Assembly: GCA_016839745.1 (NCBI GenBank) | Contig: JAEOTS010000123.1 | Coordinates: 1-33,744 of the forward strand | DNA: 33,744 bases | Direction of reading: 5' to 3' | From: Promethearchaeota archaeon | Lineage (GTDB): Archaea; Asgardarchaeota; Lokiarchaeia; Sigyniarchaeales; SOKP01 | Shown here: positions 1-33,744 of the stretch, one piece after another | Layout: each line of letters begins with the position of its first letter | Position numbering within the stretch: position 1 is the first letter of the stretch | Notes under the pieces: model-generated | The model's input: the letters and a program-made list of their open reading frames with translations, nothing else | What the model was told of the DNA's origin: nothing | Databases searched by the model: none | Translations under genes and position numbers: made by a program

Positions 1-132
1 AAGGATAAACCTACAGAAATTGACTTTCTTAACGGTAAAATTGTAGAATTTGCAAAAGAGTTAGATATAAAAGTCCCGATAAACGAGTTATTAACATTTT
101 TGATAAAAGGATTAGAAAGATCATTCAGATAG
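1..132 (+). CDS. panE: Ketopantoate reductase (2-dehydropantoate 2-reductase), C-terminal fragment
   Basis: Manual frame-1 translation KDKPTEIDFLNGKIVEFAKELDIKVPINELLTFLIKGLERSFR*. TEIDxxNG..A...VPxN is the ApbA_C signature. PPS gene lies nearby. Confidence 0.85.
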   Translation, partial: KDKPTEIDFLNGKIVEFAKELDIKVPINELLTFLIKGLERSFR

Positions 133-137
133 GGAGA

Positions 138-662
138 TCATGGTTTTAGGGTCATGAAGTATGCACTTTCCCCGTCTCTGTAATACTTTTCTTTTATGCT
201 ATGAGTAATGTAATTAAATTTCCTGTACAAATTAATTGCAGTATAATTACTCACTCTTACTTCCAAAACAAACTCGTCTATCTTATATTTTTTTAAATTC
301 TTCATAGAATTGGACAATAAGGCTGTAGCGACTCCTATGCGTTTATAGTCTTTAAATACGGCTATAGATACTAGATGTCCTTTATTTACTAGTTTTAAGC
401 TACTTATTGCGGGAGTTCTTTCAACTCTCCACATAATATATCCAATGATTTTTCCGATATCATTGCACGCAACAAGGAAAGATTCCGGATAATTATCCAA
501 TATGCTTTTGTAGAAAAAGTAGGGATAATCTTCTGGTAATTCTTTTTCGTTTACTTCAATAACTGCTTCTAAATCTTCTAGCGTACATCTTCTTATTATT
601 ATAGGCTTAATATCACTGTAATTGTCGGAGTAATTAATGCGAGTATCTTTGTCTGTACCCAT
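138..662 (-). CDS. ard1: N-terminal acetyltransferase, Ard1/Naa10/RimI GNAT family
   Basis: LPEDYPYFFY, GHLVSIAV..KRIGVA, LEVRVSN..AINLY and YYRDGESA motifs. Confidence 0.9.
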   Translation of the reverse strand: MGTDKDTRINYSDNYSDIKPIIIRRCTLEDLEAVIEVNEKELPEDYPYFFYKSILDNYPESFLVACNDIGKIIGYIMWRVERTPAISSLKLVNKGHLVSIAVFKDYKRIGVATALLSNSMKNLKKYKIDEFVLEVRVSNYTAINLYRKFNYITHSIKEKYYRDGESAYFMTLKP

Positions 663-766
663 AGTTATATGAGCTCGAATTGTAGTTCTAGATATATAAA
701 ATATTTGCTAAATAGATATTATTTTAGAAATTTTTAAGCTTTTTTAATTAATAAAAAGGTTTAAAT

Positions 767-1570
767 TCAATCTTTTAAAATTTTGAAGGCATCTTTTTTT
801 TGTTTTTTTATGTATTGAATTATTGTGTCTAAAGATACTTGAATATTACGCTTATTATCGTACTTCTCAACAATGTTTTTTAATTCTTTTTCTTCAGCGT
901 TTTTTAGTATATTAGCAATTTTGATCATTTTTGGCAATGTTCTTACAATATTATCTACTATGGTGACATCAGCCCATAAGGACGTTCTACTAATTGGATT
1001 TAAATCAACTGCGATTACTTTTTTTTCGATTTTTTTCAAAGCCTCTGTTCTATCTCCGTCTTCTAAAGGAACAAATACGACATCAGCTATTTTAATGCCA
1101 TTAGGATCGACATTTCTTCTATTGCTAGAAAGTTCTTCAATTTCGACCATTTTTGTTTCATTTATCCCTAGTATCATTTCAGCTCCCGCATCCTCCAAAA
1201 CTTTTTTAATTGCGTCTATTCTTCCTTCTTTTCTATAAAATAAGTTAATCTCAAGTGGAGCATTTATTATTTTTGATAGCTCTACCAGCATTTTAGGGCA
1301 TAAAGCCGCAGTATTCCCGTTAACACTGATAACCGGATATTTGGCAAGGTATAATAGGGCAACGGCTGCTTCTATAGATTCTTTTGCGATCTCACTAGTT
1401 TTTTCTCCCAACATGTAATCAAAGCATTCTCCTCTACCATGAGCCATTAATCCTGCTTCCGCAACGATCAATTTTTTCATTCCTTCAATAATATTATGTC
1501 TATATTTTAGACTTTCATAGCGAGGATGATCTTTAGGGACATCGTGATCTTGGTTATTATTTGTACTCAT
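767..1570 (-). CDS. pps: 4-phosphopantoate--beta-alanine ligase (archaeal phosphopantothenate synthetase)
   Basis: HPRYESL, AHGRGECFDY..GE, ISVNGN, VPLEDGDR and DLNPISRT motifs. Confidence 0.95.
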   Translation of the reverse strand: MSTNNNQDHDVPKDHPRYESLKYRHNIIEGMKKLIVAEAGLMAHGRGECFDYMLGEKTSEIAKESIEAAVALLYLAKYPVISVNGNTAALCPKMLVELSKIINAPLEINLFYRKEGRIDAIKKVLEDAGAEMILGINETKMVEIEELSSNRRNVDPNGIKIADVVFVPLEDGDRTEALKKIEKKVIAVDLNPISRTSLWADVTIVDNIVRTLPKMIKIANILKNAEEKELKNIVEKYDNKRNIQVSLDTIIQYIKKQKKDAFKILKD

Positions 1571-1663
1571 AATTACTAGAGTTAATAATAAGAGTTGTTT
1601 ATATAGTTTGAAATAAAGAAAAACTATTAATCTTTTGGATCCTTTTTATTTTTGTTGATTAAT

Positions 1664-2938
1664 ATGAGTTCACCCGAACAACGGAAAAGTAAAGATTTAC
1701 AGATATTTCAGACAAAACGGTTATTAAGCCAATTAAAGGAGAAGAAGGGCTTTCACACAGAGTTAGTTTCTTTATATATCCCTCACGATCGTAAAATCTC
1801 GGACGTAACTAATCACCTTAAGAACGAAGTAAGCGAAAGTCAGAATATCAAATCAAAACTTACCCGGAAAAATGTATTGGATAGTATATCAAGTTTGATG
1901 GGCCAGTTAAAAAACATAACAGGAGTACCTGAAAACGGATTGGTAATGTTTTCAGGGGCAATCCCACAAAATAACACTCCCGGAACTGAAAGGAACGAAT
2001 TGTATATTGTGAATCCTCCTGATAAAGTTTTAACCTTTAGATACCATTGCGCAAGCGAATTCTTATTATGGCCATTAGAGGAGATGCTTCAAACAAAAGA
2101 AACGTACGGATTACTTGTCATAGGGCGAAAAGAATCTGCGGTAGGATATCTTACTGGTAACCACGTAGAAGTTGTGAGAGAATTTACTTCCGGGGTTCAC
2201 GGTAAGCATAGAGCAGGAGGTCAATCCCAAAAAAGATTTGAACGGCAAATGGAAGAAGCAGAAACCAGGTTTTACAGAAGAATCTCTGATGAAGTCAACA
2301 AATTATTTCTGGGTATTGAGGATTTACAAGGAATTTTTATTGGAGGACCAGGTCCATCGAAAGAAAAATATGTAAACGATGAAAGTTTAGATTATCGGTT
2401 ACGAGATAAAATTTTGGATGTTGTAGACCTAGGTTATGGAGGAAGAGAAGGAATTCGTGCATTGATTGAAAAGATAAAAGAACAAATATCTAACGTTAAA
2501 TACATTAAGGAAAAAGAAATTATGCAACTTTTTTTAAATGAGATATCAAATGACACGGGAATGGCAGCCTATGGTCTTGACGAAGTACAAAAAGCTTTAA
2601 ACATGGGCGCTGTAGATAAATTAATACTTTCTGAAAAATTAGATACTGTTCAAATAAATATAGAGTGTTCAAATTGTAATTATAAGGAATCTCGAACCGC
2701 GAGAGAACAAGAACTTGGCAAATCAGAAATTACAATTCAAGATGAAAATTGCCCTGAATGTGGTTCTAACTCGTTTAACGTTGTAAAAAAGGTTTTACTA
2801 ATAGAGGAGCTTGGGTCTATAGCAGAAACTGTGGGAACTGAGGTTATAATTATTTCTCCGGATACTGAAGAAGGGGAGATGTTATACAGTACCTTTGGAG
2901 GAATAGTTGCGATTTTAAGGTTTAAACTTACATATTAA
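1664..2938 (+). CDS. prf1: Peptide chain release factor aRF1
   Basis: NIKS, YxCxxxF (YHCASEF) and GGQS motifs, C-terminal Zn ribbon, FGGIVAILRF. ATG at 1664 preferred over TTG at 1652. Confidence 0.97.
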   Translation: MSSPEQRKSKDLQIFQTKRLLSQLKEKKGFHTELVSLYIPHDRKISDVTNHLKNEVSESQNIKSKLTRKNVLDSISSLMGQLKNITGVPENGLVMFSGAIPQNNTPGTERNELYIVNPPDKVLTFRYHCASEFLLWPLEEMLQTKETYGLLVIGRKESAVGYLTGNHVEVVREFTSGVHGKHRAGGQSQKRFERQMEEAETRFYRRISDEVNKLFLGIEDLQGIFIGGPGPSKEKYVNDESLDYRLRDKILDVVDLGYGGREGIRALIEKIKEQISNVKYIKEKEIMQLFLNEISNDTGMAAYGLDEVQKALNMGAVDKLILSEKLDTVQINIECSNCNYKESRTAREQELGKSEITIQDENCPECGSNSFNVVKKVLLIEELGSIAETVGTEVIIISPDTEEGEMLYSTFGGIVAILRFKLTY

Positions 2939-3035
2939 ATCGAATTTCATAACTTTTTTCATAATAATAATAGTTATCATTAAACTATAAGATAATAAAG
3001 GTAATTGAGGCTAGTAGAATAATAGTGTGATTAGG

Positions 3036-4019
3036 ATGAAAATAGAAGAAATGTTATTGAAGCTAAAAATAATTATGTTTGGGGGGAAAGGGGGAGTTGG
3101 AAAGACTACTTGCGCTTCAAGTGCAGCAATATGGGCAGCAGAACACGGGAGAAACACATTAATCATTAGTACAGATCCTGCTCATTCATTAGGAGATAGT
3201 CTCGGAATTAACCTTCCGCCAGGCGAGGCAACAAGGATACCGGGGGTAAATAATTTAACCGCGTTAGAAATAGATCCAAAAGCAGATGTTTCAGAATACA
3301 AAGGACTAACAACCATGAACCCCCTAGAAGGAAGTGATATGCCAGATGTCATGGGGGGATTTCCCTTGATGGAAGATTTACAAGACATGACATCAATGAG
3401 CCCACCGGGTATAGACGAAGCTTTCGCTTTATTGAAAGTGTTAGAGTTTATTGAGACTGAGCACGATTACGATTTAGTTATATTCGATACTGCGCCGACT
3501 GGACATACTCTTAGGTTTTTAAGCCTTCCAGAAACATTATCGGGATGGATTGGTAAATTATTGAAGATGAGATTAAAACTTGGAAATCTAATGGGATTAA
3601 TGAAAAGTTTGTTTACGAAAGCAGAAAAAAACAAAGATAATTCATTAGAGGTTCTAGAAAGGCTAAAAGAATCTATTCTTAACGCGCGAGATGATCTTAC
3701 GAACCCTTTGAAAAATTCCTTTGTGGTAGTCATGATACCAGAAGAAATGGCAATTTCTGAGACGGGACGTCTTCTAAACGAGTTGTATAAATATAAAATA
3801 CCCGTTTCAAACGTGGTTGTTAATAATTTATATCAAGATGAAGACGATTTATGCGATTTCTGTAAATCTCGAAGGAAAATGCAGCACCGGAATTTAGTAA
3901 AGATAAAGGAAGTTTTTGAAAAAGGATTCGGTAAAAATTTAATCACGATACCTCTCTTTCGAGAGGAAATTAGAGAATACGGTAAATTAAAGGAATTTAG
4001 TGAATATTTAATAAGATAA
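3036..4019 (+). CDS. ArsA/Get3 (TRC40) family ATPase, single domain
   Basis: GGKGGVGKTT, STDPAH, PGIDE and DTAPTGHTLR motifs, plus C-terminal CDFCxxR. Confidence 0.93.
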   Translation: MKIEEMLLKLKIIMFGGKGGVGKTTCASSAAIWAAEHGRNTLIISTDPAHSLGDSLGINLPPGEATRIPGVNNLTALEIDPKADVSEYKGLTTMNPLEGSDMPDVMGGFPLMEDLQDMTSMSPPGIDEAFALLKVLEFIETEHDYDLVIFDTAPTGHTLRFLSLPETLSGWIGKLLKMRLKLGNLMGLMKSLFTKAEKNKDNSLEVLERLKESILNARDDLTNPLKNSFVVVMIPEEMAISETGRLLNELYKYKIPVSNVVVNNLYQDEDDLCDFCKSRRKMQHRNLVKIKEVFEKGFGKNLITIPLFREEIREYGKLKEFSEYLIR

Positions 4020-4021
4020 CC

Positions 4022-4981
4022 TTATTCTTTTACCCCTTTTAAATACGTGCAGTAGAGGCATAAGCTAGCATTGCCACACGGGTATCCACATTCTTTGCAG
4101 GTATTATAAGATGTTGATTTATAATTGTTAGATAGAATTTCGGACATTTCTAAAAAACCATTAAGCAAATTGAATTCAATTTCAGGACTAAATTTCTTAG
4201 ATTCTTGAATGAATTCAAGAACTCTTTTTCTTAAAATCGGATCTTTTTCTCTATAGGGGCAATGTGAAGGGTAGTAGTCAATTTTTTTCAAGTTTGAGTA
4301 AAGGAAGATTTCTTCTTCTGGAATTTTCATTAAAGGAGTGATTCTTTTAACGAAATACTTTTTTAATTCATCAGTCTCTTTTTTAAACATATACTGATTA
4401 GCTATGAGTTTATATCTTTTAAATAAAACGTTCATCAAAAATGTTTCCGCTACATCTGTCAAATTGTGGCCCATAGCTAGAACATCTGCGCCTAGTTCTT
4501 TTGCAGTTTCATTCAACAGCCTTCTTCGAATTGTAGCGCAAAAATTGCAGGCATATTTATGTTCTTCCGCGTTATTTTTTAAATCTACAATTTCATCTAA
4601 AGACTTTCCTGTTTTTTCTTCAAATGATACAATAACATGTTCAATACTATACTTCTTGCAAAATCTAATAGCGTTCTTAATACTATTGGCTCTGTAATTT
4701 CGAATACCCTCGTCGATGGTAACTGCGATTATCGGTTTTGAATGATAGTTATTTTTTTGGATTTTAATAAGATTATAAAGTAATGCAAGAGAATCTTTTC
4801 CGCCAGAAACTCCAACAACGATTTTATCTTGGGATCTCAGCATTTTATACTTAGATATTGTCTGGAAGATATTTTTCTCGATTCTATTTGTAAAACAATT
4901 GGTACAAATTAACTCGCCAGAATATTTTCTATGAACAACTATAGTTTTTGTGTTGCAGTAGTCGCAAGTAGCAGTTTTCAT
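4022..4981 (-). CDS. tRNA 2-thiolation protein, TtuA/Ncs6/CTU1 family
   Basis: N-terminal CxxC..CxxC, SGGKDS PP-loop, CNFC, GHNLTD, C-terminal Zn finger. ATG at 4981 avoids overlap with the upstream gene. Confidence 0.9.
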   Translation of the reverse strand: MKTATCDYCNTKTIVVHRKYSGELICTNCFTNRIEKNIFQTISKYKMLRSQDKIVVGVSGGKDSLALLYNLIKIQKNNYHSKPIIAVTIDEGIRNYRANSIKNAIRFCKKYSIEHVIVSFEEKTGKSLDEIVDLKNNAEEHKYACNFCATIRRRLLNETAKELGADVLAMGHNLTDVAETFLMNVLFKRYKLIANQYMFKKETDELKKYFVKRITPLMKIPEEEIFLYSNLKKIDYYPSHCPYREKDPILRKRVLEFIQESKKFSPEIEFNLLNGFLEMSEILSNNYKSTSYNTCKECGYPCGNASLCLYCTYLKGVKE

Positions 4982-5033
4982 AAAGACATTATAGCCGTTA
5001 TCAATATTGTTTATGGAAATCACATCAACATAT

Positions 5034-6830
5034 TTATTGTAGCCAAAAAAGACCAAATCCGAAATTCACAAAGGATAATACGAAGTTTCCAATAATGAGA
5101 CCTAACGCTATAATTCGTATAATATTCATAACTGTGCTTTTGATTTTTCTTTTATCGTCATACCAATATTCGTAGGTAACTTCAAATACTGAATTTATTT
5201 TAAGTTTCGTGGTTTCTGGTAAGGTAACTAACACGGTATCTTTAAATCCATCTCCAATTTTGTCCACTAGGACATAGTTGTCTTTTCCTAAGAGTATTTC
5301 ACTGTTGGGATCCCCTTTCTCAGCATCTTCTAGTAATATTTTTACAGATTCTACGTATTCAACGCGATATTCTGATAATTTGCATTCGGTATCGGTTCCC
5401 TTATATATTAAGCGATCTTTTTTCTTCCTTTTAGATTGATAATTTTCTCCAAATCTCCAGTTAACCAATTCCTTTAAGAACCTATCGCCATCAAATATAG
5501 GTAATGGCATCATATTAAATAGTGTTATCGAAAAGGAAATTATAAAGAGCCACACCAATTCTCTTAGCCAAAAATCTGGCCAATTACTGGTAAAAAATTT
5601 TGCGAAATCATTTTTATGCATCCAATAATAAGTACTTTGAACCCCTATATATACTCCAACGACCTCAACATCTAAAATGTAATCAATTCCCAGATCTGAA
5701 GTTAAGTTAATCGCTTCTAGATTAAAATTAGTTAAGAATAGCTCTAAAGTTTTTCCACTTGATGTATCTATTTCAGTTCCATTAATTTCTTTAATTAAGA
5801 TATTTGTCTCAGAATCACTCGAATAGTTATAAGTTATTCTTAATCCCGTTCCATTGGGTATATATTCATAACGGATTCCTATATCGTATCGAGGACCTAC
5901 TGTAACATTTTTTCTAGAATATAGATCAGTAACGGGATTATAAGTTCTAAATGTTAAATTGTCTCCGATTGAGAATTTAACACTTGTAGTGTTAGTCAAC
6001 ACTGAAGTAAGACTAATATTTTTATTTAAATCCAAGAATAGGAAATCGGTGTCTGGATCCTCTGAATTCTTTATGGCAAGAATGGCGTCTGAAGATTCAA
6101 GATTTTCAGGGTTAAAACCTCCCTCCTGAGCTGGTAGAACGCTATAAACTTGGGTAACTTGCGTATAAAAAGGAGAAACTAACAATGGAAAACCAATAAT
6201 TAATAAGATTGCTATACCTGCGGTTATAGCATTTACAAAAGTTCCTGCTGCAGCTATTCTAAGCCGGGTATTTCTATGATATTTTGAGGATCTTAAATCT
6301 CTTTCATCAACTTCTACGAAAGCACCAAAACCTACTAAGTAGAACAAACCAAGGCCCATCACTCCCGTTGACTTAACCTCAACTCCGTCATTGTTAGCAG
6401 AAATTCCATGCGCAAACTCGTGAGTAGTCATAATGAACAATAATGGTAATATCATATAAAATAAGGTAGGTAAATCGACATTCACTCCAGGGATGAGCGG
6501 AGTAAGCACATTTTGTGGACTTGGTTGAAAAAACAATTGAACTATGTTTATAAAGAAGAAAAAAAATCCAAATATAGTAAATCCAAAAGACACAAAAATT
6601 CCTATATTCCAAAAAATTCGCCAAAACCTTGGAGATTTTTTTGAGATTTTTCTAATAAAATTGTTGAGCTTTTTAGTCTTAAACAAGATTAAGAGGGGAA
6701 AAAAAAAGGTGTATGCTTCTTTTCTATTTTTTAACGCGAAGACAAATACGATTACGATAATCCAAAAGATTAACGATATGATAAACCATGGGTGTAGGAG
6801 GAAATCTGTAATAAGATTAAGTAAACTCAT
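5034..6830 (-). CDS. Site-2 protease (M50 intramembrane metalloprotease)
   Basis: HEFAH, GAFVEVD, AAAG.FVN and NMMPLPIFDG motifs, multiple TM segments. Confidence 0.92.
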   Translation of the reverse strand: MSLLNLITDFLLHPWFIISLIFWIIVIVFVFALKNRKEAYTFFFPLLILFKTKKLNNFIRKISKKSPRFWRIFWNIGIFVSFGFTIFGFFFFFINIVQLFFQPSPQNVLTPLIPGVNVDLPTLFYMILPLLFIMTTHEFAHGISANNDGVEVKSTGVMGLGLFYLVGFGAFVEVDERDLRSSKYHRNTRLRIAAAGTFVNAITAGIAILLIIGFPLLVSPFYTQVTQVYSVLPAQEGGFNPENLESSDAILAIKNSEDPDTDFLFLDLNKNISLTSVLTNTTSVKFSIGDNLTFRTYNPVTDLYSRKNVTVGPRYDIGIRYEYIPNGTGLRITYNYSSDSETNILIKEINGTEIDTSSGKTLELFLTNFNLEAINLTSDLGIDYILDVEVVGVYIGVQSTYYWMHKNDFAKFFTSNWPDFWLRELVWLFIISFSITLFNMMPLPIFDGDRFLKELVNWRFGENYQSKRKKKDRLIYKGTDTECKLSEYRVEYVESVKILLEDAEKGDPNSEILLGKDNYVLVDKIGDGFKDTVLVTLPETTKLKINSVFEVTYEYWYDDKRKIKSTVMNIIRIIALGLIIGNFVLSFVNFGFGLFWLQ

Positions 6831-6922
6831 GAAGAATTATTTCATTGCATATTTTTTAATAAAATTGTTAATTAAGAATAGAAATTAAGCTTATTTATTT
6901 TAATTTACAATTAAATGAATAT

Positions 6923-7651
6923 TTAGGGAATTAAATTAAGCTTTATCAAAATCCAATTATCAATTTTAAATTTTTGAGAAATGTTCTTTTGTGTAATGGA
7001 GCGACTTTTAATAGCTGATTTCGGTATCCACTCCTCGATTTTATCGAACTTTATTAAAAAAGCTTTATCTGTTTCTCCCACGATTGATCCTTCGATATCA
7101 GTCATTTCATTACTTATGACTCCTCTATTAAACGGTTCACATAAATTAGCATCATAATCCTCATCAAGATCGCCACCGTTGTTTTTGGTCTTTTTAATTT
7201 CTAGCGATAAGGGGTTTTTTGCCTTAATACTGCGTGCTAATTTTTTTGGTAATGTTGAATATATTATTTTTTCTTGTAAGAAATGTGATAAAAGAAGCCT
7301 TAAGATTTCTGTTTGAGCAAGATTAAGCCTTTTTGAATACTTCCCGACATTAATCCATAATACCTCTGCTTCTTCGTCTTCCCAATTAAAGGAGATAGTA
7401 GTTGTAGTATCTTTATAGTTATGTTGAGTTTGCCAATTAAGAGTTTGACGATTTAATACTCGTAAAATTAAAACTATCTCTTCTAACGAAAATTTAATAG
7501 ATTTACCCTCTTTGGAAGAGGGTTTTTCCCATATTCCATTAGGTTTTTTTTTAAAACAATGTATAAAAGTAAAAGGATCTGAACTTGAAAAGCTGCTCAC
7601 TATAATACCAGTATTTTGTCCAAAAAAGCTTTTTGAATGCGAGTCAACCAT
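6923..7651 (-). CDS. Hypothetical protein, possible Whirly/PC4-like ssDNA-binding fold plus a small C-terminal domain
   Basis: 242-aa ORF with ATG. WEK..SIKFSLEEI and LNLAQTEILR patterns, C-terminal ETDKAFLI..WIPKS. The fold call is tentative. Confidence 0.6.
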   Translation of the reverse strand: MVDSHSKSFFGQNTGIIVSSFSSSDPFTFIHCFKKKPNGIWEKPSSKEGKSIKFSLEEIVLILRVLNRQTLNWQTQHNYKDTTTTISFNWEDEEAEVLWINVGKYSKRLNLAQTEILRLLLSHFLQEKIIYSTLPKKLARSIKAKNPLSLEIKKTKNNGGDLDEDYDANLCEPFNRGVISNEMTDIEGSIVGETDKAFLIKFDKIEEWIPKSAIKSRSITQKNISQKFKIDNWILIKLNLIP

Positions 7652-7809
7652 TTGTCTGAAATCTTAAGTTTATTTTAAATAATTATAAGTCAATATATTT
7701 TAAACTAAAAAAACACCACTACAATCCTCCCTAAAAATGATAAGAAATTAAAAGTTAAATTAATTATATGATCTATATTCCGTGAGTGATACTCATAAGA
7801 AAAAACCTA

Positions 7810-7934
7810 AGCGGGGTGGGCTAGCCTGGTTTATGCCGCAGGGCTCATATCTCGACAATGTGTGGAAAAAAGAAATTTTTCACGCTTTTGGATGAGAAAC
7901 CCTGAGATCGTTCGTTCAAATCGAACCCCCGCTA
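7810..7934 (+). tRNA. Initiator tRNA-Met(CAT) with a 49-nt intron at 37/38 (7850-7898)
   Basis: Acceptor AGCGGGG/CCCCGCT with A1-U72, anticodon stem CAGGG/CCCTG (three consecutive G-C pairs), loop CT-CAT-A^A, T-loop TTCAAAT, BHB core CTCA/TGAG. CCA is not encoded. Confidence 0.95.
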
Positions 7935-7947
7935 CTTTTTCCTTTAT
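7935..7947 (+). terminator. Oligo-T tract after tRNA-iMet
   Basis: CTTTTTCCTTT immediately 3' of the discriminator, typical of archaeal U-rich terminators. Confidence 0.4.
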
Positions 7948-8118
7948 TCTAAGTTAAAATTTTCTACTGATCACAAGAAATATTAATAAAAATGCAAAAA
8001 GATATTAAAAGTAAGAGAGGATTAGGTATATTTAACGCTTAATAATCATTTCTATATTAAATAATAATCGATAGTATGGTACTTGATTTTAAAAAAGATT
8101 CTTCATGTGAAATTAATT

Positions 8119-8886
8119 ATGAGTGAAATACAAACTTATGAATTTTCTCCCGCGGTTCGCTGTTGGGTTAAACACCTTGTAGAAGGTAGGTATAACGCTA
8201 AAGAAAAGTCGTTATTCACTATCTTCGGCGCCCTTAAAAGAATTAGGGTTGTTGCTACGATTACTAATAAAGAAGAATTTCTAAGTAAAAGAACTAGCGA
8301 TATTAATTCTCCGACAGAAGAAATTAGCACTAACTTACGATTTGAGCTTGATGATGGTACCGGTATAATCTCATCTGTCAAGTGGGATGTTGATCCAGAA
8401 AAATATACTGATATAAATATTGGAGATTTAGTAGACATTTTAGGCAGAGTGGGATATTTTAACGAAAAATCGCAGATTAGCAATATTAAATCAATAAGAA
8501 AAATAGTGGATCCAAATTATGTTTTACTACGAGAGGCTGAAGTAATTAAGAAAATAAAATCTGGAGAGATACATGAAATTCCTAATGTCGAAGAAAATGA
8601 TTCTGATATAGATGAGGATTCATTTTTCGATAATTTATCTGATGATATTGATATAGATAAATTATTTGGAGAAAGCGAACCTTCTAAAACTTCTAAAGTT
8701 GATACTCTTAAAGAAGATATCTTTTCCACAATATACGAGTATTCTCAAGATGGAAATGGAATAAGCCTTGAAGAATTACAGACAAGATTAAAAATTCCCG
8801 AAAATAAACTAAGGACATATATTAACGATTTAGTAATGGAATCTCGAATCTATCCTACAGAAGAAAATATCTATCAAAGTTATTGA
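8119..8886 (+). CDS. RPA32/RPA2-like ssDNA-binding subunit
   Basis: OB fold (RIRVVATI, LDDGTG, GDLVDILGRV, DPN), acidic linker, C-terminal winged helix (GISLEEL..L..ESRIYP). Confidence 0.8.
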   Translation: MSEIQTYEFSPAVRCWVKHLVEGRYNAKEKSLFTIFGALKRIRVVATITNKEEFLSKRTSDINSPTEEISTNLRFELDDGTGIISSVKWDVDPEKYTDINIGDLVDILGRVGYFNEKSQISNIKSIRKIVDPNYVLLREAEVIKKIKSGEIHEIPNVEENDSDIDEDSFFDNLSDDIDIDKLFGESEPSKTSKVDTLKEDIFSTIYEYSQDGNGISLEELQTRLKIPENKLRTYINDLVMESRIYPTEENIYQSY

Positions 8887-8973
8887 AGATGTCTGATTTC
8901 TCAAAACCGTAAAATTATTTTTGTAGGATTAATTATTGAAATTAGTAGAAATATTAAAGATAGGTAGAATAAC

Positions 8974-9387
8974 ATGGATATCAACAATTATGACGAATTA
9001 ATAGATAAAGCTTATGAGAAGATTCCCGATAATGTGAAGAAATTATCTAGGTTTGTAATTCCAAAAGTTGACATAAGAATTGAAGCTAAAAACACATACA
9101 TTACAAACTTTAACAAAATTATTAATACTTTAAATCGAGATCGCAAGCATTTTATTGGTGTATTTCTGAAGAAAGTAGGAACTATGGGAGAAATAAGAGG
9201 ACAACAATTATTTCTAAAAGGTATCTATAAAGAACAGGTATTGAATAGATTAATTGAACAATATTCAAAAATGTATGTATTATGTAAGATATGTAATAAA
9301 CCTGATACAGATATTCAAAGAGAAGGGAAAAAAAATTATCTTAAATGTACTGCTTGTGGTGCACGGGAAGAAATAAGAGAAAAATAA
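8974..9387 (+). CDS. eif2b: Translation initiation factor 2 subunit beta
   Basis: RFVIP, TYITNF, LNRD, YVLCKICNKPDT and LKCTACGA motifs. Confidence 0.96.
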   Translation: MDINNYDELIDKAYEKIPDNVKKLSRFVIPKVDIRIEAKNTYITNFNKIINTLNRDRKHFIGVFLKKVGTMGEIRGQQLFLKGIYKEQVLNRLIEQYSKMYVLCKICNKPDTDIQREGKKNYLKCTACGAREEIREK

Positions 9388-9408
9388 ATGTGCAATATTG
9401 AGTAATAA

Positions 9409-9705
9409 ATGAAAGTATACCTTAAAATCCATAGAAGGAATGACATTGATACAGTCGCTTGTTGTGACGAGGATTTATTAAATCAAGTTTTTACAGAGGG
9501 GAATTTAAGAATTGAAATCAACTCCAATTTTTTTGGAGGAGACCTTCTGAACATAGAGCAAGCAATGGAGATTTTAAAGGAGGCTTCGTACTTTAATATT
9601 GTAGGGGAAAATATAACTAATGAAGCTATAAACCTTAAACTCCTACCGAAAGATGGAGTGAGAAGAATAAATAATATTCCAATGGCAATGAAAATGATGT
9701 TTTAA
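9409..9705 (+). CDS. DUF424 family protein
   Basis: VACCDEDLL, FFGG and NIVG motifs. Usual neighbour of aIF2-beta and NMD3. Confidence 0.88.
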   Translation: MKVYLKIHRRNDIDTVACCDEDLLNQVFTEGNLRIEINSNFFGGDLLNIEQAMEILKEASYFNIVGENITNEAINLKLLPKDGVRRINNIPMAMKMMF

Positions 9706-10625
9706 TGCCTCATAGATTTTGTGCAATATGTGGTTCAGAACTGGATGAAGAAGCACCTCATTTTGGTATGTGCCTTAATTGCTATTTAGAGGAAAATCCT
9801 TTATTTGAATTACCTAAAAGTTATAATTTTAAGCTGTGTAATGATTGCTTGAAATATGCAAAAAAAGAAGAATGGTATGAACCTGCTGAAAATGAAATCT
9901 TTCCCGTCATTGAAGAGGTTTTAACTCGTTTTCTATTAAAGAAATACACAAAACAAGGTTTAATCGCCTTTTCATTTTCATTTGATAAATTAATATATTC
10001 TTCTCGGAATCTTTTAACATCTTTAGATGTTATTATAACAGGAAAGATGACAGGAGATCATAAATTTACTCACCAGGAAACACTAAGAGTAATTATAGAT
10101 TACGAATTGTGCAAAAACTGTGCTAACTTAAGAGGGGGTATGTATTATCTTTCGATTGTTCAATTAAGGGTGAATGATAAGACGCAATTTGGCGTTATAA
10201 AAGAAACTTTAGATGACATTTCCTTATTAGTTGAAAATTTATTTAGTAAAGACGATAAACAGTATATTGCAAAAATAGAGGATCAAACGCTTGGTGTTGA
10301 TCTTTATTTAAGCACAAACGAGCTAATGAACCGGATAATATCTCATATTAGAGCAAATCATCATTTTATTTTAAAGAGGACAAAAAAGCTGGTAGGTAGA
10401 GATTCTCAAAAGGGAAGAAATCTCTATAGATTGAAAGCTCTCATAAAATTTTTGCCATTTAGGAAAAACGAATATGTTTTAATCAACAATTCAAAGTTCT
10501 TTATCGAGAATCTAACTAAAAATAAGGTTATGTTAAGAGACGAAAAACAAACAAAACTTGTAAAAAACTTTTCATATTTCTTTGATGATAAAATAATGAT
10601 TAAAAAGATAGCGGAGGAGGAATAA
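9705..10625 (+). CDS. NMD3-related ribosome biogenesis protein
   Basis: FCAICG..CLNC, CNDC, LCKNC..GGMYYLSIVQLR, GVDLYLS and KLVGRD motifs. Confidence 0.9.
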   Translation: MPHRFCAICGSELDEEAPHFGMCLNCYLEENPLFELPKSYNFKLCNDCLKYAKKEEWYEPAENEIFPVIEEVLTRFLLKKYTKQGLIAFSFSFDKLIYSSRNLLTSLDVIITGKMTGDHKFTHQETLRVIIDYELCKNCANLRGGMYYLSIVQLRVNDKTQFGVIKETLDDISLLVENLFSKDDKQYIAKIEDQTLGVDLYLSTNELMNRIISHIRANHHFILKRTKKLVGRDSQKGRNLYRLKALIKFLPFRKNEYVLINNSKFFIENLTKNKVMLRDEKQTKLVKNFSYFFDDKIMIKKIAEEE

Positions 10626-11486
10626 GTGAAAAAGAAGAAAAAAGAATTTATAGATGAGAAAGATGAGGATATCGAAAATGGAGTTGGTGATGACGATATT
10701 GCTAATGATTTTAACAAAAATATAGACGATTTAGAAAAAAAGAATGTTGATTCTAAGCGAATTAAAAATGTAGACCAAACAAAGAAACGAGCTACGGTAG
10801 ATTCTGTATTTGACGAAAGAATGTATTTACAATTGAGCAAATTATTAAAAACTGGAACTTTAGGCCGAATTGAAGGCATTATCTCCGCGGGGAAAGAATC
10901 AAATGTTTATCTTGCGTATGGTCAAAAAAATGAAGAATACGCGATAAAAATCTATAAAATTGATACAAATACTTCAAGATGGATGAGAAATTACATTATC
11001 GGAGATCCTAGATTTAAAAAAGTACCGAACAACGTATCAAAAATTATATATCTCTGGGCGAGTAAAGAATTTAAAAATCTTAAGAGAGCGTATAAGGCAG
11101 GTTTGAGCGTACCTGAGCCAATTTATACAAAAAATAACGTTTTAATCATGGAATATATTGGTTTTGAATCGATTCCAGCTCCAAAACTTAAAGATATAAA
11201 AACTCCAAAGGATCCAGTTAACTTATTAAATGAAATTCTTTATTTTATTAAGAATTTGTATCAAAAAGCAAATTTAGTTCACGGTGATTTATCAGAATTT
11301 AATATATTGTATCACAATCAAAAACCAGTCATAATTGATATTTCACAAGCCGTAACGATTCATCATCCAAAAGCAGAAATTTTTCTGGTTAGGGATATCA
11401 CAAATATTTTTAATTACTTCGAAAAAGTTGGAGTAGAAGTACCTAATCCTGAAGAATTTTACTATGAAGTAATTAATTTAGATTAA
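10626..11486 (+). CDS. rio1: RIO1 serine/threonine kinase
   Basis: ISAGKESNVY, AIKIY, WASKEFKNL, HGDLSEFNIL and IIDISQAV motifs. GTG start after GGAGG. Confidence 0.95.
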   Translation: MKKKKKEFIDEKDEDIENGVGDDDIANDFNKNIDDLEKKNVDSKRIKNVDQTKKRATVDSVFDERMYLQLSKLLKTGTLGRIEGIISAGKESNVYLAYGQKNEEYAIKIYKIDTNTSRWMRNYIIGDPRFKKVPNNVSKIIYLWASKEFKNLKRAYKAGLSVPEPIYTKNNVLIMEYIGFESIPAPKLKDIKTPKDPVNLLNEILYFIKNLYQKANLVHGDLSEFNILYHNQKPVIIDISQAVTIHHPKAEIFLVRDITNIFNYFEKVGVEVPNPEEFYYEVINLD

Positions 11487-11537
11487 ATAAAAATACAAAT
11501 ATTCATTATTAAAGTTATTAAAGTTAAAAGTAATATT

Positions 11538-12095
11538 ATGAAAATAGGGCAAAATAGGATTGCTGTAATAATCGGAAAGAATGGAGAAACCAAAAGAGAC
11601 CTAGAAGAGTCCTTAGGAGTGCAAATCATTTTAGATAGTAAAACTGGGGATTGCGAGGTCAAACCCATAATAGGACATCAAAATTACACTCCACTTAACA
11701 CATTTACGGCACAAAAAATAATTAACGCAATAAACAGAGGATTCAACCCCGTAAAAGCTATGAAATTATTAGATGAAACCTTCGATATAGAAGTTTTTAA
11801 TCTTTACGACCTATTAGGGAAATCTGAAAAGAAAATAAAGAGATTAAAAGGAAGAATTATTGGTAGAAATGGTGAAATGAGAAAAGCAATAGAGAGATTC
11901 GCGGAAAGTTATGTATCTGTTTATGGAAAAACGATTTCAATTATTTCTGACTATGATAATTTACAAATCGCCAGAAAGGCCGTAAATATGTTATTGAGTG
12001 GGATGCCTCACCACTCGGTACTTAAGTTCTTAGAAAATAAATATAACGACAAGAAGAAGGAAGAATTTAGGAAATTGTATAAACCTCAATTTTAG
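11538..12095 (+). CDS. KH-domain pre-rRNA processing protein Dim2/Pno1
   Basis: IIGKNG, AINRGF and KGRIIGRNG motifs, adjacent to rio1. Confidence 0.92.
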   Translation: MKIGQNRIAVIIGKNGETKRDLEESLGVQIILDSKTGDCEVKPIIGHQNYTPLNTFTAQKIINAINRGFNPVKAMKLLDETFDIEVFNLYDLLGKSEKKIKRLKGRIIGRNGEMRKAIERFAESYVSVYGKTISIISDYDNLQIARKAVNMLLSGMPHHSVLKFLENKYNDKKKEEFRKLYKPQF

Positions 12096-12132
12096 CATCT
12101 TAGCAATCTTGTTATATAATTTATTACCCTTT

Positions 12133-12486
12133 TTAGTCACATTTCATGCTTGATATTGAACCTAAAATATCTTTTCCATAAATTATTTCCTTAATCTCAG
12201 CATAGAGAGCTGAAAGTGTATCAATTTTTTCATTAACATAAAGTTCTTTAAAAACTTCTTTTTCTTTAGAAGAATGTATTTCAAAACTTTTAATCGAGTA
12301 ATAATCTTCTGAGTACGACTTGAAGATCACGATACTTCTCGGATAGATGCTCATTTCTTTAAGATAGATTGCCCATCCTTCATAAAAATAGTCTACGCCG
12401 ATAGAAAATAAATTCTTCCACTCCGCTAAGTTATCTAAAACCGTATTAACTTCTTTTTGAGTTTTAGGACTAAATTTATGTTCCAT
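12133..12486 (-). CDS. Hypothetical protein
   Basis: 117-aa ATG ORF filling the gap downstream of ftsZ. No recognised motif. Confidence 0.65.
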   Translation of the reverse strand: MEHKFSPKTQKEVNTVLDNLAEWKNLFSIGVDYFYEGWAIYLKEMSIYPRSIVIFKSYSEDYYSIKSFEIHSSKEKEVFKELYVNEKIDTLSALYAEIKEIIYGKDILGSISSMKCD

Positions 12487-12533
12487 ATATTTATTTCTTG
12501 AAATGAATTTAAAAAGGAGAAGGAAAAATAAAA

Positions 12534-13646
12534 TTAATCAAATGAGAGCTCTTTAATATTTAAAATGTCATTTGATAATTTACTTTCATTGAGATTCTTA
12601 GTTACGTCGTTGCTTTTAAACGATTGAACACTCGATATATTATTTCCAAAGATTTGTGGCGATTTTATACCTGTTATGAGGAGCATAACTCTTAAATATC
12701 CTTCAAATTCATCGTTAACTCTAGCCCCCCAGATTACCATAGCATTGGTTACGTCCATTTTTTCTGATATTTTCTTTGCTACAGAATTTGCTTCTGCCAG
12801 AGTCATATCGTTTCCTCCGCAAATATGAATTAGAGCGCCCTTTGCACCATTAATAGAGACATCTAATAAAGGTGAGTTGAGTGCGTCTTCGATGGCATCT
12901 TCTACTCGATTTTCTTTATCGCCCGATTCACCTACTCCCACTATTGCTACTCCTCCTGTACTTAAAATAGTTCTGACATCAGCAAAATCTAAGTTGATTA
13001 GTGAAGGTAGTGAAATTGTTTCGGTTATTCCTTTAACCATCGTTGCTAAGACTTCATCAGCAACGCTAAACGCCTCTATAATAGGTAAGTCAGGAGCAAT
13101 ATCTAAAAGACGATTATTATCTATAACTACTAATGTATCAGCGTATTTCTTTAATTCATTAAGGCCTGATTGAGCTTTATCAATCCTCCCTATTTCAGTT
13201 TCAAAAGGTAATGTAACCACGCCAACGACTATTGCACCTTCAAGTTTAGCGATTTCTGCCACTATGGGGGCGCTTCCAGTCCCAGTTCCCCCTCCTTCTC
13301 CACAGGTAATAAAAACCAAATTAGCTTCTCTTAATACTTTTGTTAAATCTTCACGTGATTCTTCTGCTGCCGCTCTGCCTATATCTGGATTACCTCCTGC
13401 ACCTAAACCTCGTGTTAAGTTTTTTCCTATTAACATTTTTATGTGAGATTCAACACTTTCTAAGTGTTGGAGGTCGGTATTCACAGCTACGCATTTGGCA
13501 CCCCGAATTCCTATTTTCATTAAGCGATTAATAGTATTATTTCCAGCTCCTCCGCAGCCTACGATTTTTATATTAGCGTAACCAAAATTTTCTCGAGCAG
13601 GTCTAACCACATCTCTTTTTTTAGCATTTCTTATTAGAGATTCCAT
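12534..13646 (-). CDS. ftsZ: Cell division protein FtsZ (archaeal FtsZ2-like)
   Basis: GCGGAGNN, NTD.QHL, GGGTGTG, DNNRLL and ETISLPSLINLDFAD motifs. Start moved to MESLI because the upstream extension is low-complexity AT sequence. Confidence 0.96.
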   Translation of the reverse strand: MESLIRNAKKRDVVRPARENFGYANIKIVGCGGAGNNTINRLMKIGIRGAKCVAVNTDLQHLESVESHIKMLIGKNLTRGLGAGGNPDIGRAAAEESREDLTKVLREANLVFITCGEGGGTGTGSAPIVAEIAKLEGAIVVGVVTLPFETEIGRIDKAQSGLNELKKYADTLVVIDNNRLLDIAPDLPIIEAFSVADEVLATMVKGITETISLPSLINLDFADVRTILSTGGVAIVGVGESGDKENRVEDAIEDALNSPLLDVSINGAKGALIHICGGNDMTLAEANSVAKKISEKMDVTNAMVIWGARVNDEFEGYLRVMLLITGIKSPQIFGNNISSVQSFKSNDVTKNLNESKLSNDILNIKELSFD

Positions 13647-13750
13647 TAAAAAACAACAGATCGTTTTATTTTTGTTATAGAAATAATATAAATAAAAAAT
13701 TAGAATCAATATGATATTCACATATTACCTACAAAATACATGGGTAGGCT

Positions 13751-14980
13751 TTAATTAATTGAAAAATCACTGTTTACCAAAGGATTAAAAATATTTTTAG
13801 TGGTTTTATTTTTTACAAGAATTATGTTGGGAAGGAGATAGGGAAAACGGTTAGAAAAAGTGAGATTATAAGCCCCTACATTTGTAATAACTACAATGTC
13901 TCCTTCCTTTAAGTCATAAGTAAAGAAATAATCTTTAGCTAAAACATCTTGATCGGTAGGCAATATTCCCGCTATTGAAGTCTTAAATTTGTGTGGCTCC
14001 TCAATTCTTGTTACGTTGTAAAATCTCATAGAGGATTTTGCAAATTTGGGACAAATGTGATTACCTATATTTAAGAAAATCCATCTGTTATCAGTTACCT
14101 TGATAATTTTCGCAATGAGCAAACCAGCGTCGCCAACTAAATAGCGTCCGGGCTCAAAATAGATATTCTTAAAATTGATCTCAAAATTACTTACCAGTGA
14201 ATTTATTTCTATCGCAACTTCTCTTAACTGATTTTCGGGCATTATAACTGCTTCAGGAAATCCACCTCCTAAATTTATATTTTCTATTTTAATTCCAGCA
14301 TCGGACAAAATTTTAGTATTATCTAAGAGGATATTTACATTTTTTATAAATAGCTCAATGTTATTCATCTGAGTGGTATAATGAGATAATAATGTTGTAA
14401 TTTTGAGGTTTTCACATTCATTTATAATTTTTTTTAATTTTATTACATTTGATTGATTTAAAAAAATACCTAATTTGCTTCCATATTTTTGTGTATTGAT
14501 TCTTAGACAAATATCTTGAATTATTTTGGAGTTTTTAGCAACTGAGTTGATTCTAATTAAATCGTTCATATTATAAACTACTATTTCTTTGATCTTTTCT
14601 TGAATACATTTTTCGATAAGTTCTTGTGGTAAATAAGGACCTCCTACAATTATTTTATCTGGAGGAAATTGTAATTTCAATGCTAACTTTAGTTCAGGTA
14701 GTCCAATTAATTCAGCACCTAATCCTTCTGATTGAACAAGATGGCAAATTTCAGGAAGGAAATTAGCTTTGAAAGAATATAAACATTGAAAATTATTAAA
14801 AACAGATTTAAAGACTTTAAGAAAGGTGTTTATATTATTTCTAACTCTATTTTCTAAAAAAATTATTACGGGAGTAGTATAAGTTTTTAAAATTTCGTTA
14901 AGTAAGACTTCATCAATTAACAACGCTCCCTCCTTTTTTTTTAGATAGGGATTTCCAGATATTCTTTTCAATTTATTCAC
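13751..14980 (-). CDS. PLP-dependent fold-III (LysA/ODC family) decarboxylase-like protein
   Basis: YSFKAN (PLP Lys), NLGGGF, FEPGRYL and NVGAY motifs, but the catalytic Cys is absent. Confidence 0.8.
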   Translation of the reverse strand: MNKLKRISGNPYLKKKEGALLIDEVLLNEILKTYTTPVIIFLENRVRNNINTFLKVFKSVFNNFQCLYSFKANFLPEICHLVQSEGLGAELIGLPELKLALKLQFPPDKIIVGGPYLPQELIEKCIQEKIKEIVVYNMNDLIRINSVAKNSKIIQDICLRINTQKYGSKLGIFLNQSNVIKLKKIINECENLKITTLLSHYTTQMNNIELFIKNVNILLDNTKILSDAGIKIENINLGGGFPEAVIMPENQLREVAIEINSLVSNFEINFKNIYFEPGRYLVGDAGLLIAKIIKVTDNRWIFLNIGNHICPKFAKSSMRFYNVTRIEEPHKFKTSIAGILPTDQDVLAKDYFFTYDLKEGDIVVITNVGAYNLTFSNRFPYLLPNIILVKNKTTKNIFNPLVNSDFSIN

Positions 14981-16277
14981 CTTGTTTTAAAAATAATTCT
15001 TGATATGTTTCGTGTGTTTTTTCAGCTATCATATCCCAGGAAAAATTCTTTTGAACTTTATTTCTACCTTCTAATCCTAAATTTTTGCTTAATCGCTTCT
15101 TTTTTAATAGCATTACGACCTTATCAGCGATGTCTACATAATCGTCAAATCCAACAAGTAACCCATCAATTTTATCTCTTATAACCTCTGGTGTCGCTCC
15201 TATGTTTGCTCCGATAACGGGTTTGCCAGAAGCCCAAGCTTCTAGAAACGCAATACCATACGCATCACTTCGGCTAGGCATCAAAAATACATCCGTTTCG
15301 TTAAAAGCTGCGATTTTTTTTACATCATAATATCCTTTCAAATTATCTGGGGTTAAGTTTATAACTCGAGGCTCGATGGTTTTCTGAATTTTTGAGAGTT
15401 CTCTATTAAACGCAAGAGTAGGTGGCCCAATAAAGACAAAATAGACTTTTCTGTATTTTTTTAAGATGTAGGGAATAGCTTTTAAAATTGAAATTGCTCC
15501 TTTCTCATAATTTTTATATCCGCAGAATAATACCATTCTGTAATTCTTTTCATTTGGTTTAAAGTATTTTTGTTTAAATTTAAATCTCTTAGGAGTATGT
15601 TTCCGTGGTAAAATAAACTTCTTGTAATCCACTCCCATAGATATAACTTTTATTTTTTTTTCTGGAATGCCCAATTTTTCACCTAATATTTTCTTTTCAA
15701 GATGAGTACACGCAATTATCCTATCAAACTTTTGCAACGGCTCGAATAAGTTTTTGTTAAGATATCTGGGATTTGAGAAATGAAAAAAGGGAGTGCAAAC
15801 AGTTGGTTTATTGGTAAGTTTTCCTAGCATTAAAGTTAAGATGGTATTAAAATAGGGAAAGAAGCTTGTATGGATTAAATCGAGGGTAATCTTAGAGGGA
15901 TGCGCCAAGCCTTCAAGGAAGTCTTCCAAGTAGGGCCCATTTCTTAAATACTCTGTCAAACACTCATCAGTTAACTCTAAATCCGTGTATGATCTAATTT
16001 TTTTTATTAATTTAATTTTATCATCTAGTGATACATTATATTTAACAGGAAAACGCGTGATTTTTAAATTGTTTACGCGTTCGTAGTATTTGTCTCCGTT
16101 TTTAATAATTCTACCGTTTGGTTCCCTTAAACCTTTAAAATCAATTGCAGTGGAAGTATATACGTTAACCCTATAATTGTATTTCAAATATAATATTTCT
16201 GCTATACTTTGGATATAAAATTCTGCTCCTGAGATTGCAGGATAATATCTTGTTGGGAAATATAAAATATTGGGCAA
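14973..16277 (-). CDS. Glycosyltransferase family 4 (GT-B)
   Basis: YYPAISGAE, EKG, PSRSDAYGIAFLEAWASGKPVI and FSW motifs. TTG start with AGGA upstream. Confidence 0.92.
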   Translation of the reverse strand: MPNILYFPTRYYPAISGAEFYIQSIAEILYLKYNYRVNVYTSTAIDFKGLREPNGRIIKNGDKYYERVNNLKITRFPVKYNVSLDDKIKLIKKIRSYTDLELTDECLTEYLRNGPYLEDFLEGLAHPSKITLDLIHTSFFPYFNTILTLMLGKLTNKPTVCTPFFHFSNPRYLNKNLFEPLQKFDRIIACTHLEKKILGEKLGIPEKKIKVISMGVDYKKFILPRKHTPKRFKFKQKYFKPNEKNYRMVLFCGYKNYEKGAISILKAIPYILKKYRKVYFVFIGPPTLAFNRELSKIQKTIEPRVINLTPDNLKGYYDVKKIAAFNETDVFLMPSRSDAYGIAFLEAWASGKPVIGANIGATPEVIRDKIDGLLVGFDDYVDIADKVVMLLKKKRLSKNLGLEGRNKVQKNFSWDMIAEKTHETYQELFLKQGE

Positions 16278-16326
16278 ACTTTAGATCCTTTTTATTGATC
16301 AATTATAATTACTATATGATAATCAA

Positions 16327-16719
16327 ATGTCTAAAGATTTATTATTTGATGTTTATTCAAAGGCTAAAAATAAAAAAGTTATCGATGATGAGCTAATTAG
16401 TTTTATTGATTCTATTTTTCCGGATAAGGTTGATAAAGTTTTAGATGTTGTAAAAAAGGGAGTAACAAAGTATAATTATAAACCTTCGAATCGAGTTATT
16501 TGGGTCGCTTTAGGTAAGGATTGTGAACACCTGATATATCCAAGATTATATTGTTCCTGTCAAGATTTTTATAAGAACGTGGTTATACAAAGAAAAAGAG
16601 GTTTTTGTAAACATCTAGTAGCTCAGGCAATTTGTGATGGTTTAGACGATTTTAATGAGCTAGATTTAGAAGATGAAGATTTTAATACTCTAGTTGAAGA
16701 TTTAAACTTAAAATTTTAA
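16327..16719 (+). CDS. SWIM zinc-finger protein (SWS1/ZSWIM7-like)
   Basis: YCSCQDF...CKHLVA. Confidence 0.85.
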   Translation: MSKDLLFDVYSKAKNKKVIDDELISFIDSIFPDKVDKVLDVVKKGVTKYNYKPSNRVIWVALGKDCEHLIYPRLYCSCQDFYKNVVIQRKRGFCKHLVAQAICDGLDDFNELDLEDEDFNTLVEDLNLKF

Positions 16720-17355
16720 TATCTCTGCACTCCTTATTGAATTATCAACTAGATCATTGATGCTGACTTTTAATTCTGATTCTTCTACTTCAAACAATTT
16801 CGCGTGAGTTTCAGGGTATTGAGGATTAAATTGACACCCTGCCGAAGCGTCTGAAGAAGTTTTATATAATCCAATTTGTTTATTAATATTAATTACTTCT
16901 TGCTTATCGCATCCAATCAGGGGTCTTAAGAGAATACAATCTTGAATTATATTATTATAAGAATATAAGTTGTCCAAAGTTTGACTAGCTTGTTCTCCCA
17001 GAATATCTCCTGTGACTATTATATTAGTTTCTTCTAATTTTCCTAATTGTTTAGCAATTCTAAGCATTAATCGCTTACATAAAACACAAGTCAATTTTCG
17101 ATCACAAACCTGTTTAAAACCTTCCAAGTTATTATCATGGTTAATGAAATATATTTTCAATTCATCGTTAGTAAACTTTGATAAGATTTTTACGATTTTT
17201 ATTACTTTTATTTTCATCGAACCTTCGTAATCGTCTGAAGTTAAAAACGAGAGAAAAATAGGAGTAAAACCTCTTTTTATCATTACATATGCTGCGATTG
17301 GGCTATCCAAACCACCTGAGAGTAAAGATATAAATTTTCTTACTGTTATCACCAA
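16708..17355 (-). CDS. ThiI-family sulfurtransferase, catalytic domain only (no THUMP)
   Basis: LLSGGLDSP, CVLCKR, TGDILGEQASQT and RPLIG.DK motifs. Confidence 0.85.
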   Translation of the reverse strand: MVITVRKFISLLSGGLDSPIAAYVMIKRGFTPIFLSFLTSDDYEGSMKIKVIKIVKILSKFTNDELKIYFINHDNNLEGFKQVCDRKLTCVLCKRLMLRIAKQLGKLEETNIIVTGDILGEQASQTLDNLYSYNNIIQDCILLRPLIGCDKQEVININKQIGLYKTSSDASAGCQFNPQYPETHAKLFEVEESELKVSINDLVDNSIRSAEILKF

Positions 17356-17358
17356 TTT

Positions 17359-17952
17359 TTAATTTATTGTTATTTCTTCTCTGTCCCATTCCTTTAGATA
17401 TTTATTGAAATCATCAAGCAAGATTTCCCTCGAAATTTTTATTATATTCTTATATTCGAGCTTTTTGATCTTTACCATTAATTTTTTATTTTTTTTTAGG
17501 TGTTCTTGAGCATTAGGATATTCATTTTTAAAAATTTCTTTAATTTTAGCAAAATCCGCTTTTTTTAATAAATCGTAATTCCCTTCTACATAATTACACA
17601 ATGGATCAACACTTATTTGAAAATTAAATGCATCCACTTGTTTTAAAGCCAAGGGATAAGCCTTGCATGCTAATGGTTTCACTTCATGGACAGTACAACC
17701 ATTTTTTGCATCATAAAATGGGCATCCATGAGTTTCATTGTCTAATCGTATTTTATATGTCACAACAAGGATTTTGTTATTTAATATGTCAGGAAAAACT
17801 AAATCTTCTATGATCTTAAAGGCGATACCCCTTTTCTTCGCGATTTCAATTAATATATCTGCTTCATTAGGATACAACGGAATTCTCTTTTTGAATTCAA
17901 TTTCATGACAGCAAGTTCCGCATTTTTGACAAGTATAGTTTAGCTCGGTCAC
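17359..17952 (-). CDS. YkgJ-family CxxCxxCC (Zn/Fe-S cluster) protein
   Basis: CQKCGTCC, CPFY...CTVH..KPLACKAYP. Confidence 0.88.
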   Translation of the reverse strand: MTELNYTCQKCGTCCHEIEFKKRIPLYPNEADILIEIAKKRGIAFKIIEDLVFPDILNNKILVVTYKIRLDNETHGCPFYDAKNGCTVHEVKPLACKAYPLALKQVDAFNFQISVDPLCNYVEGNYDLLKKADFAKIKEIFKNEYPNAQEHLKKNKKLMVKIKKLEYKNIIKISREILLDDFNKYLKEWDREEITIN

Positions 17953-18153
17953 TTCTAGAGGATTAAAAAAATTATTTATGATATAATTGGTACAGAATCC
18001 GTTATATGTAATGATACTTTAGGAAATAAATTTTTTGTGTTATGATTATATTACTTTTACAATAAATTATGTGTCTATTAGGATAACACATTGATTTTAA
18101 AGAAATAATTATGACTCTAATAATATCAATAAACAATACTTAAGGTAAAAAAA

Positions 18154-18969
18154 GTGACAGAGTCTGGGATAAGGGTAATAAAACATGTTGATATTAACGA
18201 GGATGAATTTGTAGATCCTATATGTATTTTAGGGATGCCGGGAATAGCTGATGTCGGAAAATTCGCAATAGATTCTTTAATTGGGCAACTCGATGCAAAG
18301 AACTTTATGGATTTTATCTTTGATGATTATCCTGCAGGAGCTATAGTCGATGATAGTCTGTTATCAGCTCCTAAAGCAGAGATATTATATTGGAAAGATC
18401 CCAGTCGAAAGAGGGATATTTTTTTAATCACCGCTGATGCGCAAAGCTTAACTCCTAAAGGCATATATAGAATTTCAAACTTTCTTACAGAGATAATATA
18501 TCAATGCAAAATAAATTTGATAATAGCTTTAGGGGCGTATCCAGTGAACAGTCGTAAAATAGATGTAAAAGTTCCCAAAATTTATGCAAGTTCGACTAAT
18601 CGAGAATTATTGACAAATTTTTTAACGAAAAACAACTGTAAGAAAATCCAGAAGGGTGTAATTATAGGTGCTAATGGCTTAATCCCTACATTAGCGAAGG
18701 CTAGATTCAATTTAGATGGTATTGTCCTTTTAGCGGAAACAGATAATATTGCCATGGTAAATGAGGATATCACCGATTTAAAAGCCTCAATAACTCTTTT
18801 GGAAATGCTTAAGAAGTCATTTACATTACCAATTAAAAAGAAATATTCCCTCGAAAATATTGATGACATTACAAAAAACCTTCAGAATAAAAGAGACCAA
18901 CTCGAAAAAGATTTAAACACATTTGAATTTGTAGATACTGAGGATAAGAGAAAGTCATTGTATATTTAA
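18154..18969 (+). CDS. Proteasome assembly chaperone PAC2 family (PbaA/B-like)
   Basis: GMPGIADVGK, IIALGAY, IIGANGLI and LLAET motifs. Confidence 0.88.
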   Translation: MTESGIRVIKHVDINEDEFVDPICILGMPGIADVGKFAIDSLIGQLDAKNFMDFIFDDYPAGAIVDDSLLSAPKAEILYWKDPSRKRDIFLITADAQSLTPKGIYRISNFLTEIIYQCKINLIIALGAYPVNSRKIDVKVPKIYASSTNRELLTNFLTKNNCKKIQKGVIIGANGLIPTLAKARFNLDGIVLLAETDNIAMVNEDITDLKASITLLEMLKKSFTLPIKKKYSLENIDDITKNLQNKRDQLEKDLNTFEFVDTEDKRKSLYI

Positions 18970-19070
18970 TTTCAATTAATTTCCTTACTTTTTGCTAATT
19001 TTTTCGCAATTCTACTAGCTTTCTAAATTATTTACGAAAAATATTTTAACCTTAGTTAATTTTTTAAATT

Positions 19071-19220
19071 ATGAATTATGTATGTGCTAGAAAAAGCTGT
19101 GGGAAAGAGGTTTCTAAAAAAGAATTAAACGCTCTACCTGGAATTAAATGTTCTCACTGTGGATTTCGCATCTTATATAAAAAACGCCCAGATGTAATAA
19201 AAAGAATAAAAGTACGATAA
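19071..19220 (+). CDS. rpo12: DNA-directed RNA polymerase subunit P (Rpo12)
   Basis: Not in the ORF track. Manual translation MNYVCARKSCGKEVSKKELNALPGIKCSHCGFRILYKKRPDVIKRIKVR* contains the CxxCGxRILYKxR signature. Confidence 0.93.
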   Translation: MNYVCARKSCGKEVSKKELNALPGIKCSHCGFRILYKKRPDVIKRIKVR

Positions 19221-19257
19221 TTTTTTTATTTAGAAGCAAATCACTTCTAAAAGCATT

Positions 19258-20187
19258 TTATTGCTTTAAATCAAATCTCAAATGATTAACTATTTCTTTA
19301 TATCTGTTTCGTATTGTAGCTTCTGTAACTCCTGCCGCTAATGAAATTTCTTTTTGAGTACGGCGCTCCCCCTCCTGTATTGCTGCTACATATAACGCAG
19401 CTCCCGCTAATCCAGTGGGTGCTTTCCCCGCCGTAATACGATATTTCTTAGCTAACTTTAATAGTTCCGCAGCTCGGTTCTGAGTTCTCCCGGAAAGGTT
19501 TAGTTCCGCGCAAAATCTTGGGATAAAATTTATTGGAGAGGAAACTTGAATACTAATTTTTAATTCGTTTAATGTAAGCCTATAACAGCGAGCAATTTTT
19601 TTTTTATCGACGAGAGCAAATTCGATAAAATCATCAAGAGTTTTAGGAATATTATTTAATCTACAGGATAAATAAATTGAAGCTATAAGCATTGCTTCAA
19701 TAGATCTTCCTCGTATTAGATTTTTATGTGCCATTTTTCTATATATATGAGCTGCTGATTCTTTTAATTCTCTTGACAAGTTAAGCTGCGAAGAAAAGCG
19801 ATCTAATTCATTCATCGCATAGGCTAAATTTCGATCTATTGATTTATTGGTTCTCGTTCTAACGTGCCATTTCCTTAAACGGTAAACCTCAGCTTTCATT
19901 TTAGGGCTTATACTTTTTCCGAATGCGTCTTTATTTTTCCATCCAATCATTGTACTTAATCCTTTATCGTGCAGCGTTAAAGTTGTTGGTGCTCCTACTC
20001 GAACTTTTTTACTAGCTTCTTCTGAGGAAAAAGCTCTCCATTCTGGACCAGAATCAATGATTTTTTGGCTTAAAACAAGACCACATACATTGCATATAAC
20101 TTCGCCGCGAGCATTGTCAGATACTAGATTAGTATTCCCACATTCTGGGCATAAATTTAAATTATTTTGAGACATTGAAAGATCCAA
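19258..20187 (-). CDS. tfb: Transcription initiation factor IIB (TFB)
   Basis: Zn ribbon CPECG..CNVCG, GPEWRAF, HDKGLST, two cyclin repeats, VTEATIRNRYKE. Start is TTG 20187 or ATG 20175. Confidence 0.97.
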   Translation of the reverse strand: MDLSMSQNNLNLCPECGNTNLVSDNARGEVICNVCGLVLSQKIIDSGPEWRAFSSEEASKKVRVGAPTTLTLHDKGLSTMIGWKNKDAFGKSISPKMKAEVYRLRKWHVRTRTNKSIDRNLAYAMNELDRFSSQLNLSRELKESAAHIYRKMAHKNLIRGRSIEAMLIASIYLSCRLNNIPKTLDDFIEFALVDKKKIARCYRLTLNELKISIQVSSPINFIPRFCAELNLSGRTQNRAAELLKLAKKYRITAGKAPTGLAGAALYVAAIQEGERRTQKEISLAAGVTEATIRNRYKEIVNHLRFDLKQ

Positions 20188-20334
20188 TTACCTATACCCA
20201 CATATATTTCAAATCCTTAATTTCTATAATTAAAGTCATACTTTTAAATGTTTGCGTTTTATGGATTTATCAGCTAATAAAATTCACATTTAGAAATTTT
20301 AGAGTACGACATTTCACCAAAAATTTTTAATAAG

Positions 20335-20826
20335 ATGGAGTTTTCTAATTATATAATGCGACATTATTATAAAAGTCACGGGAAACATTGTTATCTGCGA
20401 TCATTTCAGACATCTTGCAAAAAGTGTGGTGCAGATGTGCTGTATTGGGAGTGCACTCACGGTAGCAAAATTTTTTTTGAGTATCCACCTTATGGAAAAT
20501 TACAAAGGCATTATTGTCGGAAAGATCGCGGGTTATTAAACAAGAGGAAAGTATTTCCAATTGTTGTTAAACCACCTAAAGGTCTTTTAGAAGACCCATA
20601 TTTTAGTTGCCCTGTGTGTGGAAAATTATTTAAAAAAGAAGCATCACTGCAAAATCACTTAAAAGAACAAAAAAGAGACGATTTAAAGCATTTTTTATTT
20701 GTTAATAATAAATTAACTTTTAAAGAAAATATCAACAAAAAGAATAAATTTGGCTCTGAAATCAATAAATCTCAATATGAACCCAAGTTTGGGAGAATAA
20801 ACATAAAGACCTCAAAAGAAGAATAA
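20335..20826 (+). CDS. Zinc-finger protein (C2H2 plus an N-terminal Cys/His cluster)
   Basis: FSCPVCGKLF....LQNH, plus CKKC..C.H..HYC. Confidence 0.7.
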   Translation: MEFSNYIMRHYYKSHGKHCYLRSFQTSCKKCGADVLYWECTHGSKIFFEYPPYGKLQRHYCRKDRGLLNKRKVFPIVVKPPKGLLEDPYFSCPVCGKLFKKEASLQNHLKEQKRDDLKHFLFVNNKLTFKENINKKNKFGSEINKSQYEPKFGRINIKTSKEE

Positions 20827-20931
20827 ATATGTAACCACAAATTTTTAATACAAATTTTATAATTATATTTATACTATTATTATTATTATTTTTTCACTAG
20901 GATAATTAAATCTAAAAAATTGGAAAAAAAA

Positions 20932-21537
20932 ATGCCCACTGATCCAGCCACTGTTGTTAACAATTTATTACAAAGAGATCCCAGTATTATTGCTGCTGCT
21001 TTAGTTCAAGGAAGAGATACTATTCTTTACTCAACAGATAATTGGGACGTTAGCGCTGATATTAGTAGAGTTATCTCAAGCTGGAATAGTTTGACAGCTC
21101 AATTTATCATGATTTCAGGCGTGAAATACTCTGTTCTTCAATGTACTTCGGAAAGATTGGTAGCTACTTCAATTCGAGGTGAAGGTCACATTCTTGGAGC
21201 AAAAGATGAAGAACATAAATTAATTATTTATCTTGAACCTGACGGCGAACCTATGGGAGCAACGATGGATACAGCGAGAGCGCTTTCACAACTAAGCTCA
21301 AAACAAACCTATATGGACGGTAACGCTCAATTAGGTGGTGCAAGCAAGCCTTCTGCCTCGGTTGGAGCGAATATCGACCCACAATTGAAGGGGGAAGTCC
21401 AATCCTTCCTAGAATGGATTAAGGATAGTGAGGGGTTATCGGGATACATCAATTATTATCTTCAACAAAACAATACTTCTATTATTTCGGAGCTTTCAAA
21501 AATCTACGCCGAGTTAAGGCAAATATTTGGAGTATAA
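20932..21537 (+). CDS. Profilin-like protein with C-terminal extension
   Basis: ILYSTDNWDV and ISGVKYSVLQCTSERLVATSIRGEGH match the Loki profilin pattern as I recall it (TENW.I, I.GIKY....TEER..GTN..G.GH). Confidence 0.8.
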   Translation: MPTDPATVVNNLLQRDPSIIAAALVQGRDTILYSTDNWDVSADISRVISSWNSLTAQFIMISGVKYSVLQCTSERLVATSIRGEGHILGAKDEEHKLIIYLEPDGEPMGATMDTARALSQLSSKQTYMDGNAQLGGASKPSASVGANIDPQLKGEVQSFLEWIKDSEGLSGYINYYLQQNNTSIISELSKIYAELRQIFGV

Positions 21538-21614
21538 TTTTATTCTTGGGTTAAACATAAGTTTTAATTAAGTTTTATTAGATATATTCACATAGAGTTA
21601 AATTACCAAGTTAA

Positions 21615-22124
21615 GTGAGAGTATTGGAGAATTCAGGCAAGAATACCAAAGAGGTTTCAAAAAACAAAGATGACAAACTTCTATCAGATAATATTTCGTC
21701 CAAAAATCAAGTTACTGGTAAAAGTAAAGGGCAATCAGAAGGTGTAAAGACAAAAAAGAAGGGGAAAAAACATCTCTCAACTGAAGAAGAATTAGATATC
21801 CCTTTAGTTCCCGAATCCCCGAAACAAAAGGATAAAATAACGATTAATTCTCCTGGACTTTCCGCTGACTTGGTTACACAAATGAAAAAGCTTGAGTCAG
21901 AAAAAAACAAGGTCGTTTTAGTAAATTGTGAACGTTGCAAGGAAATAATTGCCGTGCCTATTCCTAGAGTTTTTGTTTTAAAGTCTGAGTTACCAGTTGT
22001 TCCCATAAGCTATATTCACAAAAATTCTAAGAAAAAAGATCAACATTGTATTACGCTTCATCTTGATCATGATTTCGACATACGTAGGCAACGAATTTCT
22101 GATGTAGTTTTTGCTCCTAAGTAA
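21615..22124 (+). CDS. Hypothetical protein with disordered N-terminus and C-terminal CxxC/H/H metal-binding domain
   Basis: Lys/Ser-rich N-half, then CERC...YIH...HCITLHLD.DF.IR. Start is GTG 21615 or TTG 21624. Confidence 0.7.
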   Translation: MRVLENSGKNTKEVSKNKDDKLLSDNISSKNQVTGKSKGQSEGVKTKKKGKKHLSTEEELDIPLVPESPKQKDKITINSPGLSADLVTQMKKLESEKNKVVLVNCERCKEIIAVPIPRVFVLKSELPVVPISYIHKNSKKKDQHCITLHLDHDFDIRRQRISDVVFAPK

Positions 22125-22162
22125 CTACTATTATAAAATTAACGGACAACTAATTCTTTTTA

Positions 22163-22393
22163 TTAAAGATTCAATATTAAGTTAGAAATAATTGCTATAA
22201 GAATTGGTATTAAACACAATAAACAGAGAAAAGATATAAAGCTGTTTCTCCACTTTAAATCATTCGGATTAAGAATTGTATTGCAATTGTGACATATTTT
22301 CTGATTTGCGTCAATAATTTGAATACTACAGTTATAACAGCTTTTCATTGTTTTATTTTCATCAATAGGTAAGCTCTCTTTAGATTCAGACAT
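22163..22393 (-). CDS. Small zinc-ribbon protein with C-terminal TM helix
   Basis: CYNC..CHNC followed by a hydrophobic C-terminal segment. Confidence 0.7.
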   Translation of the reverse strand: MSESKESLPIDENKTMKSCYNCSIQIIDANQKICHNCNTILNPNDLKWRNSFISFLCLLCLIPILIAIISNLILNL

Positions 22394-22495
22394 TAAAAAT
22401 CAATGACTAAAATTTTTTAAAAGAATTAAAAAATATGCTGTATACTATATTATATAATTTTATTGTTAATTTATATAATAAAGACATTGTTTTAT

Positions 22496-22501
22496 AGGTG
22501 A
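22496..22501 (+). promoter_or_regulatory. Shine-Dalgarno AGGTGA preceding the ATT start
   Basis: Matches the archaeal GGAGGTGA consensus, 7 nt before ATT 22509. Confidence 0.7.
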
Positions 22502-22508
22502 GTAATCG

Positions 22509-23312
22509 ATTTCTGGTTATATAGGTAAAAGAATTAGATTAGAGAGGATTTTCAACCGGGAAACAAAAAGAACAATCATAATTCCCATGGATCATGGGTT
22601 AACTGAGGGACCCATTAAAGGAATCGACAGAAATTTAGGAGATATGGTTAACAAAATAGCTTTAGGAGGGGCAAATGCAGTTTTAGGCCATATAGGGATT
22701 CCACTTTATGCCCACAGAGGATATGGTCCAGACATTGGCTTGATTTTGCATTTATCCGGTTCAACTTCGCTAAGTCCGGAATCAAATTACAAGGTATTAG
22801 TCAACGACGTATTAGAAGCTGTAAAGTTAGGTGCTGATGGCGTCTCTTTACACATTAACATTGGAACAAAAACAGATCCAGAAATGTTGGAGATTTTAGG
22901 AAAGGTTTCACGAGAATGCCGAGAATTCGGGATGCCCCTTTTAGCTATGATGTACCCTAGAGGCGAAAATGTCGAAGACGAACACGACGCTCAGGTTGTT
23001 AAAATTGCAGCAAGAGTTGCTGCGGAGCTCGGTGCAGATATCGTAAAAACCAATTGGACAGGAGATCCCGATTCTTTCAAGGAAGTCGTTGACGGATGTA
23101 TGACCCCAGTAATTATCGCGGGAGGCGTGAAGGCAGGTATTAAAGAGCTTTTAGAAATAACAAAACAATCAATAGATGTTGGTGGTGCAGGAGTCGCGTA
23201 CGGTAGAAATGTTTTTCAATCGGAAAACCCAAGGAAGGTCGTGAAAGCGCTTCATTTAATCGTTCACGAGAATTATGGAGTAAATGAAGCCATAAAAGAA
23301 TTGAGATTATAG
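22509..23312 (+). CDS. DhnA-family class I aldolase (ADH synthase AroA' or fructose-bisphosphate aldolase)
   Basis: PMDHG, GADGVS.H, AMMYPRG, ELGADIVKT and GRNVFQ motifs. The conserved GKRIRLERIF N-terminus lies upstream of the track's ATG. Inferred ATT start at 22509. Confidence 0.9.
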   Translation: MSGYIGKRIRLERIFNRETKRTIIIPMDHGLTEGPIKGIDRNLGDMVNKIALGGANAVLGHIGIPLYAHRGYGPDIGLILHLSGSTSLSPESNYKVLVNDVLEAVKLGADGVSLHINIGTKTDPEMLEILGKVSRECREFGMPLLAMMYPRGENVEDEHDAQVVKIAARVAAELGADIVKTNWTGDPDSFKEVVDGCMTPVIIAGGVKAGIKELLEITKQSIDVGGAGVAYGRNVFQSENPRKVVKALHLIVHENYGVNEAIKELRL

Positions 23313-23349
23313 ACCTAATTTAAAAAGTTTTAACGTATTATTTCGAAAA

Positions 23350-23718
23350 ATGAAAGCTATCATCGAAAGATCAAAGCAGTTAGATAGAATTAAAATATAT
23401 ATTTCAATTTTTAAATTACATAAAAGTTATCTCGTACTTATTTCCGACCAAGAGACTATGGGTATAGGAAATGTAACTTTAGGGATCCCCCCTTCAATTG
23501 AAGGTATGAAAGTATCAGCAGCCACTCATCAATTATTCGGAGTTCAACAAAAAATATTAAGTAATATTATTGTTGAAAAGACATCTTCCTTTTTGAACGC
23601 CCCTGTATTATTACTGCTGTTTTTAAAATCTGTAAGAGATGATCACGAGATTTCTAAACCATTAATATTATTTTTAAATGAGATATTAATTGACATACCA
23701 AAAAACGGCAACGATTAA
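23350..23718 (+). CDS. Putative proteasome assembly chaperone 4 (PAC4/PAC3)-like protein
   Basis: 122 aa. SYLVLISD...IGNVTLGIP...LFG...LS.II.EK.....PVLL pattern resembles PAC4. Confidence 0.55.
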   Translation: MKAIIERSKQLDRIKIYISIFKLHKSYLVLISDQETMGIGNVTLGIPPSIEGMKVSAATHQLFGVQQKILSNIIVEKTSSFLNAPVLLLLFLKSVRDDHEISKPLILFLNEILIDIPKNGND

Positions 23719-23748
23719 CTAGTTAACGATAAATGCTAAAACAAGTAA

Positions 23749-23908
23749 TACAGGGAGTGGGACTCGAACCCACGTAGAGCTATCTCACCGGATATCCCAT
23801 CAGAAACTCCGTTAATCAACGGAAGTGTTTAATATTGATCTTGAATCCGTGTTGTGAGAATTTTTCTCACAAAAGTCCGGCACCGTTGACCAACTTGGTT
23901 ATCCCTGC
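23749..23908 (-). tRNA. tRNA-Leu(CAA) with two introns (30 nt at about 32/33, 23874-23845; 46 nt at 37/38, 23839-23794)
   Basis: Acceptor GCAGGGA/TCCCTGT with A73, Leu-type D loop, long variable arm GAG-ATAG-CTC, T arm GTGGG-TTCGAGT-CCCAC. Double splicing gives CCGGA-CT-CAA-GA-TCCGG. Confidence 0.85.
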
Positions 23909-23993
23909 TTAAAATTCTGAATTATTTTGACTCTAATTTAATATTTTATATGTCTTGATTTAAATTAATAAAATTATAAATAGTTTTTTGATA

Positions 23994-24224
23994 TTAGGGC
24001 GTAAAAATAAACAGAAACACGAATAAAACAGCCATCATACCAACCATAAATAACATTTGAATCCTACTTTTTTTCTTCTGCTTTTTTTGGCTTGCATGAT
24101 AGTTGTCTCCACAATTTTGACTACAAAACTGCTTATCTGTTGACATTGCTTTTCCACAGATTGGGCAATGACTATGCGGTCCCCACTTCTTTTTAATTTG
24201 ATCTTTCCAAGTAGCTTGAGACAT
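23994..24224 (-). CDS. DUF2116-like Zn-ribbon protein with C-terminal TM helix
   Basis: PHSHCPICGK....FCSQNC, basic stretch, C-terminal TM. Confidence 0.85.
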   Translation of the reverse strand: MSQATWKDQIKKKWGPHSHCPICGKAMSTDKQFCSQNCGDNYHASQKKQKKKSRIQMLFMVGMMAVLFVFLFIFTP

Positions 24225-24302
24225 GCTTTTTTCTCTTATTTATGAACTTGTTTGCTAAGTTAGTAAATTAATGCAAATTTTAATAATTTATTATTTAAAA
24301 TC

Positions 24303-25010
24303 CTATTTTGATATAATTGTGCCGATAATCTCTTTTTCGTTGTTCCAAAATTTACTAAATTGATTTAATTTCTTTCCTGACATTACCAATACACCCATTC
24401 CACTTCTTTTTAAGATTTGTAAGGAAACGGCGTCAAAAATACGATATTCTCCAGCGGATGCTTGCGTATTAACTGAGGATTCTAAAATTAATTTTTGTAA
24501 GGAATCGTACGAAATTCTTTCTAATAATTTTGCATCTTTATGAAGATTTGGATCTTTATCATATATACCGTCAATATCCGTAAGAATAACTAATCTTTCT
24601 GCTTTTAAATATTCTGCAACTGTTATAGCTACTGATGTAGTTGATTGTCCTGGTTGTAAACCCCCCATTACTACGATTTTGTACGAACTCATAGCCACCG
24701 ATAGTTCTTCGAACGATTTTGGTACTTGAGGATAAGCTAACTCTTTCATTTCAGATGTAATTAATCGGGAGTTTATGCGCGATATATCAATTCCTATCAA
24801 ATCACATAATACTTCATTCTCGGTAGAGGCTCTTATTGCTCGAATATATTGTCTGGCGACTGTTCCACCTCCGCATACGATAACAATCGAGTCGAATTGT
24901 GTATTGTTTTTTATTATATTGCAAAATTCAGTGATTTTTTGAGAATTTATAGTTCCCCCATCAGAAAAGAGAAGAGAGCCCCCAAACTTTATCACAATAT
25001 TCTTTGTCAT
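24303..25010 (-). CDS. pyrH: UMP kinase (archaeal type)
   Basis: IKFGGS, GGG.VAR.YI, MGGLQPGQSTT, TDIDGIYDKDP and AGEY.IFD motifs. Confidence 0.93.
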   Translation of the reverse strand: MTKNIVIKFGGSLLFSDGGTINSQKITEFCNIIKNNTQFDSIVIVCGGGTVARQYIRAIRASTENEVLCDLIGIDISRINSRLITSEMKELAYPQVPKSFEELSVAMSSYKIVVMGGLQPGQSTTSVAITVAEYLKAERLVILTDIDGIYDKDPNLHKDAKLLERISYDSLQKLILESSVNTQASAGEYRIFDAVSLQILKRSGMGVLVMSGKKLNQFSKFWNNEKEIIGTIISK

Positions 25011-25083
25011 AATAAACTATAATTGACTTTTATTTTTTAATTATACATATAATTAAATTGATAAAAGTAAAAATTTATGGGAT

Positions 25084-26052
25084 ATGGTAAGTAGCACAAA
25101 TAAAATTATTGTTGAAGTTCCCCATCGCATTTCGGGATTTTTTGAAATTGTGGATAAAGAAAACGGGATTCCAATTGAAAATCCGGAAAAGATTGGTTCT
25201 CGAGGAGCCGGATTTAACGTAAGTGGGGTAGGAAAAACAGTTATTTCCTATAATAAGCTTGAAAAAGAAGAGGAAAGTCAGTGCACAATATATATTAACG
25301 AAGAAAAATTGGACAAAAAAGCGGAAACAACGTATTACATATTTGATTATATTAAAAACCTAATTGATTACCCCATAAAAGTAAAAATTGAACACACTTT
25401 TGATTTACCCGTTGGTTGTGGGTATGGAGCAAGCGGTTCAGGAGCATTAGGAACGATTTTTGGACTGAATAAACTATTGAACCTTGGCCTAACCAATTTT
25501 GATAGCGGAAGGATGGCTCACATTTCAGAAGTTGTTAATAAAACGGGATTGGGCACTGTTTGCGGTCAATTAGGAAGAGGTTTGTGTGTTTTAAGAGAAC
25601 CAGGTTATCCTTGTAACTACGAGCGCTTACAAAGTCCGAACGATCTTTTAGTCATTTGTGGAACATTCGGAACGATACAAACCAAATCAATATTATCGGA
25701 CGAATTCTTAAGTTCAGAAATAAAACGAGCTGGTAAGATTGCTTTGAATAATTTATTGTTAAAGCCTAATTATAAGAATTTTGTCAAAATTTCATTCCAA
25801 TTTGTAGAAAATACACGAATCATGAATGTTCTAAATTTAGAGAAAGTAAGCGATCTATTAAGTGACTTATGGAAATTAGATATAATAGGAGCAAGTATGA
25901 ATCAATTAGGTCGCTCTGTTTATGCATTTTGTAAAAATGGAAAAGAAAAGGAAGTGTTTGAACTCTATAACACATACAAGCCCGATATAAAAACATTTAA
26001 ATTAACAATTAATAATGAACAGACTGTAAATTTTAAAGAATTTCTTCAATAA
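25084..26052 (+). CDS. pok: Pantoate kinase (GHMP family)
   Basis: PHRISGFF, GSRGAG, PVGCGYGASG, AH.SEV..KTGLG and SMNQLG motifs. Confidence 0.9.
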   Translation: MVSSTNKIIVEVPHRISGFFEIVDKENGIPIENPEKIGSRGAGFNVSGVGKTVISYNKLEKEEESQCTIYINEEKLDKKAETTYYIFDYIKNLIDYPIKVKIEHTFDLPVGCGYGASGSGALGTIFGLNKLLNLGLTNFDSGRMAHISEVVNKTGLGTVCGQLGRGLCVLREPGYPCNYERLQSPNDLLVICGTFGTIQTKSILSDEFLSSEIKRAGKIALNNLLLKPNYKNFVKISFQFVENTRIMNVLNLEKVSDLLSDLWKLDIIGASMNQLGRSVYAFCKNGKEKEVFELYNTYKPDIKTFKLTINNEQTVNFKEFLQ

Positions 26053-26066
26053 AAAGCATTATGAAA

Positions 26067-26900
26067 TTATTCTTGACTATTATTTGTTTTTGCCGAATTT
26101 AACGATTTTGATTTTAGAGTAGCTGCTTCCACCGCTCTGATTAGAGTCGCTCTTAACTTTGCTGACTCAAGTTCGTGTATCGCAGTAATAGTCGTTCCTC
26201 CCGGGGTAGCTACCATATCCTTCAATGCTGCGGGGTGTATATTCGTTTCTAATAGAAGTTTTGCAGAACCTAAAAGGGTTTGAGCAGCTAGTTTTAAAGC
26301 GGTGGCCCTAGGCAGTCCCATTTTCACGCCCCCATCGGCTAATGCTTCAATTATAATAAATATGTATGCTGGACCGCTTCCAGACAAACCTGTTACCGCA
26401 TCCAAATGTCTTTCTTCTAATTCGACTACCATCCCCACTGCTTTAAATATTCCTTTAACGAACTCTAGTTGGTAATCTTTAATATTTTCATTATGGGCTA
26501 TTGCTGTAGCTGCAGCACCTATAAGTGCCGGCGTATTGGTCATTATTCTTATTAATCCTACTGTTGGATTTATAACTTTATTAATGTGTTTAAAAGAAAC
26601 TCCCGCTGCAATAGATATTATTACTTGTTCGTTTGTAATAATCGGTCCAATTTCCTTTAAAACTGTATCTATAACTTGGGGTATGACAGCAATTAAAATA
26701 TATTTAGAGGATCTTGCTAATTCCTTATTGCTTTCAGCGTATTCAACTTTATATTCCTCGGATAATTTAGCCCGCTTATTTTCGTCTATATCATACGCAA
26801 CAATTTTGTTTCTATCAATTGTATTAGTGGAAATTAGCCTTTTCAATAAGGCAGATCCAATTTTTCCAGTTCCAATTATTCCTAATTCCTTATTATACAT
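26067..26900 (-). CDS. proC: Pyrroline-5-carboxylate reductase
   Basis: GIIGTGKIG, SIAAG, RIMTNTP, TGLSGSGPAY and TPGGTT motifs. Confidence 0.96.
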   Translation of the reverse strand: MYNKELGIIGTGKIGSALLKRLISTNTIDRNKIVAYDIDENKRAKLSEEYKVEYAESNKELARSSKYILIAVIPQVIDTVLKEIGPIITNEQVIISIAAGVSFKHINKVINPTVGLIRIMTNTPALIGAAATAIAHNENIKDYQLEFVKGIFKAVGMVVELEERHLDAVTGLSGSGPAYIFIIIEALADGGVKMGLPRATALKLAAQTLLGSAKLLLETNIHPAALKDMVATPGGTTITAIHELESAKLRATLIRAVEAATLKSKSLNSAKTNNSQE

Positions 26901-27003
26901 AAGAAGAATTTATCATTGTAACCAAAATAATGTTATTAAAATGAACTAAAAGTGAAGATAATTTTGGATGTTTTTTTTGAAATTCTACTACAAGGAACTT
27001 ATC

Positions 27004-27738
27004 TTATCTATATAATTCCACTTTTAATTCTTCTATTAGATTCCCTTTAATCATTCCTTTATTTCTATCGTAACCTTCACAAACTAGGCTCCTAACGCCA
27101 ATTATGTCTGGCCAAATTTCCCTTATTTTGGGAAGTGAGTCTTTCCTTAAATTTCCAGCAAGTGCAACCTCAAGATCTAATTCTTTTGCTTTATCTCTAA
27201 ATAGTTTTAATTGCTCAACATTAAGGAAATCAAATAACCCGTTTCCATCTTTGATATAAGTATCAAGCATCACGATGTCAGCGCCTGATTTAGCTGCTAT
27301 CACAGGAAGGGATAAAAATTCGGGAGAACTTTCCATCCTTATCTTATCAGCATAACCTGCTGCTACTATTTTTATATTTTTGTTATAATCTTTTACTGCT
27401 TTTACTACTTTACTCATTAAAAAAGTACATTCGTTTTCTGTTGTCGGACCTTTAAGCCCTATTTTAATAATATCTGCCCCCGCTACTGCAGCACCGAGGG
27501 CTGCTAAAGAAGCGGTACCAGGTAAATTTGGAAAATCTCCAATCGTTGCACTTAATAGTTGAGAGCTGTTAAATTGAATTAAATTCTTCATTTGTTTTAT
27601 AATCCAAGGAAAATTTGCTCCAAGAGACCCCTCGCTGGGATTTTTACAATCTATAAAATCAACTTCTTCGTGTTTAACTACAACCTTAGCTTCCTCCAAG
27701 GTTTTAGGGCTCACCAGCAATTTGATTCTCTTTTGCAT
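27004..27738 (-). CDS. mfnB: (5-formylfuran-3-yl)methyl phosphate synthase (4-HFC-P synthase)
   Basis: LLVSP, IDCKNPSEGSLGANFP, SATIGD, MLDT..KDG, LAGNL and DIIGVR motifs. Confidence 0.92.
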   Translation of the reverse strand: MQKRIKLLVSPKTLEEAKVVVKHEEVDFIDCKNPSEGSLGANFPWIIKQMKNLIQFNSSQLLSATIGDFPNLPGTASLAALGAAVAGADIIKIGLKGPTTENECTFLMSKVVKAVKDYNKNIKIVAAGYADKIRMESSPEFLSLPVIAAKSGADIVMLDTYIKDGNGLFDFLNVEQLKLFRDKAKELDLEVALAGNLRKDSLPKIREIWPDIIGVRSLVCEGYDRNKGMIKGNLIEELKVELYR

Positions 27739-27944
27739 AATCAATCGTGTAATATGTGAACGTTAAATATTAAATTATAATAGTCAAGAGGTTCAATTAT
27801 TAATAGATAGTTTATCCTTCAAGCTATAAAATTTCTTTTATTTTAAGATAAATGTAATTTAATCAAAACATATAAAGAACAATGAGATATAAAAATTTAA
27901 ATTAAATAATTATTATTAAATATCAAAAAAATTATGAATTTATT

Positions 27945-28475
27945 ATGTCCCCGAAAGAAATCACAAAAGTAGACATAACAAATGATGTATTTAGAGAGCC
28001 ATTTGAAGTGATTAAACAAATATCCTCAAATTTAGATGGGTTAAAATATACTAAAGTAATTCAAACATTTGTAATGGAAGATCGAAGATTAAACCTCTCG
28101 TTAGAAAATGAAGGGTCCAGTTATTTCAAGGGTAAAGTAGTTTGGATTGGTAATCGGAAGGACGATAGCGAAGGAACAATCTTTTGTGTTGATACTAAAA
28201 CTGAATTAAAACAGATTAACCCTACCGCTGAAAATACTGAAAATGTTGTGCTTGACATAAAGAAAGAAGTTATAAGGATTTCTACGGCATCAAAAACGAA
28301 ATGTGCTGTTTGTGGAAAGAATATTGAAATTTTCGATGAAGTAGCGGGTTGTCCAATGTGTGAAGCGAAAGCTCACAAAGATCACTTTACAGATTGGGTT
28401 AGAATGAAACATGCTTGTCCCGTGTGTAAAAAATCCTTAAACGTCTCAGGTTCTGGCGTAGTTTTTATTGATTAA
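27945..28475 (+). CDS. RING-variant zinc-finger protein (putative E3 ligase)
   Basis: C-x2-C-x12-C-x2-C-x4-H-x2-H-x3-W-x6-CP-x-C at the C-terminus. Confidence 0.75.
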   Translation: MSPKEITKVDITNDVFREPFEVIKQISSNLDGLKYTKVIQTFVMEDRRLNLSLENEGSSYFKGKVVWIGNRKDDSEGTIFCVDTKTELKQINPTAENTENVVLDIKKEVIRISTASKTKCAVCGKNIEIFDEVAGCPMCEAKAHKDHFTDWVRMKHACPVCKKSLNVSGSGVVFID

Positions 28476-29215
28476 TTTAAATTAATCTTCCTCAATTTTT
28501 CGATTTCTATAGTACCATCATGTAACGCAGTCCCTATTAGGACTCCCGAGAAGCCATGATGTTTATACAGCTCAATATCTCTAATATCCTTAATTCCGCC
28601 TCCTACTAAAATTTGTCCGTTGAATTGTTTCCTAATTTCTAGATAAAGGGGTGGAATTCCGCCTATTTTTTGACCTACATTATAAAGATCAAGTAAAATT
28701 ATTTTTTTGACTCCCAACTCTTCAATTTTTTTTATAACTTCAATTGGATGCTGATTTTTTATCTCTTTTACATTTGTTTGAATTACTTTTTTGTACATAT
28801 CTATGCTTACAATTGTTTTATGTGATCCCATGATTTTTAAACACTTAGAAATAACTTCTAAATTTTTTACGGTTTCTAATCCTAAAATTAATGAATCTAA
28901 ACCATAGTTTGAGTACTCTAATATGTTTTTTTTTAAGATAATTCCAGGATCAATCATAACTTTAATTTCATGAATTTTCAAAATTTTTGTTAATAAAGAA
29001 TAATTAGGTTCTAGTCTAAGTATAGCATCTAAATCCGCAATATATACTTCGTTAATAGAGGACTCATGCTTTATTTTTTTAATTATTTTTATTGGGTCAG
29101 AGCTTTTTATTAATACCGATTTTAATGGTTTATATTTCTCTCGTTCACCTTTAATAGCGTGAACTGCCTCAGAATTTAGGATATCAATTACCGGTATGAT
29201 TTTAAATTTTTTCAT
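28472..29215 (-). CDS. HisA/HisF-related TIM-barrel protein (hisAF_rel type, linked to C1-transfer cofactor genes)
   Basis: IIPVIDI...AVHA..GER..YKP, YIADLDAI, ILLDL..VG, VGGGI and GTALH motifs. Confidence 0.85.
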   Translation of the reverse strand: MKKFKIIPVIDILNSEAVHAIKGEREKYKPLKSVLIKSSDPIKIIKKIKHESSINEVYIADLDAILRLEPNYSLLTKILKIHEIKVMIDPGIILKKNILEYSNYGLDSLILGLETVKNLEVISKCLKIMGSHKTIVSIDMYKKVIQTNVKEIKNQHPIEVIKKIEELGVKKIILLDLYNVGQKIGGIPPLYLEIRKQFNGQILVGGGIKDIRDIELYKHHGFSGVLIGTALHDGTIEIEKLRKINLN

Positions 29216-29387
29216 GTTTACGACAAAAATATTAATTTCTTATTAAAATAACCTTAACAAATTACCAATATGAAATACTCTTTTTTTTTAAAAATAGCGA
29301 TTAATTAATTATTAAATAATTTTATTTTTAAAGAATAAATTCTAAATTTATCTTTGAATAGATAAAACTATATATATAGTGGAAGAA

Positions 29388-31103
29388 ATGAAAACTGAAG
29401 CGTATATTACCAAAATAATAGAAGAAACTGGATTATCGAAAAAAGAAATTCAAACTTTAGTAGAAGAAAAAAAAGAAGAACTGAAAGGTCTAATCTCGGA
29501 TGAAGGAGCTTTGTTTGTGATTGCTAAAGAGTTAGGTGTAGATGTAGCAAGTGAGAATCAAGAATTGCTCAACGAAGTTGAATTAAACATCTCTGATATC
29601 ACAGTAAACATGAAAAATATTGTAATTGTTGGTAGAATTAAAGACATTTATAATGTGAATAGTTTTAATAAAAATAATGGGGAAACAGGATATGTAGGAT
29701 CATTTTTATTGCATGATAATACAGGTGATATCCGAATTGTTTTATGGGATAATCAAGTGAGTATTTTTAAAGATGAACGCTTTGAAAGAAACGGAATTGT
29801 TAAAATCCTTAATGGTACCGCGAAAAATGGAAGAAATGGTGGAACAGAAATTCATGTTGGAGGATTTAGTAAAATTGATTTGGCTCCTGAGGATGTTGAT
29901 TATAAAAAATACCCAAAAATTAAAGAGAAATTCGCAAAAATACAAGAGATCAACGAAAATTTTGGATCTCTATCAACTGAGGGAAAAGTAATGAACCGTT
30001 TTCCCGTAAAAGATTTCATTAGGAAAGATGGCAAAAACGGTAGTGTAAGCTCGATAATCCTAAGAGATTCGACGGGCAAAGTAAGAATTACTTTTTGGAA
30101 TGAAGATATCGAAAAAATCGAAAATGTTGAAGTTGGCGATTTTATTTCGCTGACAAACCTAAATCCAAGAAAAAGCAACTATGCAGAAAATAGAATTGAC
30201 GTGCACGCAACTTCGTGGACGAAAATAACTAAAAAAGATAAAGAATTGAAATTAGATGAAAAATTTATCGATAAGATCGAAAAACTCCAACAGGAGAAGG
30301 ATTATGCTTCATTTCAAGGAGTTATTACCACAATAGAAGACTTAAGAAAGGTAACGCTAAAATCAGGAGATGAAGTGTCTTTATTAAGTTTTACGGTAAG
30401 TGACGATACCGATAGCATCAGAGTTACAGCTTGGCGGGAAAAAGCAGATGAATTATCAAAATCTCTGAAGACGGGAGATGGAATTTCGTTGAAAAATATT
30501 ACATTAAGATTTAGCAATTATTGGGAAAAAAACGAAGCAAATATTTCACTAGATTCGAGTTTAGATAAAATAGATTTAAAAATTACAAATTTAAAAATAG
30601 CTGAAACCCCAACTAAAGGGAAAACTAGTGTTTTTTCAAAAAACTTCACAGATATTAATTCGATACAATCATCTGGATTTTTTGAAATAAAAGGTGTTAT
30701 TTCAAATGAATTAAAGAACATTAGGTTTTATGAAGCGTGTACTAATTGTAGAAGGAAAATTGATAACTGTACATGTGATCAAAAAGGAGAAAGTAAACTT
30801 ACAATGATTATTAGTCATATTATAGAGGATGAAAGCGGTAAAATTAGAGCTACATTTATCGGGGAAGCCGCAGAGAAATTAGTGGGTAGAAATGCGGATT
30901 TAATAGCTAAAGTTAAAGATACTCCGGATTATGATAAATTATTGGAAAATTTCTCTTCAGAAATTGTTGGAAGAGATATAATGATTAAAGGAAGGGTAAA
31001 ATTTAGTGACTATAGCGATTCTTACGAAATTACAGCTTCAAATTTCCAAGATATTAATGTAGAAGACGAGTTAGAAAGTAGGATGAATGAAATTATAAGT
31101 TGA
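29388..31103 (+). CDS. Replication protein A large subunit (RPA1-like, multiple OB folds plus Zn site)
   Basis: N-terminal helical GLISDEGAL..IAKELGV, repeated D.TG.IR...W OB motifs, YEACTNCRRK..C.C. Confidence 0.88.
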   Translation: MKTEAYITKIIEETGLSKKEIQTLVEEKKEELKGLISDEGALFVIAKELGVDVASENQELLNEVELNISDITVNMKNIVIVGRIKDIYNVNSFNKNNGETGYVGSFLLHDNTGDIRIVLWDNQVSIFKDERFERNGIVKILNGTAKNGRNGGTEIHVGGFSKIDLAPEDVDYKKYPKIKEKFAKIQEINENFGSLSTEGKVMNRFPVKDFIRKDGKNGSVSSIILRDSTGKVRITFWNEDIEKIENVEVGDFISLTNLNPRKSNYAENRIDVHATSWTKITKKDKELKLDEKFIDKIEKLQQEKDYASFQGVITTIEDLRKVTLKSGDEVSLLSFTVSDDTDSIRVTAWREKADELSKSLKTGDGISLKNITLRFSNYWEKNEANISLDSSLDKIDLKITNLKIAETPTKGKTSVFSKNFTDINSIQSSGFFEIKGVISNELKNIRFYEACTNCRRKIDNCTCDQKGESKLTMIISHIIEDESGKIRATFIGEAAEKLVGRNADLIAKVKDTPDYDKLLENFSSEIVGRDIMIKGRVKFSDYSDSYEITASNFQDINVEDELESRMNEIIS

Positions 31104-31197
31104 AATAATTTCTCTTTTTAGTATATTTTTTATAATATTTATGGTTTCTAATCCTTAACTTGATGTTGTATAAAAAGTTAAAGTATAGATAGAATCC

Positions 31198-32133
31198 ATG
31201 AAACAAGTTGATATTATTGGATTAGGGGAAATAGTTTTAGACTGGGTTACTGAAATACCACACTTTCCAAAACCTGACGAAAAAATCGATGCGTTTAGCG
31301 AGAACTATTTTCCGGGGGGAGTTACCGCGAATTATTTGGTAGCTACTGCAAGACTTGGTGGTAAAAGTGGATTTATAGGAGCAGTTGGATGCGATTCTTA
31401 CGGCGATTTTTTAATTGAAGACTTTGTTAAAGAACATGTAGATACGACTTGTACTAAAAAAGTTGCTGGCAAGAAAACACCAGTTAATTTCATATTTGTT
31501 GCTCAAGGAGAGAAGACTATAATCCAATCCCCTCACATGCAAACTACTAAAATTGAGTGTGACGATTTAAATGAAGCTTACATCGCAAATTCTAAACTTC
31601 TACACACTACAATTATTCATCAAAAAGTCACAGAAAAAGCCATCGAAATCGCAGAACGAAATAATATTAAAATCAGTATAGATTTAGAATCCCAAATTGC
31701 CCTAAGAGGATGGAATAACTTAAAAAATGTGCTGTTAAAATCGGATATTTTACTTCCAAATAAAGAGGGAGCAAAAGCTATAACAAACAGTAATACACCT
31801 GAAAAAGCAGCTGAAATTTTAGTTAAAAAAGGGATTCCAATTGTTATTATTACCTTAGGAAGTAATGGCGTATTAATAACCACCAACGAGTATCAAAAAA
31901 GGATACCCACATATGAAATAAAAAATGTAGTAGATACAACTGGAGCTGGAGATACATTCAATGGCGCATTTTCTTTAGCGTATTGGATAAAAGATTGGGA
32001 TTTAGAAAAATCTTGTATATACGCTAATGCAGCAGCTTCTTTAAAAATTCAAAAACTTGGAGCGAGATCTGGAATGCCGAATGAAATAGAGCTGATAGAA
32101 TTTTTAAAGAAAAACAAAGAAAATTATTTTTAA
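31198..32133 (+). CDS. PfkB/ribokinase family carbohydrate kinase
   Basis: GGVTAN..ARLG, GAVG.D.YG and DTTGAGDTF motifs. Confidence 0.93.
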   Translation: MKQVDIIGLGEIVLDWVTEIPHFPKPDEKIDAFSENYFPGGVTANYLVATARLGGKSGFIGAVGCDSYGDFLIEDFVKEHVDTTCTKKVAGKKTPVNFIFVAQGEKTIIQSPHMQTTKIECDDLNEAYIANSKLLHTTIIHQKVTEKAIEIAERNNIKISIDLESQIALRGWNNLKNVLLKSDILLPNKEGAKAITNSNTPEKAAEILVKKGIPIVIITLGSNGVLITTNEYQKRIPTYEIKNVVDTTGAGDTFNGAFSLAYWIKDWDLEKSCIYANAAASLKIQKLGARSGMPNEIELIEFLKKNKENYF

Positions 32134-32160
32134 ATCTTTAAACCATCAGACTGGCTCGAT

Positions 32161-32598
32161 TTAAGAATAAATTACACAAATATCTTTAAATTTGTTATCC
32201 TCTGTTAAGAGTTTTAGTTTTTTTAAAATGGGTTCTGAAGAAATAGAAGTGCTCTCCTGATTAAAAGGCCAAATTCCAATTAAAATGTCACCCAGTTTTT
32301 TTAAATTTCCTACTAAAAATCCTTCCTTTTCTCCGTCCGTTAAACTTGTGAAGAGGACAACTATATAATAATTAAAATCATAATTAGCGTTTGAAGCTCC
32401 AATTTTTACTACTTCTCTAATGTTTTGAAAATTTATTACACTTGTTTGTTTTTGACTAAGTAGTTTTAGAGAAGAAAAAAATTGAGAGGGAATATGAATA
32501 GGCTTCTCTTGAATAACATTTTTAAAAGTTAGCGAATACGATTCAGATGAATCTCCCTTTATACCTTTAAAAATTACCTTATAAAATATCGTACTCAT
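32161..32598 (-). CDS. Hypothetical protein
   Basis: 145-aa ATG ORF downstream of aIF1. No recognised motif. Confidence 0.6.
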   Translation of the reverse strand: MSTIFYKVIFKGIKGDSSESYSLTFKNVIQEKPIHIPSQFFSSLKLLSQKQTSVINFQNIREVVKIGASNANYDFNYYIVVLFTSLTDGEKEGFLVGNLKKLGDILIGIWPFNQESTSISSEPILKKLKLLTEDNKFKDICVIYS

Positions 32599-32673
32599 TG
32601 AAATCTAATTTTTTTTTTATTGAAACTACGATATTTAAAGAGAAGCAAATGAACTTTTAATTATTATTCTACT

Positions 32674-33015
32674 CTATCGTTTATTGGTGTATCTCATCCG
32701 TTCCTGAATTAGAATATTTTCTTCAGGAAATCCTAAGTCAATTAGAAATTTCTTTAGTTTGAATTTGTGATCACCTTGAAGTTCGATCTCGTTTCCTCTA
32801 ACTGTTCCTCCAGAAGCACATTTCCTTTTAGCTTGCGTAAGAATATCTTTTAAATTCGCATCTATGTTCCCCTCGAACTTGATAACTGTAACCACACGCC
32901 CCCATTTACGTCGATCGTTAGAAATAATAATTTGTTGTTCATCTGCGCTTAAACTATCGCATATACATAGGTCTTTCGGAAAACTACATATAGCACAAAT
33001 ATCGTCGTCTTTAAT
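32674..33015 (-). CDS. sui1: Translation initiation factor aIF1 (SUI1), inferred ATT start
   Basis: The frame extends 40 codons upstream of the track's GTG: (I)KDDDICAICSFPKDLCICD...RRKWGRVVTVI...CASGGTV...IELQGDH. Both the CxxC..CxC knuckle and the SUI1 motifs are present. Confidence 0.92.
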   Translation of the reverse strand: MKDDDICAICSFPKDLCICDSLSADEQQIIISNDRRKWGRVVTVIKFEGNIDANLKDILTQAKRKCASGGTVRGNEIELQGDHKFKLKKFLIDLGFPEENILIQERMRYTNKR

Positions 33016-33213
33016 ACTCTTTTTTCACAACCTTTATTATTGAAACGTTTAAAAATACAATACTAAAAAATAATAGACCTAAATCTTATAAAAACCTTTT
33101 TTAATTTTAGTTTTAAATAATTTTAAAAATATGAAGTTTTATAAAAAGTGTAGTTTGGTTTAGCATTATTATAAAAACAAAATCTTATTTACTATAATTA
33201 AAAAAAAACATTC

Positions 33214-33744
33214 ATGAAATTAGATATGATGAGTTCATGGATCTTTAAAGTGATTGTAGCAGGAGCAGGCGGGGTGGGAAAAACCGCTATGGTAACTCGA
33301 TATTGCACGGGAAAATTTGAAGAAGGCTATAAAATGACGATTGGCGCAGGATTCCATACTAAATCTGAAACGCTTGATACCGGGGAATCTGTCAAAATGC
33401 AACTATGGGATTTTGCCGGTGAAAAACGCTTCCGAGAACTTTTACCAGACTATTGCAAAGGCGCGAGTGGAGGATTAATTTGTTTTGATATAACAGATTA
33501 CGATACGTTCAGAGACATTCCGGTGTGGCTAAAAATTATTCGCCAAAAAGCGGGTTTTATACCAATAATCCTCATGGGGATGAAGTGGGACCTATCAAAC
33601 CACGAAGTTGAGTTCGAAATCGCAAATGAATACGCTCTAAAAGCTAAATGCAATCAATGCGTTTTCACTTCATCAAAAGAGAATATAAATGTGAACGAAT
33701 CTTTTCAAGCCATGGCAAAGTGGCTAATTTTTTACGCTAACCAA
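33214..33744 (+). CDS. Rab/Ras-superfamily small GTPase (runs off the window end)
   Basis: Manual translation: FKVIVAGAGGVGKT, MTIG, QLWDFAGEKRF, CFDIT, GMKWDL, TSSKENINV. Confidence 0.92.
   Translation, partial: MKLDMMSSWIFKVIVAGAGGVGKTAMVTRYCTGKFEEGYKMTIGAGFHTKSETLDTGESVKMQLWDFAGEKRFRELLPDYCKGASGGLICFDITDYDTFRDIPVWLKIIRQKAGFIPIILMGMKWDLSNHEVEFEIANEYALKAKCNQCVFTSSKENINVNESFQAMAKWLIFYANQ

Follow-up and report, generated by a model that had tools for sequence, protein, structure and literature searches.

The closest parallel to the locus described here is provided by the non-canonical starts of Staphylococcus aureus, in which AUU (cvfC1) and AUA (ccpN, citZ and infC) start codons are conserved, all lie behind extended Shine-Dalgarno (SD) sequences and give about 10% of the output of AUG (PMC13009471). 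AUU starts are classical in Escherichia coli, in infC, which encodes IF3 and is under translational autocontrol, and in pcnB, as summarized in PMC4705826 and cited in PMC13009471. According to PMC4705826, which draws on earlier biochemistry, aIF1 of Sulfolobus solfataricus blocks 30S complexes on an AUU model mRNA. Ribosome profiling of Haloferax volcanii classified about 30% of the putative alternative start sites as near-cognate, and these sites were set aside by the authors (PMC7261190). In a cultured Lokiarchaeon, SD sequences were judged not to be prevalent (PMC7531240), and SD-led starts are likewise a minority in the genome studied here. Our literature searches found no paper on ATT or ATA starts in Asgard archaea.

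The gene reported here lies in a 33,744-nt stretch of DNA (the window) from the genome of an uncultured Lokiarchaeial archaeon. It encodes a predicted metabolic aldolase, 2-amino-3,7-dideoxy-D-threo-hept-6-ulosonate (ADH) synthase, and we consider it probable (about 0.87) that its translation starts at an AUU codon by SD-directed near-cognate initiation. The gene resembles the S. aureus cases in that AUU/AUA is conserved in relatives, a strong and well-spaced SD precedes the codon, and ordinary metabolic and regulatory genes are affected. It differs from them in that the S. aureus set consists of four genes with measured output in a bacterium with IF3, whereas the present set comprises dozens of genes, known from sequence, in an archaeon with aIF1, aIF1A and aIF2. 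With E. coli infC the gene shares a weak AUU start whose use would depend on a start-codon fidelity factor; however, its product is no initiation factor, and the infC-like case in the window is the aIF1 gene. A single AUU-started gene is already of a known type; more novel is that near-cognate initiation extends across a whole family of archaea whose fidelity factors are of the eukaryotic type. The features of the locus are collected in Table 1.

Table 1 Features of the ADH synthase locus and related genes. Positions are those of the window unless a contig of this genome (G000) is given.
Feature	Position	Strand	Remarks
Complete CDS, predicted ADH synthase (AroA', DhnA-type class I aldolase), 267 aa + stop	22509..23312	+	TIGR01949, PRK07226, PF01791, MJ0400
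Candidate TATA-like promoter box CTATATTATATAATT of the aldolase gene	22445..22459	+	Best-conserved block of the divergent intergenic region in the congener alignment
Shine-Dalgarno AGGTGA	22496..22501	+	7 nt ahead of the proposed start codon; complementary to congener 16S 3' end
In-frame TAA	22503..22505	+	Frame closed two codons ahead of the proposed start
Proposed ATT (AUU) start codon	22509..22511	+	Sole start-like codon between the stop and conserved SGYIGK
Internal ATG, Met27 of the PMDHG motif	22587..22589	+	Start chosen by gene callers limited to ATG/GTG/TTG
Initiator tRNA-Met gene, anticodon CAU, intron of ~49 nt after position 37	7810..7934	+	Rfam tRNA model, 44.6 bits, E 7.8e-9
DhnA-family paralogue	G000:C15:1890-2672	-	Further copy in genome
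DhnA-family paralogue	G000:C77:28293-29033	+	Further copy in genome

The first-pass annotation had recognized the product as a DhnA/ADH-synthase aldolase, and this identity is supported by a full-length match to NCBIfam TIGR01949 above the curated equivalog cut-off (330.4 bits against 299.45), in which residues 6-264 are covered by profile positions 1-255 and profile position 1 falls on the residue encoded at 22521 when the frame is translated from 22506. The protein also scores 368.4 bits with PRK07226 (cut-off 241) and matches PF01791, the DeoC/LacD TIM-barrel aldolase family (6.4e-57), and reaches just 193 bits with NF040816, the archaeal (class I) FBP aldolase model, whose cut-off is 430. 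MJ0400 of Methanocaldococcus jannaschii (PDB 2qjg/2qjh/2qji) is an enzyme of the same type; residues 6-267 of the Asgard protein align with its residues 10-271 (phmmer E 3.3e-89), including the GKxxRLERIFNRE segment, and PMDHG and GADIVKT are both retained. MJ0400 differs by nine extra N-terminal residues before the aligned part, and the Asgard protein is known here from its sequence. The Lys of VKT is the residue that we take to be the Schiff-base residue of MJ0400-type aldolases. The enzyme would catalyze the first step of the archaeal DKFP route to 3-dehydroquinate in the aromatic amino acid pathway, the predicted reaction being the conversion of DKFP and aspartate semialdehyde to ADH. Its pathway partner DHQ synthase II (PF01959, 345 bits) is encoded elsewhere in the genome (G000:C105:39811-40890), not adjacent to the aldolase gene. 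The two DhnA paralogues of the genome are 63% and 36% identical to the aldolase protein, and in the five congeners that were read the copies about 60% identical to it start at TTG or GTG.

Direct reading bears out the layout around the start that had been noted earlier, namely AGGTGA, an in-frame TAA and ATT in succession. Reading codon by codon and the list of open reading frames likewise agree that ATG, GTG and TTG are all absent from this frame between the TAA and the internal ATG. The ATT is followed by TCT GGT TAT ATA GGT AAA AGA ATT AGA TTA GAG AGG, and further on in frame by CCC ATG GAT CAT GGG, from whose ATG the listed open reading frame is 241 aa long. The 7-nt spacer between AGGTGA and ATT (G-TAA-TCG) includes the in-frame TAA. 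The next in-frame stop upstream is a TAA at 22479-22481, and no start codon lies between the two. An upstream open reading frame or translational coupling was considered and is ruled out, the frame being shut by that TAA with no start in between. The divergent intergenic region upstream of the aldolase gene is 115 nt long. If the candidate box at 22445-22459 is a TATA element, the transcript would start near 22478-22485 and its leader, about 25-30 nt long, would include the SD. Were the promoter instead a second TATA-like run at 22470-22479, transcription would begin no earlier than the SD itself, and the SD reading would then fail.

To put the proposed AUU start on a comparative footing, the first-pass annotation had suggested a nucleotide alignment of orthologues. 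For this, 77 orthologues were taken from 11 genera of the family, with seven more from other families of the same order. The alignment supports the start, as ATT or ATA stands at the same codon in 41 of the 77 family orthologues (38 ATT and 3 ATA), the others having TTG (11) or ATG (25, one of them with its ATG one codon upstream of the aligned position). All seven orthologues from outside the family have ATG. Among the 31 species of the genus to which this genome belongs, 25 have ATT, three ATA, three TTG and none ATG, and ATT was found at the start position in four further genera of the family. The ATT TCT GGT of this genome is aligned with ATG TCT GGT or TTG TCT GGA in orthologues, and where orthologues from other genera have ATG, it stands at precisely the position of this ATT. 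In 36 of the 41 ATT/ATA orthologues, the stretch from the upstream stop to the conserved N-terminus is free of in-frame ATG, GTG and TTG; in the remaining five, a GTG or TTG is present 3-5 codons upstream of ATT, within or beside the SD. In the gene tree, the copy studied here falls within a well-supported clade of 19 species, all of which have ATT or ATA together with GGTGA. Because ATT/ATA recurs in 41 of the 77 orthologues and the codons that follow it are conserved as protein yet synonymously variable, this layout is more than chance.

The segment between ATT and the internal Met evolves as coding sequence. In 18 congeners, codons 2-26 (25 codons) have a dN/dS of 0.040 with a dS of 1.7, compared with a dN/dS of 0.066 (dS > 1) for the rest of the aldolase gene. 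This strong purifying selection on the sequence indicates that the 25 codons after ATT are translated. In the same congeners Ser2, Gly3 and Tyr4 are invariant and their codons vary (TCT/TCG/TCC/TCA, GGT/GGC/GGA and TAT/TAC), whereas the codon ahead of ATT varies freely (TCG, ACT, GCA) and is itself preceded by a stop in most species, so translation begins at the ATT position. In 18 of the 31 same-genus orthologues just one open codon precedes ATT. The conserved GKxxRLxRI N-terminus, which the earlier reading of the DNA had placed upstream of the PMDHG Met, is thus real protein-coding sequence, being both alignable with MJ0400 and under purifying selection. In an alignment of 22 proteins, six positions of the segment ahead of the internal Met never vary (R, E, R, I, R and P). 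An AlphaFold model built from 22 sequences is poor, with a mean pLDDT of 59 and values below 50 in the N-terminal third.

The 16S rRNA gene is absent from this assembly, and the anti-SD was therefore taken from two genomes of the same genus, in which the 3' tail reads ...GGATCACCTCCT. AGGTGA pairs with it over 6 nt, in agreement with the strong SD claimed from the sequence of the window. An SD match of 5 nt or longer, with its aligned spacing unchanged, precedes 37 of the 41 ATT/ATA starts, compared with four of 11 TTG and six of 24 ATG orthologues; the association between SD and start-codon class (Fisher p ~1e-7) is calculated on raw counts and is inflated by relatedness, and an independent-pairs test on the tree contains just one well-supported contrast, too few to bear the association out. 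Metagenomic ATG relatives from ENA also have no such SD. Since the ATG relatives mostly lack a strong SD, a weak codon with a strong SD and an ATG mostly without one look like interchangeable settings of a single initiation site.

The initiator tRNA gene was located by a pattern search together with a local Rfam search, having been missed by ARAGORN (with and without intron mode) and by Rfam at the gathering threshold. The Rfam alignment places a 51-nt insertion after CAU, and direct reading shows A1:U72 and an anticodon stem that includes three G:C pairs. The initiator is an ordinary one with a CAU anticodon, so that its pairing with AUU would include a mismatch at the third position; no initiator-like tRNA bearing a different anticodon turned up in the pattern search. 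In the proposed mechanism, AGGUGA would pair with the 16S rRNA 3' tail and position AUU 22509 in the P site, where Met-tRNAi, encoded in the same window, would read it, and the protein would then begin (M)SGYIGK. As in comparable known systems, the first residue would be Met, which is probably removed before Ser. We infer an efficiency below that of AUG and a sensitivity of the start to the level of aIF1.

The claim of a real AUU start is therefore backed by purifying selection on the codons that follow, by alignment of the position with ATG in relatives and by a conserved SD at a fixed 7-nt spacing, and it was weighed against other readings of the same DNA. The internal ATG 22587 is the first canonical start of the frame, and database entries of 241 and 243 aa for the closest relatives would agree with a 241-aa protein whose upstream frame is an untranslated leader. 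We regard such a leader as highly improbable, given the dN/dS of 0.04 and the many synonymous changes in the 25 codons concerned, their alignment with MJ0400 residues 10-31 and TIGR01949 positions 1-22, the replacement of Met27 by TTG (Leu) in one congener and two paralogues, and direct reading of the sequence ahead of ATG 22587, which found no SD. A misread or misassembled ATG, or a decaying pseudogene, might be suspected in a metagenome-assembled draft of 192 contigs and 89% completeness, but the gene is unbroken and the purifying selection on it is strong, and 38 independently assembled species have ATT and three have ATA, which makes this explanation barely conceivable.

Recoding would offer another way for translation to begin, either from the GTG at 22498-22500 within the SD by a -1 frameshift or by an elongator Ile-tRNA at AUU that gives an N-terminal Ile. 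Non-Met initiation at CUG is known in mammals. The GTG does exist, in another frame, but that frame ends after eight codons and offers no slippery site, orthologues with GAGGGA and TTG or with ATG lack the GTG altogether, and the tRNA pattern search speaks against an alternative initiator; we consider recoding very unlikely. SD-directed initiation at AUU 22509 is accordingly the reading that we adopt for the locus below.

The first-pass annotation had regarded the aldolase as support for AUU initiation independent of the aIF1 gene, and had proposed a genome-wide scan. Both points stand, as the aldolase is one of dozens of such genes in the genome and the scan yielded 56 SD-led ATT/ATA/ATC/ACG candidate starts. 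A raw count of the triplets after every GGTGA in the genome recovered coding periodicity only, with no enrichment even of ATG, and the scan was therefore limited to the 5' ends of open reading frames; a codon qualified if it followed any 5-mer of AGGAGGTGATCC at an aligned distance of 5-7 nt and stood close to the 5' end of an open frame 100 codons or more in length. Relative to shifted controls, ATG, TTG and GTG are 6- to 10-fold enriched at these positions, ACG about 3-fold and ATA about 2-fold, whereas most other codons are depleted. The 56 ATT/ATA/ATC/ACG sites lack any canonical start upstream, and downstream at least the first 10 codons are free of one; the control codons AAA, AAT, TTA and TTT, when placed identically, usually have a canonical start only 1-3 codons away.

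In a Pfam test, 12 of 20 candidates carry a domain that runs from profile position 1-4 near the proposed codon, well ahead of the first canonical start. Examples supported in this way are Ras, Gtr1/RagA, response regulator receiver, C5 DNA methylase, IGP dehydratase, SMC_N, Metallophos_2, PIN_6 and Thr_synth_N. The candidates include a Pfam-confirmed phosphoesterase (C93:60589), a cupin (C17:6411) and a DHPS-like gene on contig C106 whose N-terminal extension lies outside the Pfam coverage. The second hisB paralogue (G000:C88:141-743, minus strand) has an ACG start behind GAGGTGAATTAAA; a congener (G016) has TTG at the same hisB codon with an identical SD, and the other hisB copy (C157) has ATG behind AAGGAGG. 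By a rough count made independently of the SD, 111 of 2675 likely genes have coding-like extensions of at least 25 codons, 64 of these without a strong SD; near-cognate starts may not all depend on an SD. As a side observation on small numbers, near-cognate starts are enriched behind SDs of the AGGTG, GGTGA and GTGAT types and not visibly behind AGGAG or GGAGG, and ATG uses both.

In an 800-kb sample (C1:1000001-1800000) of G032, the complete genome of a sister-family member (31% GC), SD-led ATG starts are present and SD-led ATT/ATA/ATC/ACG starts are not enriched. The sample has four near-cognate and eight control sites, compared with 15 and three in a sample of like size from the present genome (p 0.009), and the near-cognate habit may be specific to the family within its order. 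ADH synthase exemplifies a habit that is wider in this Lokiarchaeial family, with dozens of ATT/ATA/ATC/ACG-started genes per genome.

It had been suggested from the window that such genes form an aIF1-sensitive set. The set exists; its sensitivity to aIF1 is inferred only from the Sulfolobus biochemistry related in PMC4705826. The sole SUI1/aIF1 gene of the genome is located in the window at 32674-33015 on the minus strand, and the first start-like codon after its in-frame TGA is an ATT (33015-33013), with no ATG, GTG or TTG until inside the SUI1 domain. In sister families the aIF1 start appears to be ATG (G038 and G026), is most likely TTG (G032) and is perhaps ATA (G030). A connection between the near-cognate habit and the start codon of aIF1 would be a correlation of two genomes, this one and G032, and is only a lead. 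An autoregulatory circuit of the infC type was not found at the aldolase gene; because its product is a metabolic enzyme and not an initiation factor, ADH synthase cannot autoregulate as infC does and is at most a passive target of the aIF1 level. Overall, the pattern resembles a habit shared across the family more than a small regulon.

Whether the weak codon carries regulatory meaning is a separate matter from the position of the start. The AUU start may be real and yet reflect AT-biased drift (the genome has 32% GC) between equivalent states instead of an aIF1-sensitive regulon, with ATG changing to ATT or ATA where a strong SD makes the loss tolerable and changing back where the SD decays. 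This is a serious contender that we hold at somewhat less than even odds. At least eight changes between near-cognate and canonical starts are required within the family on the best gene tree, strong SDs go with ATT/ATA and weak or no SDs with ATG, the affected genes (GTPases, response regulators, hisB, methylase and SMC) are functionally unrelated, and at the start of the hisB paralogue ACG stands opposite the TTG of the congener, the SD being identical. Compensation is favoured by the frequent switching along the tree and by the covariation with the SD. On the other hand, none of the 31 species of the genus has returned to ATG despite dS > 1, and this absence at saturated synonymous divergence hints at selection that keeps the weak codon; in addition, aIF1 in the same window also lacks a canonical start, which would fit a regulatory circuit.

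Taking the AUU start as real, we tentatively propose, with a confidence that falls a little short of an even chance, that the start-codon stringency of this family is below that of other prokaryotes studied, possibly since aIF1 is itself made from AUU, that SD strength and start codon serve as two exchangeable dials of output, and that several per cent of the genes, including housekeeping genes, are set on AUU, AUA, AUC or ACG. At the ADH synthase locus both dial states occur: ATT behind a strong SD, and ATG where the SD is weak or missing. As a single gene with its own leader and with natural variants of both kinds (ATT with SD, ATG without SD) in close relatives, it offers a clean test case. 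Because aIF1 is a eukaryote-type fidelity factor, a lineage near the eukaryotic stem with AUU/AUA housekeeping starts behind bacterial-style SDs would be a natural system for studying how the stringency of start-codon choice is set and has evolved.

The start also matters for annotation. One GenBank orthologue (GCA_019894655.1, JAGXNZ010000086.1), 88% identical, is annotated with 267 aa from an ATT after AGGTGAT; that annotation was made automatically in a single record and neither describes nor tests the phenomenon. In JGI, ENA and Logan, the entries for the closest relatives are shortened to 241 or 243 aa, beginning MDHGL. Callers limited to ATG, GTG and TTG thus remove 26 conserved residues from ADH synthase in the closest relatives, and the same clipping would affect dozens more proteins per genome and distort phylogenomics, domain inventories and structure prediction in Asgard archaea.

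The aldolase gene stands outside any aro operon, with a divergent small gene on one side and an ORF of 122 codons of unknown nature on the other. The surrounding ORFs at 20920-21537, 21615-22124 and 23350-23718, all on the plus strand, have no Pfam match at E < 0.001. Just 3' of the aldolase locus, a 160-nt tRNA match of 41 bits (23749-23908, minus strand) evidently contains at least one intron.

Follow-up and report, generated by a model that had tools for sequence, protein, structure and literature searches.

Multiple-intron tRNA genes of Thermoproteales were reportedly described by Sugahara et al. in 2007 and 2008. According to reviews (PMC4033280, PMC4090602), the tRNA genes of these archaea contain up to three bulge-helix-bulge (BHB) introns each, located also at non-canonical positions and surrounded by relaxed motifs, and their splicing endonuclease EndA is an (alpha-beta)2 enzyme with a Crenarchaea-specific loop (CSL). 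Heavily interrupted tRNA genes have been published for Asgard archaea as well, in 2024 (PMC11291895) and in 2026 (bioRxiv 10.64898/2026.10.13.758758), the latter study with the warning that relaxed BHB motifs are frequent by chance. An Asgard (alpha-beta)2 EndA with an L1 loop, tied to a broad substrate range, was reported by Kaneta et al. (2018, PMC5829648). In the multi-intron and permuted pre-tRNAs of Cyanidioschyzon merolae the BHB introns are removed stepwise, in a preferred order that tracks motif stability (PMC3728597).

Here we analyze a locus in the window (the whole stretch of 33,744 nt) from the genome G000 (3.5 Mb, assembly 89% complete), which very probably is a functional, single-copy tRNA-Leu(CAA) gene, with two EndA-type introns that would be spliced out of the anticodon loop. 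The first-pass annotation of this DNA had linked multi-intron tRNAs to Thermoproteales and other TACK lineages. The host is an Asgard archaeon (Promethearchaeota) and not a member of those lineages, and for Asgard archaea the phenomenon is already published.

Anatomy of the gene and its splice motifs

The gene comprises three exons and two introns and does not encode CCA (Table 1). The two strands of its anticodon stem (CCGGA/TCCGG) are separated by 83 nt, instead of the usual 7. The acceptor stem is GCAGGGA/TCCCTGT with a G1.U72 pair, the D-stem has 3 bp, the T-arm is GTGGG-TTCGAGT-CCCAC, and A73 can be read straight from the sequence. With both introns taken out, an 84-nt class II cloverleaf is obtained, in which all stems are intact and the restored 7-nt anticodon loop CU-CAA-GA is the same as the uninterrupted loop of orthologues. 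ARAGORN identifies this spliced sequence as tRNA-Leu(caa), and the features of a class II tRNA-Leu are all present (long variable arm, A73, Leu anticodon, 3-bp D-stem). The Leu(CAA) identity proposed on first pass is borne out, and the coordinates and sequences that had been assigned to the exons, introns and hairpin were all found to be correct. In the genomic sequence, the locus was picked up when the entire genome was searched with the Rfam tRNA model and by ARAGORN -i; default ARAGORN and Rfam at the gathering threshold, both run on the window only, gave no match at all. The G1.U72 pair, which is slightly unusual, occurs in all five genomes of the G000 clade (5/5); the two-intron locus L031, the "type B" genes described below and the genes of other families have G1-C72.

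Table 1. Features of the tRNA-Leu(CAA) locus and of a second interrupted tRNA gene, in positions of the window
Feature	Position	Strand	Remarks
Whole tRNA-Leu(CAA) gene	23749..23908	-	160 nt; Rfam tRNA model 41.2 bits end to end
5' exon, nt 1-32	23875..23908	-	acceptor 5' strand, D-arm, CCGGA anticodon-stem 5' strand, C32
Intron 1, position 32/33	23845..23874	-	30 nt; relaxed BHB; absent in some orthologues
9-bp hairpin TTGTGAGAA/TTCTCACAA in intron 1	23852..23872	-	inner helix of the intron 1 motif
Micro-exon UCAAG, nt 33-37	23840..23844	-	5 nt; whole anticodon CAA inside
Intron 2, canonical position 37/38	23794..23839	-	46 nt; strict hBHBh'
Conserved block CCGTTGATTAAC in intron 2	23811..23822	-	complementary to D-arm nt 15-26
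3' exon, nt 38-73	23749..23793	-	A38, anticodon-stem 3' strand, long variable arm, T-arm, acceptor 3' strand, A73
Acceptor-stem strands with G1.U72	23749..23755 with 23902..23908
AT-rich upstream block	23925..23944	-	conserved in G000-clade upstream flanks; AT-rich surroundings throughout
Upstream flank of the G000 clade	23909..23998		compared with the flanks of loci L006 and L022; conserved block of its own in the G000 clade
Initiator tRNA-Met(CAT) gene	7810..7935	+	one canonical 49-nt intron at 37/38

Intron 2 is a strict BHB tRNA intron by motif criteria, in agreement with the clean BHB that the first-pass annotation had noted. Its central helix is complete (CTCA/TGGG, 4/4), the inner and outer helices comprise 3 bp and 7 bp, respectively, and the bulges are AG^A and AT^A; a 4/4 helix combined with an inner one of 3 bp or longer was found in 0.1% of dinucleotide shuffles.

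A BHB consists of two 3-nt bulges with a 4-bp helix between them, and the motif of intron 1 is relaxed. Nucleotides 27-30 (CCGG) pair with the intron sequence ACGG in three positions out of four, the remaining one being a G.A mismatch that adjoins the 5' bulge; the bulges AC^U and AU^U are both in register, the outer helix has 2 bp, and the inner helix is offset by a U.C mismatch, which is followed by the 9-bp hairpin. The boundary of this intron is ambiguous by 1 nt (32/33 or 33/34), the motif being present at 32/33 only. A 3/4 central helix arises by chance in 29% of shuffles, hence the intron 1 motif of G000 is no evidence when taken alone, in agreement with the published warning about relaxed motifs (bioRxiv 10.64898/2026.10.13.758758). 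Thus, the relaxed motif assigned to intron 1 on first pass holds as an assignment, but it is too weak to carry a claim. Against shuffles, the hairpin is the sole significant element within intron 1 (-9.4 kcal/mol versus -2.3 +/- 1.7 kcal/mol, with 0.1% of shuffles at or below the observed energy), and in the genome G012 its pairing is kept despite a U-A to U.G change.

Orthologous loci and the evidence for two introns

Analysis of the genomic neighborhood revealed that the gene is flanked by DeoC and a 122-aa ORF on one side and by an amino-acid kinase (AAK) and a GHMP kinase on the other, and that this order (DeoC-orf122-tRNA-AAK-GHMP) is kept in all genus relatives examined. Comparison of the orthologous loci (L001-L007, L012, L015, L022-L034, L037) revealed five intron arrangements of one orthologous tRNA-Leu(CAA) gene in one genus. 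In the first, introns are present at both 32/33 and 37/38 (G000, G014, G015, G012 and G025, the named MAG loci L028, L029 and L032, and the distant locus L031). In the second, the 37/38 intron is alone and CTCAAG is unbroken (G033, G026); G042 and G046, from another family, are in the same 37/38-only state, with a neighbor match limited to the 122-aa ORF. The third arrangement has the 32/33 intron alone (36-40 nt) in a "type B" body with the anticodon stem GTGGA/TCCAT. The fourth combines a D-loop intron with the 32/33 intron (G017, G005), and the fifth has the D-loop intron alone and an intact CTCAAGA loop (G003, G007).

Intron 1 is exactly absent in G033, G026, G042 and G046, and in orthologues without it the sequence of the micro-exon is directly joined to C32; a homologue of intron 2 was found in G033, G026, G042 and L031. 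Where the 32/33 intron is present in other backgrounds, its central helix can be perfect. In L031, with neighboring proteins at 58% identity, intron 1 ends with CCGGAT, which yields a 4/4 helix CCGG/CCGG, and in type B genes (six named MAG loci) the helix is GTGG/CCAC (4/4), with the bulges AC^A and AC^U and an 11-bp hairpin. These alignments identify the 30 nt as an insert with respect to CTCAAG and show that the intron-side strand of the 32/33 central helix tracks whichever anticodon stem the gene has. The two-intron parse, put forward already in the first-pass annotation, was chosen because of these two groups of relatives, i.e. the orthologues that lack intron 1 and keep CTCAAG unbroken, and those with a perfect, co-varying 32/33 helix.

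The type B form was found in 12 genomes of the genus, none of which has type A, the form of G000. The part common to the 32/33 introns of the two types is limited to a GAGAA...TTCT hairpin core. The type B body differs from type A at many paired positions, although the neighboring genes place the two types in sister clades. A direct repeat, CCGGAC/ACGGAT, was considered as a possible target-site duplication and rejected: CCGG is self-complementary, and the type B intron end CCAC complements GTGG without forming any repeat. As a test for a mobile family, the rest of the G000 genome was searched with intron 1 and with intron 2, which gave chance matches of 10-14 nt only. In G011, the two halves of a type B gene (L035 and L036, on contigs C6 and C159) are located at contig ends inside the 32/33 hairpin; this apparent "split tRNA" was rejected as an assembly break, both pieces stopping at contig ends within the intron. 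The public contig of L023 (DATKTW010000159.1), with the actinobacterial title 'Candidatus Nanopelagicaceae bacterium', contains an AA-kinase/GHMP-kinase pair 77-84% identical to that of the Asgard window, and was probably binned or labelled wrongly as a MAG contig.

The pattern of conservation bears on one alternative, namely that the 30-nt insert is unspliceable and the gene of the G000 clade is a pseudogene, UUG codons being read by tRNA-Leu(UAA) or by the product of an unassembled gene. The relaxed intron 1 motif of G000, common in shuffles as it is, fits such a view, as do the incompleteness of the assembly and the presence of a tRNA-Leu(taa) gene in G000. However, the exons are 95-100% identical in at least five genomes and in a distant lineage while the introns drift (95-100% is also the range for the 5' exon among two-intron orthologues): between G000 and L031, exons are 96% identical, intron 1 61% and intron 2 66%, the introns retaining their lengths (30/31 and 46/47 nt) as well as their boundary bases. 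The stems are intact, the intron boundaries, bulge bases and the CGG tail of intron 1 are conserved among orthologues, and many members of the genus have the 32/33 intron in this gene, mostly with a perfect helix. The search for another Leu-CAA gene in the genome, a check proposed on first pass, revealed neither a second CAA anticodon loop with a tRNA body nor a type B gene in the 89% complete assembly of G000, and the two 100% complete genomes, G012 and G015, each have this gene as the only match. Because the exons are conserved while the introns drift, and because each genome has a single form, we consider a pseudogene improbable.

Another possibility is a single 76-nt intron at 37/38, the product of which would be a class II tRNA with the anticodon UUU (tRNA-Lys). 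This is exactly what ARAGORN -i reports (Lys(ttt)), just as the first-pass annotation had expected of an automatic misannotation. The 3' cut would be identical to that of intron 2, and the product of the 76-nt deletion folds as a cloverleaf too; the parses can therefore not be told apart by their folds only. However, the 5' site is poor (CTTT/TGGG, 3/4 including two G-U pairs, no inner helix), the TTT is part of the 5' terminus of intron 1, being absent in all orthologues without that intron, which have CTCAAG instead, and a normal class I tRNA-Lys(ttt) gene is present on contig C181. Recognition by archaeal LeuRS is through A73 plus the long variable arm and does not involve the anticodon. 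Given this mode of recognition, such a tRNA would place Leu at Lys codons. Altogether, a tRNA-Lys(UUU) from this locus appears very improbable.

For the history of the two introns in the tRNA-Leu(CAA) gene we used a tree of the neighboring proteins, which is unrooted and has weak basal branches. It groups the G000-type clade with the type B clade (support 100/100) and leaves G033 and G026 outside this pair; L031 is more distant still, its branch being long and weakly placed. Two histories can be considered. In one, the two-intron state would be old, and G033/G026 would have lost intron 1 and type B intron 2; in the other, intron 1 would have been gained on the branch leading to the two-intron type A genes, type B and L031. 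As regards the upstream flanks, the AT-rich block conserved in the G000 clade is a possible TATA/BRE region, for which its composition, set in AT-rich surroundings, is weak evidence. The sequence TTCGATAA, about 20 nt before the gene, is common to the upstream flanks of type B and G033, while the G000-clade flank has a different conserved block, and there are hints that the gene and its flank may have been replaced together in one lineage.

Splicing enzymes and proposed processing

The G000 genome encodes an RtcB ligase and, on contigs C86 and C93, two EndA paralogues of ~200 aa, each with both Pfam domains. The catalytic paralogue is closest to the A. pernix alpha subunit (E-value 1.4e-33, alignment with 3p1z_B); its Tyr/His/Lys triad is kept, and a CSL lysine (K58) is aligned to A. 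pernix K44 (ISKPR versus VEKPR). In the second, full-length, beta-like paralogue (202 aa), which is closest to the EndA proteins of M. kandleri and M. jannaschii, Ser replaces the catalytic His of M. jannaschii (alignment with 1a79_A). By these alignments the pair is classified as the (alpha-beta)2 type with the L1/CSL loop. Typing of the EndA subunits had been proposed on first pass as a check of an endonuclease with relaxed specificity, and one catalytic paralogue with the CSL lysine and one His-less paralogue are consistent with that prediction.

From the sequence anatomy, orthology, intron presence and absence, conservation pattern and enzyme genes, all of which can be seen directly, we infer splicing, the exact cuts and their order as follows. 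The 32/33 intron would be presented by pairing of nt 27-30 with the 3' end of intron 1. For intron 2, the intron 1 tail CGGAU may stand in for nt 28-32, so that a strict intron 2 motif would be formed on the unspliced precursor; it is the self-complementarity of the stem core CCGG that makes such a surrogate stem possible. The predicted surrogate conformer comprises the helix TTCA/TGGG and a 4-bp surrogate stem. The two motifs are unable to form together, because both use the CGG of intron 1. The (alpha-beta)2 endonuclease would cut in the four 3-nt bulges of the precursor, and RtcB would then ligate the micro-exon of 5 nt to the outer exons 1 and 3, which yields the 84-nt tRNA with the loop CU-CAA-GA. 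The introns are probably removed stepwise, without a fixed order, and either order looks feasible: the removal of either intron is predicted to leave the motif for the other one formable. In G000 the predicted intron 1-presenting conformer lies 2.6 kcal/mol above the minimum for the anticodon-arm region, and for the intron 2-presenting conformer on the unspliced RNA the difference is 7 kcal/mol; in L031 the predicted energies rank the two conformers in the opposite way. Most simply, the surrogate stem may be regarded as a by-product of the self-complementarity of CCGG. Two exact-match scans of public metagenome contigs for the spliced junction or an intron-less allele found neither.

The conserved block of intron 2 could form a duplex with the D-arm, which in G000 comprises 12 bp, including 2 G-U pairs, and is equaled in none of 2000 shuffles. 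The block, as (C)CGTTGATT(A)A(C), is found also in L006, L007 and L031, with a potential duplex of 9-12 bp and the rest of intron 2 diverging. The complementarity to the D-arm is significant against shuffles in six genomes (P <=0.005); in G026 and G042 the block is weaker, and G046 lacks it. The duplex is present in the predicted MFE structure of the precursor. The D-arm is invariant among the compared genes, which leaves no covariation signal for the duplex. Inspection of intron 2 by eye for a C/D-box or H/ACA guide led us to reject this candidate, since it has no C box, only 46 nt, and a complementary block that does not adjoin CUGA. We speculate that the precursor could act as a conformational switch, in which the CGG tail would pair either with nt 27-29, so that intron 1 is presented, or with nt 40-42, so that intron 2 is presented on the surrogate stem, and the block CCGTTGATT would sequester the D-arm in the 9-12 bp duplex until intron 2 is out, thereby imposing an order or a checkpoint. 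This model is rather unlikely; if it were true, there would be no tRNA-like fold before both introns are out, and the introns would have a role in folding or quality control instead of being passive passengers.

Finally, the mutually exclusive predicted conformers could be taken to suggest alternative splicing into Leu(CAA) and a second species, for instance one in which the micro-exon is skipped, the 5' cut in intron 1 being joined directly with the 3' cut in intron 2, but skipping leaves a 2-nt anticodon loop, unusable as a tRNA, and the relatives give no hint of a second product, which makes this explanation hardly credible.

Relation to known multi-intron tRNA systems

The two-intron tRNA-Leu(CAA) gene is a well-supported further case of the intron habit already known in Asgard archaea, and most tRNA genes of G000 appear to be interrupted and to need manual parsing. 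In this genome, no more than 11 tRNA genes without introns are reported by ARAGORN; the number rises to 25 if one intron is permitted, with several implausible identities among the calls (a 'Pyl', two 'Ser(gga)'). The window contains one more interrupted gene, for an initiator tRNA-Met(CAT) with A1-U72 and three G-C pairs closing the anticodon stem; its intron has a 4/4 helix and an outer helix of 5 bp, and the gene is missed by default ARAGORN and mislabelled as Ser(aga) by ARAGORN -i. For the annotation of such genomes it matters that an intron-aware finder gives a wrong amino acid (Lys for Leu) for the locus described here, after which the genome seems to be without tRNA-Leu(CAA). Gene-by-gene comparison with relatives mends the annotation without reliance on the splice motif.

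The multi-intron genes of Thermoproteales belong to a different phylum, and their introns form families that spread between tRNA genes, whereas intron 1 is without relatives in G000. As to the enzymes, the catalytic subunit is similar to that of A. pernix EndA (3P1Z/3AJV), with Tyr/His/Lys and the loop lysine kept; unlike the crenarchaeal beta subunits, the beta-like protein is full length and nearest to the EndA of M. kandleri and M. jannaschii. With the pre-tRNAs of Cyanidioschyzon merolae (PMC3728597) the precursor shares the presence of several BHB motifs in one molecule, stepwise removal being a prediction here. However, those genes are in a eukaryotic nucleus and their introns are located in separate, independently folding arms, whereas in the tRNA-Leu(CAA) precursor the motifs would compete for the same bases.

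The published Asgard cases (PMC11291895; bioRxiv 10.64898/2026.10.13.758758) are the most similar. They share with this locus several short introns of BHB type per gene (the motif of intron 1 being relaxed here), many of which are non-canonical and are overlooked or misinterpreted by standard annotation tools, as well as recurrent gains and losses at orthologous loci, a pair of EndA paralogues, and the lack of intron sequence families between genes. Neither two introns in one anticodon loop nor motifs that share bases are described in the main texts of these two papers, to which this comparison is confined. The published cases center on Freyr-, Jordi- and Atabeyarchaeaceae, whereas the genus analyzed here appears to be of the Lokiarchaeia type. 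The five arrangements, together with the 32/33 helix that tracks the anticodon stem, provide a compact natural test of the notion that introns persist only where a BHB can form. The picture of intron turnover in Asgard tRNA genes would also be extended to a Lokiarchaeia-type genus, with the known mechanism unchanged.

Follow-up and report, generated by a model that had tools for sequence, protein, structure and literature searches.

To our knowledge, an AUU start codon is almost unique to infC in E. coli. The bacterial infC gene, which encodes IF3, combines this AUU start with translational autorepression (Butler, Springer and Grunberg-Manago 1987, cited in PMC4705826), and the gene for eukaryotic eIF1 (SUI1) has its AUG in a poor context that leads to negative autoregulation (Ivanov et al. 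2010, cited in PMC6237735 and PMC4705826). In archaea, start-codon discrimination on the 30S subunit is known for aIF1 of Sulfolobus (PMC4705826) and of P. abyssi (PMC6237735); the Sulfolobus 30S:aIF1A:aIF2:Met-tRNAi complex binds AUG and AUU mRNAs alike when aIF1 is absent, and AUG mRNAs only when it is present (Hasenohrl et al. 2009, cited in PMC4705826). Monestier et al. 2018 (PMC6237735) bring in the autoregulation of eIF1 as an analogy only. The original prediction for the locus described below knew of no description in archaea of such a feedback through a near-cognate codon, and our search of the literature openly available as full text gave no description of a near-cognate start on an archaeal aIF1 gene.

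Asgard archaea are the closest known relatives of eukaryotes, and the DNA analysed here (the window) is a stretch of 33,744 nucleotides from the genome of one of them, a Promethearchaeota archaeon, with an aIF1 gene on the minus strand close to its end. The minus strand reads AAAGGTTGTGAAAAAAGAGT ATT AAA GAC GAC GAT ATT TGT GCT ATA TGT, and in the aIF1 frame this is TGA (33027-33025), AAA AAG AGT, ATT (33015-33013), AAA GAC GAC GAT (Table 1). The original prediction proposed initiation at this ATT on the grounds that the frame is closed by the TGA and has no ATG, GTG or TTG before the GTG at 32895, that a start at that GTG would delete the zinc knuckle and the RRKWGR loop, that the ATT gives a normal-looking aIF1 N terminus, and that a Shine-Dalgarno-like sequence ends about 9 nt upstream. 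Each of these observations stood up: re-reading of the sequence and the ORF listing agree on the closed frame, the loss of both elements from the shorter form is borne out by translation and by alignment with the structurally known aIF1 of Methanocaldococcus jannaschii (4MO0; the same protein is used in 5JB3 and 5JBH), the ATT product aligns from residue 3 of that protein, and GGTTGTGA is found at 33032-33025 with a gap of 9 nt.

Translation from the ATT gives 113 aa (IKDDDICAICSFPKDLCIC...RRKWGR) with the features of an aIF1, namely a SUI1 domain, a zinc knuckle, a basic loop and a length in the range of ~100-115 aa. In profile searches this product scores 56.8 bits with PF01253 (SUI1; cut-off 25.5, E 3e-15) and 108.1 bits with NCBIfam PRK00939, which is above the cut-off of 98, and it aligns with residues 3-101 of 4MO0 with an E value of 9e-22; since the alignment begins at residue 3, the ATT product has an ordinary aIF1 N terminus. 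The 73-aa form from GTG 32895 loses both the zinc knuckle and the basic loop, and an exact look-up of this form in the protein collection gave no match. Initiation of aIF1 at the AUU at 33015, with a full-length and normal product, is very probable; the expected N-terminal peptide would be (M/I)KDDDICAICSFPK, presumably with Met as the first residue. A genome search finds aIF1 as a single copy in the window's genome (3.5 Mb, 89% complete). The gene stands by itself, with a divergent Ras-family GTPase gene on one side and a 145-aa ORF, uncharacterised, on the other. The Ras-family small GTPase gene (PF00071; 33214-33744, plus strand), of a kind typical of Asgard genomes, runs past the end of the window, and the intergenic region 33036-33213 is common to both genes. 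In congeners (G036:C19, G005:C22 and G008:C3) aIF1 lies ~9-10 kb from the 16S rRNA gene on the same contig, and the window's contig stops short of this position.

Table 1. Features of the aIF1 locus and of other ATT/ATA-started genes; positions without a contig prefix are those of the window, and the prefixes C20, C93 and C189 denote other contigs of the same genome.
Feature	Position	Strand	Basis or remark
aIF1/SUI1 coding sequence read from AUU	32674..33015	minus	113 codons and TAG stop; PF01253, PRK00939, 4MO0 alignment
ATT, proposed AUU start codon	33013..33015	minus	28 of 28 congeners; only ATT or ATC in 76 loci
Purine-rich spacer, constant 9 nt, variable sequence	33016..33024	minus	28 distinct spacers in 76 loci
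In-frame TGA closing the aIF1 frame upstream	33025..33027	minus	76 of 76 loci
Shine-Dalgarno-like GGTTGTGA in invariant block AAAGGTTGTGA	33025..33032	minus	pairing with 16S tail; identical in 74 of 76 loci
Short ORF GTG AAA AAA GAG TAT TAA (MKKEY*)	33011..33028	minus	GTG inside Shine-Dalgarno site, TAA overlaps ATT
TCTATTATTTTTTAG, candidate BRE/TATA promoter element	33063..33077	minus	~50-60 nt upstream of ATT; conserved block in 24-sequence alignment
N-terminal zinc knuckle CAIC...CIC (Cys7 to Cys19)	32959..32997	minus	aligns with CPRC...CVC of M. jannaschii aIF1
Basic loop RRKWGR (residues 35-40)	32896..32913	minus	aligns with KRRFGK of 4MO0
First in-frame canonical start, GTG	32893..32895	minus	yields 73-aa fragment only (ORF listing)
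DeoC/LacD-family aldolase gene (PF01791)	22509-23312	plus	appears ATT-started, 7 nt after GGTGA; first canonical codon 26 codons in
Gtr1/RagA-like GTPase	C20:11598-12530	minus	ATT start; first canonical codon 33 codons in, beyond P-loop
Metallophos_2 protein (metallophosphoesterase)	C93:60589-61098	plus	ATT start; first canonical codon 101 codons in
C5 DNA methylase	C189:208-1314	minus	ATA start; first canonical codon 94 codons in

A scan of public genomes gave 78 aIF1 loci of this family, whose titles are mostly 'Promethearchaeota archaeon' and which come from many studies and assemblers, with one closed chromosome among them. Together with the window itself, 76 loci are readable at the 5' end; they span ~60-100% protein identity and, coming from related genomes, are samples with shared ancestry. 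Orthologues with a uniform ATG at the proposed start had been named in the original prediction as evidence against it, and the alignment gives the opposite picture, with ATT in 73 loci, ATC in three, and ATG, GTG or TTG in none of the 76. All 28 congeneric species have the block AAAGGTTGTGA, nine variable bases, and then ATT AAA GA, and the column statistics for these congeners give an invariant block of 12 nt, a variable spacer, an invariant ATT, and clean third-position variation from there on. Across the whole family the spacer never departs from 9 nt although its sequence takes 28 different forms, and a further in-frame TAA or TAG is found in 36 of the 76 loci, in some of them just one codon before the ATT. 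As judged from this alignment, the layout of GGTTGTGA, 9 nt and ATT is far beyond chance. In two loci (L276, DXJM01000019.1, and L148) the aIF1 ATT is preceded, at a distance of 3 nt, by an ATG-TAG 'start-stop' pair in the same frame (GGTCGTGAATGTAGCCT ATT).

The 16S rRNA is unassembled in the window's genome; six congeners supplied the anti-Shine-Dalgarno sequence, with GGAUCACCUCCU as the 3' tail of their 16S rRNA. The duplex between GG-UU-GUGA and this tail has a predicted energy of -7.9 kcal/mol, and the bases of GGTTGTGA that pair with the rRNA are the invariant ones, with the two variant loci altering only a base that is unpaired. Among well-delimited ATG genes of the same genome, ~10% reach -8 and 23% reach -6, and a spacing of 8-9 nt falls at the long end of their range. 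By its pairing and conservation, the Shine-Dalgarno site is real, with a spacing and two internal mismatches that are suboptimal and frozen across the family, and the GTG at 33028, which is out of frame, is best taken as belonging to this site. Simple counts of Shine-Dalgarno motifs upstream of ATT or ATA and of control codons gave no clean separation from background, and tests of domain coverage and of orthologues took the place of the motif count for non-canonical starts. Further upstream, TCTATTATTTTTTAG may mark a promoter, which would give a leader of ~30 nt. A scan for sigma-70 promoters and intrinsic terminators is uninformative for an archaeon; an Rfam scan of the window gave no match, and in the aIF1 leader neither RNAalifold (0 consensus pairs) nor a single-sequence fold (z = 0.0) gave conserved RNA structure.

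The reading of an intact gene has to be set against the possibility that the frame is an artefact or the gene is dead, through a homopolymer error of A6 for A5, through decay to a pseudogene, or through use of GTG 32895 for a working 73-aa protein. Deletion of a single A from the run at 33025-33020 brings the GTG at 33028 into the aIF1 frame, which the original prediction had flagged as a possible assembly error, and the annotated frameshift in aIF1 of Sulfolobus solfataricus P2 did prove to be a sequencing error (reviewed in PMC8211752). In other species, however, the position of the A6 run reads AAACAAG, AATAAGG, AAAAAGG, AATAAAG, AAGAAAG or ATAAGAG with length and frame unchanged, and the identical frame recurs in 76 loci from separate assemblies; with the run variable and the frame constant, a homopolymer assembly error is rejected on the comparison of sequences. 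A dead gene is at odds with the clear purifying selection from the ATT onward and with the absence of another aIF1 in the genome, and a 73-aa protein would be missing the zinc knuckle together with the basic loop, residues of which bind the 30S subunit in P. abyssi (PMC6237735). On this comparative evidence the aIF1 gene is intact and under selection, and the probability of an artefact or a dead gene is close to negligible. A different objection is raised by the short out-of-frame ORF that begins within the Shine-Dalgarno site (GTG at 33028-33026, TAA at 33013-33011), which the original prediction did not mention and which was tested here as a rival and found unsupported. Translation might begin at this GTG and reach aIF1 by a programmed +1 frameshift, by slippage of the transcript along the A-run, or by re-initiation on the overlapping AUU after termination at the UAA, and in keeping with this the GTG is invariant in the aIF1 leader, 70 of the 74 scored public loci have the five-codon ORF with its TAA overlapping the ATT, and in sister lineages (L029, L031-L034, L155 and L159) the homologous GTG is in frame. 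The TAA overlap, though, is an automatic result of ATT being followed by AAA or AAC, and it breaks down in the three ATC species, where the ORF runs to 14 codons, and in two species in which it is cut to two codons or to three (L279). The ORF specifies 25 different peptides in the 76 loci, with lengths of 2, 3, 5 or 14 codons, and is thus without selection of its own; nor is the A-run conserved, the extra in-frame stops leave no position common to all species for a shift into the aIF1 frame, and no conserved structure is predicted for the leader. In the other AUU/AUA-started genes of the genome the GTG of GGTGA stands in any frame relative to the start, as expected if the GTG is simply part of the ribosome-binding site. 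Initiation at GTG 33028 is accordingly improbable, if not to the same degree as an artefact. A mechanism of the prfB type, with a programmed +1 frameshift, was rejected on the 28 spacer variants, the shortened upstream ORF, the extra stops and the absence of conserved structure. In two species of a sister-family genus (L030 and L037; G042:C6 and G046:C100), aIF1 has an out-of-frame ATG or TTG, the sequence AAAAAAC, and then an in-frame ATA right after a TGA, an arrangement that may reflect initiation at the ATA or else a genuine +1 shift, or slippage, at the A6 run.

The AUU start of aIF1 has company in the genome. A screen for ORFs closed just upstream, with no early canonical start and a good Shine-Dalgarno match, followed by an assessment of Pfam coverage, gave three unambiguous ATT/ATA-started genes in which the Pfam domain extends from residue 2 (genome G000; loci L058, L060 and L064). 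These encode the Gtr1/RagA-like GTPase, the Metallophos_2 protein and the C5 DNA methylase, which standard gene callers would shorten by 33, 101 and 94 codons, respectively. Among orthologues in the genus, the same codon of the GTPase gene is ATG in 11, ATT in eight, and ATA, ATC, TTG, GTG and ACG in one each, and that of the phosphoesterase gene is ATG in 14, ATT in eight and TTG in eight. Because ATG occupies exactly the same codon in orthologues, ATT serves as a start codon in the genus, and at the level of comparative sequence analysis this is direct proof that it is functional. The DeoC-family gene, which lies within the window, has ATT in 24 of 28 congeners, ATA in three, TTG in one and ATG in none, and at least four genes besides aIF1 start at ATT or ATA in the window's genome. 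Across the whole genome, 54 ORFs with a length of 150 codons or more remain open for at least 50 codons before the first ATG, GTG or TTG, where ~4 are expected, which suggests non-canonical starts in ~10% of long ORFs, a crude figure that broken genes and assembly errors would inflate. A tRNA scan with aragorn found 25 tRNAs, of which one is an elongator-type tRNA-Met(CAU) and none was identified as an initiator. With introns allowed, aragorn also returned one tRNA with the anticodon CTA, labelled Pyl, which could be a false call.

In the proposed mechanism, aIF1 would have a promoter of its own and a short leader, and the 30S subunit would pair with GG-UU-GUGA and initiate 9 nt downstream at the AUU (33015). 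As aIF1 destabilises AUU initiation complexes, initiation on its own mRNA would fall as free aIF1 increases and rise as aIF1 becomes scarcer, giving a negative feedback on start-codon stringency such as operates with infC/IF3 in bacteria and eIF1 in eukaryotes. Discrimination against non-AUG codons by the aIF1 of this organism would be expected by orthology, and if any of it is retained the factor's own mRNA is among the targets and some feedback is automatic; in an organism that tolerates many AUU/AUA starts, this discrimination may be weak and the loop weakened. The conservation of ATT/ATC fits a self-limiting feedback like that of IF3 and eIF1, short of proving it. Whether aIF1 is autoregulated through its AUU start is, in our estimate, evenly poised.

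The main competing explanation is that the AUU is real, yet is one of many weak starts that set a low fixed rate of translation without a response to aIF1, so that the likeness to infC is coincidental. It draws on the other genes that begin at ATT or ATA and on the ORF excess, which suggests such starts in roughly 10% of genes, and on the DeoC-family gene, whose retention of ATT in 24 of 28 congeners indicates that an ATT can be kept over the long term with no link to start-codon fidelity. With other AUU/AUA starts in the genome, one of them kept almost as stably, the AUU on aIF1 does not by itself demonstrate a dedicated feedback loop. Against a mere weak start, aIF1 has no canonical start in 76 loci at ~60-100% protein identity, while the GTPase and phosphoesterase controls switch repeatedly among ATT, ATG and TTG within the genus, and several unrelated Asgard lineages have ATA or CTG on aIF1 as well. 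Moreover, any discrimination against AUU of the kind seen in Sulfolobus (PMC4705826) would make feedback automatic. A fixed weak start therefore carries a substantial but minority likelihood, and the best explanation as a whole is an intact, AUU-started aIF1 gene with self-limiting feedback, to which we give a probability somewhat better than even. In a wider version for Loki-type Asgard archaea, the self-limitation of aIF1 through its AUU would make it the set-point for a regulon of AUU/AUA-started genes throughout the genome, which might amount to a tenth of the proteome; this version is more tentative and falls a little short of even.

The partner factors of aIF1 in the genome, aIF2 alpha and beta, start at ATG, and the start of aIF1A is probably GTG, with ATT as the codon directly before it. 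The aIF2 beta gene (PF01873; ~8968-9369, plus strand), with its normal ATG start, is within the window. Outside the family, aIF1 is without a canonical start in 13 of ~62 loci sampled from other Asgard lineages, where five families have ATA following AGGAG/AGGAGG and two have CTG, at sites of the AGGAG/GGTG type, and the remaining loci have ATG, GTG or TTG. A second aIF1 copy, 55-62% identical and on another contig, is present in five cases (L031-L034 on G034:C133, G005:C60, G027:C252 and G007:C23, and L162 on G109:C2), where GAGGTGA is followed by 8 nt and ATT or ATA and a GTG is in frame; this copy may represent a paralogue, or else contamination of the bin by a sister genus.

Should the feedback be real, homeostasis of stringency through a start site that its own product discriminates against would be a universal design, arrived at with unrelated factors (IF3 on the one hand and aIF1/eIF1 on the other) and present in the archaeal lineage nearest to eukaryotes. 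If the regulon reading is true, the factor for start-codon fidelity would be wired in all three domains to a start site that is deliberately poor, and the loop of eukaryotic eIF1 may go back to a precursor in archaea. Independently of any feedback, gene callers restricted to ATG, GTG and TTG truncate or miss the essential aIF1 gene, and they probably do the same to hundreds more genes in these genomes, which would distort inventories of Asgard proteomes. The leader is short and fully defined, consisting of a Shine-Dalgarno site, 9 nt and AUU, which makes the hypothesis directly testable in reconstituted archaeal initiation systems.

Among the known systems, the prfB gene for RF2 is an autoregulated translation-factor gene with a programmed +1 frameshift, an internal Shine-Dalgarno sequence and an in-frame stop, and the aIF1 locus is similar to it in having an upstream Shine-Dalgarno-like element, an in-frame stop, and a main frame that is +1 to an upstream start in the gene of a translation factor. 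The spacing of the Shine-Dalgarno sequence for frameshift stimulation in prfB is 3 nt, whereas the 9 nt of aIF1 suit initiation, and aIF1 is without a conserved shift site or upstream ORF. The likeness to infC is closer, in that the gene of a factor which rejects non-canonical starts itself begins at AUU behind a Shine-Dalgarno site, with the codon kept in relatives as ATT (73) or ATC (three) in the 76 loci. The differences are that IF3 and aIF1 are unrelated proteins, that AUU is almost unique to infC in E. coli while AUU and AUA start other genes in this archaeon, as the ORF excess also indicates, and that the feedback is proven for infC whereas for aIF1 we only infer it. With eIF1 the relationship is one of orthology (PF01253), and each gene has a suboptimal initiation site of a kind that its own factor discriminates against; the weak element is the codon and the positioning of the Shine-Dalgarno site for aIF1, and the Kozak context, with scanning, for eIF1, and a shared ancestry of the two arrangements is without evidence, many Asgard aIF1 genes having ATG, GTG or TTG.
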